Assembly (NCBI GenBank): GCA_030745835.1
Contig: JASLNU010000010.1
Span: 4,289 to 68,288 of the forward strand
Origin: Rhodospirillales bacterium
Lineage (GTDB): Bacteria > Pseudomonadota > Alphaproteobacteria > Rhodospirillales > UBA2165
Direction: 5' to 3'
DNA: 64,000 bases
Below the pieces are notes generated by a model. The model was given only the letters and a program-made list of their open reading frames with translations, was not told the DNA's origin and did not search any database. How positions within the stretch are numbered: the first letter of the stretch is position 1; every line of letters begins with the position of its first letter. This document shows, one piece after another, positions 1 to 64,000 of this stretch. A program made the translations under genes and the position numbers.

Positions 1-317
1 GCGACGGCTCGACCGTCGATGCCGAAGGCTATATGTGGACGGCGGAATTGGTCACCGGCGAATTGGTGCGCCGGGCGCCTGACGGAAGCGAGGAACGGCG
101 CATCGGCATGCCGGTCAAAAACATCACCAGCGTCACCTTCGGCGGCGATGACATGGATGAAATTTACGTCACCACGATGTGCCGGGTGGACCATCCCGGC
201 GCCGCCGCCCATGGCCGCTTCGTGGTCGAGGACAAGCCCCAGTTCGGCGCCGGCTCGCTGTTCAAGCTCACCGGCCTCGGCATCCGCGGCATCCCGGAGC
301 CGAGGTTCGGGGGGTAA
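1..317 (+). CDS. SMP-30/gluconolactonase/LRE family protein, C-terminal part (5' end outside window)
   Basis: Frame of ORF 33..317 is open to the window edge. The block TSVTFGGDDMDEIYVTT resembles the last propeller blade of SMP-30/gluconolactonase proteins. Confidence 0.6.
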   Translation, partial: DGSTVDAEGYMWTAELVTGELVRRAPDGSEERRIGMPVKNITSVTFGGDDMDEIYVTTMCRVDHPGAAAHGRFVVEDKPQFGAGSLFKLTGLGIRGIPEPRFGG

Positions 318-400
318 GGGGGCCGAGCTGTTTGGCGGCGCGGGGACGAAATGTGCCCGTGTTGCAGAATTTGCCCAAAATCGGCCTTGTTAAATATACA

Positions 401-620
401 CACGAAACACAAAAAAAAGTGCATATTATCTTGACATGCACTCGTGATGTACATATTCTCAGGATATGCACTCAAAAAATAAAAATGAATGCATATTTTA
501 CCGACCTACACTCGCGGCATACATATCCTTAAATTATGCACTCGAAATAGAAAAAAAGTGCCTATTTTAAGGGTAATTAGAGGTGATGGGAAAATCTCGA
601 AATAGCCTACAAAAAAAACC
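401..620. repeat. Imperfect ~70-bp tandem repeat array (about 3.5 units) in the AT-rich spacer upstream of the fic-like gene
   Basis: Units start at 401, 469 and 539, with a partial unit near 594 (CTCGAAATAG recurs at 541 and 596). Shared blocks are A-run+GTGCATATT, ATGCACTCG and TACATAT. Units carry inverted GTGCATAT / ATATGCAC. Confidence 0.7.
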
Positions 621-642
621 AAGTTGGTTTGGAAATATCTAA

Positions 643-1782
643 ATGACTCCATTTAATCCGCTACGTCCCTACAACAGCTTGCCTGAACTTCCGCCAAAGG
701 CTGAACTGGAAACGCACGTCGTTCTAAAGAGTTGCCTCACGGCACGGGTTGCCTTGGAGGGGCTCAAGACAGCCGGTGCGCTAATTCCCAATCAGAATGT
801 ATTGATCAATTCCATTCCCTTGAGGGAAGCCAGAGACAGTTCTGCTATAGAAAACATCGTCACCACCGAGGACAAGCTATTTCATCACGCGGCGGCCCAG
901 GAGGGCGAAGCGGACCCGGCGACCAAGGAAACCTTGCGTTATCGGACGGCATTGTTCGAAGGATTTGTCGATATTCAGACCCGCCCGCTTTCAACGGCAA
1001 CCGCGGTCAAAATCTGCCGCACGATCCGCGCCGTCGAAATCGACATTCGAAACACACCGGGAACGGCGCTGCGCAGTACTGTTTCCCGGGAAATCATTTT
1101 TACGCCGCCGGAGGGCGAGCACCTGTTGCGCGAAAAGCTTGGCAATTGGGAACGCTATCTGAACGGAAAGGATGGTACCGATCCCCTCATTCGAATGGCT
1201 GTCGGGCATTATCAATTTGAAGCAATTCACCCATTCACCGATGGTAACGGCCGAACCGGACGGGCGCTCAATATATTGTACCTTATCGATCAGGGGTTGC
1301 TTGACATTCCCGTGCTTTATCTCAGCCGCTTTATTATCGAGAACAAGGATGATTATTACAGGCTGATCAGAGAGGTAACCGAAAACGGTGCGTGGGAATC
1401 TTGGATTCTCTATATGCTCGCCGCGATCGACGATACGGCCAAATGGACCAAGGCAAAAATCATCGCCATCAAGGCACTGATGGACCACACGCGTGATTAT
1501 ATCAGCGCGGTTTATCCAAAAATCTACAGCCGTGAATTGGTTGAATTGATTTTCATGCAGCCCTATTGCCGAATTGGACATTTAATCGATGCTAAAATTG
1601 CGCAAAGGAATGCCGCGTCCCGCTATCTAAAGGCATTGAGCGATATCGGTGTGCTGTCGGAGATGCAGATCGGCAGGGAAAAATTTTTCGTGCATCGGAA
1701 ATTTCTGAAATTGCTGATGGCCGAGGTAAACAAATTCATGCTCTATGGCCCGAGGCTCAGCGATGAACCTGGACCGAACTAG
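643..1782 (+). CDS. Fic family protein (AMPylase-type Fic domain with N-terminal inhibitory-helix motif)
   Basis: 379-aa ORF with Fic motif HPFTDGNGRTGR. SSAIEN fits the [S/T]xxxE[G/N] inhibitory motif. GC is visibly lower than in the flanking genes. Confidence 0.9.
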   Translation: MTPFNPLRPYNSLPELPPKAELETHVVLKSCLTARVALEGLKTAGALIPNQNVLINSIPLREARDSSAIENIVTTEDKLFHHAAAQEGEADPATKETLRYRTALFEGFVDIQTRPLSTATAVKICRTIRAVEIDIRNTPGTALRSTVSREIIFTPPEGEHLLREKLGNWERYLNGKDGTDPLIRMAVGHYQFEAIHPFTDGNGRTGRALNILYLIDQGLLDIPVLYLSRFIIENKDDYYRLIREVTENGAWESWILYMLAAIDDTAKWTKAKIIAIKALMDHTRDYISAVYPKIYSRELVELIFMQPYCRIGHLIDAKIAQRNAASRYLKALSDIGVLSEMQIGREKFFVHRKFLKLLMAEVNKFMLYGPRLSDEPGPN

Positions 1783-1786
1783 AGTG

Positions 1787-1811
1787 CGGGAAACGGCCAA
1801 AATGTTTCCCG
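1787..1811. terminator. Short GC hairpin between convergent genes (possible bidirectional terminator)
   Basis: CGGGAAAC (1787-1794) pairs with GTTTCCCG (1804-1811). There is no clear T-tract. Confidence 0.25.
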
Positions 1812-1819
1812 ACCCGCCA

Positions 1820-2683
1820 TCAACACCCCTCCGCAAATTCCATGTAGAGCGCCCGCACGCGCTCATAGACCGGGCCGGGTTGCAGATCGCGGGTATCGAG
1901 GCGGATGCAGGGCATGATCTTGGAGTAATTGCCGGTCGAGAACAGCTCGTCGGCCTCGGCCAGTTCGCCGTAGTCCACCGTCCGCTCCTCGACCTCGGTG
2001 CCGTCGGCGGCGAGCAGTTGGATCACCCTTTGCCGGGTGATGCCGTTGAGGAAGGTGCCGTTCGGCGCCGGCGTTACAATCTGCCCGTCGCGCGTGAAAA
2101 AAAGGTTGGTGTAGGCGAACTCGGCGACATTGCCAAAGGGGTCGAGGACGACGGCGGTATCGAAGCCCTTGTCGCGCGCCTCCTGCACGGCGCGGGCCAC
2201 GTTCGGGTAAAGGCAGGAGGCCTTGGCCTCGGTCGGCGCCTGGTCGCGGTCCGGGCGGCGGAAGCTGGAGAGGCAGGCGGAAAAACCGGCGGGCTCGGGC
2301 AGCGGTGCTTCGTAGATGGAGAGCACGAACTTGGTGCTTTCGGCGACCGGCGTGATGAAGCCGTCCTCGGCGTAATACATCGGGCAGATGTAAAGATCGA
2401 TATCGGGCGGAAAGGCCTTCATGCCGTCCCGCGCCAAGGCCTCGATCTCCGCCGCTTCCAATGTCGGGTTGAGGCCCAGAATCTCGGCCGAGCGGTTGAC
2501 CCGCCGGCAATGCAGATCGAGGTCCGGGATATGCCTGCCGATCGAGCGGGCACCGTCGAAGACGATCGAGGACAGCCACATGGCCTGGCTGTCGGGCGCC
2601 AGCACCGGCGGGCTGCCGTCATGCCATTCGCCGTCGGCGTAGGTGCGGGTCAGGCGCCCCGGTTCGTTCATGGTTTTGGCCAT
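1820..2683 (-). CDS. Class IV aminotransferase (branched-chain amino acid aminotransferase-like)
   Basis: 287-aa ORF. Length and blocks (NLFFTRDGQIVTP, FLNGITR, ELFSTGN) are typical of fold-type IV PLP aminotransferases. Confidence 0.8.
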   Translation of the reverse strand: MAKTMNEPGRLTRTYADGEWHDGSPPVLAPDSQAMWLSSIVFDGARSIGRHIPDLDLHCRRVNRSAEILGLNPTLEAAEIEALARDGMKAFPPDIDLYICPMYYAEDGFITPVAESTKFVLSIYEAPLPEPAGFSACLSSFRRPDRDQAPTEAKASCLYPNVARAVQEARDKGFDTAVVLDPFGNVAEFAYTNLFFTRDGQIVTPAPNGTFLNGITRQRVIQLLAADGTEVEERTVDYGELAEADELFSTGNYSKIMPCIRLDTRDLQPGPVYERVRALYMEFAEGC

Positions 2684-2709
2684 CTGCGTTCCTCGTCTTT
2701 GCGCTCACT

Positions 2710-3177
2710 TTACCTGCGTTCGGTAAAAAAGTCCTTTAACAACTCAGCCGCCTTGGTTTCCTCGATGCCGCCATAGATTTCGGGCGCGTGGTGGCAGGTG
2801 GGCTGGCTGAAAATGCGGGGCCCGTGTTCGACGCCGCCGCCCTTGGCGTCATAGGCGCCGAAATAGAGGCGCCTGAGCCGGGCGAACGAGATCGCGGCGG
2901 CGCACATCGGGCAGGGCTCCAACGTGACGTAGAGATCGCAATCGGCCAGCCTGGGCGCGCCCAGGGCCTCGCCGGCGGCGCGGATGACCAGCATTTCGGC
3001 GTGCGCCGTCGGATCGCCCCGTTCGATCATGCGGTTGCCGTCGGCGGCCAGCACCGCGCCGGAAGCGTCCACCAGCACCGCGCCGACCGGCACCTCGGCG
3101 CGGGCGCCGGCGTTTCTGGCATGGCTGAGCGCCAGGGCCATCGGATTTTCCAGGGGTTCCTTTGGGGCATCGTTCAT
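2710..3177 (-). CDS. tadA: tRNA adenosine(34) deaminase
   Basis: Deaminase motifs HAE and PCPMC in HAEMLVIRAAG...TLEPCPMCAAAI. Start placed at ATG 3177 (MNDAPKEP), giving ~155 aa. The ORF track begins at 3213. Confidence 0.85.
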   Translation of the reverse strand: MNDAPKEPLENPMALALSHARNAGARAEVPVGAVLVDASGAVLAADGNRMIERGDPTAHAEMLVIRAAGEALGAPRLADCDLYVTLEPCPMCAAAISFARLRRLYFGAYDAKGGGVEHGPRIFSQPTCHHAPEIYGGIEETKAAELLKDFFTERR

Positions 3178-3257
3178 GCCGCCAAACTGGAGCAAGTGTC
3201 TATGGATGGTCAAGGGCGGGCGTTGCGCGGCCCCGGGTCCCGTCCTAAAGTGCGGCT

Positions 3258-3995
3258 ATGAGCAGCGAAGCCCCGCGTACACTCAATAAGCCCTTGATCG
3301 GCATCACCGCCGATACCGAGGAGCCCGGCGGATATTCCAAATTTCCGTGGTATGCGCTCAGGCACAATTACGCCTCGGCGATCGCCAAGGCGGGCGGGCT
3401 GCCCCTGATCCTGCCGCAAGAGATGGACTTGGCCGCCGAGCTTTTGGGCGCCGTCGATGGTTTGGTGGTGACCGGTGGCAATTTCGATGTGGATCCCGCT
3501 TTCTATGGCGATGAGGAGGAGCACGAAACGGTCAATTTGAAGGAGGAGAGGACCGAATTCGAGATCGCCATCACCCGCGCCGCGCTGGAACGGGACATGC
3601 CGGTCCTCGGTATCTGCGGCGGCCAGCAGCTGCTGGCGGTGGTCCTCGGCGGCACCTTGATCCAGCATATCCCGGACGAGGTGGCGGACGCGCTCCCCCA
3701 CGAGCAACCGGGTCCCAGGGACCAGCCCGGCCACGCCGTCGCCATCCAGCCCGGCACCCTTTTGCACCGCATCACCGGCGCCGGGACCATGAACGTCAAT
3801 TCCGCCCACCATCAGGCGGTCAAGGAGGTTTCAGGCTCGATGGTCGTCAACGCCCGCGCCTCCGACGGTGTCATCGAGGGCATCGAGGCGCCGCGCCAGC
3901 GCTTCTGCATCGGCGTGCAATGGCATCCCGAGTTCGAAATTGATGCCGGCGATATCAGAATCTTCGCGGCCTTTGTCGATGCCGCGCGCAAATAA
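3258..3995 (+). CDS. Gamma-glutamyl-gamma-aminobutyrate hydrolase family protein (class I glutamine amidotransferase, peptidase C26)
   Basis: 245-aa ORF with nucleophile elbow GICGGQQLL and a downstream WHPE block typical of C26/PuuD-like amidotransferases. Confidence 0.8.
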   Translation: MSSEAPRTLNKPLIGITADTEEPGGYSKFPWYALRHNYASAIAKAGGLPLILPQEMDLAAELLGAVDGLVVTGGNFDVDPAFYGDEEEHETVNLKEERTEFEIAITRAALERDMPVLGICGGQQLLAVVLGGTLIQHIPDEVADALPHEQPGPRDQPGHAVAIQPGTLLHRITGAGTMNVNSAHHQAVKEVSGSMVVNARASDGVIEGIEAPRQRFCIGVQWHPEFEIDAGDIRIFAAFVDAARK

Positions 3996-4767
3996 AGCCG
4001 CCGCCATCGAGCCCCCGAAGGGCGAGCGCATCGCCAAGGTTCTGGCCCGCGCCGGCCTTTGTTCCCGGCGCGAGGCGGAACGCTGGATCGCCGAGCGCCG
4101 GGTCGCCGTCGATGGCGAGGTGCTGACCACGCCCGCCGTCCTGGTCACCGAGGCCAGCCGCATTACCGTCGACGGCGAGGGCATTCCGAAAAGCGGTCCG
4201 GCGCGGCTCTGGCGTTATCACAAGACGCCGGGGCTGCTGACCACCCATCACGACCCGGAAGGGCGGCCGACCATATTCGATCGAATGCCGGAAAAAATGC
4301 CGCGCGTTATTTCCGTCGGGCGGCTCGATCTCAATTCGGAAGGGCTGATGCTGCTGACCAATGACGGCGAACTGGCGCGCAAGTTGGAACTGCCGGCCAC
4401 CGGCTGGACGCGGCGTTACCGGGTACGGGTGCATGGCCGCGTCGATGAAGCGAAGCTGGCCGCTCTCGCCGGCGGCATCGAGTTGGATGGGGTGCGCTAC
4501 GCCGGCATCCGCGCCGCCCTCGACCGCGCGCAGGGCGCCAATGCCTGGCTAAGCGTTGCCCTGGTGGAAGGCAAGAACCGCGAGATCAGGAAGGTCATGG
4601 AACATCTCGGCCTCAGCGTGAACCGGCTGATCCGCGTCGCCTTCGGGCCGTTTCAGCTGGGCGCCCTTGCCAAGGGCGAGGTCGAGGAGGTCAAGGAAAA
4701 GGCGCTGGCCGAGCAGATGGGCTGGCAGCGAAAGAAACCGGATGCGCATCGTCGGCGGAAAAAATAA
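3979..4767 (+). CDS. rluB: Pseudouridine synthase, RluB/RsuA family (S4 domain + catalytic domain)
   Basis: S4 block ERIAKVLARAGLCSRREAERWI and catalytic block VGRLDLNSEGLMLLTNDG. Start placed at ATG 3979; the ORF from 3868 overlaps the upstream gene. Confidence 0.85.
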   Translation: MPRANKAAAIEPPKGERIAKVLARAGLCSRREAERWIAERRVAVDGEVLTTPAVLVTEASRITVDGEGIPKSGPARLWRYHKTPGLLTTHHDPEGRPTIFDRMPEKMPRVISVGRLDLNSEGLMLLTNDGELARKLELPATGWTRRYRVRVHGRVDEAKLAALAGGIELDGVRYAGIRAALDRAQGANAWLSVALVEGKNREIRKVMEHLGLSVNRLIRVAFGPFQLGALAKGEVEEVKEKALAEQMGWQRKKPDAHRRRKK

Positions 4768-5299
4768 AGGACAGCGCCTGGCGGCGCTCAAGGGGGCGGC
4801 GACGCGGCCCACCTCCGACCGTATCCGCGAAGCGCTGTTCAACATCCTGGCGCATGGCATCGGCCTGGAATTAGAGGGATGCGCGGTTCTAGATGCGTTC
4901 GCCGGCACCGGCGCCCTTGGATTGGAGGCTTTGTCGCGGGGCGCCGCATCGGCGCTGTTTATCGACTATTCGGAAGCGGCGCTCGATCAGGTTCGCGAAA
5001 ACGCCGAAGCGTTGAACGAAGATGCGGTGGTGGCAATGCGCGCCGATATCCGGAAGCTCGGTCCGCCGCCCGCCGGCATGGCTCCGGCCGGGCTCGTCTT
5101 CCTCGATCCGCCCTACGGCGAGGCATTGATCGGGGCGGCGCTCGGCGTGCTGGCCGGGCCGGGCTGGCTGGCGGACGGCGCCGTCCTGGTCGCCGAAACC
5201 GGCAAGTCCGAGGACATCGAGGTTCCGGAAAAATTCGTGGTCATCGATGAGCGCGGCTACGGATCGACCAACATTATGTTTCTGAGATACAGCGCCTAG
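4742..5299 (+). CDS. rsmD: 16S rRNA (guanine(966)-N(2))-methyltransferase
   Basis: MRIVGGKNKGQRL...TRPTSDRIREALFNIL and the DPPYG motif. Start at ATG 4742. Confidence 0.85.
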   Translation: MRIVGGKNKGQRLAALKGAATRPTSDRIREALFNILAHGIGLELEGCAVLDAFAGTGALGLEALSRGAASALFIDYSEAALDQVRENAEALNEDAVVAMRADIRKLGPPPAGMAPAGLVFLDPPYGEALIGAALGVLAGPGWLADGAVLVAETGKSEDIEVPEKFVVIDERGYGSTNIMFLRYSA

Positions 5300-5353
5300 T
5301 ACGCCCCAACGGAAGTCCGTCGTAGGGGGTCGGGACTTCCGCTGGGGCGTACT
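5298..5353. other. Long near-perfect hairpin (21-bp stem, 14-nt loop) directly after rsmD
   Basis: AGTACGCCCCAACGGAAGTCC (5298-5318) pairs with GGACTTCCGCTGGGGCGTACT (5333-5353) with 1 mismatch. The stem starts in the rsmD TAG stop codon. No T-tract follows. Confidence 0.7.
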
Positions 5354-5501
5354 AAGCTTACCTGTTTGCATGGCAGCCATGCCGCCGGCGCGGAATATTT
5401 CACGGAAAATTGTGACCGTTCCGCGTCGGAAAGTATTGCGCCGGTCCGTTAGCGATACAAATCAGATGATACGCTTCAACAAATTCATAAGCAGAGTACA
5501 A

Positions 5502-6056
5502 ATGAAAAAATACCTGACCCTCTCCATTATCGCTCTTACGGTTCTCAACCTCGTCACATTCCCGGGAACCTCTTCGGCGCGCGCCGCCGAAACCGAAAAT
5601 GCGCGTCATCTGGCCGGCGTTTGCGGCGCCGACATCCAATTCCCCCAAAACAAGGAGGAATTGAGCAAGTTCGATGTCGAGCATGCGCTGCGTCAGCATT
5701 TCACCCGGGCCGGGGTCTCGCTGGCCAGGGTTGAAAGCAGCCGCGCCGGGGAAGACGTCATCACCGCGCGCGTTTATCTGAAAGACGGGCCGCTGTTCTG
5801 GTCGGTGCGGGTGGATGCCGCCGAGGCGCGCATCATCGCGAGCCGTTATCATCTCAGGCCGGTGGGATTTGGTGCTGGCGGTTTCGGTGCCGCCGGCGGG
5901 CTTTCCGGCGTGCATGGCCTCAAGCGTGAAATTTCCGACACCCAGCGCCTGCGCCGCCATATGCTCGGCGATGGCCAGCCCTGGGGTGATTGGGTTGCGG
6001 GTATCAAATCCACCTGCGCCGACGATTACCGGCACGGCGCGCCGGAAATTTTTTAG
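5502..6056 (+). CDS. Hypothetical secreted protein (signal peptide; possible PepSY-like core)
   Basis: ATG 5502 gives [28 protein letters not shown], a signal-like N-terminus. The C-terminal ~70 aa are Gly-rich and may be fortuitous read-through. The start in the ORF track (5370) is unlikely. Confidence 0.4.
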
Positions 6057-7873
6057 CGGCGGCCGAACAGCTTTTCGATATCGGCGAGCTTAAGCTCCAC
6101 ATAGGTGGGGCGGCCGTGATTGCATTGGCCGGCGTGCGGCGTCACTTCCATGCGCCGGAGGAGGGCGTTCATTTCACCTGAATTGAGGCGCCGGCCGGCG
6201 CGCACGCTGCCGTGGCAGGCCATGGTCGCCGAAATGTCGGCCAGCTTGTCTTTCAGCGATAGGGCCTCGCCGAGTTCCGCCAAATCATCGGCCAGGTCGC
6301 GGATCAGGCCGCCGGCATCTACTTCGCCAAGCAGCGCCGGCGTTTCGCGCACCACCACGGCGCCGGGGCCGAAAGCCTCGACGGTTAATCCCAGTTCGGC
6401 CAGCGCTTCGGCATGCGCCACGACGCGCTCTGCCTCTGCCTCGCTCAATTCAACCACTTCCGGGATCAGCAGGCCCTGGCGCTTGACTCCGGCATTTTCG
6501 ATGGCGGCCTTCATATCTTCGTAGACCAGCCGTTCGTGGGCGGCGTGCTGATCGATGATTACGATGCCGTCCTCGGTCTGGGCGACGATATAGGTTTCGT
6601 GCACCTGCGCCCGAGCGACGCCGAGCGGCCAGTCGGTATCGCCGTCAACCGGGGTAAATTTGGTTTCCTGGCGTGCCGAGGGCGGCGCATCCAGTCCAGA
6701 AAGCGGGACGTGGTAAGGTACGTTTTCTTCCGAAAGACCCGATGGCGGCGGGCGCCCGTATTGCCGGCGGCCAAAGTTTCCCGCCGGCGCGCCGGCATGT
6801 TGGCGCGCCCGAAAGGCGCCCATGGCTTCGGCGCCGACGCTTGTCGAAGCCCGGTGGCCGGCTTCGGCGAGGGCGTGCTTCAGGGCGCTGACGATCAGCC
6901 CGCGCACCAGGCCGGGATCGCGGAAGCGCACTTCCGTTTTTGCCGGATGCACGTTGATATCCACCTGATAGGCCGGGATTTCCAGGAACAGGGCCAGCAG
7001 GGGATGCCGGTCGTGGGCGAGGAAATCGCGGTAGGCGCCGCGCACCGCGCCGAACAAAAGCTTGTCGCGCACCGGGCGGCCATTGACGATGAGGAACTGC
7101 AAGGCGGCGTTGCCCCGGTTGAGGGTGGGCAGGCCGATATGGCCGGTTAGGCGGATGCCTTCGCGTTCCGCTTCCACCGGCAATGCGTTTTCGGCGAAGG
7201 CGTTACCCATGATGGCGTCGACCCGGTCCAGGCGCGAGGTCAGCAGATCGCCTTGCGCCGCCGCCAAATTCAGGAGGCTGCGATTGCCGTCGCCGAGGGA
7301 AAACGCGATCTCCGGATGGGCCATCGCCAGGCGCTTGACCGCATCCAGCGCGTGGCTGCGTTCGGTGCTTTCGGCCTTCAGGAATTTCAGCCGCGCCGGC
7401 GTCGCAAAAAACAAATCGCGCACCTCGACCGTGGTTCCCGGCGGCCGGGCGGCGGGAACCGGTTCCGACTTGGCGCCGCCCTCCAGCGTAATTTGCCAGG
7501 CGCTGTCGGCGCCCCCAGTGCCGTCATTGCCCGTGGCGCGGCTGGTCACCGACATGCGGCTGACCGAGCCGATCGACGGCAGCGCCTCGCCCCGGAACCC
7601 GAGGGTATTTATTTGCTGCAGATCGTCGCCCGCCAATTTCGATGTGGCATGGCGTTCGACGGCCAGGTCCAATTCATCCGCCGTCATGCCGCCGCCGTCG
7701 TCGGCCACCGAAAGATAGGTGCGCCCGCCGTCCCGGATGATCACATCGATGCGCCGGGCGCCGGCATCGATGCTGTTTTCCACCAATTCCTTGACCGCCG
7801 AGGCCGGCCGCTCGACCACTTCGCCGGCGGCGATGCGGTTGACGGTGGTCGGCGGCAGCAGCCTTATGGTCAT
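6053..7873 (-). CDS. mutL: DNA mismatch repair endonuclease MutL
   Basis: 606 aa. N-terminal GHKL block [26 protein letters not shown] and C-terminal [17 protein letters not shown] blocks. Confidence 0.95.
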
Positions 7874-9183
7874 GCTCCGTCTTCCTCTAAATAACGGCGG
7901 GCCTTGATCTTGCCGTCCTCGACGGCGGGCTGGTCGAAGGCATTGACGCCGAGAAGATGCGCCGCGATCACGGTTTCGGCCATGAAATGCATCATCAAGG
8001 CGCCGATCGACGCCTCGTCCAGCGCATCGATTGTGATGATCCGGGTCGGCCTGTCATGTTGGATCAGGGTATCTTTGGTGGCCCGCTGTTCGGCGTCCAA
8101 TAGATCGCCCATGCGCCGCCCGGCCAGGTAGTCGAGCCCGGCGCCCGCCGCCAGTTCCGGGTCCATGATCCCGCCGCCGCCTTTTGCCGGTGCAAATATC
8201 AGGGTGAACATCTTGTCGTTGGGGCCATCCAGGTAAAGCTGCAACTGGCTGTGCTGATCGACGGCGCCGAGGGCGTCGATCGGCGTCGTGCCGAAACCGT
8301 TCTTGCCCAGGCTTTCGGCCCAAAGCTGGCGGAACCAAAGCCCGAAATCGGCCATCCGGTCCAGATACGGCATCAACACCGTGGCGCCGACGCCGCGCGT
8401 CCGGTTGAGGCCGATATTGATGGCGGCGCCGATGGCCGGGGCGAAGGCATCGGGGGCGGCGCCATCGGCAAGCGGTGCGATGGTGTCGGCGGCGCCCCCG
8501 CGCAAGGCTTCGGCGTCGAGCCCGGCGATCATCGCCGGCAACAGGCCGACCACGGTTAATACGGAAAAACGTCCGCCGACGCCGGGGTGGTGGTCGAGCA
8601 CCGGCATGCCGAACCTATCGGCGATGGCGCGCAGCGGCCGGGCGCCGGGTTCGGTTATGGCGGTGAAATGTTCGCCGAGCGCGGCCTCGGACAAGCGTTC
8701 GCGCATCATCCCGGCGGAGACCAGCAGCTGGCTCAGCGTTTCGGCGGTGGCGCCGGATTTGGAGGTTGTGATGAAGCCGGTGCGCGCCGGATCGATGGCG
8801 GTGAACAGGCGGGCGAAGCTGTCCGGATCGACATTATCCATGAAATGCAGGCGCGGTTTGTCGAGAGCGCCATCGACGCCCGGGCGTGCCGGCGCCGCAA
8901 GGCCGCACAAGGTGCGCCCGCCGAGGTTGGAACCGCCGATACCGAGCAACACGACATCGTCGAATTCCTCGATATGACGCTGGGCGACGGCCTCGAGTGC
9001 GCCTAAGTTTTCTGCATCGCGGTCCATATCGAGGAACGGGAGGGAACGGTCGGCGTGACCGGCGCGAAGGAAATCAAGCGCGGCGGCGCATTCGCCAAGA
9101 ATCCCGCGATATTCATCTTCATCGAGGCCGCTGTCGCCGACCGACGCGGTGAAACAGCCCTCTGTATCTTGCCGGTAGATCAC
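7870..9183 (-). CDS. pgi: Glucose-6-phosphate isomerase
   Basis: 437 aa with SIS/PGI blocks [10 protein letters not shown] and [13 protein letters not shown]. Overlaps the mutL start by 4 nt. Confidence 0.85.
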
Positions 9184-9289
9184 ACCCTGAGCTTCGTCCT
9201 GTTATTCAAGGGCAGAGTAGCAAATGCTGGGAACCGCAACCAGTCTGCGCAACTCGGTGGGAAAGCGTCCCGTTAAGCCCTTGATCGGA

Positions 9290-10645
9290 TTAGGGTTGCG
9301 GATGGACGTCCTTGGGTTTGCCGACGACGACCAGGGTGATGGCGTCCGGCTTCAAGAGTTTTTTGGCGACTCGGTTGACATCCCCGTGGCTGACGGCGGT
9401 GATCAGTCCGTTGCGTTTCTTGATGTAATCGATGCCCAGCCGTTCCAACTGAATGCCGGTCAATATCGACGCGATGCGCCGGGACGAGGTAAAGCGCAAG
9501 GGGTAGGAGCCGGTCAGATAGGTTTTGGCATCCCGCAATTCGGTGGCCGTCAATCCATGTTCGGCCATGCGCCGCCATTCCTGGCGCAGTACGTTGACGG
9601 TTTCGCCGGCCCGCTCGTTGGCGGTGCCGGCGCCGCCGAGAACCAGCCCGGCGCTGTTCATCGGCGAAAGGTAACTCCACGCCGAATAGGCGAGTCCGCG
9701 CTTTTCCCGGACTTCCTCGTACAACCTGGATTCGAAACCGCCGCCGCCGAGGACGTAATTCATGATATAGGCGGCGAAGAAATCGGGATGGCTGCGCTTG
9801 ATGCCGCCCTGGCCGAAGCGGATGATGCTTTGCGGCACCGGTTTGTCGATCACAATAGTGCGGTTTTCCGATACCGGCTGAATGTCGGGCAGGGTCCACG
9901 GTGCTGCGTTTTTCGGCAAACCGCCGAACACGCTGTCCAGCATGCGGGCCGTTTCATCCGCCGTGATGTCGCCGACCAGGCCGACCACCAGATTATCGCG
10001 GGCAATGCGCTGAAGGGCGAACAGGCGCAGATCGGCAAGCTTGATCAGCGGCACCGTTTCAAGGCTGCCGTCGCTTGGGCGGCCATAGGGATGGTTCGGG
10101 AAAAACCGCTTCATCAGGGCGCGGCCTGCGATATCCCGCGGATTTTCGGCCGATCGCCGGAGACCCGAAAGGATTTGCCGGCGGACCCGCTCGACCGCCT
10201 TGGAATCGAAGCGCGGCGCCGTCAGGGCTAGGCGGAAAAGGCGAAAGGCTTCGTCCCGGTTGGCGGTCAGGGTCCGCAAGGATCCGGTGAACTCGTCCCG
10301 GCCCGAGCCGAAGCGGAGCGAGATCGACAGATCCTCCAGCTTGCGCTGGAATGCCTGGCTATCCAAATCGCCGGCGCCTTCGTCCAGGGTCGAGGCCACC
10401 AGATTGGCGAGCCCTTCCTTGCCGGCCGGGTCGAGCGCGGAGCCGCCGCGAAAGGCGATCTTCATGGTGATGATCGGATTGGTGTGGTCCTCGACCAGCC
10501 ATGCGGCCAGCCCGGACGGGCTTTTCACTTGCTTGATTTCGATGGCGCCGGCCGGCGCCGCCGGCATCAGTCCGGCCAAGAGAAGCCCGGTAAAAACCAT
10601 CGCCAGGCGCAAGACCGGAAAATGAGAGCCAAAAATTCGCATCAT
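9290..10645 (-). CDS. M16 family peptidase, non-catalytic-type subunit (no HxxEH)
   Basis: 451 aa with a signal peptide and M16 fold blocks, but no zinc motif. Paired with the upstream catalytic M16 gene. Confidence 0.8.
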   Translation of the reverse strand: MMRIFGSHFPVLRLAMVFTGLLLAGLMPAAPAGAIEIKQVKSPSGLAAWLVEDHTNPIITMKIAFRGGSALDPAGKEGLANLVASTLDEGAGDLDSQAFQRKLEDLSISLRFGSGRDEFTGSLRTLTANRDEAFRLFRLALTAPRFDSKAVERVRRQILSGLRRSAENPRDIAGRALMKRFFPNHPYGRPSDGSLETVPLIKLADLRLFALQRIARDNLVVGLVGDITADETARMLDSVFGGLPKNAAPWTLPDIQPVSENRTIVIDKPVPQSIIRFGQGGIKRSHPDFFAAYIMNYVLGGGGFESRLYEEVREKRGLAYSAWSYLSPMNSAGLVLGGAGTANERAGETVNVLRQEWRRMAEHGLTATELRDAKTYLTGSYPLRFTSSRRIASILTGIQLERLGIDYIKKRNGLITAVSHGDVNRVAKKLLKPDAITLVVVGKPKDVHPQP

Positions 10646-10646
10646 C

Positions 10647-12014
10647 TCAATTCCCCCGCCGCTTTTTGCCCGACAGCAACAGGCCGGTGACCGAGGATTT
10701 TGTGACCAACACCGAGCGCGCCGCCCGGTTGATCTGTTCGCGGGTTACGGCACCGATGCGCTCGGGCCAGCTTTCGACATCTTCAATGGTTTGCCCGGAG
10801 GCCAGCGCGGCACCCAAGGCGCGTGCCCCGCCGCGCGCCGAATCACGGGCGTAAACGGCGCTCGCCCGCATGCTGCGCTTGGCCCTTGCGACATCTTCGG
10901 CGCTGACGCTGGTGCTGGTCAACTTGGCGATTTCTTCTTCCACCGCGGTCTCTAGCGCGTCCATGGAAGTGCCCGGGCGCGGGCTGGCAAATATGGTAAA
11001 GCCGGTCGGTCCCATGGCGTCGCCGTCGTAATAGGCGCCGGCTGAGATGGCGATTTGCCGGTCGATGACCAGCGCCCGGTAAAGCCGGCTGGTGGCGCCG
11101 CCGCCGAAGATCTGAGCCAGAACCTGAAGCGGATAGACTTGGCTGCGCTTCCCTGATCCCAGGCTCGGCGCCAGATAGCGCCGCCGCCAGCTTGGCTGGC
11201 GGACGCGGGCGTCACGCAATTCGACGCGCCGGGCGGCTTCGTGCGGCGGCTCGGACGGGCGCGCGCGCTCCGGCACCTTTCCCGACGGGATCAGGCTGTA
11301 ATATTTTATCGCCAGCGGGCGCAGCTCTTTTGCCGTGATGTCGCCGGCAACCACCAGGATGGCGTTATTGGGCAGGTACCATTTGTTGTAAAACGCCTTC
11401 AGGTCTTTTTGCGTGATCGCCTTGATCTCGTGTTCCCATCCGATGATCGGCTTTTGATATGGATGGTTAAGAAAAAAGGCGGCGTTGAATTGCTCCGCCA
11501 GGCGCGCCCCCGGCGAATTGCCGGTGCGCGAACGCCGTTCCTCGAGCACCACCTGGCGTTCGGTTTCGATTTCCTTTTTGTCGAGGATCAGGCCGCGCAT
11601 GCGGTCGGCTTCGAGGCGCATGACGATTTCCAGCCGGTCGACCGCCACGGTCTGGTGGTAGGCGGTGTAATCCTGTGACGTGAAGGCGTTGTCGCGGCCG
11701 CCGTTACGGGCGACGATCTTTGAAAATTCGCCTGATTTCAGCCGCCGGGTCGCCTTGAACATCAAATGCTCGAACATATGCGCGATGCCGGATTTACCCT
11801 TGGGTTTGTCGGCGGCGCCAACCTTGTACCAAACCATGTGGGTGACGACGGGGGCACGGTGATTGGGAATCACGACCACCTGCATGCCGTTACTCAAAGT
11901 AAATGTTTCCGGATTGAAGACACCGGCGGATGCGGCCTGCCACGGCATCGCAGCCATAAGCGTTACGGGGATTGCCGCCGCAATCACGGCCTTAAATCGG
12001 TTCAAACGGGCCAT
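10647..12014 (-). CDS. M16 family zinc peptidase (pitrilysin family)
   Basis: HxxEH motif in HMFEHLMFKAT. Start placed at ATG 12014 (MARLNRFKAVIAAAIPV..., signal-like); the ORF track begins at 12128. Confidence 0.85.
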   Translation of the reverse strand: MARLNRFKAVIAAAIPVTLMAAMPWQAASAGVFNPETFTLSNGMQVVVIPNHRAPVVTHMVWYKVGAADKPKGKSGIAHMFEHLMFKATRRLKSGEFSKIVARNGGRDNAFTSQDYTAYHQTVAVDRLEIVMRLEADRMRGLILDKKEIETERQVVLEERRSRTGNSPGARLAEQFNAAFFLNHPYQKPIIGWEHEIKAITQKDLKAFYNKWYLPNNAILVVAGDITAKELRPLAIKYYSLIPSGKVPERARPSEPPHEAARRVELRDARVRQPSWRRRYLAPSLGSGKRSQVYPLQVLAQIFGGGATSRLYRALVIDRQIAISAGAYYDGDAMGPTGFTIFASPRPGTSMDALETAVEEEIAKLTSTSVSAEDVARAKRSMRASAVYARDSARGGARALGAALASGQTIEDVESWPERIGAVTREQINRAARSVLVTKSSVTGLLLSGKKRRGN

Positions 12015-12174
12015 TGATGGAAAAATCCCAAATTCAATAATTCGCCGGCACAGCGCCGCATATTTAGGAACGCCGGACCTATTTCGAATATAGCCCATGG
12101 CGATGCGGTTCAAGCGAACTCGCGCCAAAGTGATGCGCCAGATTGGTGGGCGGTCCGGCTCCCGGCGGTCCGAT

Positions 12175-12813
12175 TTAGCGGAACACGCCCTCGAGCAGAG
12201 CCTTTTTCTTGCGCATAACGACCGGAATCTCGCCTTCGTTCAGCGGTCTTCCCTCGGCTTGGCTTTCGCGAATGCGCTGGCGTTCCGCCCGGGCATCGAC
12301 GGAAATCCCAAAAGGCGGCTTCTCCCGCCAAAACAGCATCGAATCGGTCAAGCTGTCGGCTCCTTTGGCCAGGATCGCGCTTTCGCGGTTGACCTGACTG
12401 CGGATGTCGTTGCTGGCGTCAAGGGCCCCGGTGATGCGCAGCACCGAAAGCTCGCCCGGGCTCAGCCCGCTTAAGTTCGGCTTTCCACCTTGGCTGGTCG
12501 GTTGCCGTGGCCGCGGGCGTTGGCCAAGCGCGGCGCGGGCGCGGTCCCTCGGATTGACCGATTGCGGACGGTTCACCCCCGGTGCCGGCGGACGCAGGTT
12601 ATAATCGGGCGGCAGGCTCAGCGGCGCGCGCTGGTAAACGGCGAATTCATCCGGCGCCTGCTTGGTCTGGCCCAAAGCCCGTTTGGTTTTTTCGCAGCCG
12701 GCGAGCAGCAACACCGCCGCCGCCAGTATGACGGCTCCACGAATCGGCGCAAATGTAATGCCCGATATTGGAAACATTTTAACCGATGTCTTCATTGGTC
12801 GGCCCGAATTCAC
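12175..12813 (-). CDS. Lipoprotein (DUF3035-like, tentative)
   Basis: Lipobox LLAGC after a hydrophobic N-terminus, with a Pro-rich middle. Sits directly downstream of lspA. Exact start is uncertain (12813 or 12795). Confidence 0.6.
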   Translation of the reverse strand: MNSGRPMKTSVKMFPISGITFAPIRGAVILAAAVLLLAGCEKTKRALGQTKQAPDEFAVYQRAPLSLPPDYNLRPPAPGVNRPQSVNPRDRARAALGQRPRPRQPTSQGGKPNLSGLSPGELSVLRITGALDASNDIRSQVNRESAILAKGADSLTDSMLFWREKPPFGISVDARAERQRIRESQAEGRPLNEGEIPVVMRKKKALLEGVFR

Positions 12814-13307
12814 GCATCATCCATATTATTACGCTGCCGGCCCCGTGCAAATAGGTAATCCAAAATTAATATGGCGGCGCCCACCGTGATGAAGCTGTCG
12901 GCGCCGTTGAAAGCCGGCCAATGATAGCCGCCGAGGTGAAAATCAAGAAAATCGGCAACCGCCCGATGCAGCGCCCGGTCGATAACATTTCCCAGCGCGC
13001 CGCCGATAATCAGGCCCAGCGCCGCCGCCATCATTCGGTTTTCGGCCTTATAGAGCCAGCGGAGCAGATAGATCACGATGGCGATGGCGAGCACCGACAG
13101 GATGACGGCGTTGAAATCGCCGTCATCGTTGAAAAGGCCGAAGCTGATTCCCCGGTTCCAGGTTAAGACGATATTGAAGAACGGCGTCACCGGAATGATT
13201 TGCGGCGGCTGCATGACGAAAGCCAGTATCCACCATTTGCTGGCTTGATCGGCGATGATGGCCAGACCGGCAATGCCCAGGCCGAAGCGGAAATGATTGA
13301 TTTGCAC
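12810..13307 (-). CDS. lspA: Signal peptidase II
   Basis: Blocks ADQASKWW, FNIVLTWNRGISFG and GGALGNVIDR. Start placed at GTG 13307 to avoid overlap with ileS; the ORF track begins at 13364. Confidence 0.85.
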   Translation of the reverse strand: MQINHFRFGLGIAGLAIIADQASKWWILAFVMQPPQIIPVTPFFNIVLTWNRGISFGLFNDDGDFNAVILSVLAIAIVIYLLRWLYKAENRMMAAALGLIIGGALGNVIDRALHRAVADFLDFHLGGYHWPAFNGADSFITVGAAILILDYLFARGRQRNNMDDA

Positions 13308-13312
13308 GGGCG

Positions 13313-16135
13313 CTATTCTGCCGCCGCCGGAAAATGGGCGACCGCGTCGGCGCAGCGGCCGCAAATGCCGTCATCGCCGCCGGCGGCACCGCTAACTTCC
13401 GGCAAGATGCGGTAACAACGGACGCATTTGTCGCCGTCGGCGCTGCCGCTAACCACCGCGACGCCGGGCACGTCGTCCAGGGTGAAGGCGCCGTCCGGCG
13501 CGTCACCGGTTGCCAGCGTCGCGTCCGAGGTTATGAAAATCTCGGCGCAATCGATGCCGTCGAAGATGGTTGCGATGCCGTCCTTGAGATAGACCGTGGG
13601 ATGCGCCTCGAGGCTGGATCCGATGCGCTTTTCGGCGCGCTCGATTTCCAGCGCCCCGGTCGCCACGCGCCTGACATTCCTGATTTTTTCCCATTTTTCG
13701 GCCAGCACCGGATCGTGCCAGCTGCCCGGAAGCTCGGGGAATTGCTGCAGATGCACGCTGCCCTCTTCATCGGCGTAGCGCGCCAGCCAGGCTTCCTCGG
13801 CGGTGAAGCAGAGGATCGGCGCCAGCCAGCGTACCAGGCAATCGTAAATATGATCGAGCGTGGTGCGCGCCGCCCGCCGTTTCGGCGCATCGGCGCGGTC
13901 GCAATAGAGCGAATCCTTGCGGATATCCAAATAGAAAGCAGACAACTCGTTGGCGCAGAAATTGTGCAGCTCGGTGAAAATCTGGTGGTAATCGAAGCGG
14001 GCGCCGGCATCGGTGATCATGGTTCCCAATTCGTGCAGGCGGTGCAGCACCCAGCGTTCCAGTTCCGGCATCTCGGCTTCGGGTAATTTCTCGGCCGCGT
14101 CGAAATTGGCCAAATTGCCCAACAGGAAGCGCAAGGTGTTGCGCAGGCGGCGGTAGCTGTCGGTCTGCTGCTTGATGATTTCGGGGCCGAAGCGCGGCTC
14201 TTCGGTATAATCGGTGCCGACCACCCAGAGGCGCAATATATCGGCCCCGTTCTGGGCGATCACATCCTGGGGCGACAGCGCGTTGCCGCCCGATTTCGAC
14301 ATCTTGTCGCCCTTTTCATCGAGCACGAAGCCGTGCGTCAGCACCGCCTCATAGGGCGCCCGCCCGCGCGTGCCGCAGGATTCCAGCAGCGACGAATGAA
14401 ACCAGCCGCGATGCTGGTCCGAACCTTCCAGGTACATCGACGCCGGCCATTCCAGATCGTCCCGTTGTTCGAGAACGAAGCTGTGGGTGGCGCCCGAATC
14501 GAACCAGACATCCAGGATATCGGTCACCTGTTCGTAATCGTCCGGATCGTAACCATCGCCGAGGAAACGGGCCGGCTTTGATGTGAACCAGACATCGGCG
14601 CCCTCGGCCTCGACCGCTTCGACGATGCGCGCCAGCACGTTTTCGTCGCGCAACGGCTCGCCCGATTTCTTGTCGACGAACACGGTAATCGGCACGCCCC
14701 AGGCGCGCTGCCGCGAGACGCACCAGTCGGGCCGGGTTTCGATCATGCCGCGCAAGCGCGTGCGCCCGGATTCTGGGTAAAATTCGGTCTCCTCGATGGC
14801 CGCCAGCGCCTTGGCGCGCAATTCGCCCGCGTCCATGGAAATGAACCATTGCGGCGTGTTGCGGAAGATCAGCGGCGCCTTGGAACGCCAGGAGTGGGGA
14901 TAGGAATGGCGCAGCTTGCCCTTGGCCAGCAGCTTCTCGGCGCCCGCCAGCGCCTCGATCACCACCGGGTCGGCCTTGAACACATGGGTGCCGGCCAGCA
15001 ACGGCACATGGTCCAGGAACAGCCCTTCGTCGCCGACCGTTTCGGGGACGGCGATGCCGTTGGCGACGCCCAGTTCCCAGTCGTCGGCGCCGTGCCCGGG
15101 GGCGACATGAACAAAGCCGGTGCCGGTTTCCATTTCGACGAAATCGCCGGCCAGCAGCGGCACCTCGAAATTGTAACCCTGGCCCCGGAACGGGTGGGAG
15201 CAGACGGTGCCGGCAAGGTCGGTGCCGGTGAATTCGGCGGTCACCAAGTACCCGCTTATGCCGGTTACGTTCAAGAACCGTTCGAGCAGCGCCGCCGCGA
15301 CCACCAGGCTCTCGCCAACCTTGGCCTGGCTTTCATCGGTCACCTCGCGAACTTCGACGGCAACGTAACTGTCGGAACCGCTGTAGGCGATGGCCCGGTT
15401 GCCGGGGATGGTCCAGGGCGTCGTCGTCCAGATGACCACCGATGCGCCGTCCAATTCGGGCCTGGAAGCATTGATCACCGGGAAGCGCACCCAGATGGTG
15501 TTGGAGGTATGCTCGTGGTATTCCACCTCGGCTTCGGCGAGGGCGGTTTTTTCGACCACCGACCACATCACCGGCTTCGACCCCTGGTAAAGCCCGCCAT
15601 TCATAATGAAGGTGCCGAGCTCGCGCACGATCTGTGCCTCGGCGGCGAAGGTCATGGTGGTATAGGGTTTGTCCCAGTCGCCGATGACGCCGAGGCGCTT
15701 GAATTCCTCGCGCTGGACATCGATCCAATGGCTGGCGAATTCGCGGCATTCGTTTCGGAACTCGACAATCGGAACTTGATCCTTGTCCTGTTTGTTGCCC
15801 CGGTATTTTTCCTCGATCTTCCATTCGATGGGCAGGCCGTGGCAATCCCAGCCGGGCACATAGTTGGCATCCTTGCCGGTCATCTGCTGGCTGCGTACTA
15901 CCACATCTTTGAGGATTTTGTTCAATGCATGGCCGATATGCAGGTGCCCGTTGGCATAGGGCGGCCCGTCATGCAGGATGAATTTTTCGCGGCCCTTGGA
16001 TTGTTCGCGCAAGCGTTTGTAAAGGTCCAGCCTGGCCCAGCGTTCAAGCAATTCCGGCTCGCGCTTGGCCAGTCCGGCTTTCATCGGAAAGTCGGTCCTC
16101 GGCAGGTAAACGGTCGATTTAAGATCCACACTCAT
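13313..16135 (-). CDS. ileS: Isoleucine--tRNA ligase
   Basis: HIGH-type motif PYANGHLHIGH, KMSKS present, and a C-terminal zinc-finger CxxC pair. Start at ATG 16135 (MSVDLKST). Confidence 0.95.
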   Translation of the reverse strand: MSVDLKSTVYLPRTDFPMKAGLAKREPELLERWARLDLYKRLREQSKGREKFILHDGPPYANGHLHIGHALNKILKDVVVRSQQMTGKDANYVPGWDCHGLPIEWKIEEKYRGNKQDKDQVPIVEFRNECREFASHWIDVQREEFKRLGVIGDWDKPYTTMTFAAEAQIVRELGTFIMNGGLYQGSKPVMWSVVEKTALAEAEVEYHEHTSNTIWVRFPVINASRPELDGASVVIWTTTPWTIPGNRAIAYSGSDSYVAVEVREVTDESQAKVGESLVVAAALLERFLNVTGISGYLVTAEFTGTDLAGTVCSHPFRGQGYNFEVPLLAGDFVEMETGTGFVHVAPGHGADDWELGVANGIAVPETVGDEGLFLDHVPLLAGTHVFKADPVVIEALAGAEKLLAKGKLRHSYPHSWRSKAPLIFRNTPQWFISMDAGELRAKALAAIEETEFYPESGRTRLRGMIETRPDWCVSRQRAWGVPITVFVDKKSGEPLRDENVLARIVEAVEAEGADVWFTSKPARFLGDGYDPDDYEQVTDILDVWFDSGATHSFVLEQRDDLEWPASMYLEGSDQHRGWFHSSLLESCGTRGRAPYEAVLTHGFVLDEKGDKMSKSGGNALSPQDVIAQNGADILRLWVVGTDYTEEPRFGPEIIKQQTDSYRRLRNTLRFLLGNLANFDAAEKLPEAEMPELERWVLHRLHELGTMITDAGARFDYHQIFTELHNFCANELSAFYLDIRKDSLYCDRADAPKRRAARTTLDHIYDCLVRWLAPILCFTAEEAWLARYADEEGSVHLQQFPELPGSWHDPVLAEKWEKIRNVRRVATGALEIERAEKRIGSSLEAHPTVYLKDGIATIFDGIDCAEIFITSDATLATGDAPDGAFTLDDVPGVAVVSGSADGDKCVRCYRILPEVSGAAGGDDGICGRCADAVAHFPAAAE

Positions 16136-17112
16136 GACGCGGTTTTCCAGTTTCCGGCGGCCAGCCGGTTCCTCGCTTCCTGGCAATCCTTTTTAATCTG
16201 CGCCTTGAGCGCGTCGATGCCGTCGAACTTCCGTTCGGCCCGCAAAAAATCGATCAGAGCCACGCGCAAATGCTTGCCGTAGATATCCTGATCGAAGTCG
16301 AACAAATGGGCCTCGAGGACGGGTCGCTCGCCGTCGAAAGTAGGTCTATAGCCCAAATTCGCGACGCCGTCATGCCAAACCGTGTCGGCGCCGCTATCGA
16401 TACCGGCGCGAATGGCGTAAACGCCGAGCGCCGGGCGCATGTTGGAATCAAGCTCGATATTGGCGGTCGGAAAGCCGATATGACGGCCGCGTTCGTCGCC
16501 ATGGGCGACGCGGCCCTCGATCTCATATGGGTGGCCCAAAAGCCGGCCGGCGTCGGCGGGTCTGGCATCGAACAGATATTGGCGGATACGGGTCGAGGAA
16601 ATAATCTCGCCGCTATCGTCGCGGACTTCCGATATGCTTTCGGTCCCGAACCCCATTTCGGCGCCGCGCGCCGCCAGATAGTCCGCCGTTCCCAGCCGCT
16701 TGTGCCCGAACACGAATTCATGACCGGACACAATATGCCGCGCCCCGAACCCCCCGATCAGCACAGTTTCAACGAATTCCCCGGCCGGCATGCGCGCCAG
16801 CTGCTGATCGAAATGCAGGACCACAATGAAATCCACGCCCAAGGCCTCGATCTGGCGCACCTTGATATGGAAGGGGGTCAGCCGGAACGGCGGCGCGCTT
16901 TTGTCGAACAGCATGCGCGGATGCGGCTCGAAGGTCAGCACGCCCCACGGAACATTGCCCGCGCGCGCGGCAATGCCGGCGGTGTTGATCACCTTCTGGT
17001 GGCCCAAATGCAGGCCGTCGAAGTTGCCGATGGCGATGGCGCCGCCCTTGTGCTGGGCCGCGATTTCGCCTGAATGCCGGTAGATTCGCATGGGCCGGGA
17101 AAGTGTCAGCAC
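16132..17112 (-). CDS. ribF: Bifunctional riboflavin kinase / FAD synthetase
   Basis: 326 aa with AIGNFDGLHLGHQ (FAD synthetase) and GFPTANI...EAHLFDF (riboflavin kinase). 4-nt overlap with ileS. Confidence 0.9.
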   Translation of the reverse strand: MLTLSRPMRIYRHSGEIAAQHKGGAIAIGNFDGLHLGHQKVINTAGIAARAGNVPWGVLTFEPHPRMLFDKSAPPFRLTPFHIKVRQIEALGVDFIVVLHFDQQLARMPAGEFVETVLIGGFGARHIVSGHEFVFGHKRLGTADYLAARGAEMGFGTESISEVRDDSGEIISSTRIRQYLFDARPADAGRLLGHPYEIEGRVAHGDERGRHIGFPTANIELDSNMRPALGVYAIRAGIDSGADTVWHDGVANLGYRPTFDGERPVLEAHLFDFDQDIYGKHLRVALIDFLRAERKFDGIDALKAQIKKDCQEARNRLAAGNWKTAS

Positions 17113-17124
17113 GCCCCGGTCGGG

Positions 17125-18564
17125 TCAAGCTGGAATATCGCCCGCCCCTGGATCGATGGGCGGTTCGATGGGCAGGCCGGCCGATACGGCAAATAGCGCC
17201 TCCATCGCCGAGGCCTGGGAAAGAAGCCGCGCCTCCTCGCCATTCGCCGCAACCAGTTGCAGGCCGACGGGCAGACCGCTGCCTGTAAAACCGCATGGCA
17301 GCGACAGCACCGGACAGGCGGTGAGGGTGATGCAATAGGTGATGGCGATCCATTCGATGTAGTTGTCGAACGTGACGTCGCCAATGCGGTCGACATAACG
17401 GATGGTCACGTCGAAAGGCGGCACCGGCGCCGCCGGACACAGGAGCAGGTCATAGTGCCCGAGAAACTCCGCGACGCGCGATATAAGGGCGCCGCGCGCG
17501 GTTTCGGCCTTGGCGATATCCTCGGCGCTGAGGGCCAGGCCCTTTTCGGCGTTCCAGATGATCTCCGGCTTGAATTTATCCGGGTGGCTGCGCATCAGAT
17601 CGACGTGGTTGCCGGCGAACCGGGCGGCGCGCAGGGTCTGGAAGGTCTCGCCGGCATCGCTGAAATCCGGCGAAATCTCTTCCACCTGAACCCCCTCGGC
17701 CTCCAGCCTCAGGGCGGCGCGCCGGCAGATATCAGCGATTTCCGGATCCACCGGCAGGCAGCCGAGATCGGGGGTGAAGGCAATTTTGTTGGGCAGCCGG
17801 GGGGTGTCGGCGGCCGCCAGGAATGGCGTTTGCGGCGCGTTTAGAGACAGGATGTCGCCCGCGTGGCGGCCGGCCATGGCGTCCAAAAACAGGCCGGTGT
17901 CGCGCACATCGCGGCCCATCGGACCACTGACGCCGAGGGTATCGTAGGGATTGGCGGCGGTGCGCGCGACGCGCCCCGGGCTCGGCCTTAATCCGACCAC
18001 CGAACAGAAGCTGGCCGGCGTGCGCAAGCTGCCGCCGAGGTCCGAGCCGGTCGCCAGCCAGACCTGTCCGGTGGCCAGCGCCACCGCCGATCCGCCCGAC
18101 GAGCCGCCGCAGGTGAGGGCCAAGTTCCAGGGGTTGAGCGTCGCGCCGAACACTTCGTTGAAGGTGTTGGCGCCGGCGCCGAATTCGGGGGTGTTGGATT
18201 TGGCGATGACCAGCGCGCCGCGCCGTTCCAGCATCTCGACGGTGATATCGGACTGTTCCGGAATATTATCGGCGAATATGGGCGAGCCGAAGGTGGTGCG
18301 CACCCCGGCGACGTTGCTTAGATCCTTGACCGCGATCGGCAGGCCGGCCAGCCAGCCGGGGGCATCGGTGTCGGCGTTCGGCCCGCCGAGGTTTTCGGCG
18401 GCTTGCCGCGCCCGCTCCGCGCACAATGTCGGCAGGGCGTTCAATTTGGCATCGACGGCTTCGATGCGGGCCAGCGCGGCATCGATTAGCTGGCCGGGGG
18501 TCACCTCGCCCTTTTTCAAAAGGGCGACGATCTGGCGCGCGGTTTTTGCGATCAATTCATCCAT
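17125..18564 (-). CDS. Amidase (amidase-signature family)
   Basis: 479 aa with the amidase signature GGSSGGSAVALATG. Confidence 0.85.
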   Translation of the reverse strand: MDELIAKTARQIVALLKKGEVTPGQLIDAALARIEAVDAKLNALPTLCAERARQAAENLGGPNADTDAPGWLAGLPIAVKDLSNVAGVRTTFGSPIFADNIPEQSDITVEMLERRGALVIAKSNTPEFGAGANTFNEVFGATLNPWNLALTCGGSSGGSAVALATGQVWLATGSDLGGSLRTPASFCSVVGLRPSPGRVARTAANPYDTLGVSGPMGRDVRDTGLFLDAMAGRHAGDILSLNAPQTPFLAAADTPRLPNKIAFTPDLGCLPVDPEIADICRRAALRLEAEGVQVEEISPDFSDAGETFQTLRAARFAGNHVDLMRSHPDKFKPEIIWNAEKGLALSAEDIAKAETARGALISRVAEFLGHYDLLLCPAAPVPPFDVTIRYVDRIGDVTFDNYIEWIAITYCITLTACPVLSLPCGFTGSGLPVGLQLVAANGEEARLLSQASAMEALFAVSAGLPIEPPIDPGAGDIPA

Positions 18565-18653
18565 GTCTTGAAGTTACCTTGCGCTTGCGACTATTGATTC
18601 GCCCCTTATTAATCATTTTGGGTAGACTCTACCATCTAAGATGAGACTCGCCA

Positions 18654-19715
18654 TTGCATGCAGAGGAACAGGTGCCGAAAAAATTAATCCTGATAGCCGG
18701 TCTTCCGGTTTTTGTTGCCCTTGCCGCCGCGCTGCCAATAAAGGCCGGTGCCGGACAGCCTGATATTCCATTCGCCGAAAATAAATCTATTTCACTGCCC
18801 ATCGACTGTACGCCGGGCACCGATTGCTGGCTGCCAAACTATGTGGATGCCGACCCCGGCGCGGGAGCCAGCGATTATACCGGCGGCGTACGCACCTATG
18901 ATGGACATAAAGGCGTCGATTTTGCCATCCGTGACCGGCGGGCCATGGCGCGCGGTGTAAGCGTGCTGGCCGCCGCCGCCGGCGTCGTCATGGCCATCCG
19001 CGACGACATGCCCGATATCAATTTTAAATTACTGAAACCGAAGGCGCTGAAGGGCAAGGAATGCGGCAACGCCGTTGTTGTCCGCCATGATGCGGACTGG
19101 CGCACCCAGTACTGCCACATGCGCGAAGGCAGCATCCGGGTCCGAAAGGGCCAGCGGATCAAGGCCGGCACGCGGCTCGGCCTGGTCGGGCTGTCGGGCA
19201 AGTCGGAATTTCCGCATCTGCATTTCATGATCTTTTACAAGGGTGTTCAGGTCGATCCGTTTACCGGCAGATCGATAAAAACCGGCGACAAGGTCGGTCC
19301 GCCCCTTTGGCAAGCCGCCGCCCGCGCGCGATTGCCCTATCGCGCCACCAATATCTACCACGCCGGGTTTTCCGCCGAGAAGCCGCGCTTTATAGCGGCG
19401 CGCCGGGGCGATTACCGTTCGGATAAATTGGCATCCCCGGTCAAGACCCTGTTCGTGTGGATGGATATCTTCGGCATCCATAACGCAGACAGGTTGACCC
19501 TGCGACTGTTTGGGCCCGATGGCACGCAACAGGCGGAGCGCCGGGTCAACATGAAGCTAAAAAAGCCTCGTGCGCGACAATTCCTTCAGTTCGGTTTCAA
19601 GCATCCGCGCGGGACCTGGCCGGCCGGCGCATATCGCGGCGAAATGATCCTGAGCCGCCAATTATCGGATGGATTGAAGACCTATCGCGCATCCCGGCGC
19701 GTCACCATCAACTAG
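18654..19715 (+). CDS. M23 family metallopeptidase
   Basis: HKGVDFAI and PHLHF zinc-ligand blocks with a signal-like N-terminus. Exact start is uncertain. Confidence 0.8.
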   Translation: MHAEEQVPKKLILIAGLPVFVALAAALPIKAGAGQPDIPFAENKSISLPIDCTPGTDCWLPNYVDADPGAGASDYTGGVRTYDGHKGVDFAIRDRRAMARGVSVLAAAAGVVMAIRDDMPDINFKLLKPKALKGKECGNAVVVRHDADWRTQYCHMREGSIRVRKGQRIKAGTRLGLVGLSGKSEFPHLHFMIFYKGVQVDPFTGRSIKTGDKVGPPLWQAAARARLPYRATNIYHAGFSAEKPRFIAARRGDYRSDKLASPVKTLFVWMDIFGIHNADRLTLRLFGPDGTQQAERRVNMKLKKPRARQFLQFGFKHPRGTWPAGAYRGEMILSRQLSDGLKTYRASRRVTIN

Positions 19716-20662
19716 GGCCGGCGCACCACCAGAACGATGCCGGCGAAAATAAGAACCGCGCCCAGGAAATGGAACAATGCCAGCCGCTCGCCAAGGAAGC
19801 TGACGGCAAGGATGGCGCCGAATATCGGGACCAGGTTGATGAAGATGGCAGACCGGCTGACGCCGACCACGGGCACCGCCCGGCTCCACATGAAAACCGG
19901 GATGGTCGATGTGACCAAGCCAAGCAAAAAGAGCATGACGCCGGTTTCCAAATCCATCGGTACCGGCATGTAGATGAAGCTTTCCGCCACATAGAGCGGC
20001 AGCAGTTGCAAAAAGCCCATCACGAACACGGTGAAAACGGCAACGCCAAGCGATATGCCGCGCGGCATCCTGGGCAGGCGAACGGCGTATAGCGAGTAAC
20101 CGACAACGGCGCCGAGCATCAAAAAATCACCTAGATTGAAATTGAGTGCAAGCAACACGCCGATGTCGGCGCGCGTGACGATGATGATAATGCCGAGGGC
20201 CGCGGCGATGAAGCCCAGCATCTGCACCGGGCTCAACCGGTCGCCGATCAGGAGCCAGGCGATCACCGCGGTCATCGCCGGCTGCGTCGTGGTGACGATG
20301 GTGCCGTTGACGGCGGTCGTGAAGTTGAGCGCCACCGCCGACAGCGCACTGCCGCCGATCATGAAAAAAGCCATGACCGCGAAATAGCGCCAATGGCCGA
20401 GGACCAATGGCAATTCGCGGCGCAGGCGGGGAAGAATTATCGGAACCAGGCAGCCGGCGGCGAACGCCCAGCGCCAGAACGAGATGCCGATCGGCGGCAC
20501 GGTTTCGTGATAGCCGCGCAGGATGACCAATCCGGTAGCCCAGAAAATAGTTACGCAGACGATCATCAGATAGCCGGCCTGCAAGCTTAGTTCCCCGGCC
20601 TGGGGAGTGGCCTGGGGAGTGGCTTGGGGCGGGCCGGTAACGGAGGAGGAATTGCCGTTCAT
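19712..20662 (-). CDS. DMT family transporter (EamA-like)
   Basis: About 10 TM segments, duplicated EamA pattern. Start placed at ATG 20662 (MNGNSS...); the ORF track start 20701 would overlap the upstream gene. Confidence 0.8.
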   Translation of the reverse strand: MNGNSSSVTGPPQATPQATPQAGELSLQAGYLMIVCVTIFWATGLVILRGYHETVPPIGISFWRWAFAAGCLVPIILPRLRRELPLVLGHWRYFAVMAFFMIGGSALSAVALNFTTAVNGTIVTTTQPAMTAVIAWLLIGDRLSPVQMLGFIAAALGIIIIVTRADIGVLLALNFNLGDFLMLGAVVGYSLYAVRLPRMPRGISLGVAVFTVFVMGFLQLLPLYVAESFIYMPVPMDLETGVMLFLLGLVTSTIPVFMWSRAVPVVGVSRSAIFINLVPIFGAILAVSFLGERLALFHFLGAVLIFAGIVLVVRRP

Positions 20663-20679
20663 GACGGCCGAAGCAATAA

Positions 20680-22788
20680 CTATCCGGCCGGTTCCGCGCA
20701 AACCGTTTCGATAAATTCCTCAAATTGGGTTTGGCGCTCGGCGATGATGGCGCGGTCTTCGAATATGGCGTCGCCGCGTTCCAGGATTGATCGCTTGAGC
20801 TGCCGGCGCCGGTCTTCGCCGCACCCCAATCGCACGGCGATACGCGCATAGCCGTCGGCGTCGCCGGCGATGGTTTCGCTGATCCCCATTTGGCGCAACA
20901 GAGCGTAGGTAAAGCGCCCGCCAAAATAGGCGCCGGGCCAGGTTACGACCGGCTTGCCTTGCGCCAGCGCCTCGAAACTGGTGTTGCCGCCGCAAAAGGG
21001 AAAGGTGTCCAACAACACGTCGGCGGCGGCGATCAGGTGCGGAAAATCACCGCCGGCCAGCCGTGGCATGAAACGGATGCGGCTGGCTTCGGGGATGCTG
21101 GTTTCGAAGCGTTTCCTCAACGCCGCCGACCAGCTTTCCTGCTGGCCGTCGATCAACAGGATTTCCGCCTTGGGGTCGCGGTCCAGGATCGCGGCAAGGG
21201 CGGCATCCATCTTTGGGTGCACCTTGAAAAGGCTCTGCGCGCAAAGATAAAGATGGCGGTTATCATCGATGCCGAACGCGGCGCGCGGTTTGGGCTCACC
21301 CAGCGGCGGCGGCCGCCCGTAGCAGACATCCAGCCGTTCCGAGAGGATCAACGGTTCGGTATAATGAGCCTCTGGATTTTCAGGCTCGGCCATTTTGTTG
21401 GACAGGTAATAATCCATTGCGCCGAGCCCGGTGGTTACCGGATGCCCCCAGGTGACGCATTGCACCGGTGCCAGGCGGGCGAAAGCCAAGAAATAGGTGA
21501 TCGGTTCCATGCCGATATCGGGGTAATAGACGATATCCAATTTGGCTCCGGCAATGGCGGCGCGGGATTCGCGGAAACCGGGCGGTGGCGCGTGGATGGC
21601 GCCGCCGGTATCGGCGACCGCCCGGTAGGCATCGGCATCGGCCCCCAGCCCGCCGGAGAGCGCGAAGACATGAACCTCGAATTTTTTTGGATCGAGCCCG
21701 CAAATCAAATGGCGGTTCAGCTTGCCGATGGTGTGGCTGCCGAGGTGGGCGGAAACGAATCCGATCTTGATTTTGGCGCCGCGCGCGGGCGGTTTCCGGC
21801 AATGGGGCGCGGTGAAAAAAAGATCAGGACAGTTGCGCCCGTAGAACGCCGCCAGCGCTTCTTGCAGCGGCCGGTCGTCGAGGCCGTGATAGACCGCCTG
21901 GAAATTGGTAACGCCGACCTCGCTCGCCGGGTCCGAGATCGGGGCATCGAGCTCGGATAAGCGGCCGATTTCGGTTTCCATGCGCGCCCGCGCCTGGCTT
22001 AATTCGGCGGCGGAGCCGGCGATAAAAGGCAGGGCAAGGGCATTCAACACACGCAGCGGCCCGCTCGACGGCGCCATGTCCAATGCCGATTCCAAAACCT
22101 GCAAGCTGTCGCCGTAGCGGCCCAGGCGCAAACCGGATCGCGCCAGGTTGGCGGCGATAACCGGATTATCCGCTTGCAACCGGTAAGCCTGGTCCAAGAA
22201 ATCGTGCGCCGCCTTATTGCGCCCGAGGGCCTGGTTCGCCATCGCCATGTTGTTGAGGGCGACGGCATCGCCGGGCGCCGCTTCAAGGGCCAGGGCCAGT
22301 TCCGGGACGGCGTCTTCCGGGCGATCCAATTCGGTCAGGCAGGCGCCCAGATTAATGCGCCCGCCGGCATGGGTCGGGTCCACCGCCAACAGGCGGCGGT
22401 AATATATTTCGGCGTCTCGGCGCCGGCCTTGGTGGTGCAGAAGCCGGGCCAGGGCGAACAGGGCGTCGGTATCGTCCGCGTGCGCTTCGATATGCGCCTT
22501 GAAATGGGTTTCCGCCCGCGTCGTCTGTCCCGCCTGTTCGAGGAGGACGGCAAGATTGTAGTCGGCGCCGGCCAGCGCGGGGACCAATTCGAGGGCGCGG
22601 GAAATATGCGCGATGGCGGTGTCCAAATCGCCCTCGGCGTGCAGGATCTGGCCGAGCAGGTGCAAGGCGTCGGCATCGCCCGGCGCGCTTTCAAGGGCGG
22701 CCAGATAATCGGCCTTGGCGGCTTTCAGATCGCCGGACCGGTGGTGCGCGGCGCCTTGCCGGATAAGCTGTTTCGAATCTGGCGGCAT
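20680..22788 (-). CDS. TPR-repeat protein with C-terminal O-GlcNAc-transferase-like (SPINDLY family) glycosyltransferase domain
   Basis: 702 aa. The N-terminal half is TPR repeats. The C-terminal half has the GT41-like pattern (DIVYYPDIGM, TWGHPVTTG, DTFPFCGGNTSFEAL). Confidence 0.8.
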   Translation of the reverse strand: MPPDSKQLIRQGAAHHRSGDLKAAKADYLAALESAPGDADALHLLGQILHAEGDLDTAIAHISRALELVPALAGADYNLAVLLEQAGQTTRAETHFKAHIEAHADDTDALFALARLLHHQGRRRDAEIYYRRLLAVDPTHAGGRINLGACLTELDRPEDAVPELALALEAAPGDAVALNNMAMANQALGRNKAAHDFLDQAYRLQADNPVIAANLARSGLRLGRYGDSLQVLESALDMAPSSGPLRVLNALALPFIAGSAAELSQARARMETEIGRLSELDAPISDPASEVGVTNFQAVYHGLDDRPLQEALAAFYGRNCPDLFFTAPHCRKPPARGAKIKIGFVSAHLGSHTIGKLNRHLICGLDPKKFEVHVFALSGGLGADADAYRAVADTGGAIHAPPPGFRESRAAIAGAKLDIVYYPDIGMEPITYFLAFARLAPVQCVTWGHPVTTGLGAMDYYLSNKMAEPENPEAHYTEPLILSERLDVCYGRPPPLGEPKPRAAFGIDDNRHLYLCAQSLFKVHPKMDAALAAILDRDPKAEILLIDGQQESWSAALRKRFETSIPEASRIRFMPRLAGGDFPHLIAAADVLLDTFPFCGGNTSFEALAQGKPVVTWPGAYFGGRFTYALLRQMGISETIAGDADGYARIAVRLGCGEDRRRQLKRSILERGDAIFEDRAIIAERQTQFEEFIETVCAEPAG

Positions 22789-22963
22789 GGTTCTCGATTT
22801 GCTTGGATGGCGGCGCCCATATTAGGTCCAAATAGCATAAAAAATCGATAACGGACTCATCGGACCGGTGGGAGTTGTTCTCTCCCCCGGGCTCAAGTAA
22901 ATTCTGGTCCAATGATGTTCTCATTCCGGTCGATAAAGACCCGTTCGTTTCTGGGCTAATGGC

Positions 22964-24844
22964 GTGACCACTGCACCACCCTCAAGTTCGGCCAAGGGCG
23001 CCGGGCCAGGACCCGGTTCGGGGCTGAAATCAACGGTTCCCGAGCACCAACGCGGCTCGCAGCGCGGCGCCCAGGCTCTTTGGCGAATTACCCGGATGGC
23101 CCTCGGCTATCGCCTGCGTTTTCCCTTGGCCGTGGTCGCGGTGATCATCGCCGGCATCCTGCAGCTTTTCATTCCGCGCTTTCTGGGGGATGCCGTCGAT
23201 AATGCGACCGGCTTGCTGGGCGGTAGCGAAGCGGCGCCCGAGGCGGTCAAGGCGGCGCTGTTGACGGCCGCCTTGCTGGTTCTCGGCACCTCGATCCTGC
23301 GCGGTCTGTTTACCCTGTTGTTCAACTATCAGGGCGAGGCCATCGGCCAATCCATCGCCTATCAGCTGCGCCTCGCCTATTTCGATAAATTGCAGCGGCT
23401 CAGCTTCTCCTACCACGACAAGGTCCATTCCGGCGATTTGATGACCAGGGGCATGCTCGACATCGAGGGCGTGCGCCGCTTCATCGAGCACGGCGTCATC
23501 CGGGTCATCCAATTGGTTGTCCTGATCGGGGTCGGCGCCTATCTCTATATGGGCAGCGATATGGTGCTTGGCCTGTTGTGCCTCAGCTTCGTGCCTTTCG
23601 CCATCTGGCGGGCGGGCGTGTTCCGGCTCAAGCTCAGGGCGCTGTGGCGCGTCTTACAGGAGCGCTTGTCCATTCTAACCCGGGTGATGGAGGAAAATCT
23701 GGGCGGCATCCGCGTGGTGCGCGCCTTTTCCGGGCAAGCCTATGAGATGGATAAGTTCGATGAAAGCTCGCACCGGACCCTGGAAATCGCCATGCAAAGG
23801 GTGGCCGTCCGCTATTCCAACACCTCGGTGATGACCTATTCCTATTTTATTGCCATGGGGCTGGTGCTCTGGGTCGGTGGCTTGCGCGTCATCGACGGCC
23901 TGATCACGGTCGGCGAGCTGACCCAGTTTCTGGCTTTCATGACCGTGTTGCAGATGCCGATCCGGCAAACCGGCATGGTGATCAACGGCATCGCGCGGGC
24001 TTCCGTTTCGGGGCGGCGGCTGTTCGAGATTTTGGACATGGAACCGGCGGTGATGGAGAAGCCCGGCGCCGGCGAGCTGAAGATCGGCGATGCCGTGCTC
24101 GAATTCCGCGACGTCGGCTTTTCCTATGGCGGATTTCCAGGCGAGCATACGGTTTCGGACCTGTCCTTCAAGGTCGGCAAGGGTGAAACCCTGGGTATTG
24201 TCGGCCCGCCCGGCAGCGGCAAATCGACCATCGCCCACTTGATTCCGCGATTTTACGATGTGACCAGCGGGCAGATCACCATCGACGGCCAGGATATCCG
24301 CGAGGTGACCCTGGATTCGCTCAGAACCCATGTCGGTCTGGTGCAGCAGGACACCTTCCTGTTCACCACCGAGATCAGCAACAACGTCGCCTATGGCGAG
24401 CCCTGGGCGGACAATGCGCGTATCGTGCGCGCCACCGAATCGTCGCAGCTTCACGACTATATCGCCGGCCTTCCCAAAGACTACGACACCATGGTCGGCG
24501 AACGCGGTGTGTCGCTGTCCGGCGGCCAGCGCCAGCGCCTGTCGATCGCGCGCAGCGTCTTGTTGTCGCCGTCGATCATGGTGTTCGACGATTCCACCGC
24601 CGCCGTCGACGCGGCCACCGAAATGCGGATTCGCGAAGCGCTCAGGGATTTGACCCAGAACCGGGCGACCATCATCATTTCACACCGGCTGTCTTCGCTG
24701 ATGCATGCCGATCAAATCATTTTTCTGGATGGCGGACGTATCGTCGAACGCGGCGGCCACCAGGAACTTCTGCAAGCCGGCGGCCGTTACAAGGCGCTTT
24801 ATGATTTGCAGATCGGCGCCGCCAAGGAGGGTGCCGGTGCTTAA
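22964..24844 (+). CDS. ABC transporter ATP-binding protein/permease (exporter half-transporter)
   Basis: 626 aa: 6-TM exporter domain plus Walker A GPPGSGKST, signature LSGGQRQR and Walker B MVFDDS. Confidence 0.9.
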   Translation: MTTAPPSSSAKGAGPGPGSGLKSTVPEHQRGSQRGAQALWRITRMALGYRLRFPLAVVAVIIAGILQLFIPRFLGDAVDNATGLLGGSEAAPEAVKAALLTAALLVLGTSILRGLFTLLFNYQGEAIGQSIAYQLRLAYFDKLQRLSFSYHDKVHSGDLMTRGMLDIEGVRRFIEHGVIRVIQLVVLIGVGAYLYMGSDMVLGLLCLSFVPFAIWRAGVFRLKLRALWRVLQERLSILTRVMEENLGGIRVVRAFSGQAYEMDKFDESSHRTLEIAMQRVAVRYSNTSVMTYSYFIAMGLVLWVGGLRVIDGLITVGELTQFLAFMTVLQMPIRQTGMVINGIARASVSGRRLFEILDMEPAVMEKPGAGELKIGDAVLEFRDVGFSYGGFPGEHTVSDLSFKVGKGETLGIVGPPGSGKSTIAHLIPRFYDVTSGQITIDGQDIREVTLDSLRTHVGLVQQDTFLFTTEISNNVAYGEPWADNARIVRATESSQLHDYIAGLPKDYDTMVGERGVSLSGGQRQRLSIARSVLLSPSIMVFDDSTAAVDAATEMRIREALRDLTQNRATIIISHRLSSLMHADQIIFLDGGRIVERGGHQELLQAGGRYKALYDLQIGAAKEGAGA

Positions 24845-26702
24845 CCCTGGCAAGGAAGCGCGCTCGGTGGCGCGCGGTACCGCATCGGGCCTGCGCGGCG
24901 AAGAGCTGTTCGGCGATGCCTTCGACGGCAAGGTGGTCGGCCGCTTTTTGAGCTTCGTCAGGCCGTACAAGCGGGTGTTGGTGTTTGCCATCGTGGCGGT
25001 GTTGTTCTTTACCCTGACCCAAATCGCGGTGCCGCTGGTCATCCGCTTTATCATCGATGACAGCCTGATCGGGACGTCCGCCGACCGCGAACTGCTGCAA
25101 CTCGCCGCCTTCGGTTTTTTAGGCGTGGTCACCGTCAATTATGTTTCCAACTATTTTCAATTGACCCTGGTCGCCAAGACCGCCGAACGCATTCTGATCG
25201 ATCTCCGGCGCGCCATGTACGCGCATCTGCAGCGAGTGTCGCTGTCGTTCATGGATCAGACCGAGGTTGGCCGGTTGATGTCGCGGCTTCAGGGCGATGT
25301 CGGCTCGCTGCAGGAATTCCTCGAAACCTCGATCTTCGCCATCGGTGATATCGTGCTTTTGATCGGCATCGTCACGGTGATGGTGATTTTGGACTGGCAA
25401 TTGGGGCTCTTGACCCTGTCGGTGGTGCCGATCCTGTTGGTGATCCGGGTGGTCTGGCTGCCGATTGCAAAAAAGGCCTTCATGCGGGCGCGCGAAACCT
25501 CGTCCATTGTCAACGGCGCCTTGGCCGAGAATATCAACGGCGTGCGCACGGTTCAGGAAATGACCCGCCAGCAGATCAATTATGAAGCCTTCGAAGCGAA
25601 GGTGATGGACAATCTCTTGTCGCACCTACGGGCATCGCGGCTGGCCCAGATCATGGTGCCCACCGTCGATACCCTGACCGGCGGCGCCATGGCCATCGTC
25701 ATCATCATCGGCGGCAACCTGGTGCTCGACAAATCGCTGGATCTCGGCGTCATGGTCGCCTTCCTGTTTTACATTCAGCGTTTCTTCGATCCGATCCGCT
25801 CGCTGACCATGCAGTACAGCGTCATGCAGCGGGCGATGGCGTCGGGCCAGCGCATCTTCGAGGTGCTCGACGTGTCGGTCGAGGTCGAGGACAAGCCCGG
25901 CGCCGAGGATCTAGCCGGTGCCGATGGATCGGTCGATTTCAAGAACGTCACCTTCGGCTATGTCAGCGGACAACCGGTGCTGAAGAACATCAATTTCCGC
26001 ATCGATCCCGGCGAAACCGTGGCGCTGGTGGGGCCGACCGGTTCGGGCAAAACCTCGACGACGGCGCTCCTGCACCGGTTCTACGACGTTTGGGAGGGCG
26101 AGATATCGGTCGGCGGCATGGATGTGCGCGAGGTTACGCAAGATTCGCTCGGCCGGCATGTGGCCATGGTTCTGCAGGAACCGTTCCTGTTCACCGGCAG
26201 CGTCTTCGAGAATATCCGCTACCGCACTTCCGAGGCGGGCATCGACGAGGTGATCGCCGCGGCCAAGGCCGTCGGCGCCCATGAATTCATCATGCGCCTG
26301 CCCGATCGTTACGATGCCATCCTCGGCCAGCGCGGCGGCAACCTGTCGGTCGGGCAGCGCCAACTGATCAGTTTCGCCCGCGCCATCGTCGCCGATGCCA
26401 AGATTCTGGTTCTCGACGAAGCCACCGCCAATGTCGACAGTTTTACCGAACGGGACATTCAGCAGGCGCTTGCAAGCACCCTCAAGGGGCGCACCGGGAT
26501 CGTCATTGCGCACCGCTTGGCGACGGTGCGCCACGCCGACAGGATCATCGTCTTGCAGGACGGCGAGATTACCGAGGCCGGTACCCATGACGAACTTTTG
26601 GCGCGCCAGGGGCTTTACCACCGCCTGCATGATATGAATTATGCGTCCTTCGACGACGTGCAAGGGGATGCGGCAGCCGAAACGGCCGCAGCGGGAGAAT
26701 AA
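24837..26702 (+). CDS. ABC transporter ATP-binding protein/permease (partner half-transporter)
   Basis: Walker A GPTGSGKTS, signature LSVGQRQL, Walker B LVLDEAT. GTG 24837 overlaps the upstream stop (GTGCTTAA); the ORF track begins at 24705. Confidence 0.9.
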   Translation: MLNPGKEARSVARGTASGLRGEELFGDAFDGKVVGRFLSFVRPYKRVLVFAIVAVLFFTLTQIAVPLVIRFIIDDSLIGTSADRELLQLAAFGFLGVVTVNYVSNYFQLTLVAKTAERILIDLRRAMYAHLQRVSLSFMDQTEVGRLMSRLQGDVGSLQEFLETSIFAIGDIVLLIGIVTVMVILDWQLGLLTLSVVPILLVIRVVWLPIAKKAFMRARETSSIVNGALAENINGVRTVQEMTRQQINYEAFEAKVMDNLLSHLRASRLAQIMVPTVDTLTGGAMAIVIIIGGNLVLDKSLDLGVMVAFLFYIQRFFDPIRSLTMQYSVMQRAMASGQRIFEVLDVSVEVEDKPGAEDLAGADGSVDFKNVTFGYVSGQPVLKNINFRIDPGETVALVGPTGSGKTSTTALLHRFYDVWEGEISVGGMDVREVTQDSLGRHVAMVLQEPFLFTGSVFENIRYRTSEAGIDEVIAAAKAVGAHEFIMRLPDRYDAILGQRGGNLSVGQRQLISFARAIVADAKILVLDEATANVDSFTERDIQQALASTLKGRTGIVIAHRLATVRHADRIIVLQDGEITEAGTHDELLARQGLYHRLHDMNYASFDDVQGDAAAETAAAGE

Positions 26703-26704
26703 TT

Positions 26705-27823
26705 ATGGACAGTAATCAAGACGATGGCGCCTATCTTCGCCGCAACATGCGCGGCAAGGTTTTCTGGAATCCGACAACGATTCCCGCCAGTGAGCGGGGC
26801 AAACATATCATCCGCATGGATTTGAACGAATGCCCGCATCCGCCGTCGCCGGCGGCGATCGCCGCGATGCAGGCCCATGCCGACAAGATCAACCGCTATC
26901 CCGACGGCACCTGCCCGGAAATAACCGAGCGTCTGTCGAAATTGAACGGCGTTCCGGCGGCGCAGATTATTTGGGGATCGGGCTCAACGCAGCTTTTGAA
27001 AAGCATCATGGAAGTTGTCATCGCGCCGGGTGAAAACCTGGTGTCGCCGAGCCTTCTCTGGCACCGCTTCCACGGCGTTTACGAAGTGCTCGATGCCGAT
27101 GTCACCATCGTGCCCAACCATGCCGACGCCACCATCGATGTGGGCGGGATGATCAGCGCCATCGGCAACAATACGCGTCTCGCAGTAGTCATCACGCCGA
27201 ACAATCCGACCGGTTTGATGCTCGGCGAGGATGATATCCATCGGGTATGCGCGGATACGCCGGAAAATGTGCTGCTGTTCATCGACGAGGCCTATCACGA
27301 ATTCGCGGTTCACGCCGGCGGCGTCGATGCGCTGGAAATCGTCAAGCAGCGAAAAGGGCCCTGGGTGGTCAGCCGCACATTTTCCAAGGCTTATGCGCTG
27401 GCCGGCGCGCGTCTCGGTTATGCCTATTGCTCGTCAGAGGAAATTGCCAATGCGTTGCGCATGATCACCAGCACCTTCAATATTTCGGCTTTTGCCGAAG
27501 TCGGCGCGCTGGCCGCCCTCGATGATCCCGAATACACGAAATTTATCTTGGGCAGTAATGCCACCGAACGGACGCGCATCATCGAGGGACTGAAGGCGCT
27601 GGGCTGTGCGCCGCTGCAATCGGTGACCAATTTCGTGTCCGCCGACACCGGCGTGCCGGGCGAGGAGGTGGTCCGCGATATGCGCGCCCGCGGCATACGC
27701 ATCGCGCGTCTGCACGACGCCGGTTTCGAGAACTATATCCGCATATCGATGGGCCAGCCGGATGACACCGACGCTTGTCTCGTCAGCCTTAAAGAGGTGT
27801 TGGAAAATCTGCGCGGCGGCTAG
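26705..27823 (+). CDS. Class I/II PLP aminotransferase (histidinol-phosphate aminotransferase-like)
   Basis: 372 aa. The PLP-lysine block RTFSKAYALAGARLGY is typical of HisC-like enzymes. Starts 3 nt after the ABC gene stop. Confidence 0.75.
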   Translation: MDSNQDDGAYLRRNMRGKVFWNPTTIPASERGKHIIRMDLNECPHPPSPAAIAAMQAHADKINRYPDGTCPEITERLSKLNGVPAAQIIWGSGSTQLLKSIMEVVIAPGENLVSPSLLWHRFHGVYEVLDADVTIVPNHADATIDVGGMISAIGNNTRLAVVITPNNPTGLMLGEDDIHRVCADTPENVLLFIDEAYHEFAVHAGGVDALEIVKQRKGPWVVSRTFSKAYALAGARLGYAYCSSEEIANALRMITSTFNISAFAEVGALAALDDPEYTKFILGSNATERTRIIEGLKALGCAPLQSVTNFVSADTGVPGEEVVRDMRARGIRIARLHDAGFENYIRISMGQPDDTDACLVSLKEVLENLRGG

Positions 27824-28088
27824 AGCATTTTCCGACCAAATGAAACCATTTGACCGGGATGATTTTGCCCCGTGGCGAGGAGCACTTCGCATGGCGATGC
27901 AGCGCATCGGCAAAGATGTGCGACGACGTCCACGGGTCAAAAGCACCCGGCCTCTGGTGGGTCAAATCGGCTCCCCGGGTGCGTTGCGATACTTGCCCGA
28001 TGCGAAGGCATCGCGCTGCGCACCGCGCCTACCCGGAAAACCGATTTGTTCCCATCAAATTGATTCCATTTGGTCGGAAAGTGCTCTA
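27821..28088. repeat. Structured palindromic intergenic element, copy A
   Basis: Outer inverted repeat 27821-27853 / 28056-28088. Inner hairpin stems 27854-27875 / 27930-27950 and about 27958-27979 / 28033-28055. Cores are homologous to copies B and C. Confidence 0.8.
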
Positions 28089-28119
28089 AGCCGGCATTCC
28101 GCTCCTTACCCGAAAAGGC

Positions 28120-28153
28120 AAATCCCCGCCCAGTGGGCGGGGATTTGTTTTTT
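28120..28153 (+). terminator. Rho-independent terminator
   Basis: AAATCCCCGCC (28120-28130), loop CAGTG, GGCGGGGATTT (28136-28146), then GTTTTTTG. Confidence 0.8.
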
Positions 28154-28227
28154 GCTTATCTTTGATCCTCTTTAGGGTGTGGCCGCGGCCCGGCTTTGCC
28201 TGTCCGGCGACGGCGCGCACGCAATGT

Positions 28228-28398
28228 TCAGATCGCGATTCCTGTCTGTCGCCAGGTCGACGTGCTTTTGCAATCTGGACAAACGCGTTCTCCGGTGTGA
28301 TTCGACATGAACTCGTCGAGGCACATCAAACATTTACGCATTTTCGGCTGAAGGTTTTCAGCTTGCGGTTTCTTATTCATCTCAGAACGAGAGGCCAT
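28228..28398 (-). CDS. Small zinc-ribbon protein (56 aa), hypothetical
   Basis: Not in the ORF track (<60 aa). Strong RBS TAGGAGGTAACCA precedes ATG 28398. Translation: MASRSEMNKKPQAENLQPKMRKCLMCLDEFMSNHTGERVCPDCKSTSTWRQTGIAI, with a CxxC...CxxC pattern. Confidence 0.6.
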   Translation of the reverse strand: MASRSEMNKKPQAENLQPKMRKCLMCLDEFMSNHTGERVCPDCKSTSTWRQTGIAI

Positions 28399-28713
28399 TG
28401 GTTACCTCCTAACTCCCTCGGGTCCTTAACTACTTTCTCAATTTCCCGATGACTCCCCGGCAGCAATACTACGCTCGTGCCCGATGCCGCTTGCGACATG
28501 GCCATCGTCACCGATATCTGAAAACGAGAAGCGTTTTATAGGCGGAATCCGATTCGAATTACCTCTGCAAAATTTGCATGCCTGCTATGCGATTTTAGCT
28601 ACCCTTATGCAAAATCCGCATAAATAGGGTGTTTATTTGTTCGTGTTGCCAGAGCGAAACACGCGCCATTCGCCGAAATCGCGGATTAAACGGGAGCCAC
28701 GGAAATGGCCTGA

Positions 28714-29982
28714 TCAGGTGTCTTCCAGGACAATATCGAGTCCATCGACCGCTTCGGCGAAAGAGCCCAATTGGTGGTCCTGGACGCCCAAGAAGATTGG
28801 ATCGCTGTTGCCGCGATAGATGTTGATCTTGGCGTTATAGGCGTTGCGGGTCAGCCCGTGCTTATCGGTAACCAGGTATTTTTTTACCGTGTAGCTGTCG
28901 TCGCTGGCGCGCTCGCCGGTCAGGTAGCATTTGATCGCCTCGACCGGCTCTCCGGACAGCACCAGTCCCTTGAGGCTGGAAAGCGTCTCCTGGGTGCGTT
29001 CGATGAAATCGACGGTATCGACCCGGCTCGAGGTTCCGCTATCGGCGCCCGGCATCGGCACATCGAAATCGCCGACCACCACTTGCCCGGGCACGGTCCG
29101 TTCGATCAGGCGGGCAAGTTCGATGGTCACGTCGCCGACGATATAGCTGTAGATGGTCGGGTTGAGGCCCTCGGACTGGTAAAATTCGTAATGTCCGCCG
29201 ACATGGAATGCGGCGCGCAGGAGCGGCGTGACATTGCCGCTGGATTTGCCGCGGGCGATGGCGTTGTCGGCGAGCACCAAATGCATGAAGTGGTAAAGAT
29301 TAATATTGGCCTGGATCGAACGGTCACGGTTCCAGATGTAGAAGCCGTCGCCGGTGGTGGTGCGCGCGAAGCTGATATCGATCTTTTTCGACAGCATCTT
29401 GGAATGGGCAGCGTTCACCGAATAGGACAGGCTGTTGAGTTGGGTAACCTGCTCCAACGGTGAAATCAGCGAGAAGCCGACAATGTCAAAGAGGGCGACG
29501 GCGCGATCCCCGACAAAGGTGATGCCGTACCGTTTGACGATTTCACTGATATCTTCGGCGAAGTTTTCGCAATCGGCATCCAGTTGCACCGGCGTCGGCG
29601 GGAATCCCAAGGTCTGGCAACGCTTGTGCAACATCTCATGGGTCAATTGTTTATCGCCGCCGAGGATGTCTTGAACCAAACCCTGCCGTTCGCTGGCCGT
29701 GTCGCCGCCGCGCTCCCGTGCCGGGTCCAATCCGCCGGCGATCACATAATGGGGCACCACCAGCAATTCGATGCCGCTCTCGCCGGGGCACCAGCCCAGC
29801 ACCAGGTTGCGCCCCAGGTTCCAAATATCGTGCAGCGCCGATTCCAGGGCGGCCAGGAAAATCGGGTGCGAGGCATCTGTTTCGGTTTCGGTTACCGAAA
29901 TTTCCGTCGGTTCGGACGCTTTGCCCAATCGTCTGATCGGTCCGGGCACGTGGTCACCCTGTCGATAAACTGGATCGTACAC
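28714..29982 (-). CDS. Class III nucleotidyl cyclase-like domain protein with unrecognised N- and C-terminal regions
   Basis: Cyclase-like blocks AVALFDIVGFS, TTTGDGFYIW, AAFHVGGHYEF and VGDVTIELARLI. The ORF-track N-terminus (to 30120) is the antisense of tRNA-Leu. Candidate real starts are GTG 29982 or GTG 29949 (the latter preceded by AGGGTG). Confidence 0.7.
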   Translation of the reverse strand: MYDPVYRQGDHVPGPIRRLGKASEPTEISVTETETDASHPIFLAALESALHDIWNLGRNLVLGWCPGESGIELLVVPHYVIAGGLDPARERGGDTASERQGLVQDILGGDKQLTHEMLHKRCQTLGFPPTPVQLDADCENFAEDISEIVKRYGITFVGDRAVALFDIVGFSLISPLEQVTQLNSLSYSVNAAHSKMLSKKIDISFARTTTGDGFYIWNRDRSIQANINLYHFMHLVLADNAIARGKSSGNVTPLLRAAFHVGGHYEFYQSEGLNPTIYSYIVGDVTIELARLIERTVPGQVVVGDFDVPMPGADSGTSSRVDTVDFIERTQETLSSLKGLVLSGEPVEAIKCYLTGERASDDSYTVKKYLVTDKHGLTRNAYNAKINIYRGNSDPIFLGVQDHQLGSFAEAVDGLDIVLEDT

Positions 29983-30039
29983 CCGAGAGGATGGCGTTTC
30001 CTTCGGCAAATATCCAGGAAAATACGACCTGGCTCCGGA

Positions 30040-30126
30040 TGGTGCGGGCGGAGAGACTCGAACTCTCACTCTGTCACCAGAACGGGATTTTGAATCCCGC
30101 GCGTCTACCAGTTCCGCCACGCCCGC
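30040..30126 (-). tRNA. tRNA-Leu (anticodon CAA)
   Basis: The reverse complement folds as a cloverleaf: acceptor GCGGGCG/CGCCCGC, anticodon stem CGGGA/TCCCG with loop TTCAAAA, long variable arm, T-arm GAGAG-TTCGAGT-CTCTC, and encoded ACCA. Confidence 0.92.
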
Positions 30127-30323
30127 GTGCGCGCACCATCTCGCGGGCCGGGATCATAGCGTCGCGCGCCGCCGGGTCAACCGTCTGCACCACCAATTTT
30201 TCCACCCGGGGAACCGTTTGCGGGGCCAATTGCCAAGCCATGACGAACCGGTTAACAAGGCTGCACGGCGCCGGCTGGCGCGCGCTTGAAAACAAGTCGG
30301 ATACAAGGGAAGCGGGACCGGGA

Positions 30324-30905
30324 ATGTTGCGCCGCCTCTACGATTGGACCCTCGATCTTTCCCGGCACCCGCACGCGCTTTGGGCGCTGGCCATCGTTTC
30401 CTTCGTCGAAAGTTCGGTGTTTCCGATCCCGCCCGACATCATGCTTATTCCGATGGTATTGGCGGCGCGCGACCGGGCCTGGCTGATCGCCGCGGTGTGT
30501 ACGGCGGCGTCGGTTGCCGGCGGCCTCCTCGGCTATCTGATCGGCGCCTTCCTGTTCGATCAGGTCGGCCAGCCGGTGCTTGAGTTCTATAGCTATGCCC
30601 CCCGCTTCGAAGAATTCCGCGCCGCCTACAATGAATGGGGCGCCTGGGCCGTGTTTACCGCTGGCATCACCCCGTTCCCCTATAAGGTGATTACCATTTT
30701 GAGCGGTGTTACCGGGCTCGATCCGCTGGTCTTCACGCTGTCCTCGATCCTGGCGCGCGGCGTCCGCTTTTTCCTGGTGGCGGCGCTTTTATGGAAATTC
30801 GGCGCGCCCATCCGCGGCTTCATCGAAGCCCGCCTCGGATTGCTGTTCACAATATTCATTATCCTTCTGTTCGGCGGTTTTCTTGCCGCCAAATTATTCC
30901 TATAA
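30324..30905 (+). CDS. YqaA-like DedA-superfamily membrane protein
   Basis: Start at ATG 30324 (MLRRLYDW...). Contains ESSVFPIPPD and TPFPYKV blocks. The ORF-track extension to 29991 crosses the tRNA gene. Confidence 0.8.
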   Translation: MLRRLYDWTLDLSRHPHALWALAIVSFVESSVFPIPPDIMLIPMVLAARDRAWLIAAVCTAASVAGGLLGYLIGAFLFDQVGQPVLEFYSYAPRFEEFRAAYNEWGAWAVFTAGITPFPYKVITILSGVTGLDPLVFTLSSILARGVRFFLVAALLWKFGAPIRGFIEARLGLLFTIFIILLFGGFLAAKLFL

Positions 30906-30911
30906 ATTTGT

Positions 30912-31418
30912 ATGCTTGAAATCGGCATAAAACGATTGACGCCGCCGATATTGCTGGCCGGTTTGTTGGCCGCCGGCGCCGGGCCGCTGATTATCGCCCT
31001 CGGCGCGCAGTATCTGGGCGGGCTGGAGCCCTGCATCCTCTGCCAGTATCAGCGCATTCCCTATTGGACGGTGATCGGCCTGGCGGCGGCCGGGCTGTTG
31101 GTCGAAAGCGCCGACCGGCGCGGGATTTTTCTACTTGCGGCGGCGGTTTTCGCAGCCGGCGCGGCGCTTGCCTTCTATCATGTCGGGGTCGAACAGCATT
31201 GGTGGGCTTCGGCCGCCAACTGCGGCGCCGGCGCGCCGCTGCCGGGCAGTTTCGAAGCCTTCCGGGCGACGCCCTTGAAACCGTTGACCAAAGCCTGCGA
31301 TGAAGTGGATTGGACCCTGTTCGGGCTGTCGATGACGGTCTACAATACCGCCGTCTCGCTTTTCCTGGCGGCGGCCAGCATCTTTGCGGCAAGCCGCATG
31401 AAGACAAATGCAAGTTGA
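30912..31418 (+). CDS. dsbB: Disulfide bond formation protein B family
   Basis: 168 aa, 4 TM, first redox pair in EPCILCQYQRIPYW. Confidence 0.8.
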   Translation: MLEIGIKRLTPPILLAGLLAAGAGPLIIALGAQYLGGLEPCILCQYQRIPYWTVIGLAAAGLLVESADRRGIFLLAAAVFAAGAALAFYHVGVEQHWWASAANCGAGAPLPGSFEAFRATPLKPLTKACDEVDWTLFGLSMTVYNTAVSLFLAAASIFAASRMKTNAS

Positions 31419-31425
31419 GGTATCT

Positions 31426-31983
31426 GTGAAAAACACCCTCGCCCGTCTCGGCCCGCTGCCGGGCGATCCGTCGGCGGCCGAATTGACCGAGCGCATGATT
31501 CGCGTCGATCAGGCCGGCGAATATGGCGCCAAGCGGATTTACGCCGGGCAACTTGCGGTGCTCGGCGATGGCAAGGATGGCCCCATGTTGCGCGAGATGG
31601 CGGAAACCGAGGAACGGCACCTGGCGAGATTCAATGAAATGATTGCCCAGCGTCAGATCAGGCCAACGGCGCTACAGCCGGTCTGGCATCTGGCCGGCTT
31701 CGCCCTCGGCGCCGGCAGCGCGCTGATCGGGCGCGAAGCGGCGATGGCCTGCACCGTCGCCGTCGAGGAAGTGATCGAAGAGCATTACTGGGGCCAATCG
31801 GAAATTCTGGGCGACCAAGAGGCCGAGTTGAAAACCGTGATCGAAGAGTTTCGCGCCGACGAGATTGCCCATAAGCAAAGTGCCATCGAAGCCGGGGCCG
31901 AGAAAGCGCCCGCCTATCCGCTCTTGTCGGCGGCGGTCAAAACCGGCTCGCGCCTGGCCATTTGGCTGTCCGAGCGGATCTAG
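31426..31983 (+). CDS. coq7: Demethoxyubiquinone hydroxylase (Coq7 family di-iron protein)
   Basis: Blocks RVDQAGEYGAKRIY, ETEERHL and EEVIEEHY. GTG 31426 is preceded by GAGG; the ORF track begins at ATG 31408. Confidence 0.85.
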   Translation: MKNTLARLGPLPGDPSAAELTERMIRVDQAGEYGAKRIYAGQLAVLGDGKDGPMLREMAETEERHLARFNEMIAQRQIRPTALQPVWHLAGFALGAGSALIGREAAMACTVAVEEVIEEHYWGQSEILGDQEAELKTVIEEFRADEIAHKQSAIEAGAEKAPAYPLLSAAVKTGSRLAIWLSERI

Positions 31984-32307
31984 TGGCCTGTATCATCTAT
32001 TTTGCACCCCTACGACGGCGTTGCGAGGTTTCCGGCGAGGAGCGCGCCGCGCCGTGGTGCCGATCCACCACAAGTGGTGCGCGACGATGTCCGGGAGCCT
32101 TGCAACGCCGCCCTCTGGGTCGTTTTTCCCGTCCCCTCGGGGGTCGCGGGGGCGCCCCCCGCATTTGGAGTCGGGGGGACACCCCCCGGTGGCCCCCGGG
32201 GGTGTCGGAAGGGCTTGCCGATGGGCCCGCATCGCCGGCGCCCCTCCTCCTACCGGGGAAACGGGAAAAACGATCGTAGGGGTACATTATAGATGATAAA
32301 GGCCACT
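31982..32307. repeat. Structured palindromic intergenic element, copy B (largest, with an extra G/C-rich insert)
   Basis: Outer inverted repeat 31982-32015 / 32274-32307 (34 bp, 4 mismatches). Hairpin stems 32016-32035 / 32091-32110 and 32120-32136 / 32255-32273. Cores are homologous to copies A and C. Confidence 0.8.
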
Positions 32308-33192
32308 CGCTTGGGCGCCATCCCCGCCTCGCGGTTTTCGCCGATCGTCATTGCATCACTTTGGATGACGGCGACATTGCTGTCCTTTGCCGCCATGGCC
32401 ATCGCCGGGCGCGAACTGTCGGACACCATGAGCACCTTCGAGATTCTATTTTTCCGCGCTCTGGTGGCGACGCTGATCGTGCTTGCGCTGATTCCCCGGC
32501 AAGGCATTGCCGCTCTTAGGACCCGGCATATTTCGTTACATTTCCTGCGCAATACAATTCATTTTGGCGCCCAGTACGGATGGTTCCTGGGCATTTCGCT
32601 ACTGCCCCTGGCGACCGTTTTTTCACTGGAATTCACGACCCCGATCTGGGGCGCCCTTTTGGCTGTCTTATTCCTCGGCGAAAAGTTGAACCGGGGCCGC
32701 GTTATCGCCATCGTTTTTGGTTTCGGCGGCGTCCTGATCATCCTGCGTCCCGGCGGCGAAGCCATCGACATCGCATCGCTGGCGGTCCTCGGCGCGGCGT
32801 TCGGTTACGCGGTTTCCTATATCACCACCAAGAAACTGTCGGCATTCGATACGCCCTTCGCCGTCATTTTTTACATGAATTTGATTCAATTGCCCCTTGG
32901 GCTGGTGCCGGCCCTGTCCGGCTGGGTGGCGCCCACGGTGGCCGACATTCCCTGGATTCTGTTGGTCGGCGTTACCGGGCTGGCCGCGCATTATTCGATG
33001 ACGCGGGCCTTCAGGCTGGCCGACGCCACATTGATTCTGCCCATCGATTTCCTGCGGTTGCCGTTGATTGCGGTGGTCGGCTTCTTTTTCTACGCGGAAG
33101 CCGTCGACCTGGCGCTGTTCGCCGGCGCCATAATTATCTTCGGCGGTAATTATTATAATATCCAATTGGAGGCGCGGCGCGCCGGCGACTGA
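32293..33192 (+). CDS. DMT family transporter (EamA-like)
   Basis: 299 aa, about 10 TM. ATG 32293 lies inside the right arm of repeat copy B; an alternative start is ATG 32365. Confidence 0.8.
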   Translation: MIKATRLGAIPASRFSPIVIASLWMTATLLSFAAMAIAGRELSDTMSTFEILFFRALVATLIVLALIPRQGIAALRTRHISLHFLRNTIHFGAQYGWFLGISLLPLATVFSLEFTTPIWGALLAVLFLGEKLNRGRVIAIVFGFGGVLIILRPGGEAIDIASLAVLGAAFGYAVSYITTKKLSAFDTPFAVIFYMNLIQLPLGLVPALSGWVAPTVADIPWILLVGVTGLAAHYSMTRAFRLADATLILPIDFLRLPLIAVVGFFFYAEAVDLALFAGAIIIFGGNYYNIQLEARRAGD

Positions 33193-33224
33193 TACCGATG
33201 CCGGCACCGATGCCGGAAAAGGCG

Positions 33225-33707
33225 CTAAAGTTGGGCGAGCATGGCCTCGGCGCTTGAGATTTCGAAGGCGCCCGGCTCCTCGATATTCAATGTTTTGACG
33301 ACGCCGTTCTCGACCAGCATGGAGAAGCGCTGGCAGCGGGTTCCCAATCCCGGACCCGAGGCATCGAAATCCAAGCCCAGCGCCCTGGCGAACTCGGCGT
33401 TGCCGTCGGCCACCATCATCACCTTGCCGCCGACATTCTGATCGGCGCCCCAGGCAGCCATGACAAAAGCGTCGTTGACCGCGACGCAGATTATGCTATC
33501 GACGCCCTTGGCGCTGATGGCGCCGGCGTTCTGGACGTAACCGGGCAGGTGCTTGGCGGAACAGGTCGGCGTAAATGCGCCGGGAAGGCCGAAAAGAACC
33601 ACCGTTTTACCGAGAAACAATTCTTCGGCGCCGACCTGCTGGATTCCGGCATCGTCCTGGTAGCGCAATGTGGCGCCGGGAATCCGGTCGCCGACGCTTA
33701 TGGTCAT
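33225..33707 (-). CDS. Peroxiredoxin (Prx5-like)
   Basis: 160 aa with the peroxidatic Cys block PGAFTPTCS. Confidence 0.9.
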   Translation of the reverse strand: MTISVGDRIPGATLRYQDDAGIQQVGAEELFLGKTVVLFGLPGAFTPTCSAKHLPGYVQNAGAISAKGVDSIICVAVNDAFVMAAWGADQNVGGKVMMVADGNAEFARALGLDFDASGPGLGTRCQRFSMLVENGVVKTLNIEEPGAFEISSAEAMLAQL

Positions 33708-33765
33708 CGTATGAATTTCCTTGGTTTAAGCTAGTTGTATGGGCACCATGGTCCCGCGGCGCAAC

Positions 33766-33810
33766 TTTATAGGCGGTCAGACAGCCTGTAGCAAATTGGA
33801 ATTGTTCCAA
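33766..33810 (-). promoter_or_regulatory. Putative sigma70-type promoter with adjacent palindromic operator upstream of the peroxiredoxin gene
   Basis: On the minus strand: TTGCTA (33794-33789), 17-nt spacer, TATAAA (33771-33766). Perfect palindrome TTGGAAttgTTCCAA at 33796-33810. Confidence 0.35.
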
Positions 33811-33866
33811 TCTTACAACAATTTTGTGGCTAATAGGCCAGCGGCCGAGCGGTAAAGGGTGGCGCC

Positions 33867-36074
33867 TTATTTCCGGGTGGTGGCCAGCGCGTTCGCCGAG
33901 GCCTTCGCCAGCCCGTCCAGGACAAAGCCCGCCGTCAATAGCTCGGGCAAAACCAGGCCGTTTTCCATGCCCGGCCCGTAAACGGCATTAAACGGAATGC
34001 CAAAACGCCCGAAGCTTTTCAGGTAAGCGGTGATCTTGGGGTCGGGGCGCGTCCAATCGCCCTGCATGGCGACCACTTTATCGCTGGAAAGAAGTTCGAA
34101 CACCTGGCCACGGTTGAGGACCGCGGCCTTGTTGACCTGGCAGGTGATGCACCATTCCGCCGTGATGTCGACGAACACGGTCTTGCCCTCGGCGACCAGG
34201 CGCGGGATGGCTTCGGGGTCGAAGGCCCGCCAATGGGCGGCGCTTTTAGATGCCGCCAATTGGGCATGGACCGGCGCATATTGATAGGGGGCCGCGAATG
34301 CGGCCAGGATAACGGCGATCAGGCCAACCGTTGCCAGCCGCCGCGACAAAGCCCGGCCACGCTCGCGTCCGACCAGAAGGGCGCCGATTACGACCATCAA
34401 AGCGCCGACGATCAGCGCCGCTTCCAGGCCAAGCTGTACCGCCAGTACCGACAACAGCCACACTGCCGTGGCGGCGAGCGCCAGACCCAGCACCTGTTTC
34501 ATGCGGATCATCCAGTTGCCCGGCTTGGGCAACCGTGACGCAAGGCCCGGCGCCAATGCGATCAAAATGAAGGGCAAGGCCATGCCCAGTCCGAGCGCCG
34601 CGAAAATCAGAAATATGTCAACCGTGCGTCCGGCCAGCGCGAAGCCGACGGCGGTGCCCAGGAATGGCGCCGAACATGGCGTCGCCAGCACGGTGGCAAA
34701 GGCGCCGGTGGCGAAGTTGCCGCCGAAGCTTTGGTGGTCGGCCTTGGTGCCGCCGCCGCCGGCCAGATCACCGACCAGCGATGGCAGGCGCAATTCGAAC
34801 AGGCCCCATAGGTTATAGGCGAACAATGTAACGATGACGGTCAGCCCGACGATAAACCAGGGATGCTGAAACTGGATGCCCCAACCGACGGCGGTGCCCG
34901 CCGCTTTGAGCCCGGCCAGCCCGGCGGCGATCACCATGAACGAAAAAACTATACCGAGCGAGGAGGCGGCAAAGCTTTTGCGGATGACCCTCTTTTCGGC
35001 GCCGCCATGAGCGGCGAAGCTGAGCACCTTGAGCGAGATTACCGGCAGCACGCAGGGCATGAGATTGAGGATAAGGCCGCCGATCACGGCCAGCGCCAGG
35101 ATCAGGGGCAGGGATATCGGCAGCTGCCCACCGCTGGGCGCGGCGGCGGGCCCCCTGCCCACGTTGAGTGCCCGTTCCGCCGAACGATTGCCGTCGATAA
35201 GAGTCAGGCGCAATTTCGCCTGTTCGATTGTGCTGTCCTCTTCCAAGGTTACCGGAACCTTGAGCGTCGCCTTTTTGCCGCCGTCCGAAAGCCGCACCTC
35301 GGGTGCCGCGAAGAAAGCCAGTTCCGGCCCCTCGATGAAGATGTCGGGCTTTTGGAACGGAACCTGGCTGCTCGCCAACACGCGCACGAAACCCTTGCGG
35401 ATGTCCTTGTCCACCTGGCGCACAGGGCCCGCTGTTTCGATGCGCTCGATGCTAAGGCCGTGTTTGGCGCCGTCGCCCGGAACCAGATTTGCGAATTTAT
35501 TGATCAACTGAAAATGCCGGGTTGGCTCGCCGGCGCCCGGCGCAAGATCCAGCGCCAGGTTGGTCTGATAGGGAATGCAGATATCGTCGCAGGTCAGGTA
35601 ATCGAGGGCGGCGCGCAATTTTAAGGGGCGCCCCGGTTGCTTCAGGCGCACCGATATGGGGAATACAACTTCCTTCTTGTATCCCATGGTCTGGAAACCC
35701 AGGACCTCGAAGCGGGACGGCGCCGGCCAGGCAAAGTCCACAGCCCCAAGATTCTCCGATTGCTTCCAATCCAGGCGCGGCGGGAATCCGGCATCCCCGG
35801 GATTCCGCCAATAGATTTTCCAGCCCTTCTTCAACTTGAAATGCAGGCCAAGACGGATGGTTTTTTCGGTTCCGGTTCCGCCCAGCGCCGAGATCAGGCG
35901 GATCGAGGTTTGTTCGGTCTTGATCCAGGGCGAGGCGGTGGCCTCGGGCGCCGCGGCCGAAGCCGGCGTTCCGGCCGCCCAGCCACCCAGCAATAGGCCG
36001 CCAAGCAACAGACCGCCAGCCAATAGACCGTTAGCGGTGGCCGGGAATCCTGGTCGGGAAGGTTTTTTGTTCAT
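33867..36074 (-). CDS. dsbD: Protein-disulfide reductase DsbD/ScsB family
   Basis: N-terminal periplasmic domain (YLTCDDICIP), TM core with CVLPV and TPCSAPF, and a C-terminal thioredoxin WCITCQ. Start placed at ATG 36074 (MNKKPSRPG). Confidence 0.85.
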   Translation of the reverse strand: MNKKPSRPGFPATANGLLAGGLLLGGLLLGGWAAGTPASAAAPEATASPWIKTEQTSIRLISALGGTGTEKTIRLGLHFKLKKGWKIYWRNPGDAGFPPRLDWKQSENLGAVDFAWPAPSRFEVLGFQTMGYKKEVVFPISVRLKQPGRPLKLRAALDYLTCDDICIPYQTNLALDLAPGAGEPTRHFQLINKFANLVPGDGAKHGLSIERIETAGPVRQVDKDIRKGFVRVLASSQVPFQKPDIFIEGPELAFFAAPEVRLSDGGKKATLKVPVTLEEDSTIEQAKLRLTLIDGNRSAERALNVGRGPAAAPSGGQLPISLPLILALAVIGGLILNLMPCVLPVISLKVLSFAAHGGAEKRVIRKSFAASSLGIVFSFMVIAAGLAGLKAAGTAVGWGIQFQHPWFIVGLTVIVTLFAYNLWGLFELRLPSLVGDLAGGGGTKADHQSFGGNFATGAFATVLATPCSAPFLGTAVGFALAGRTVDIFLIFAALGLGMALPFILIALAPGLASRLPKPGNWMIRMKQVLGLALAATAVWLLSVLAVQLGLEAALIVGALMVVIGALLVGRERGRALSRRLATVGLIAVILAAFAAPYQYAPVHAQLAASKSAAHWRAFDPEAIPRLVAEGKTVFVDITAEWCITCQVNKAAVLNRGQVFELLSSDKVVAMQGDWTRPDPKITAYLKSFGRFGIPFNAVYGPGMENGLVLPELLTAGFVLDGLAKASANALATTRK

Positions 36075-36320
36075 TCTTGACCCAGTATGCGCGCGTTTTA
36101 CACGATGATAAATGCCAATGGGCGGCGAAACTTCCATCCGCCACCTTTCCTTATATAGATTTGGGCTGGCTCATTGGAACCGATGTTCGGGCCGCCTCAC
36201 GTGAACTTTACCGTTTGTGCGGATGACCTATTGCACGGCGGTGGCGACGGCCCTTCCCAATGTTATGCGCCTGTGCCAAAATACCGGTGTCGTAGGCCGA
36301 ATTCTTGTTGCGAGGTTTCC

Positions 36321-36896
36321 ATGCCGATCGATCCTAAATCCGATCCTTATCTCGCCGGACAGCTGTTGATCGCCATGCCGGGCATGCGGGACGAACGTTT
36401 TGCCCACACCGTGATCTATATGTGCGCGCATACCGAAGAGGGCGCCATGGGATTGGTGCTCAATCAAGTTCTCGATTCATTATCTTTCAGCGAACTTCTG
36501 AGCCAGCTCGGAATCGAGGATGAAACCCCGGAAACCGAGATTCCGGTGCATTTTGGCGGGCCGGTGGAGGCCGGCCGTGGCTTCGTTTTGCACACCACCG
36601 ACTTCAAACAGGATGCGACCCTCGAGGTGGACGGCGAGATCGCCTTGACCGCCACCGTCGATATCCTGAAGGCCATGTCACGCGGCTATGGACCGAGGCG
36701 AAGTCTTCTTGCTCTCGGCTATGCGGGCTGGGGACCAGGCCAGCTGGATCAGGAAATCCGGGCCAACGGCTGGCTGCAGGCGCCGGCCGATTCGCAAATT
36801 ATTTTCGATTTGGAAATTGATACCAAATGGGACCGGTCGATCGGCAAGTTGGGCGTCGATCCGCGCATGCTGTCGGACGAAGCCGGGCACGCCTGA
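36321..36896 (+). CDS. YqgE/AlgH family protein (UPF0301)
   Basis: [36 protein letters not shown]. Start at ATG 36321. Confidence 0.85.
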
Positions 36897-37031
36897 ATCT
36901 GCGCCGCTATCCTGATACCGAAACAGGCGCTTTCCGGTTTTGCCAAACGCGGTCTTCGGCTATAGTCTCAAACGAATACCGGTATTATCCGGGAATAATT
37001 TCTTAAACCAGGACTTGGGAGGGATATAATC

Positions 37032-38048
37032 ATGCAAAAATTATCGGCTGTTTTGATCGCCGTTGCGGCGGCAACCGCGGCTTTGTTCGTGTCGAAGGGC
37101 GTGACCGCGGAAACGATACTCAAGACGGGAACTTTCGCGGCAAGCAATACGTTCACGGTTCGGGACATGTACATCCCCTGGCTGCGACAGGTGGAAAAGG
37201 ACTCGGGCGGCGCCGTCAAGTTCAAGGAATTCTGGGGCGGCCAGCTTAGCCGCAGCCCGCGCAAGCAGTACGAACTAATGATGAACGGCATCCAGGATGT
37301 CACCAACATCCTGCCCAGCTATACCCACAAACTGTTTCCCGATTTCTCCTTCAACGCCCTTCCCTTCATTTTCAGGGATGGCGAGGAAGCCTCCTATGTG
37401 GGCTGGAAGATGTACAAGGCGGGCCATCTTCGGGGTCTGGACAAAGTCTATGTCGCGGCCATCTGGACCAACGATAACGGGGGCATGCATTTCTCCAAGA
37501 GGCTCGATAAGATCGAGCAGATCAAGGGCATCAAGATGCGCGCCGCCGGCCCCGCCGAGGCCGCCGCCATCAAGGTCATGGGCGGAGCCCCGGTGAGCAT
37601 GAGAATTACCCAGGTGGCCCAATCCCTGCACCGGGGCGTGATCCAGGGCACCTTCAACGGCTGGTCGGCGCTGCAAAGCTTCAAGATCACGCCGCTGATC
37701 GTCACCCATGTGGACATGCCCTTCGGCGTGCGCGGCTTCTTCTATGGCATCAATGGGAAGGTTTTCGACGGGCTTTCCGGCAAGATCAAGGCCGCCATCC
37801 GCAAGAACACGGGCATGCATGTGAGCCGCAAATTCGGCGGCATGAACGAAGCCCGGGGCGCCAGGTACCGCAAGGATGCCGCCAAGGATCCCAAGCGCAA
37901 TGTCATCCGGCCCTCGGCGGCTGATCAGGCGGGCTACCGCAAGAAGTTCCAGTTCCTCTATGACAAATGGGTCACGGATTGGCCCAACGGACAGGCCAAA
38001 CTGAACGCCGTGCTGAAGTTCCGGGCCGAATACCGCAAAGGCAGCTAG
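37032..38048 (+). CDS. TRAP transporter substrate-binding protein (DctP family)
   Basis: 338 aa with a signal peptide and RBS GGGAGGG. First gene of a P-Q-M operon. Confidence 0.85.
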   Translation: MQKLSAVLIAVAAATAALFVSKGVTAETILKTGTFAASNTFTVRDMYIPWLRQVEKDSGGAVKFKEFWGGQLSRSPRKQYELMMNGIQDVTNILPSYTHKLFPDFSFNALPFIFRDGEEASYVGWKMYKAGHLRGLDKVYVAAIWTNDNGGMHFSKRLDKIEQIKGIKMRAAGPAEAAAIKVMGGAPVSMRITQVAQSLHRGVIQGTFNGWSALQSFKITPLIVTHVDMPFGVRGFFYGINGKVFDGLSGKIKAAIRKNTGMHVSRKFGGMNEARGARYRKDAAKDPKRNVIRPSAADQAGYRKKFQFLYDKWVTDWPNGQAKLNAVLKFRAEYRKGS

Positions 38049-38075
38049 AGCCCGCCGCCCTCTGCGGACGCGAGT

Positions 38076-38627
38076 ATGGAAAGGTCGTTCGACGCCCAGA
38101 GGCTGCTTGGCCGCTGGACCCATGGGATCGCGCTGATCGGCGCCATCGGCATCATGGCGCTGGCCGGCGCGGTGGTCGTCGATGTGTTTCTGCGTTCTAC
38201 GTTCAACGCACCAATTCTGGGTGTCGACGATCTGGCCAAGTTCAATCTGGCGGTCATCGTGTCCAGCTTTTTTCCGGTTTGCCTGGTCGGCGGGCATTTC
38301 GTCACCATCCGCTTCCTGGGCAAGGCGCTGGGCAACAAGGGCGCCTGTTGGCTCGAGGTCCTGGGCGGCGTCGGCACCCTGTTCATTTTCATCCTGCTCG
38401 CCTGGCAGTTTTTCCGCTTCACCGTGTTCAACATCACCCTGACCGGCTTGGAAACCGACGTCCTGGAATGGCCCCTGGCGCCCTGGTGGTGGGTGGTGAC
38501 GACCATCATTTTCGCCTGCGTGCCCATTCAATTGCTGGTCATTTATGATGCCTTCAGGCGCGCCATCGAGGGCCGCCTGCCGGCCTACGAGGCGCACAAG
38601 GAAAGCGAGGCGGCGACCGGCGGTTAG
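38076..38627 (+). CDS. TRAP transporter small permease (DctQ family)
   Basis: 183 aa, 4 TM, positioned between the DctP-like and DctM-like genes. Confidence 0.8.
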   Translation: MERSFDAQRLLGRWTHGIALIGAIGIMALAGAVVVDVFLRSTFNAPILGVDDLAKFNLAVIVSSFFPVCLVGGHFVTIRFLGKALGNKGACWLEVLGGVGTLFIFILLAWQFFRFTVFNITLTGLETDVLEWPLAPWWWVVTTIIFACVPIQLLVIYDAFRRAIEGRLPAYEAHKESEAATGG

Positions 38628-38648
38628 GCGCCGGTCGCTGGGTGAATC

Positions 38649-39962
38649 ATGGATCCACTTATCATCGCTTTCCTCGGTATCATCGGCATGTTCGTGCTGA
38701 TCGCGCTGCATTTCCCGATCGGCATCGCCATGGCAATTGCCGGATTTGTCGGCATCATGGCGATGCTCGGCCCGGAACCGGCCTTTAGATCCTTTGCCAC
38801 CCTGCCGACCCAGGTGCTCACCACCCAGGAGCTTGGCGCTATCCCGATGTTCCTGCTGATGGGCAGCTTCGCCGCCGCCGCCGGACTGTCGACCGATCTC
38901 TACCGCCTGTTCCACGCCTTCGTCGGCCATTACCGGGGGGGCCTGGCGGCGGCGACCATCGGCGGCTGCGGCGGCTTCGGCGCGGTCTGCGGATCGTCCC
39001 TGGCGACGGCGTCCACATTCATGCGCATCGCCATGCCCGAAATGATCGACCGGGGGTATCGTCCGTCGCTCGCCGCCGGATGCATCGCCGCCGGCGGAAC
39101 CCTCGGCATCCTGATCCCGCCGTCCAACCTGATGCTGCTCTACGGGGTACTCACCGAGCAGTTCGTGATCGCGCTGTTCACCGCCGCCGTGGTGCCCGGA
39201 CTCATTTGCCTGGTCATTTATTTCATCACCATTTCCCTCTATGTGCGCATCAGCCCCCAGGCCGGACCGGCCGGGGAGCGCATGCGATGGCCGGAACGCC
39301 GGCGTGTCATCCTCGATTGCTGGGGCGTGGTCACCCTGGCCGGGGTGGTCAGCGGCGGCATCTATGGCGGCTACTTCACCATCCTCGAGGCGGCCGCCGT
39401 GGGCTGTATTTTCTCCCTCGCGTTCACCTATTTTCGCGGCCGGCTGAACTGGAACGTGCTCCGCAAGGTGCTGGCCGAAACCGCGGCGACCACCGGGCTG
39501 ATCTACATCATCATCTTCGGCGCCACCATTTTCACCGTCTTCATCTCGCTGACCCAGATGCCCGACACACTGGTCCGCGCCATCCAGGCGGCCAACGTCC
39601 CGTCGGGCATGGTGATTTTCCTGCTGCTGGTCATGTATATCATTCTCGGCAGTATATTCGAGACCGTGGCCGCCATGATCATCACCCTGCCGGTGGTCTT
39701 TCCGCTGGTCGTCGGGCTCGGCTTCGATCCCATCTGGTGGGGCATCATCAACATCATGGTGATCGAGATCGGCCAGACAACGCCGCCGATCGGCATCATC
39801 CCCTTCGTGCTGCACGGCATGCGGCCCGACATCCCGCTGAAAACCATCTTCACCGGCATCATTCCATTCTTTTTCGCCGATCTGACGCGGCTCGGAATCA
39901 TCGCCGTGTTCCCCGTGCTCGCCCTCTGGCTGCCCGATAGGCTGGGCATGCTGCTGAACTGA
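38649..39962 (+). CDS. TRAP transporter large permease (DctM family)
   Basis: 437 aa polytopic membrane protein with a typical DctM N-terminus (MDPLIIAFLGIIGMFVLIALHFPIGIAMA). Confidence 0.9.
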   Translation: MDPLIIAFLGIIGMFVLIALHFPIGIAMAIAGFVGIMAMLGPEPAFRSFATLPTQVLTTQELGAIPMFLLMGSFAAAAGLSTDLYRLFHAFVGHYRGGLAAATIGGCGGFGAVCGSSLATASTFMRIAMPEMIDRGYRPSLAAGCIAAGGTLGILIPPSNLMLLYGVLTEQFVIALFTAAVVPGLICLVIYFITISLYVRISPQAGPAGERMRWPERRRVILDCWGVVTLAGVVSGGIYGGYFTILEAAAVGCIFSLAFTYFRGRLNWNVLRKVLAETAATTGLIYIIIFGATIFTVFISLTQMPDTLVRAIQAANVPSGMVIFLLLVMYIILGSIFETVAAMIITLPVVFPLVVGLGFDPIWWGIINIMVIEIGQTTPPIGIIPFVLHGMRPDIPLKTIFTGIIPFFFADLTRLGIIAVFPVLALWLPDRLGMLLN

Positions 39963-39968
39963 GGCGGT

Positions 39969-41693
39969 TTACTCTTCTGGCGGGTAGGGCGGCAGTTTGC
40001 CGCCCGAAATGTATGTTCCGACCCGGTTGCCCTTGGTGATCGGCAGCAGCAGATGCGATGGATTTTCCGCATTGTGGTGGATCGAAACATGCGCCGCCGT
40101 CCGTCGCGCCACATGCCCGGTGCCGATCAGTTGCAGGTAATCCGCCGGCTTGTCGTCGGCGTCCGAGCATTTGATCCTGATGCCGATCCGTTCGCCGGCC
40201 TTAAGCTCGATACCGTAGGGGCGGACCTCGATGTTGAATTCGTAGATTTCATTGGGGGTCAAAGGTTCCCGCTCGGTGTGCTGATGGACCGGTTGCCAGG
40301 GCATCGAGGCGTCGGCATCGAGCCGGCGTTGCGATCCCCGCAACCAGCCGCGGGTCAGAAGCGTCTCTTTGCCGTCGGCATCGAAATGCAGCAGGCTGAC
40401 AAACCAGAGAATCTCGGTATCCGTGGTGGAGCCAAAGAGGTTGAGCACGATCGGCCCGCAAATTTCCGTCTTTTCGACCATTGGCGGCGAAGTGAATTGG
40501 GCGCTGCCGTGCGAAAACGGCGATTCCTCATAGGTGGTGAAACCTTCGTTGGGCCAAAACTCGTGCTCGCTGAGCAGGCCGTTCGCATGCAAATAAAACG
40601 GCGTCCACCGGGTTTCGGGAAGCGGCCACTCATCGGCCGCCTTCCACTCGTCGGTGCCGACGATGAACAGTTGCACCGGCGCCTCGTCCATTATCCCCGT
40701 ATCGATACCCTTCAGCCAATAGTCGAACCAACGCAAGCTTTCGTAGTCGTACTGGTAGAGCGGCCGATCGAGATAGACGGGCGGCCCGACGGTCATCTTT
40801 TTCGGACCTTTCCAGTTCTCGAAGGCACGAATGTCGCCCGGGAAGTGAAGTCCATAGACGCCCCAGTCGCCGCCCAAATAGGCCGGAATTTTTGTGTTCT
40901 CAAAATCCACCGAACGGTCCTTGAAGTAATCGCCGAGCAAATTGTTGACGATCAGATCGACGAGCATCGAATTGGCGCCTTCGTCGGGATTGCGCAGCGC
41001 GTCGGCCAGAAAGGGAACCGAATTAATCTCCGGATCGGCGAGCCGCTCCTTGACCACCTCGAAATATTTTTCCTCGCCCCATTCCTCTTTCAAGCTGTTT
41101 TCGGTGTTGAAGAACTGGCCATGGCCGGATACCCAATGGGCCATGAAGCCGTAATTGAAGATGCCGCCGTGGTAATAAAGGTCCCGATACATGTCGGTCC
41201 AGCCATAGGGGGCGAAGATGGCCTTCAGGTTGGGCGGGCCCAGCGCCGCCACCCGCTTCGACACCCGCGAAAAGTGCGACACGCCGGTCATGCCGATATT
41301 GCCGTCGCACCAGGGCTGCTTCGCCACCCAGTCGAGGGCCGCGCACACATCCTCGACGGACTGCGGATCGATATTGCCGAATACGCCGCCCGATCCCCTG
41401 GTGCCGGTGATATTGACGACGACCAGGGCATAGCCTCGGCGCACATAGAAATTAAAGTCCCCGGTTTCGATGAAGCCGCGCGCGTAGGAAAAGCCGATCG
41501 GCATCATCTCCATCGACTGGGTCGGCTTGCCGTAGGCATGGACGGCTACCAGCGCCGGAAACCTGTCTTCAGCGTCGGGCCGGAAAATATCGGAATCCAG
41601 TGTTACGCCATCGCGAACCGGAATCGCGACATCTCGGTTGATGGCGATACCGTATTCCCTTGGTGACGTCTGCCAAGTTTTTGAAAACATCAC
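39969..41693 (-). CDS. CocE/NonD family hydrolase (S15 X-Pro dipeptidyl-peptidase-like)
   Basis: 574 aa: alpha/beta-hydrolase N-terminal half (YVRRGYALVVVNITGTRGSGG, GMTGVSHFS) plus a C-terminal beta-sandwich region. Confidence 0.75.
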   Translation of the reverse strand: MMFSKTWQTSPREYGIAINRDVAIPVRDGVTLDSDIFRPDAEDRFPALVAVHAYGKPTQSMEMMPIGFSYARGFIETGDFNFYVRRGYALVVVNITGTRGSGGVFGNIDPQSVEDVCAALDWVAKQPWCDGNIGMTGVSHFSRVSKRVAALGPPNLKAIFAPYGWTDMYRDLYYHGGIFNYGFMAHWVSGHGQFFNTENSLKEEWGEEKYFEVVKERLADPEINSVPFLADALRNPDEGANSMLVDLIVNNLLGDYFKDRSVDFENTKIPAYLGGDWGVYGLHFPGDIRAFENWKGPKKMTVGPPVYLDRPLYQYDYESLRWFDYWLKGIDTGIMDEAPVQLFIVGTDEWKAADEWPLPETRWTPFYLHANGLLSEHEFWPNEGFTTYEESPFSHGSAQFTSPPMVEKTEICGPIVLNLFGSTTDTEILWFVSLLHFDADGKETLLTRGWLRGSQRRLDADASMPWQPVHQHTEREPLTPNEIYEFNIEVRPYGIELKAGERIGIRIKCSDADDKPADYLQLIGTGHVARRTAAHVSIHHNAENPSHLLLPITKGNRVGTYISGGKLPPYPPEE

Positions 41694-41765
41694 CTTCTCC
41701 TCTGATTTGTCCCGAATGCACCTGCCGCCGATCGAATTTCAGATACCGGCGGACGCCAATAACAT

Positions 41766-43700
41766 CTATGCCGGTTGCGAACTCCGCCGTGCCATTAATT
41801 CGATAAGGACGAATCCCGCGGCGAACACGATTCCTATCGAATTGGCGACCCCGGCGAATTGAAACAGATCGACGGGTACCAGTAAAACCAGCCCGGCGGC
41901 GGCGAGTACCAGGCGAGCCAAAATGCTCAATGGCCGCACGAAATAGCCGATCATAGTGACCGACACCAGCCAGGCGCCGACCAGAGCGGTTGCCAGATCC
42001 AAAATGATGGTTAACGAATCGCCGCGCATCAGAAGCGTTGTCGAGCCGACGAACATGAAGGGAATAACGAAGGCCAGCCAGCCGAAGCGCATGGCGGCGA
42101 AGCCGGTCTTCATCGGATCCGCGCCGGTCAAGGTGGCGGCCGCGAAGGCGCCGATACATACCGGCGGCGTGATCATCGACATCATGCCGAAATACATGAT
42201 GAACATGTGCGCCGCGATGGAATCGATACCGACCTCGATGAGCGCCGGCGCCACCAGCGTTGCCAGCAATACGTAAACGCCGACGGTGGGCATGCCCATG
42301 CCCAAGAGGATGCAGACGCCGGCGCCGACCACCAGCAAGGCGATCAGGCTGCCGCCGGCGATATGAACCAGAAACAGCGTCAGGCCGAAACCGAGGCCGG
42401 AAATGTTGAGTACCCCGATGACGATACCGGCGGCGCCGCCGATCATGACGATGTCGAGAACCGTGGTGCCGGTTTCCTTGATCGCCTCAAAGACGTCCCG
42501 GGGCGTAAGCCGCTTCCCTTTGTAACCTATGCCGACGCCGAAGACGATGACCGTCGCCGCCGCCCACAACGCCGATTCCTCGGGCGAATAGTTGAGGTTG
42601 AACAGGGCGACGATCAGCACCACGAAGGGCAGAGGGAAAAACCAGCCCGACTTGATGACCGGCCAGGCGCGTGGAATCTGTTCCGCGGGAACGCGTTTGA
42701 TGCCGCTTTTGGCGGCTTCCAAATCGGCCTGAATGAACAGCGCGACATAGTAAAGGACGGATGGGATGATCGCCGCCAGCACCACCTCGGTGTAGCCGAT
42801 CTGCAGGAACTCGGCCATCAGGAACGCGGCCGCGCCCATGATCGGCGGCATGAGCTGGCCGCCGGTCGACGCCACCGCCTCGATGGCGCCTGCGTGGTGG
42901 GCCCGATACCCGCCGCGGCGCATCAGGGGGATGGTGATGACCCCAGTGGTCACCACGTTGGAGACGACGCTGCCCGAGATCGAGCCGAAGAGGCTTGAGG
43001 CGAAAATCGAGATCTTGGCCGGGCCGCCCCGGTAGCGGCCCATGAGCACCATGGAAATGTCGGTAAAGAAGGCGGAGCCGCCCGATTTGAACAAAACCTG
43101 TCCGAAAAAGACAAAGGCGATAACGATGGTGGTGACGATGCGCATGGGGATGCCCAGGACCGCGGTCGGGTCCCATCCCAGATAAAGGACGAGCTCGGCC
43201 GGCGCCACCTGACGGCCGGCCAGCATTCCCGGCACCAGATGGCCGATCAGCGCGAAGACGAGGAACACGACCACCACCACCGTCAGCATGTTGCCGACCG
43301 TGCGGCGCACGCCCTCGGTGATCAGGAGGATCAAAATCGCGCCTACCGCCAGGGCGTCCAACGGCTGCTCGACCATACGCTCGACCAGGTCCGGGAAGCG
43401 GATCGACGTGTAGACCGCGGCGGCGAAGCCGATCACGGCGGCGGCGGCGTCGTACCAGGGAACCGGGCCCTCCCGCGCCCGGCCCTTTCCCGCGGGGACA
43501 TGCAGATAGACCAGCGGCAGAGCGATCGCCAGCATCCCTGCGAGATACTGTTCGGTGTAGATGAGCAGCCCAAAGGGGCGGAACAGATCGGTCGACCAGG
43601 CGATCGAGCCACCGATCAAGGCGACCGCGAAAACAGTGACGATAGCGCGCACGACCGGCTCGGCCGGCCGTGCGCTGTCTCGCGGATTATCTTCGCTCAT
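41766..43700 (-). CDS. TAXI-type TRAP transporter fused permease
   Basis: 644 aa polytopic protein located next to a TAXI binding-protein gene. Confidence 0.85.
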   Translation of the reverse strand: MSEDNPRDSARPAEPVVRAIVTVFAVALIGGSIAWSTDLFRPFGLLIYTEQYLAGMLAIALPLVYLHVPAGKGRAREGPVPWYDAAAAVIGFAAAVYTSIRFPDLVERMVEQPLDALAVGAILILLITEGVRRTVGNMLTVVVVVFLVFALIGHLVPGMLAGRQVAPAELVLYLGWDPTAVLGIPMRIVTTIVIAFVFFGQVLFKSGGSAFFTDISMVLMGRYRGGPAKISIFASSLFGSISGSVVSNVVTTGVITIPLMRRGGYRAHHAGAIEAVASTGGQLMPPIMGAAAFLMAEFLQIGYTEVVLAAIIPSVLYYVALFIQADLEAAKSGIKRVPAEQIPRAWPVIKSGWFFPLPFVVLIVALFNLNYSPEESALWAAATVIVFGVGIGYKGKRLTPRDVFEAIKETGTTVLDIVMIGGAAGIVIGVLNISGLGFGLTLFLVHIAGGSLIALLVVGAGVCILLGMGMPTVGVYVLLATLVAPALIEVGIDSIAAHMFIMYFGMMSMITPPVCIGAFAAATLTGADPMKTGFAAMRFGWLAFVIPFMFVGSTTLLMRGDSLTIILDLATALVGAWLVSVTMIGYFVRPLSILARLVLAAAGLVLLVPVDLFQFAGVANSIGIVFAAGFVLIELMARRSSQPA

Positions 43701-43711
43701 TCAACCCGGGA

Positions 43712-44670
43712 TCAATTCTTGGGCGGCCATAGCCCTTTTTCCCTATAGAACTTGATCGCACCCGGGTGGTAGGAAAGCGGGCCCTTCTTGGCCATCTTTT
43801 TTTGCGAAAACTGTTTGAGCACCGGGAAAACGGCGGCCATGTCCTTCTTGTTTCCGTGCATGGCCTTGGTCACCTTGTAGACCACATCCGCGGACTGGTT
43901 GGCATGGGTGATGATCAACAGATCGTAGGCCATGGCGGTCGAGGGCGCGGTAACGCCGTGGAATCGCTTGGCCGGTTTCACGTGCATCTGATAGGCCATG
44001 GGAATCACTCCCTGTAGGCGTTTCCAGGCCTCCGGCGATGGATCGAGGGATAGGAACCGGACACCTCCCACCTTGGCGCTGGCCTGAAGGATCTTGCCGG
44101 AGCCAAGGGCGAAGAAAAGTGCGTCGGTCTTGCCCTGAGCGAAGTCGCCGGCCGCGCGGACGACGTTCGGCGCCGGAACCTTCTTCACGTCGTCGTAGGT
44201 CAAGCCCGCATTGGCCAAGTGTCCCTTTATGACCTCGGCGATGACTTTCTGGGTCGTGAAGCCGCTGGATACTCTGGCCCCTTTAAGATCGCCAATTTTC
44301 TTGTAGGGCGAATCCTTGCGCACGAACAAACCCGGCGTCAGCGGGGCCATGACGGAAACGGCCCGCAAGTTCTCGTGCTTTTTCTTGTAGATCAGGCGCC
44401 CACGGTTCGCCAGCCAAGTCTCGTACGTGGCGAGCATGCCGAAATCCTTGGCCTGGGCGTTGAGTTGCGGAACCCAGATATTGGATCCGCCGGTCGGTTG
44501 CACCCGCATCTGCAGATCGGTGTTTTCCGATACGACCTTGGCAATCGCCGAGGCGGCTCCGTAGGTGAAGGAGCCTTGGCCCGAGGCCGCAACACCGACC
44601 GTCTGCGCATTGCCGGTTGTAGCCACAAGCGACGCAATGGCAGAGCCGTTAGTGTCGATTTAACATACAT
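43712..44670 (-). pseudogene. TAXI family TRAP transporter solute-binding subunit with an apparent 1-nt frameshift in the signal-peptide region (or a sequencing error)
   Basis: The mature-protein frame (43712-44626) has no ATG start or signal peptide. ATG 44670, with RBS GGGAGA, opens MYVKSTLTAL in another frame. The two frames join near 44639-44643. Confidence 0.6.
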
Positions 44671-44786
44671 TTCATTTCTCCCTAGTTCGCTGGAATTTTC
44701 CCGATTTGAGATCGATTTTGCTGTTTAAAAAAATTAAAGGGTTAATTGCCAGATAAGTCAACTTGACGGCAGGCGCGGCACACCGA

Positions 44787-45407
44787 TCAGGCCTCCAGCC
44801 AGGCCTTCGATTCGGCCAGAAGCGTCCTCTCTTCCGGGCTGTTGACGGTGATAATATTTTGCGCCGGCGGAATTCCTTTTTTGGCAAGCCGCCAGCTTAA
44901 GAACCTGACTTCGGGAGGAAACTTGGCGAAAGCGGTATCGCCGAAATAGCCGTCCGGTATGGCTTCGCCATGCACCGCGTCAAGCCGGTCTTTCTCGTAA
45001 ACCATGGTGCGCCGGAAGATCCGCCATTTATCATCATCGCGTCTTTCCAGGAGGTCAAAAAACTGCCCCCAGAATTCCCAATCGAATTCAAGATCGTCGA
45101 CGATCACCCGGGCACAATGATTGACGTGCGTTTGGCTGAAGGCCCGGGAACCGTTTATGGCGGTGTTCGGCGCGCTCATGATATGTTTGGCATGTTCGCC
45201 GCTGCCGAATTCCGACAGGCGATCGGCGGATTTATCGACGAATTCATGGCTGCTGCCGGAAATCCAGGCAATGTGGATGCTGCCGTCCTCGTGAAAACAG
45301 TCACGTAAGGAGTCCCAGTCGCCGCGGTCGCGCGCCTGCCCCCAGCGCATGATCAAATCGGTAATTTCCTGACCGTCAACCGCCGCCTGTAATCGTGCCG
45401 CATCCAT
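44787..45407 (-). CDS. SnoaL-like / NTF2 family protein
   Basis: 206 aa. N-terminal pattern (ITDLIMRWGQARDRGDWDSLRDCFHEDG) is typical of SnoaL_4/NTF2-like proteins. Confidence 0.6.
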   Translation of the reverse strand: MDAARLQAAVDGQEITDLIMRWGQARDRGDWDSLRDCFHEDGSIHIAWISGSSHEFVDKSADRLSEFGSGEHAKHIMSAPNTAINGSRAFSQTHVNHCARVIVDDLEFDWEFWGQFFDLLERRDDDKWRIFRRTMVYEKDRLDAVHGEAIPDGYFGDTAFAKFPPEVRFLSWRLAKKGIPPAQNIITVNSPEERTLLAESKAWLEA

Positions 45408-46277
45408 GTGACCCTCCCCAATCTTGAAACATTGGCAGTTTAACCGAGACTCAAAATTTAAACGGCTTTTTACCGGTCAAGTCAATTTAACGGCTCCCAC
45501 GGGCATCTGTATTCGGCGGTGAAGAAGTTGCGGCATTCGTCTGGCTTGAACAGGTCACGGGACCGTCCCGGCGGCTTTCCGCGGGTCATCGACGCCTCGC
45601 GCTTTTCAACGGCCATTGCCGGCGTCCCCGTTGCCGGCCCGCGCGTCCTTCCCCAGCCATGCCCGATACGCATGGCGAATGCGACATGCGACACCGGATT
45701 CGGCCATAGGCATCCTTGTCATTTATAGGCATTCATACCCTAATTTTTCGGTCATTATGCTAACGACAGCTCCCAACAACCTGCGCGAAACAAATCGTAA
45801 AATTCTTGAATGAAATCCTGGCAAGCCTAGTCATCGCCGTCATCGTCATCGACGCAATTGATGTTTAGAAGCTGAAGTCCATCAAAGTCGCCACGTAAAA
45901 TTTTTTGTTGAACATCAAGGTGATGGGTGCACGTGATAAAGAGTGGCGCCCCAGCATGCAAAAGGCGCGCGCGTTCTGGATTGGACTTGTGGTTGGTCTT
46001 GTAGACGCGATCCCACTCGGGGGCATCATAGGATACCCTTTTAGGGACATTTAAGTTTGGCCGCCCCCCGCCAACCCGCCAAAACCGGCGCCGGGCCATG
46101 CGGCAACTGCATGGCATGGGCGGCGGGGCAACGGACGCCGGCCATGCCCCGGTTCGCGCCCCTCGGGCGCGCCGTCAAACTTCCATATTCACGATTTAAA
46201 AGAGCAGAGGCATGATATAGAACGTATTGGGAACAATGCAAGGGGTGGGAGAAGCCGCCGGCGGCCGACATGGGAGT

Positions 46278-46300
46278 AAAATCATCCCGGTCAAATGGTT
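46278..46300. repeat. Isolated fragment of the palindromic element family
   Basis: AAAATCATCCCGGTCAAATGGTT is an exact reverse complement of 27844-27866 in copy A. Confidence 0.7.
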
Positions 46301-46320
46301 CCCATCTATCCGCAACCGCG

Positions 46321-47583
46321 CTAGCCGTTGCCCAGGTGCCCGACGATATTTTCCAGCGGCTCGATGCCGCCGCCGGGGCCGATGGTCGCGAAGGTCGGCC
46401 GGCTTGCCGCGACCCGGCCGGCGGCACGCAAAACGTCCTCGGCGCCGACCGCCTCTATCTTGGCGATGGTTTCATCGACCGGAATCGGGCGGCCGAAGAT
46501 CTGCAATTGCCGGGCCGCCTGCTCGCACCGTGACGAGGTGCTTTCCAGGCCCATCAGGGTGTTCGCCTTCAATTGCGCCCGCGCCCGCGCCACTTCGTCC
46601 TCGCCGACAACCTTGCAGGCGCGCGCCAATTCGCTGCAGATCAAGGGTACCAGCTCCGCCGCTTCGGTGCGGCCAGTGCCCGCATAGATGCCGAACAGGC
46701 CGCCATCCTCGTAACTGGCGGAAAAACTATAGATGCTATAGACCAGCCCGCGCCGTTCGCGCGCTTCTTGAAACAGGCGCGATGACATGCCACCGCCGAA
46801 CAGCGTCGAAAACACCGACAAGGCATAATGGTCTGGGTGATCGTGGCGCAGTCCTTCGAAGCCGATCACCAGGTGCACTTGCTCCAACTCACGGTTTTCG
46901 CGGTATTCGCCGCCCCGGTAGTCGAGAGGCTGGGCATCGCCGCGCCGCGTTTGCGAAAGGCCGTCGAACGCCGCTTCCACCAACTCGGCGAATGCATCGT
47001 GATCGACCTTGCCGGCGGCGGCGAGGACGATGCGTTCGGCCGTATATTCGTCGCCCATATATTCCAGGAGGGTTTGCCGCTCGATGCCGGCAATCAGCTC
47101 CGCCGATCCCAGAACCGGCCGCCCCATCGGCTGTTCGGGAAACGCGGCTGCCTGGAAATGATCGAAGATGATGTCGTCGGGAGTGTCCTGGGCCTGGTGG
47201 ATTTCCTGGATGATGACGGCCCGCTCGCGCGTCAGTTCGTCTTCGTCCAAAGTGGAATTTTGCACGATGTCGGCGATGATATCGACGGCCAGCGGCAGAT
47301 CGTCCTTCAGCACCTTGGCGAAATAGGCGGTGTTTTCGCGCCCCGTGTAAGCGTTTAGATGGCCGCCCACATTCTCGATTTCCTCGACAATGGCCTGCGC
47401 CGACCGGCGCCGCGTGCCCTTGAAGGCCATATGCTCGAGAAGATGCGAAATGCCGTTCAATTCCAGCGCCTCATGGCGGGTGCCGACGGCCACCCAGGCG
47501 CCCACCGAAGCCGTCTCGACGGTCGCCATTTCGTCGGTGACGACACGCAAGCCGTTGCCGAGGGTGGTGACGCGGACGCTCAT
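46321..47583 (-). CDS. M16 family zinc peptidase (mitochondrial-processing-peptidase-like)
   Basis: 420 aa with HxxEH in GISHLLEHMAFKGT. Confidence 0.9.
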   Translation of the reverse strand: MSVRVTTLGNGLRVVTDEMATVETASVGAWVAVGTRHEALELNGISHLLEHMAFKGTRRRSAQAIVEEIENVGGHLNAYTGRENTAYFAKVLKDDLPLAVDIIADIVQNSTLDEDELTRERAVIIQEIHQAQDTPDDIIFDHFQAAAFPEQPMGRPVLGSAELIAGIERQTLLEYMGDEYTAERIVLAAAGKVDHDAFAELVEAAFDGLSQTRRGDAQPLDYRGGEYRENRELEQVHLVIGFEGLRHDHPDHYALSVFSTLFGGGMSSRLFQEARERRGLVYSIYSFSASYEDGGLFGIYAGTGRTEAAELVPLICSELARACKVVGEDEVARARAQLKANTLMGLESTSSRCEQAARQLQIFGRPIPVDETIAKIEAVGAEDVLRAAGRVAASRPTFATIGPGGGIEPLENIVGHLGNG

Positions 47584-48980
47584 CTAACGCCTCCCAGCCG
47601 CTGATCCAGAAACGCCGCTACCAGCCCGATATCGTTGGCCAGCGTTTCGTAGCGCTCCGGCCGCTCGAACAGATCGCCGAGCCGGGGCGGCAATTCGGGG
47701 TGGATGCCGGTGGCTTCCTCGACGGCGGCTGAAAACTTGGCCGGATGGGCGGTCGCCATGGCGATCACCGGCGTGCCCGCCGGCAATTCGGCCTGGCGCG
47801 CCGCCTCGACGCCGATCGCCGTGTGCGGGTCCACAAGCCGGCCGTTTGCCCGGTGCAAATCAGCAATGACCGCCTTGGTGGCGTTGTCGCCGAGGCGGTG
47901 GCCTTCGAACGTTTTGCGCATGGCGCGCCAGCGGCCCTTGCCGAAATTGGCCTTGCCGTTGCGCCGGAAGCGGTCCATCGCCTTGGCGACGGCGGCACCG
48001 TCGCGGCGGTAATGCTCGAACAAAAGCCGTTCGAAATTACTGGAAATCTGGATATCCATCGACGGGCTCAGGGTCGGCACGACGTCGCTGGTGGTCATCT
48101 CGCCGGTGCCGAAATAGCGGGTCAGGATATCGTTGGCGTTGGACCCGATGATCAGCTTTTCCACCGGCAGTCCCATGCGCATGGCTCCATAGGCGGCGAA
48201 CACATTGCCGAAATTACCGGTCGGCACGGCGAAGGCCACCCGGCGGTCGGGCGCGCCGAGGCTGACGGCGGTGGTGAAATAATAGACGATCTGCGCCATG
48301 ATGCGCGCCCAGTTGATCGAATTAACGGCGGAAAAATTGTGCCGCGCCGCCAGCGCTTTATCGGCGAACAGCGCCTTCACCATGTCCTGGCAATCGTCAA
48401 AGGTTCCCTCAATGGCGACGTTGTGGACATTATTCGAGGCGACCGTGGTCATTTGCCGACGCTGCACATCGGACACCCGGCCCTTGGGATGGAAAATGAA
48501 CATTTCAATGGCGTCGCGGTCGCGGCAGGCCTCGATGGCGGCCGAGCCGGTATCGCCCGAGGTGGCGCCGATGATGGTAACCCGCTGGCCGCGCTTTTTC
48601 AGCACGTGGTCGAACAGGCGCCCCACCAATTGCAGCGGATAGTCCTTGAAGGCCAGGGTCGGCCCATGGAATAGCTCGGCCAGCCATAGGCAATCGTCCA
48701 ACTGCACCAGCGGCGCGATAGCCGGATGCCTGAAACTTGCATAGGCGTCCTCGATCATGGCTTTGAACGCGTCTTCGTCCAGCCCGCCCTCGACATAGGG
48801 GCGCATGACTGCAAGCGCGATTTCCGTATAGCCGAGGCCGCCGAGGGCACGGATGTCCGCCTTGGCCAGGCGCGGCCAGGTTTCGGGCAGGTAAAGCCCG
48901 CCGTCACCGGCCAGCCCGGCCAGGAGAACGTCCTCGAATTCCAAAATCGGGGCTTGCCCGCGTGTGCTCACATAGCGCAC
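47580..48980 (-). CDS. thrC: Threonine synthase
   Basis: 466 aa with MRYVSTRG... and the PLP-lysine block PTLAFKD. GTG start at 48980. Confidence 0.92.
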   Translation of the reverse strand: MRYVSTRGQAPILEFEDVLLAGLAGDGGLYLPETWPRLAKADIRALGGLGYTEIALAVMRPYVEGGLDEDAFKAMIEDAYASFRHPAIAPLVQLDDCLWLAELFHGPTLAFKDYPLQLVGRLFDHVLKKRGQRVTIIGATSGDTGSAAIEACRDRDAIEMFIFHPKGRVSDVQRRQMTTVASNNVHNVAIEGTFDDCQDMVKALFADKALAARHNFSAVNSINWARIMAQIVYYFTTAVSLGAPDRRVAFAVPTGNFGNVFAAYGAMRMGLPVEKLIIGSNANDILTRYFGTGEMTTSDVVPTLSPSMDIQISSNFERLLFEHYRRDGAAVAKAMDRFRRNGKANFGKGRWRAMRKTFEGHRLGDNATKAVIADLHRANGRLVDPHTAIGVEAARQAELPAGTPVIAMATAHPAKFSAAVEEATGIHPELPPRLGDLFERPERYETLANDIGLVAAFLDQRLGGVR

Positions 48981-49009
48981 AGCTATTTCTCCGGACCAAT
49001 TCGGCGCTT

Positions 49010-49272
49010 ATACCAAGGTGCAGTGATAATAACCCATAGAGACGGCATACCAAGGTTTTCGGCAAGGAGCGCGCGGCGCGGCGATGCGGGACATCGGAAG
49101 ACGTGCGCGACGCTGTCCGAAAGCCTTGGTATGCCGCCGTTCCGGTCGCCCATGCGGCCCGCCGGAGGGCGTCAGAAACGCTTGCCGATACCCCGCATCG
49201 CCGGCGCGTTCCTTCCTACCCGGCGGACCGCATGGGCGATCTCTATGGGTCATTATCACTGCACCTTGGTAT
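49010..49272. repeat. Structured palindromic intergenic element, copy C (cleanest)
   Basis: Outer stem 49010-49042 / 49240-49272 (33 bp, 1 mismatch). Hairpin stems 49043-49062 / 49117-49136 and 49146-49165 / 49219-49238. Confidence 0.85.
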
Positions 49273-49341
49273 TAACCTATCTTGCGCCCGATGGCGCGAC
49301 AAGTCCCAGGAAAAGCCCGGGCAAGGCCTGGGTAAGTCAGG

Positions 49342-50841
49342 TTAACTCAAATAGCGCGCCGTCAGATGATCGAGGAAAATTTCGGGATCGAGCGGCGCGC
49401 CGGTGGCCCGCTCGGTCAATTCCGGCGTTTGCAGAAAAGCGCCAAGGGCGTGCACATTTTCGCCCAGCCAGGCATAGAGCGGCTTGAAATCACCACGGCC
49501 GATGGCGGCCGGGATGTCCGGGTTCGATACCACCGCGGCGCGGTAGAATTGCGCCGCCGCGATGGCGCCCATGGTGTAGCTGGGGAAATAGCCAAAGGCG
49601 CCGTCGAACCAGTGGATGTCCTGCATGCAGCCATCGGCGTCATTGTTTGGTTTGAGCCCTAGCAGCTTCTCCATGCCATCGTTCCAGGCGGCGGGCAGAT
49701 CATTAATCGGCAAATCGCCCGACAGCAATGCGCGCTCCAGTTCGGTGCGCAGGATGATATGCAAGGGATAAGTGGCTTCGTCGGCATCGACCCTGATCAG
49801 CCCCGGCGCCACGGCTGTGTAGATGCGATAGAGATTGTCGGCGCCCCAGGCCGGGCCGGCGCCGCCGAAGGCTTCGGCCAGGATCGGCGCGGCATGATCG
49901 ATGAAGGGGCGCGAGCGGCAGGCCTGCATCTCGATGATCAGCGATTGGCTTTCGTGGATATCCATGCCGCGCGCCTCGCCCACCGGCTGCAATCGCCACC
50001 TGGCGGGCAGGCCCTTTTCATAAAGCGCATGGCCGGTTTCGTGCAAGATGCCCATCAGGCCGGTGGCGAAATCGGCTTGGTCATAACGGGTGGTGATGCG
50101 CAGATCGTCGGGGGTGCCGCCGGAAAAGGGATGCAGGCTGGTATCGAGCCGGCCCTGGCCGAAATCAAAACCAAGAACTTTCATGAAGCGGACGCCGACT
50201 TCGCGCTGCGTCGCCTCGGCGAACGGACCCTCGGGCAGGACCGGCGCCGGCTCGCGCGCCTGGCGCTCCAGCACTTGATTGATGAATTCCGGCAGGTGAT
50301 CGGCCAGGCGGGCGAACACCCGGTCCACCATGCCGGCGCTGATGCCCGGCGAATACTGATCGAGAAGTGCATCATAAGGCGCGCAATCGAGGGCTTCGGC
50401 CTTGGCGGCGGCGGCCTCCCGCTCCAGCCGCAGAACCTCGGCCAACAGTTTCGAGACCGATGCGAAATCCGATTTGGGGCGCGCTTCGCGCCATTTCATC
50501 TCACATGCCATGGATGCCTTAGAGCGGGCTTCGACGAGATCGGTCGGCAGCGCCGTTGCATGCGCCCAGATGCGCCGCATCTCGCGCAAGTTGGCCGCCG
50601 GCCAGGGATCGAGGCCGCCCTTGTATTTGGCGTCTTCCTCGGCGCCATCGAGCAACTCTCCGGTTTCCGGCTGGCACAGAATTTCGTGCCGTACCGAGGC
50701 CAGGACGGCGATCTGTTCGCCGCGCGCCTTGGCGCCGCCGGGCGGCATCATTACCGATGCATCCCAATGCAGCATGCCGGCGGCCTGGCCAATGGCGGAC
50801 AAGCGCCGGAAGCGGGCCTCAAGCTCAAGGTAAGGGGTCAT
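49342..50841 (-). CDS. M32 family carboxypeptidase (Taq-like)
   Basis: HEXXH in HETGHALY, and IRVDADEATY. Start placed at ATG 50841 (MTPYLELEARF); the ORF track begins at 51021. Confidence 0.9.
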   Translation of the reverse strand: MTPYLELEARFRRLSAIGQAAGMLHWDASVMMPPGGAKARGEQIAVLASVRHEILCQPETGELLDGAEEDAKYKGGLDPWPAANLREMRRIWAHATALPTDLVEARSKASMACEMKWREARPKSDFASVSKLLAEVLRLEREAAAAKAEALDCAPYDALLDQYSPGISAGMVDRVFARLADHLPEFINQVLERQAREPAPVLPEGPFAEATQREVGVRFMKVLGFDFGQGRLDTSLHPFSGGTPDDLRITTRYDQADFATGLMGILHETGHALYEKGLPARWRLQPVGEARGMDIHESQSLIIEMQACRSRPFIDHAAPILAEAFGGAGPAWGADNLYRIYTAVAPGLIRVDADEATYPLHIILRTELERALLSGDLPINDLPAAWNDGMEKLLGLKPNNDADGCMQDIHWFDGAFGYFPSYTMGAIAAAQFYRAAVVSNPDIPAAIGRGDFKPLYAWLGENVHALGAFLQTPELTERATGAPLDPEIFLDHLTARYLS

Positions 50842-50860
50842 GCCGCGGAAGCGAGCCTTT

Positions 50861-51817
50861 TCAGGCGAAATAAGGCGCGATGAAATGATCGCCGAGCAGT
50901 ACCAGGAAGATGAAAAACAGATGCAGGATCGAATAGCGGAACATGCGCCTCGGCGTTTCGAAATCGTCGCAGCGGTAAACCCGGACCGCGTGGTAAATGA
51001 ACCAGAGGCTGAGCGCCGCAAGTATGGCGCCGCCGGCCAGGCTGGTCATGCCGACCAAGGCGGGCGCCACCACCACCGGGCTCAAGATAATCGTATAGGC
51101 CAGTATTTGCTTCTTGGTGCTGCCCTCGCCGGAGACCACCGGCAGCATGGGAACGCCGGCCCGTTCGTAGTCGCCCGACCGGTACAGCGCCAGCGCCCAG
51201 AAATGGGGCGGCGTCCACAGAAAGATGATGGCGAATAGAAGAATAGGTTCGATCGAGATGCCGCCGGTCGCGGCCGCCCAGCCGATCATCGGCGGCAGCG
51301 CCCCCGAGGCGCCGCCGATGACAATATTCTGCGGTGTCCGCCGCTTCAGCCAGATGGTGTAGATGAATACGTAGAAGGCGATGGTCACGGTCAGCAACAG
51401 GGCCGCCATCATATTGACCCAGTAGGCCATGACGCCGACCGACAGCACCGACAGCACGATTCCAAGCCACAGCGCCTGCACCGGATGCAGGCGGCCGGCG
51501 GGCAGGGGCCTGTCCATGGTGCGCTCCATGCGGCCGTCGATATCGCGGTCGTACCACATGTTAATGGCGCCCGATGCGCCGGCGCCGACGGCGATGGCGA
51601 TGATGGCGATCAGTGCCGTCGCCGGGTCCAGGCTGCCCGGCGCCAGAAGCAGCCCGGCGAACCCGGTGAACAGTACCAGGGACATGACCCGGGGCTTCAA
51701 TAGAAGGGCGTAATCGACCAGGCGTTTGTGACCGCCGGCAAGGGCGGGTTCGGCCGCCGGCGCGGCGTTCCGGTCACGCGCCTCGGGCGTGGATATATCG
51801 GTGGCGTGTTCGGTCAT
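50861..51817 (-). CDS. ctaB: Protoheme IX farnesyltransferase (heme O synthase)
   Basis: 318 aa UbiA-family protein with blocks [10 protein letters not shown] and NMWYDRDID. Confidence 0.9.
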
Positions 51818-51865
51818 ATCGGCGTTGATATTACCCTTAAGCGCAAGCTGGTGATATGCGCAAGA

Positions 51866-53230
51866 TCAATTTTCGTCCTCGAATTCTTGAAATAAGGCCA
51901 TCAGCACCAAAATTACAAACGCCGCGGTGGCGATGATCGCCATGGCCAGGCCCAAATCCCTTAAACCGATGGCCGCGACGGCGGCGAAACTGTCCATTTC
52001 CAGGCCGGCGCCCATGGTTTTGCGCGCCGCTCCCATGCCGCCGGCGATGAACATGCCGCCGACGAAAAGCGCCTGACCGACGGCATAGAGGATGAGTTGC
52101 CCCCTGACCAGTCTGGGATAACGCGGGACGCGGCCCAAGGCGGGCAGAAACCATGCATAGAACAGCCCGTAAAAAGCCAGGTTGATGCCGCCGATGACGC
52201 CGTGGTAGTGGGCCGGCGTGCGCGTATCGGCGCCATCGACGAAAAATCCGAGACCGCCGCCAAGGGCGAACACCGCCGCCGCCAGGACCAGCGCCAGGAC
52301 ATCGGGCTTGGAAAAATCCGCCCCGGCCCACTGGCCGCGCGCCAGATACGCGCCGGCGGCGACGATCAGGGCCGGTACGGCCATCAGGTACTGCAAATCG
52401 GAGAAAGCAATGGTGTGCGCGTCGGTGCCCGCCGGAAAGGCGCCATAGAAGGCCAGCCCGGCGGCGGCGCCCAGGAACAACACAGCCATGGCGGCATTGA
52501 GGAATGCCGGCGCCGCCAGCATGGCGCCGAGGCCCGACCGCGACAACAGGTTGAGCGCCAGGATCAAGAGCGCCATGTTGAGGAATTGAAGGATATGGCC
52601 ACCGCCCCAAAATAGGGTTTCGTTATAGCCGTGATCGACCGGCGCGGCGCCGATTTGAAAAAAGGCCAGCATGAACGCCGCCAGCGCGCCGATATAAATC
52701 AGACCGACCGACACCAGTGCCATGCCGTCGGCGGCGGCGCCCCCGGAATCCCTTGTCGCCTTGCGCCGCAATTTGCCCAGCATTCCGGTGACCGGAATCA
52801 ATACGCCGGCGCCGAGGCAGCCGAGGCCGGTATAGAACAGGGGATCGATGATTGCCGGGATATAGTTGTTCAGCGTCGGCTCGCCCCGCTGCAGGACCAC
52901 CGGCACCATGATCAAAACCGTGCCACCGACGGCGAGGGCCAGGCCGACGGCGTCCAGGGGATGGTTCTCAGGCCCGCCGCCAGCATCGGGGGTCAATTGC
53001 GCCATGAACCCGAGGACCGCCAAAAACCAAACCACAAAGGAAAGGACCACGTGCGCCACCAGGCCTTTCTGGAAGAACTGCTCGGGCCAGGCGACGGCGT
53101 TTTCCAGGAACGGTATTTTCGACAGCACCGGGATGATCAGGGCCAGTCCGGCGAAGGCCAGGGATAGAATCGCCAGCATCGCCCATCCCCAAAGGATGGC
53201 GCGGGCCGGGCCGGGCGGTAGCGCCTTCAT
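51866..53230 (-). CDS. Divergent heme-copper oxidase subunit I-like membrane protein
   Basis: 454 aa polytopic protein. It aligns by eye to the ctaD product in this window: LVAHVVLSFVVWF vs [24 protein letters not shown] vs [20 protein letters not shown] vs VAHFHYVLS. The HH pair of helix VII is not conserved. Confidence 0.65.
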   Translation of the reverse strand: MKALPPGPARAILWGWAMLAILSLAFAGLALIIPVLSKIPFLENAVAWPEQFFQKGLVAHVVLSFVVWFLAVLGFMAQLTPDAGGGPENHPLDAVGLALAVGGTVLIMVPVVLQRGEPTLNNYIPAIIDPLFYTGLGCLGAGVLIPVTGMLGKLRRKATRDSGGAAADGMALVSVGLIYIGALAAFMLAFFQIGAAPVDHGYNETLFWGGGHILQFLNMALLILALNLLSRSGLGAMLAAPAFLNAAMAVLFLGAAAGLAFYGAFPAGTDAHTIAFSDLQYLMAVPALIVAAGAYLARGQWAGADFSKPDVLALVLAAAVFALGGGLGFFVDGADTRTPAHYHGVIGGINLAFYGLFYAWFLPALGRVPRYPRLVRGQLILYAVGQALFVGGMFIAGGMGAARKTMGAGLEMDSFAAVAAIGLRDLGLAMAIIATAAFVILVLMALFQEFEDEN

Positions 53231-53231
53231 G

Positions 53232-53675
53232 TCAGGAAAGCCCCGCCGTTGCCGCCGGATAAAGCTGATACAGCATCAGGTAAACCAATATTCCGGTGAC
53301 CGAAACATAGATCCACACCGGCCAGGTCCAGCGGGCGATGCGCCGGTGCGCATCGAACCGCCCGGTCAATGCGCGCACCAGGGTGAAACCGGCCAGCGGC
53401 ACGATGGCCATGGCCAGCACGACGTGGCTGACCAGGACCACATAGTAAAATACGCGGATCGCGCCGTCGCCTTGGAAGACGAAAATAGGGGCGTAAAATC
53501 GCAAGCTCACATAGCTGATCAGGAACAGGCCCGAGATGACGGCGGCGGTGATCATCGCGGCGCGGTGGGCGCGGCGCGCACCCAGCCGGATGAAGACGAA
53601 TCCGGCAATCAGGAAACAGGCGGCGGCGGCATTGAGGGCGGCGTTCAAATGCGGCAGAACGGCGATGGCATTCAT
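53232..53675 (-). CDS. DUF420 domain membrane protein (CtaM-like)
   Basis: 147 aa, 4 TM. The N-terminus LPHLNAALNAAAACFLIAGFVFIR is typical of DUF420. Confidence 0.8.
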   Translation of the reverse strand: MNAIAVLPHLNAALNAAAACFLIAGFVFIRLGARRAHRAAMITAAVISGLFLISYVSLRFYAPIFVFQGDGAIRVFYYVVLVSHVVLAMAIVPLAGFTLVRALTGRFDAHRRIARWTWPVWIYVSVTGILVYLMLYQLYPAATAGLS

Positions 53676-53733
53676 TTATCGGGTCCGTTGGTCGGGTACG
53701 AATCCTCGTACCAATCCTGGGGCCGCGTCGAAA

Positions 53734-53832
53734 CTAACCAATGCCGAATTTGACGATGGTGGCGGCGTACATGACGATGGCGGCAAGCACCAAGACCACA
53801 ACAAAAAGGAGATTTCTTTTTCGCGGTGTCAT
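53734..53832 (-). CDS. Possible 32-aa single-TM protein in the oxidase cluster
   Basis: Not in the ORF track. Translation from ATG 53832: MTPRKRNLLFVVVLVLAAIVMYAATIVKFGIG (basic N-terminus plus one TM). No clear SD sequence. Confidence 0.4.
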   Translation of the reverse strand: MTPRKRNLLFVVVLVLAAIVMYAATIVKFGIG

Positions 53833-54078
53833 GGTTTCGATCGAAAATACTCCGGAATCGAGCGTCGCCAGACCCATTCCATTCGGGCGGGGCCGGGCAA
53901 AATAGCGGCATGCGCCCGTTTAGCACTCGGACGAGCGGTCCGCAACCGCCGAAATCATGGACGGCACCCGGGTTGGGGTCCGATAAAGCGATTGAAAATT
54001 ATTATCAATTTCCCTTGGAAACCTGCCAAAAAATACCCAATTTGTTTGGTGGCAGCGCTTTACCAAGGGTGCGAATTC

Positions 54079-54106
54079 TTGTATAGGACCTTTTCATAAC
54101 TAAAAT
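54079..54106 (+). promoter_or_regulatory. Putative sigma70-type promoter upstream of coxB
   Basis: TTGTAT (54079-54084), 16-nt spacer, TAAAAT (54101-54106). About 118 nt upstream of ATG 54224. Confidence 0.25.
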
Positions 54107-54223
54107 AATGATAATTCGCTGTTCATATTTCGAAGCTATTTCGCAGCCGGACCATCCCGCCTAGCACCTTGTAACCAAATCATCAGCCCGGACCGTCGGG
54201 CTTGGGGGTAAGGAAAGTAAACG

Positions 54224-55081
54224 ATGACCAAAAGCTCATGGATTATATCTCTTTTCGTATTCGCCGCCGCCTTGTTCGCGGCCCAGGCGGTTGCGCTGGC
54301 CGCCGGCCCGCAACCCTGGCAGATGAATTTTCAGGAAGCGGCAACGCCGGTCATGGAAGATATCATCGACTTCCATAACCTGTTGCTGGTGATCGAAACG
54401 ATCATCGTTCTTTTTGTCCTCGGGCTGATGCTCATCATCATCGTCAAGTTCAATTCGAAGGCCAATCCGACACCGTCCAAGACCACCCATCACACCGCGC
54501 TCGAGGTTGTCTGGACGGTGGTGCCGATCATCATTCTGATCGTCATCGCGGTTCCATCCATGAAGCTGCTGTTTTTCCAAGACAAGGCCAAGAATCCCGA
54601 AATGACGCTCAAGATTATCGGCCACCAATGGTTCTGGTCCTATCAGTATCCGGACAACGGCAATTTCGAGTTCGACAGCAACATCGTTCCCGACGACGAG
54701 ATCAAGGACGGTCAAGTGCGTCTTTTGGAAGTCGACGAGCGCGTGGTCCTGCCGGTTAATACGGAAATCCGCCTGTTGATGACTTCCGATGACGTGATCC
54801 ATAACTGGGCGATGCCGGCTTTCGGCGTCAAGTTGGACACGGTTCCGGGCCGCACTAACGAAACCTGGATCAAGGTTACCAAAACCGGCACCTATTACGG
54901 CATGTGCTCGGAACTCTGCGGCGTCAACCACGGTTTCATGCCGGTCAGGGTCGACGTGGTTTCGAAGGCGGATTTCGCCAAATGGGCCACCGCCGCCAAG
55001 GTTAAATACGCGCAAAATGATGAAACGCCCGGAACGGACAAGCCGATCAAGGTTGTCCAGGCCGGCGCCGCCGCCCGCTAG
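54224..55081 (+). CDS. coxB: Cytochrome c oxidase subunit II
   Basis: CuA site CSELCGVNHGFMP, with a signal peptide plus 2 TM. Confidence 0.95.
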   Translation: MTKSSWIISLFVFAAALFAAQAVALAAGPQPWQMNFQEAATPVMEDIIDFHNLLLVIETIIVLFVLGLMLIIIVKFNSKANPTPSKTTHHTALEVVWTVVPIIILIVIAVPSMKLLFFQDKAKNPEMTLKIIGHQWFWSYQYPDNGNFEFDSNIVPDDEIKDGQVRLLEVDERVVLPVNTEIRLLMTSDDVIHNWAMPAFGVKLDTVPGRTNETWIKVTKTGTYYGMCSELCGVNHGFMPVRVDVVSKADFAKWATAAKVKYAQNDETPGTDKPIKVVQAGAAAR

Positions 55082-55114
55082 GCCGGTTGATCAAGGATTG
55101 GAGAGGTAAGGAAT

Positions 55115-56728
55115 ATGTCTGATACGGCACACGCGGACGCTCACGGCGATCACCATCACACCCCGAGCGGCTGGAAACGGTGGGTCTATTCCACCAACCA
55201 TAAGGATATCGGCACCCTCTATATCGCCATCGCCGTTATTTCGGCGATTGTCGGCGGCGGCATGTCGGGATTGATCCGCATGGAACTGACCTCGCCCGGC
55301 ATCCAATATATCGAGGATTTCCAGTTCTATAACATGCTGGTGACGGCGCATGGCTTCGTTATGGTGTTCTTCGTCGTCATGCCCGCCTTGATCGGCGGTT
55401 TCGGCAACTGGTTCGTGCCGCTGATGATCGGCACCCCCGACATGGCCTTCCCGCGCATGAACAATGTCAGCTTCTGGCTGCTGGTAGCTGGCTTGGTGTT
55501 GTTGGTCACCTCGATCTTCATCGCTGGCGGCGTGGGCACCGGCTGGACCGTTTATCCGCCATTGTCCAATGCCGACTTCCATCCCGGCGCGGCCGTCGAT
55601 TTCGGTATCCTCAGCCTGCATCTGGCCGGCGCCTCGTCGATCCTCGGCGCAATCAATTTTATCACCACCATCCTCAACATGCGTGCCCCGGGCATGACCC
55701 TGCACCGCATGCCACTGTTCGTATGGGCGATCCTGGTAACCGCGTTCCTGCTGTTGCTGGCCATTCCGGTTCTGGCCGGTGCGCTGACCATGCTGCTGAC
55801 CGACCGCAATTTCGGCACCGCCTTCTTCGATCCCTCGGCCGGCGGCGATCCCATATTTTGGCAGCATCTTTTCTGGTTCTTCGGACACCCGGAAGTCTAT
55901 ATCATGATCATTCCCGCCTTCGGCGTGATCAGCGAGATCGTGTCCACCTTCTCGAAAAAACCGATCTTCGGTTATCTGGGCATGGCCTATGCGATGGCGG
56001 CCATCGGCTTTGTCGGCTTCATCGTCTGGGCGCACCACATGTATACGTCGGGCCTGAACGTCGAAACACGCGCCTATTTTGTCCTCGCCACGATGGTCAT
56101 CGCGGTGCCCACCGGCGTCAAAATCTTCAGTTGGCTGGCGACCATGTGGGGCGGCTCGATCGAATTCAAGACACCGATGCTGTACGCCATGGGCTTCATC
56201 TTCCTGTTCGTGGTCGGCGGCGTCACCGGCATCACATTGTCCAACGCCGGCTCGGACCTGGCCTTCCACGACACCTATTTCGTGGTCGCCCACTTCCACT
56301 ATGTGCTGTCCATCGCGGCGGTCTTCGCCATGTTCGCCGGCTTTTTTTACTGGATCGGCAAGATGTCGGGGCGGCAATATTCGGAAGCCGCCGGCCGGGC
56401 GCAGTTCTGGGTTACCTTTATCGGCGCCAATCTGTTGTTCTTCCCGCAGCACTTCCTCGGCATGGCCGGGATGCCGCGCCGTATTCCAGATTATCCGGAC
56501 GCCTATGCCGGCTGGAACATGGTGAGCAGCATCGGCGGTGCCGTTACCCTGATTGGTACGCTGATGTTCTTCTGGATCCTCTACCGGACCTTTACCTCGG
56601 GCGAAAAAGCCGCGGCCAATCCGTGGGGCGAGGGAGCGACGACCCTGGAATGGGCCGTCGATTCGCCGGCGCCGTTCCACACCCATGAGGTGCTGCCGGA
56701 CGTCGGTTCCCAGCAGCCGGCCGAATAA
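55115..56728 (+). CDS. ctaD: Cytochrome c oxidase subunit I
   Basis: 537 aa with [16 protein letters not shown] and AHFHYVLS. Confidence 0.97.
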
Positions 56729-56738
56729 GGGGTTCGGG

Positions 56739-57410
56739 ATGAACGCAGGCAACCGGAATATGGCCCAAGCCGGCACGCGGCGGCGGAGTAGCCCGCCCCG
56801 CCGGACCGGAGCGACGGCCATCGCCCTTGTCGGCCTGGTCGCCGGCATGGGCGCTCTGGTGGCGGCGGCCGAACCGATGTACCGGGCGTTCTGCCAGATA
56901 ACCGGTTATGGCGGTGCGACGCGCATCGCCGATGCCGTAAAAGCCGACCCCGAAGCGGCATCCCAGGTGGCGCGATATGTGACCGTGCGCTTCGATGCCA
57001 ACACCAACCACAATCTTCCCTGGCGGTTCCGTCCCGTCCGCAAAGAGATCAAGGTGCGTTTGGGCGAACAAGTGCTGGCCCATTTCGAAGCCACCAACAT
57101 TTCCGATCGGACCATCGTCGGGACCGCCACATTCAACGTGACCCCGTACAAGACGGCGACCTATTTCAACAAGATCGATTGCTTCTGCTTTACCGAACAG
57201 GTCTTGCGCCCCGGTCAAAGCGCGCAAATGCCGGTGACGTTTTTTGTCGATCCCGAGATGCTGAAGGACAAGCATGCCAGGGACGAAAAGACGATCACCC
57301 TGTCCTACACCTTTTACGCCGATCAGGATCAAAGCGCGGCCCAAAGCGCGGCCAAGGCGGACCGGCGCACCGAAATCGAAGCGGGCAAGGCGTCCGATTG
57401 GAAGGGATAA
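56739..57410 (+). CDS. ctaG: Cytochrome c oxidase assembly protein CtaG/Cox11
   Basis: Cox11 copper motif CFCF in KIDCFCFTEQ. Start at ATG 56739. Confidence 0.9.
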   Translation: MNAGNRNMAQAGTRRRSSPPRRTGATAIALVGLVAGMGALVAAAEPMYRAFCQITGYGGATRIADAVKADPEAASQVARYVTVRFDANTNHNLPWRFRPVRKEIKVRLGEQVLAHFEATNISDRTIVGTATFNVTPYKTATYFNKIDCFCFTEQVLRPGQSAQMPVTFFVDPEMLKDKHARDEKTITLSYTFYADQDQSAAQSAAKADRRTEIEAGKASDWKG

Positions 57411-57496
57411 CGGACCGGTCCCTCGGGCGCCGGTGGGAATAATTGATCGAAACAGTGAAAGTGACTTAACCTAGCCATTCGTGAGGAATATTAGAT

Positions 57497-58327
57497 ATGG
57501 CAAGTGACGCAGCAAAAACGCATCCGTGGCATCTGGTCGAACCGAGCCCATGGCCGATTATGGGCGGTATCTCCGCCTTTGTCACGGCGGTCGGCGCGAT
57601 CATCTTCATGCATACCGATTTCGCCTGGCTCATGGTGTTGGGCTTTGTCCTGATCCTGATCGTGTTCTGGGGCTGGCTCCGCGACGTGATCGCCGAGGCC
57701 GAGGCCGGTACCTACCATTCGGCGCTGGTGCAAAAGGGCCTGCGTATCGGCATGATCCTGTTCATCACTTCCGAGGTGATGTTCTTCTTTGCCTTCTTCT
57801 GGGCTTACTTCCATTCCAGCCTGCCGATCCTCAACAACGTGGCCGGCACCTGGCCGAACGGCGATTTGAAGGCCATTGGCGCCAGCGGTATTCCCATGCT
57901 GAATACCCTGATCCTCTTGAGCTCGAGCGTCACGGTGACCATCGCGCACCACGCGATCCTGGAAAACCGGCGCCCGAAGGCGGTCATGTGGACGGCGATC
58001 ACCTTCATCCTCGGCATCATATTCCTGGGCTTCCAGGGGTTCGAATATGGCGAGCTGATCCTTCATTCGTTCAAAATCACGGACGGTATTTATCCGTCGA
58101 CCTTCTTCATGGCGACCGGCTTCCACGGCTTCCATGTGCTGCTCGGCACCTGTTTCCTGATCGTCTGCTTCTTCCGCCTGCGCGCCGGGCATTTCAAGCC
58201 CGATCAGCATGTCGGTTTCGAAGCCGCCGCCTGGTATTGGCACTTCGTCGATGTGGTCTGGGTGTTCCTCTACATCAATGTATATTTTTGGGGCGCCTCG
58301 TCCTTTGGTCACGTTGCGGCGGGCTAA
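57497..58327 (+). CDS. coxC: Cytochrome c oxidase subunit III
   Basis: 276 aa with HPWHLVEPSPWP, FGFEAAAWYWHFVDVVW. Confidence 0.95.
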   Translation: MASDAAKTHPWHLVEPSPWPIMGGISAFVTAVGAIIFMHTDFAWLMVLGFVLILIVFWGWLRDVIAEAEAGTYHSALVQKGLRIGMILFITSEVMFFFAFFWAYFHSSLPILNNVAGTWPNGDLKAIGASGIPMLNTLILLSSSVTVTIAHHAILENRRPKAVMWTAITFILGIIFLGFQGFEYGELILHSFKITDGIYPSTFFMATGFHGFHVLLGTCFLIVCFFRLRAGHFKPDQHVGFEAAAWYWHFVDVVWVFLYINVYFWGASSFGHVAAG

Positions 58328-58342
58328 GGGACAGTTAAGAGC

Positions 58343-58744
58343 TTGGGCGCATTAGCCTTGGGCGATAAGTCAGAAGAAATCTCGTCGCCCATCCTATTCG
58401 CGATCATCGGCCGCTGCCCGCGTTGCGGGAGCGGCCGGTTGTTTTCCGGCTTCCTGACCGTGCGCGCCGAATGCGATCACTGCGGGCTCGGCCTGACCGG
58501 GCATGACGCGGCGGACGGGCCGGCGGTGTTTATCATCCTGATCGTCGGTTTTATTGTCGGCGGCCTGGCCCTGTGGTTCGAACTGGCCGTTGAACCGCCG
58601 ACCTGGGTGCACATGGTGCTTTGGCCGCCGGTTATTGCCGTTCTTGCCCTCGGCGCGCTACGCCCGTTCAAGGGCGCCTTCATCGGCGCGCAATACAAGT
58701 ACCGGGCCGTAGACCGCGAATTCCCGCCCGAGGGCGATATTTAA
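58343..58744 (+). CDS. DUF983 domain protein
   Basis: CPRCGSGRLFSGFLTVRAECDHCGL zinc-ribbon followed by 2 TM. This is its usual position after coxC. Start is uncertain. Confidence 0.75.
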   Translation: MGALALGDKSEEISSPILFAIIGRCPRCGSGRLFSGFLTVRAECDHCGLGLTGHDAADGPAVFIILIVGFIVGGLALWFELAVEPPTWVHMVLWPPVIAVLALGALRPFKGAFIGAQYKYRAVDREFPPEGDI

Positions 58745-58788
58745 TTTCATTGATTTGAACTTCCGCAACCCGTCGGCGGGCTGCAATA

Positions 58789-59379
58789 TCACCGGGGGAT
58801 ATCGCTCAGGAACTTGGCGTAGATGGCGTTGATGCCCTGGCTGATGCGGGTGACCGCCTCGCCCACCGTGGCGCCCCTGGTGCCGACCGAGACCGCATAG
58901 GGTTTCAATAGGATCAGTTTGTCGTCGCGCGACCGTTTCACGCTCAGCTCCAATTCCACATTCACCTTGCCGGCTGCGCCCCGGACCTGTTCGAAACGCC
59001 GGATTTTACCGGATACGATGAAATCGGGCTCGACGCGCATATCCGGCGTCACCACCGTCGGCGCCGCGTTCGCCGCCCTGAGGTAGGAAACCAATGCGTT
59101 CTGCAGCATGATCGGCGGCGGCTCCGCCCAAAAATGGTAGTGGTAGGCCCGCACTTCGCGGGCATTGACGCTATCGGTATAGACGATGGCGCGGCTGGCG
59201 GTCAGGCCGCTGGCGATAAAACGGTTCACCTCGACGATACCGGACAGGGTGCCGCCGGCGCCCGCCTTCGGAGCCGCGCCGCCGAGCCGGTAATAATGAT
59301 CCTCGGGCAAGGCCGGCTGCGTGCAGGCGGAAAGCAAAACAAGCAAGGCCGCCGCCGAAAGATGGATCATCCGCATCAT
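58789..59379 (-). CDS. ABC-type transport auxiliary lipoprotein (DUF330/PqiC-like)
   Basis: Lipobox LLSAC, an HYYRL block, and position as last gene of the MCE operon. Confidence 0.75.
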   Translation of the reverse strand: MMRMIHLSAAALLVLLSACTQPALPEDHYYRLGGAAPKAGAGGTLSGIVEVNRFIASGLTASRAIVYTDSVNAREVRAYHYHFWAEPPPIMLQNALVSYLRAANAAPTVVTPDMRVEPDFIVSGKIRRFEQVRGAAGKVNVELELSVKRSRDDKLILLKPYAVSVGTRGATVGEAVTRISQGINAIYAKFLSDIPR

Positions 59380-59410
59380 GTCAGCTCGCTCCTCGGTTCA
59401 AGCTCCAGCT

Positions 59411-60430
59411 TCATTTTGCCGCCGCCTTGTCGGCGGGCGGTGTGCCGCCGAGCAAAAGCCCCGGATTCTGGCGAATTTGGCGGCTGAATTCCTGCATGTT
59501 GCGGCTCGCGCCTTCCAGGTTCTGATTGATGGCTTCGATATGGCGGGCCACCGACGAGACCGCGTGCCGCATCTCGACGATGGAGCGGTCGACATCCAGC
59601 CGGTTGTCGGAAACCAAGGTCTCCACATTGCCGAACAATCCGTCCACCCGCTTCAGAAGGGCATCCAGATCCGTTCGCGTCCGGCCAAGCTCGTCGGTCA
59701 GGGTTTTCATGTTGTCGGCGGTGGTCTGCAGATTGCCGACGATCTGATCGAATGCCTCGACATTCCTCTTGCTCAGCATCCGGTTCAACTGTTCGGCGCC
59801 GTCATTGAGCCGGTTCGAAAAATTCTCGATATTATCGACAATGTCCGGCGTTGAGGCGCTGAGGTTCTGTAATATCGATTGCACGTCCTTGGCCACGGCG
59901 CCGCCGCTTTCGCCCATGATCTCGGTAAACCCGCCGACCGCCTTGCTGATTTGCGCGATCATCGGTTTGACATCGGTTTCCGTCAGCTGGCGCACTTCAT
60001 CGGCCAGGCTGGAAACCGACTGCAATATATTGGCCGCCTCGACGCTCTCGATGCGCGCGCCGGGCTTCAGCAGATCGGTTTTCTCTCCCGCCTTGAGGTT
60101 GATGGTCACCGCCGCCAAAAGCCCCGAGGATACGATTTCCGCGCGGCTATCGGCCGGCACCTTCCAGCCCTCCTTGACCGAAAAATCGACTTTGAACTTT
60201 ACCCGGCCATCTTCCTCCATCGGGCTGACCTGCTCGACCTGGCCGATGTGGAAGCCTTCGTAAAGAACCCGCGTGCCGAACTCGACGCCGGTCACGTTTT
60301 TGTAGATCGCATAATAATCGTCGGTCGCTCCGGTGCGCCCGGTGAGCGCCGCCACCGACGCCACCAGCCCGATCAGGACGACAAGCACGAAACTGCCGAC
60401 GATGACATAGTTCAGGCGGTTGTTTTTCAC
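59411..60430 (-). CDS. MlaD/MCE family protein
   Basis: 339 aa: N-terminal TM, MCE domain (YKNVTGVEFGTRVLYEGFHIGQV), long helical C-terminus. Confidence 0.85.
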   Translation of the reverse strand: MKNNRLNYVIVGSFVLVVLIGLVASVAALTGRTGATDDYYAIYKNVTGVEFGTRVLYEGFHIGQVEQVSPMEEDGRVKFKVDFSVKEGWKVPADSRAEIVSSGLLAAVTINLKAGEKTDLLKPGARIESVEAANILQSVSSLADEVRQLTETDVKPMIAQISKAVGGFTEIMGESGGAVAKDVQSILQNLSASTPDIVDNIENFSNRLNDGAEQLNRMLSKRNVEAFDQIVGNLQTTADNMKTLTDELGRTRTDLDALLKRVDGLFGNVETLVSDNRLDVDRSIVEMRHAVSSVARHIEAINQNLEGASRNMQEFSRQIRQNPGLLLGGTPPADKAAAK

Positions 60431-61290
60431 AGCGGTGGGCTCTCCTCTACCGCAATGCCGGTCAGGCGCCGAAGATATTCGTCGGCGTCCAGGTTTTCCT
60501 CCTCGGTGCGCCGGTGCAAGATGTTTTGTATGCGCTCGTTATCGCTACCCCGAATTTCGTCAACGGTGCCTGCTTTTAGGATTTGGCCCTGATCGAGAAC
60601 GGTGATCCGGTCGGCGATTTTGAAAGCGCTGTCCAGTTCGTGGGTAACGACGACGATGCTCATCTGCAAGGCATCGCGCAGGCGCAGGATCAAATCATCC
60701 AGCGCCGACGCCACCACCGGATCGAGCCCGGCGCTGGGTTCATCGCAAAACAGGATTTGGGGATCCATGATGATGGCCCGCGCCAGCGCCGCCCGTTTGA
60801 TCATGCCGCCGGAAAGCTCGGACGGCATCAGGCCCTCGAACCCGGCGAGATCGACGACTTCAAGCTTCATGCGGGTCATGATTTCCATGGTCGAGTTATC
60901 AAGGTTGGTGTGTTCGGACAATGGCAGCATGATGTTCTCGCCGACGCTCAGGGAACTGAATAAAGCGCCGCCCTGGAAGGCTACGCCGATCTTCTTGGAT
61001 AGCTCGGCGCGCGCGACCGTGTTCAGTTTCGATATGTCCTGGCCGAGTATCTCGATGCTGCCCGATGTCGCCATCTCGAGCGCAAGAAGGTGGCGCATCA
61101 GGGTGCTTTTGCCCGATCCGCTGCCGCCCATGATGACCATGATCTCGGCCGGGCGCACGTTGAAATCAACGCCCTTCAGAATCATCCGGTCGCCGTAATG
61201 GGTCACCAGATCCTCGACCTTGATGTCGAATTCTTGGCGATCGTCGGTGGTCATGCTGTCGCTCATATCAACGTGTCGCGATGAATGCAA
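60427..61290 (-). CDS. ABC transporter ATP-binding protein (MlaF-like)
   Basis: Walker A GGSGSGKST, signature LSGGMIKR, Walker B LFCDEPS. The start may be 61266. Confidence 0.9.
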   Translation of the reverse strand: MHSSRHVDMSDSMTTDDRQEFDIKVEDLVTHYGDRMILKGVDFNVRPAEIMVIMGGSGSGKSTLMRHLLALEMATSGSIEILGQDISKLNTVARAELSKKIGVAFQGGALFSSLSVGENIMLPLSEHTNLDNSTMEIMTRMKLEVVDLAGFEGLMPSELSGGMIKRAALARAIIMDPQILFCDEPSAGLDPVVASALDDLILRLRDALQMSIVVVTHELDSAFKIADRITVLDQGQILKAGTVDEIRGSDNERIQNILHRRTEEENLDADEYLRRLTGIAVEESPPL

Positions 61291-62083
61291 AAATCATATC
61301 GGTGATGACGATGGCCGAAATGGCTTGAACCACGGCGCGCGTGGTGACCCGCCCGACGCCTTCGGCGCCGCCGGTGACCGAAGCCCCGTTGACCACCCCG
61401 ATCAGGGTGATCAGCACCGCGAAAATGGCCGACTTGCCGATGCCGTGCCAAAGATCGCCGTTGGACAAGGCATCGATCGTCTGGCTCCAATAGGCGGCCT
61501 GGCTGATGCCGAGGTCGAACGATACGTAGAGGCCGGCCGCGTAAAGCGCCACCATATCGGATAAAAAAGTCAAGGCCGGCAGCATCACCACCATGGCCAG
61601 CAGCGCCGGCACCACCAGATAACGGACCGGATGGATGCCCATCACGCGCAGGGCATCGATTTCCTGATTGATCTGCATGGTCGAGAGCCGCGCCGCCAGT
61701 GCCGAGCCGGACCTTCCGGCAACCAGGATGCCGGTGATCAGTGCCGAAAATTCACGCACCACGGACAGCGATATGCCGAAAACCACCTGCGATTCGGCGC
61801 CGAAAATGCTCAGCGTGAAGATGCCCTGGATGGCCAGCATGACGCCGATGGTCGCTGACAGAAGCGCCACGATGGGAATCGCGAAGACGCCGATTTCCAT
61901 CATCTGCTGGACCACGGCGCGCATCCGCACCGGCTGTCCCAGCTTGGCGCCGGCGATCAGCCAATAAAGGCTTTCGCCGACCAGCACCCCCCAATGGCCC
62001 ATCATCTCGATCATCGAAATCGAGCCCCTGCCGACCGCCTCGGTGTGGCGCAGGATCGCCGATCGGGGAGCGCCGTCGTTCAT
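61268..62083 (-). CDS. MlaE family ABC transporter permease
   Basis: 271 aa with the typical MlaE/Ttg2B TM pattern. The ATG directly abuts the upstream stop (TAAATG). Confidence 0.85.
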   Translation of the reverse strand: MNDGAPRSAILRHTEAVGRGSISMIEMMGHWGVLVGESLYWLIAGAKLGQPVRMRAVVQQMMEIGVFAIPIVALLSATIGVMLAIQGIFTLSIFGAESQVVFGISLSVVREFSALITGILVAGRSGSALAARLSTMQINQEIDALRVMGIHPVRYLVVPALLAMVVMLPALTFLSDMVALYAAGLYVSFDLGISQAAYWSQTIDALSNGDLWHGIGKSAIFAVLITLIGVVNGASVTGGAEGVGRVTTRAVVQAISAIVITDMIFAFIATR

Positions 62084-62404
62084 TTAGGTTGCGTCTCCGA
62101 GGCTGGCATGGATGGTGAAAATCTTATCGAGACGCGCCAACTGGATAACCCGCATGGCTTCTTCGCTGACCGATACCAGGGCAAACTCGGTGCCGCTGGC
62201 GCGTGCCGACTGGAACGATTCGACCAACGAGGCGACGCCGGAACTATCGATATAGGTGACCCCGGACATATCCACGAACACCGGTTTTCCCTCGCCGACG
62301 CAGTCGAGAAGGATGGTGCGCGCCTTGGGCGAGCTTTCCAGGTCAACCTCGCCGCGAAATTCGACGATGGTGTTGCCCTGGTCTTCGCGTATCGAATGTT
62401 CCAC
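62084..62404 (-). CDS. STAS domain protein (anti-sigma-factor-antagonist type)
   Basis: 106 aa. The block DMSGVTYIDSSGVASL contains the DSSG phospho-serine motif of SpoIIAA/RsbV-like proteins. GTG start at 62404. Confidence 0.85.
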   Translation of the reverse strand: MEHSIREDQGNTIVEFRGEVDLESSPKARTILLDCVGEGKPVFVDMSGVTYIDSSGVASLVESFQSARASGTEFALVSVSEEAMRVIQLARLDKIFTIHASLGDAT

Positions 62405-62406
62405 GT

Positions 62407-64000
62407 CTATGCCTCCATGGATTTCTTAACCATGCGTAATACATTACCGTATTTGCCCTCGGGCTGAAGGTAGCCGACTTCGTCCATAATTTGGCGCATG
62501 AAATGGACGCCGAGCCCGCCCGGCCGGACATCGTCCAGATCGCGCGGCTGGATACTTGCTTCATCCACCGGTTCGGCATAATCGCGCAGGATTATAACCA
62601 GTTGATCTTTCTCCGAACAAATTTCGATATCGATCAATTGGTCGGAATCGCCGCCATAGCCGTGGCGGATAATATTCTGGCAAGCCTCGTCGATGACCAG
62701 CACGATATCGGGCACATCGGTGCCGTCATAGCCGATATCTTCGAAGAATCGCCGCACCGCGTGGCGCGCGTCCCGCAATCGGGCGGCGCGCGCCGGAATG
62801 CTGTATTCCAGGCGCGGATCGACGGTTTGCCCGGGCGCCGTGCCGTCGTCGGCCGCCGCCGCGCCAAGTGGCCGGTCGGGGCGGGAATCGATCCCCAGAA
62901 TGGTGATGTCGTCATGCAAATCGCCGCCCCGGTCGAGGCCGGCGACGACGCGTTCGAGCCGGGTCCTGAGATCCGCATCCGCCGTTTCATCCAGTATTTC
63001 GCGCACGCCGCCGGCGCCGAGCATTTCGCCGTTGGCCAGCTTGCCTTCGGTAACACCGTCGCTGAACAGGTAAAGGGCGCCGCCATCAAGGCGGATATCA
63101 AACTCGGGATAACCATCCTCGGGAATGATGGCGACGGCGATACCGAGCGGCGGCGCCTCGGCCTCGAAGGTTTCGTACATGCCGTCGGGCGTGCGTTTGA
63201 GGGGCGGCTCGTGGCCGGCGTTGGCGATCCGCGCGGTCATCGACTTGGGATCATAGATGCCGCCGACAAGGGTCACGAACATGCCGCGCGTGGCGGTGTC
63301 GCAAATCTCCTCATTGAGGCGCGCCAGCAACTTTCCCGGGCGGGTTTCGGTCTTGCCCAAGCAGTGATAGAGGCTGGCGGTTTTGGCCATCAGCATGGCC
63401 GCGTTGATGCCCTTGCCCGATACGTCGCCCAGGCAAAATGAAATACGTCCGTCCTCCAACTCGAAGAAATCGTAAAAATCGCCGGAAACCGTGCGCGCCG
63501 GAATATTCAAACCGAAAACGGGATAGGGCTGTTTCGGACGCGGCGGCAAAAGGCTGCGCTGGATTTCGGCGGCAAGTTCCAATTCGCGCTTGGTTTTTTC
63601 CTGCTCGACAAGTTCGCTGGCCATGCGCGCATTGAGGATGGCCAGCGCGGCGGAACTGCACAATACCTGCAGCAATGTCAGATCGGCGTCGTCGAACAGG
63701 CCGTCGCCGCCGTGCTTGTTGATCAATTCGATGGCGCCGATGCGGTCATCCTTGACACTCAAGGGCGCGCACAGGATGGAGCGGGTGGTAACACCGGTCT
63801 TGGCGTCGACCGAGCCGTCGAAACTGGGATCGGCGGCCACGTCGCGGACGATATCGCCGCGGTTGGTCTGTATGCAGCGGCCGATGATGCCGTGATTGCT
63901 GCGCAGGGTCAGTCCGGTGATGTTGGCGGCGCCGACGCAGCATTGGCAGGTCAACAGGCTGCCGTCTTCTTCGAGGAGAAACAGGGCGCCGCCCTCGGCG
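62407..64000 (-). CDS. GAF - PP2C (SpoIIE-type) phosphatase - RsbW-like HATPase kinase fusion protein (5' end outside window)
   Basis: The frame stays open to the window edge. GAF block is ...RSILCAPLSVKDDRIGAIELINK. PP2C blocks are GDVSGKGINAAMLMA, ANAGHEPPL and LFSDGVTE. The C-terminal kinase has N-box EACQNIIRHGY and G-box GGLGVHFM. Confidence 0.85.
   Translation of the reverse strand, partial: AEGGALFLLEEDGSLLTCQCCVGAANITGLTLRSNHGIIGRCIQTNRGDIVRDVAADPSFDGSVDAKTGVTTRSILCAPLSVKDDRIGAIELINKHGGDGLFDDADLTLLQVLCSSAALAILNARMASELVEQEKTKRELELAAEIQRSLLPPRPKQPYPVFGLNIPARTVSGDFYDFFELEDGRISFCLGDVSGKGINAAMLMAKTASLYHCLGKTETRPGKLLARLNEEICDTATRGMFVTLVGGIYDPKSMTARIANAGHEPPLKRTPDGMYETFEAEAPPLGIAVAIIPEDGYPEFDIRLDGGALYLFSDGVTEGKLANGEMLGAGGVREILDETADADLRTRLERVVAGLDRGGDLHDDITILGIDSRPDRPLGAAAADDGTAPGQTVDPRLEYSIPARAARLRDARHAVRRFFEDIGYDGTDVPDIVLVIDEACQNIIRHGYGGDSDQLIDIEICSEKDQLVIILRDYAEPVDEASIQPRDLDDVRPGGLGVHFMRQIMDEVGYLQPEGKYGNVLRMVKKSMEA

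Follow-up and report, generated by a model that had tools for sequence, protein, structure and literature searches.

A palindromic intergenic repeat family of REP-doublet type, probably mobile, in uncultured marine alphaproteobacteria

Introduction

REPs and REPINs are extragenic repeats that reach tens to hundreds of copies per genome, and their biology is known mostly from gamma-proteobacteria. A whole REPIN typically measures ~70-110 bp, REP doublets are better conserved than singlets, and the cognate RAYT gene is usually present in a single copy flanked by the same REPs. To our knowledge, the recognition and movement of REPINs by RAYT has been inferred and not yet demonstrated.

The REP unit itself is 20-40 bp long, its stem measuring 5-13 bp and its loop 2-20 nt (Table 1 of Di Nocera 2013, PMC3733652). 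REP dimers regularly lie inside long palindromes that are never found alone (Di Nocera et al. 2013, PMC3733652); A. variabilis GTAG-15 and H. neapolitanus CGTC-1 are enclosed in this way, and heterodimers are common (PMC3733652). REPs of the CGTC class have a CGTC tag, a stem of 8-9 bp that starts with A/T pairs, a loop of 4-5 nt and a CCA tail (Di Nocera 2013, PMC3733652). Among the tabulated RAYT-associated REPs are those of X. campestris, GTAGGAGCGCGCTCGCGCGCGA, and X. axonopodis, GTAGGAGCGCACC.GGGCGCGAC (Nunvar et al. 2010, PMC2817692). According to Bertels and Rainey (PMC3116915), REPIN arms undergo compensatory changes, the proposed RAYT substrate is a 'clover' in which the REPs fold individually, and in one SBW25 doublet the starts of the REPs are 71 bp apart.

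Here we describe a composite palindromic element found in three copies in a 64-kb stretch of DNA, which was analysed whole and is called the window below. An original prediction, made from the letters of the window, had proposed either a structured RNA or 3'-UTR element or a REPIN-like mobile element, and had left the family without a name. We find an undescribed and unusually elaborate REP-doublet family from uncultured marine alphaproteobacteria.

Anatomy and setting of the copies

The window contains three complete copies (A, B and C) and one remnant, all of them intergenic. The nested inverted repeats proposed for the three copies were reproduced at the predicted coordinates, and P1 was found in copies A, B and C; in copy C the P3 stem proved real (95%), with its right arm one base away from where it had been placed. 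The features are as follows, no strand being assigned unless one is given.

49010-49272: copy C, complete element of type C; 263 bp; termini ATACC...GGTAT
49010-49042: left arm of P1, the outer inverted repeat; partner 49240-49272; 33 nt, 97% complementary
49043-49062: left arm of the P2 stem; partner 49117-49136
49063-49116, forward on +: core a, REP-like; covariance model match 49053-49129 (+), 83.7 bits
49117-49136: right arm of the P2 stem (inverted-repeat search)
49137-49145: junction CCGTTCCGG between both hairpins; a 3-bp mini-hairpin in the fold
49146-49165: left arm of the P3 stem; partner 49220-49239; 95% complementary
49166-49219, forward on -: core b, REP-like; covariance model match 49153-49229 (-), 79 bits
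49220-49239: right arm of the P3 stem (inverted-repeat search)
49240-49272: right arm of P1 (inverted-repeat search)
27821-28088: copy A, type A; termini (T)AGAGC...GCTCT(A); cores 27865-27942 (+) and 27965-28042 (-)
31982-32307: copy B, type B; termini AGTGGCC...GGCCACT; cores 32026-32103 (+) and 32187-32263 (-)
32135-32202: secondary insertion in copy B, ~59 nt, between the P3 left arm and core b
46278-46320, - strand: truncated A-type left end, comprising the P1 left arm and the first 13 nt of P2

The P2 repeat of copy C was detected as 49043-49074/49105-49136, that is, the 20-bp stem together with an extension into the core. Core a consists of a CAAGGAG tag, the stem CGCGCG/CGTGCG, an apical hairpin GCGATGC-GGGA-CATCGG and the tail GACGCTGT; core b has the tag GGTAGGAAGG, a stem, the apical hairpin GCGATGC-GGGG-TATCGG and the tail GACGCCCT. 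Copy C separates two genes of the - strand: it lies 69 nt past the Peptidase_M32 stop and 29 nt ahead of the thrC start codon. Its ends were fixed by a recombinant contig (L021) and two empty sites (L074/L075). A promoter-like TTGGTA-N16-TATTAT faces thrC.

Copy A (P1 at 27821-27851/28058-28088, 87% complementary) sits between the stop of a hisC-like aminotransferase gene (TAG, 27821-27823) and the intrinsic terminator of the same gene (28113-28153), which begins 24 nt beyond the end of the copy. Copy B (P1 at 31982-32015/32274-32307, 88% complementary) has COQ7 on one side, from its stop onward, and an EamA gene on the other, and the COQ7 TAG at 31981-31983 takes its AG from the element. The predicted position just 3' of a gene was therefore confirmed, with copies A and B abutting a stop codon and copy C at the distance given above. 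In these positions all three copies must be transcribed.

The two remaining features were absent from the original prediction. The secondary insertion in copy B is GC-rich and consists of two small hairpins within a short outer repeat, with CGGGGG at each side; it is missing from a B-type copy on a metagenome contig (L042), and the inserted sequence recurs in opposite orientation at the same site of a C-type copy (L004). The remnant lies directly 3' of a Peptidase_M16 TAG stop, shares a 23-nt exact match with copy A (AACCATTTGACCGGGATGATTTT) and resembles the alternative A-type P1 of contigs L062-L070.

The core modules

Aligned in forward orientation, left and right cores follow one plan: stem1, [G/C][T/A/C]AGGAG, a covarying stem of 7-8 bp, an apical hairpin GCGATGC-loop-GCATCG, the return strand of the stem, GACGCNNT and the return strand of stem1. 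The tag reads GTAGGAG or GCAGGAG in right cores and CTAGGAG, CAAGGAG, CCAGGAG or CGAGGAG in left cores; its AGGAG is nearly invariant and AG invariant. The 3' tail of the module is GACGC, and both AGGAG and GACGC are conserved, unpaired motifs in internal loops. The core loop of ~25-30 nt carries a further conserved hairpin of 5-6 bp, and the whole core spans ~54-60 nt.

The left and right apical regions are inverted paralogues, as had been proposed from copy C: one joint covariance model gave exactly six matches in the window (E 1e-12 to 1e-22), one + and one - for each of copies A, B and C, and none elsewhere in it. In complete copies the cores always form convergent +/- pairs ~100 nt apart. 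Searching the 64-kb window and 366 kb of loci with the covariance model revealed no free-standing single core, the element-derived matches scoring at least 28 bits; the four weakest matches (20-23 bits) belonged to unrelated soil and other genomes. Lone cores were met solely in copies with one hairpin lost or cut off (L044a, L066, L054 and L057). Since the tags face outward and the modules are inverted, there is exactly one forward module per DNA strand.

The nearest published REPs to these cores are GTAGGAGCGCGCTCGCGCGCGA and GTAGGAGCGCACC.GGGCGCGAC, core a resembling the former, from X. campestris. Judged by their sequence, the cores belong to the described GTAGGAGC REP type (PMC2817692), so that this part of the element can be given a family after all. 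The composite element is absent from Rfam and from the literature searched, in which nothing beyond the REP core type matched; among motif strings, the Xanthomonas REP of Nunvar 2010 alone was returned, and nothing specific for a RIME or MITE.

Folding and covariation

Copy C folded as the predicted three-way junction, in which P1 closes a junction bearing two long hairpins, on both strands and with either RNA or DNA parameters. The fold energies were -172 kcal/mol for the + strand RNA, -181 kcal/mol for the - strand RNA and -106 kcal/mol for DNA. The z-score of the 263-nt fold was -13 to -15, and 0 of 200 dinucleotide shuffles folded as well.

Compensatory covariation, which had been suggested from the three window copies, was borne out in an alignment of 11 sequences. 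Here 91% of paired cells were complementary, against ~40% with the partners slid, and 65 of the 105 pairs showed double changes, a count that 0 of 500 shuffles reached. P1 carried compensatory double changes in 21 of its 32 pairs, P3 (helix 6) showed double changes in 14 of 15, and the junction mini-hairpin (helix 5) covaried in two of its three pairs. In the consensus fold of 38 forward cores, 20 of the 25 predicted pairs covary.

The mismatches that the stems tolerate depend on the strand. Counted in the RNAalifold pairing register and in forward orientation, G.T exceeded A.C by 41:4 in left cores and 37:6 in right cores, in agreement with the earlier remark on G-T pairs, and P1 was without such strand bias (11:16). 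In 21 of 22 cases for either core type, the forward hairpin folded ~9-10 kcal/mol more favourably than its complement. The two hairpins are oriented oppositely, and thus one well-formed hairpin is found on each DNA strand. Such a pattern cannot come from mutational strand bias; selection on a single-stranded forward hairpin can produce it. As each hairpin folds better on its forward strand in these computed structures, the element probably acts as a single strand.

Relatives and subfamilies

Contigs from TARA Oceans and three MAG assemblies at NCBI also encode proteins of the window, and the nearest named relatives of its genes are 'Rhodospirillaceae/Rhodospirillales bacterium' MAGs. Searching species-representative genomes and JGI metagenomes with one left-core pattern gave ~25 true matches, each within a complete composite element. 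Beyond the window, ~20 loci from MAGs and metagenomes were thus available, and their flanks differed from one to the next. The named genome matches were all uncultured, mostly marine alphaproteobacteria (Denitrobaculum sp., MarineAlpha3 and Rhodospirillales). Copies occur in both orientations and in unrelated gene contexts, and two short contigs (L008 and L044) each hold two, the pair on L044 having P1 in common. Among the variants, L044 has a copy without P3, L008 a rearranged dimer, L066 a form with a single hairpin, and L030 and L028 elements with 15-nt insertions or duplications.

The three copies in the window are three subfamilies in one genome. Between them identity is 47-76% in the cores, 21-42% in P1 and 14-45% in the left arm of P3, and the P2 stems of copies B and C are 75% identical. 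Across genomes, type C is 66-85% identical in every segment, stems included; its ATACC...GGTAT ends do not vary across more than 20 copies drawn from many genomes, and in its P1 these five terminal bases are fixed and the remainder covaries. Type B ends are kept on L042. Type A keeps its AGAG ends, with a different outer P1, both in a relative (L075) and on other contigs from the window population. The original prediction had taken the stems to be unrelated in every copy and the family to be the opposite of a MITE. Both statements were overstated. The first is true between subfamilies, though not for P2 of copies B and C, and it arose from comparing three subfamilies, not from stems private to each copy. 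As for the second, types C and B each preserve their stems and termini from genome to genome, and A-type copies have the AGAG ends in common and differ in outer P1.

Copy C had no match among 72,556 plasmids searched with blastn, nor did the element match any of the viral contigs. At the Rfam gathering score a tRNA alone passes in the window and the element matches no family; at permissive thresholds an IRES model and long hairpins of miRNA precursors come up for the element, all of them below threshold and spurious.

Insertion and target site

Comparison of orthologous intergenic regions, which the original prediction had recommended, revealed empty sites for two of the three copies. Relatives L074-L076 keep the gene order of the window (COX genes, UbiA, Peptidase_M32, thrC and Peptidase_M16, with a thrC product 79% identical), and their M32-thrC spacer measures 73-75 nt, against 361 nt in the window. 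The filled site of copy C reads GATAGGTTA[ATACC...GGTAT]AAGCGCC, with AAGCGCCGAATTGG as the right flank in the alignment; the empty sites read GATAGGGTAACCGCC and GATAGGTTAGCCTCGC, or, in the alignment, GATAGGGTAACCGCCAAATTGG and GATAGGTTAGCCTCGCAAATGG. At this one comparable site, the filled state exceeds the empty one by the 263 bp and no more than 1 nt besides, which does not fit a TA duplication with an ATAT target. The site of copy A is empty in L072 and L073, where the stop codon of the aminotransferase gene (products 81% and 71% identical) is followed straight by the same terminator.

The unit of insertion is the whole 263 bp, stems and cores being found or missing together. In the window population, contigs often end within the element, and flanks switch either exactly at its end (L021) or inside it (L062, L064, L066 and L070). 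Such contig ends and flank switches are the behaviour of a multi-copy repeat and imply that the genome has three or more additional loci. The precise empty sites for copies A and C, the broken and recombined contigs and the unrelated contexts establish that the element is inserted, repeated DNA and not a conserved RNA gene. Open reading frames do cross the GC-rich element; a protein-coding reading was ruled out by 1-nt indels and by the stem covariation.

No target duplication of 2 bp or more was consistent across ~19 type C loci. The flanks are A/T-rich, and TA, usually as CTA, adjoins one end in 13 of 20 copies. The flank statistics (T at -2 in 14/19, A at +2 in 11/18, and -1 identical to +1 in 11/18) are suggestive of a 3-bp TNA or 1-bp duplication and not decisive, and neither duplication agrees with types A and B. 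The stop codon of a long ORF overlaps the junction in ~9-10 of 23 copies, as TA|A in type C and T|AG in types A and B, the first base or bases of the element completing the stop. Either the mechanism prefers T/A sites or only such insertions survive; both may account for the association.

Interpretation

Taken together, we consider the element to be, with fair probability, a mobile, non-autonomous DNA repeat that belongs among the REP doublets (REPINs). The mobile, REPIN-like option of the original prediction was strengthened by the empty sites, the many unrelated contexts, the contig breaks and the inverted doublets of REP type. In such a repeat, the ~20-bp P2 and P3 stems and the ~33-bp P1 clamp let a single strand fold stably into a cloverleaf-like three-way junction. 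A transposase whose gene lies elsewhere in the genome would recognise its forward hairpins in the form of single-stranded DNA; by analogy with REPs of the GTAGGAGC type, this enzyme might be a RAYT-type HUH tyrosine transposase. A phmmer search with approximate query sequences, confined to 532 kb, returned nothing with E<1 for RAYT/Y1 or another transposase. Insertion takes place at sites containing T/A, often stop codons, where the A or AG of the element restores the stop. Complementarity of the arms could be kept through selection for folding, hairpin-templated correction, or both. Inserted copies are transcribed together with neighbouring genes, with a possible secondary effect on the mRNA.

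A REPIN lineage with a permanently 'locked clover', in which every REP stands on a long stem of its own, an outer stem clamps both and either strand displays one forward hairpin, that homes to stop codons and rebuilds them from its terminal A or AG, and that is moved by something other than a RAYT or has been co-opted as an orientation-independent 3'-UTR RNA module, seems to us rather unlikely. If true, it would provide a near-neutral, orientation-independent landing site at stop codons, and the mobilising machinery would read the REP hairpin only and not the arms.

We regard as unlikely that the element is in the first place a functional structured RNA, acting in cis in 3'-UTRs or between cistrons as an mRNA stabiliser or as a processing or protein-binding site, and that its spread is secondary. 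In favour of such an RNA are the strong covariation, the stems that tolerate G-U and not A-C and the motifs AGGAG and GACGC, which are conserved and unpaired in internal loops; every copy in the window lies in a region that is necessarily transcribed. Since a transcript of either strand contains one forward hairpin, the forward-strand bias fits equally well an RNA that works in either insertion orientation. However, no single transcript has both hairpins in good form, for they are optimised on opposite strands, and P1 is a near-perfect Watson-Crick duplex of 33 bp without G-U bias. Relatives differ in the presence of the element at orthologous sites while the neighbouring genes are otherwise intact, gene contexts are unrelated and used in both orientations, truncated and rearranged copies are tolerated, and there is no match to an Rfam family. 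The structured-RNA option of the original prediction thus fails as the primary explanation, and an RNA role does not explain the insertion polymorphism; a secondary role at the RNA level (mRNA stabilisation, a processing or protein-binding site) or as a thrC-facing promoter is compatible with the data.

An ordinary MITE, for which a DDE transposase (e.g. IS630/Tc1-like, with a TA target) would use P1 as terminal inverted repeats and carry the hairpins as passengers, is in our judgement quite improbable. In its favour, ATACC...GGTAT is invariant across the type C copies (over 20, of many genomes), the copies on L044, from one genome, have P1 in common, and TA stands at one end in 13 of 20 copies among A/T-rich flanks. 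Against this, only five terminal bases are invariant and the other P1 positions covary freely, and types A, B and C differ in their termini and have their internal cores in common, the reverse of what is predicted for terminal repeats bound by a transposase. No consistent duplication was seen in ~19 loci, and the filled/empty difference of 263 bp and at most one further nucleotide is at odds with a 2-bp TA duplication at an ATAT target. No insertion sequence with ATACCAAGG... ends was met in the loci analysed, and the plasmid collection gave no match. The A-TA-CC...GG-TA-T of all type C copies had suggested a TA-duplicating, IS630-like MITE, a candidate ruled out by the empty sites.

That the ~54-nt cores themselves are the mobile units, entering the centres of pre-existing palindromes or inversely duplicating their target so that the stems are host sequence, is very improbable: conserved cores between seemingly unrelated P1 and P3 stems in the window copies, and the smaller palindromic unit inserted at one site in copy B and L004, speak for it, but the empty sites lack the whole 263 bp with its stems, genomes that carry type C or type B copies have the stems and termini of that type in common, cores are never found without stems, and in the window the stem sequences gave no full-length match outside elements and a partial one only at 46278-46320, so that the proposal of an element that targets or generates palindromes was not upheld.

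On the preferred reading, that of a mobile REP doublet, the family amounts to a natural experiment in which the REP hairpins were conserved across three subfamilies and numerous genomes of uncultured marine bacteria, and the stems were free to change as long as pairing persisted. The 'clover' proposed as RAYT substrate is here the stable fold. Precise insertion at stop codons with regeneration of the stop offers a tidy explanation for the accumulation of such repeats immediately 3' of genes. In practical terms, the elements break and chimerise metagenome assemblies of the lineage, and they could pass for structured RNAs in covariation screens. The finding is not a new class of structured RNA; compensatory paired changes have already been described for REPINs (PMC3116915), and what is new is an elaborate form of the REP doublet that combines known REPIN features with P2 and P3 stems.

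Comparison with known systems

Correia/CREE and IS630-type MITEs are, like the element, small, palindromic, intergenic and co-transcribed, with TA- or ATA-like ends and insertion beside TA. In contrast, the element shows no TA duplication at the one filled/empty site, and its termini are not conserved across subfamilies. BIMEs and RIMEs, the bacterial and Rhizobium-specific intergenic mosaic elements, share with it the mosaic of palindromic modules, often in 3' UTRs, and the nesting of small palindromic insertions, but theirs is a variable mosaic and the architecture of the element is fixed, and nothing in the plasmid collection matched it in sequence. That collection presumably includes rhizobial megaplasmids; as none of its 72,556 plasmids matched copy C, the element is probably not a megaplasmid-borne rhizobial RIME/Sm repeat.

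The palindrome-enclosed REP dimers of Di Nocera et al. come closer. They too are head-to-head, with two differing partners, in a palindrome that never occurs without its REPs. In them, however, short REPs are surrounded by just one outer layer, with arms of ~20-27 bp, where the element has three layers of stem and larger cores, and they differ in host group, the element residing in marine Rhodospirillales-like alphaproteobacteria. A CGTC-tagged REP was tried and rejected for the cores: CGTC or TGTC does occur, as the complement of the GACG tail, but loop size, tail and stem start do not fit.

The closest resemblance is to REPs and REPINs. Two inverted REP modules form one replicative unit, extragenic and in the head-to-head arrangement by which REPINs are defined, and each has an unpaired tag of GTAG type at one end of an imperfect palindrome, with a core close to GTAGGAGCGCGC...GCGCGA(C). 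As in REPINs, modules are conserved, arms change in a compensatory manner and the fold is a clover, the form proposed there as the transposase substrate; mobility is evident from the insertion polymorphism of copies C and A. The differences lie mainly in elaboration. The core of ~54-60 nt holds a second hairpin, compared with REPs of 20-40 nt with loops of 2-20 nt, its stem being within the published range, and left modules have CTAG, CAAG or CGAG instead of GTAG. The whole element is 263 bp long, its insertion often regenerates a stop codon, and each REP bears an extra apical hairpin on a 20-bp stem of its own, within a 33-bp outer inverted-repeat clamp; classical REPINs are without clamps of the P1, P2 or P3 kind. 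Thus, with the added P2 and P3 stems and the outer clamp, the clover becomes the minimum-energy fold of the element and not a minor alternative.

Structural variants of the element and a nested insertion

Departures from the arrangement in which the outer stem P1 encloses the hairpins P2 and P3 were found among the comparison loci, taken from MAGs and metagenomes, and a GC-rich unit was found inserted within copy B (31982-32307) of the window.

L044, 32-200 and 691-953: element variants
L008, 1246-1662: element variant, a rearranged head-to-tail dimer
L066, about 2617-2790: element variant, single-hairpin form
Window, 32135-32202, within copy B: inserted GC-rich unit of ~59 nt
L004, about 5223-5285: counterpart of the inserted unit

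L044 carries a 169-bp form devoid of the P3 hairpin together with a full copy, on opposite sides of an rlmH-like gene, and while the two share an identical P1, their P2 stems are different. In the single-hairpin form of L066, the core's left half is joined not to the usual right half but to its own exact complement.

The ~59-nt unit comprises the hairpins CGGGGGG-ACA-CCCCCCG and GCGGGGG-CG-CCCCCGC, both enclosed by a short outer repeat. It occupies the identical site in copy B and L004, between the left arm of P3 and core b (the apical region of that hairpin). The two host elements differ in subfamily and in genome, and the unit's orientation in one is the reverse of that in the other. CGGGGG flanks the unit on each side in copy B. 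It has the appearance of a second nested palindromic mobile unit, of miniature size.

Elements at gene boundaries

Window, 49053-49026, - strand: sigma-70-like motif TTGGTA-16 nt-TATTAT, made up of P2 and P1 of copy C
Window, 46278-46320, - strand: left-end remnant of a truncated A-type element, comprising the left arm of P1 and 13 nt of P2

The motif in copy C is directed outward, to thrC (start codon at 48980), with one sigma-70-like site observed against 0.2 in shuffles, and the type C consensus retains TTGGNA-N16-CATTAT. Judged by consensus match only, the element may act as the source of the thrC promoter or stand in for it. For EamA, the ATG called as the start of the gene (32293) falls inside copy B, in the right arm of P1. 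Either this start codon was newly provided by the insertion, or the gene's actual start lies farther downstream.

The truncated A-type remnant comes immediately after the TAG with which the Peptidase_M16 gene ends. The ~600-nt gap beyond it is missing in L074 and L075, relatives sharing the window's gene order around Peptidase_M32-thrC, where other genes adjoin M16.

Copies A and B are each ~1.9 kb away from a tRNA gene whose variable arm is long (30043-30126, - strand; Rfam tRNA, 58 bits) and which shows no evident link to the elements. A direct repeat of 95 nt (24273-24367 / 26101-26195, 72% identity) sits inside two neighbouring ABC_membrane/ABC_tran genes upstream of the aminotransferase gene that precedes copy A, and therefore reflects ordinary paralogy.

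Recombinant contigs and misassembly

L021, 2709-2971: recombinant/chimeric contig across element copies
L062, L064, L066 and L070, about 2617-2900: recombinant/chimeric contigs across element copies

In the window's population, metagenome and MAG contigs were found to be recombinant or chimeric across element copies, one such junction being present in the NCBI MAG GCA_002687515.1 (L064), and many contigs stop inside a copy. As a consequence, these repeats give rise to misassembly in published MAGs of this lineage.
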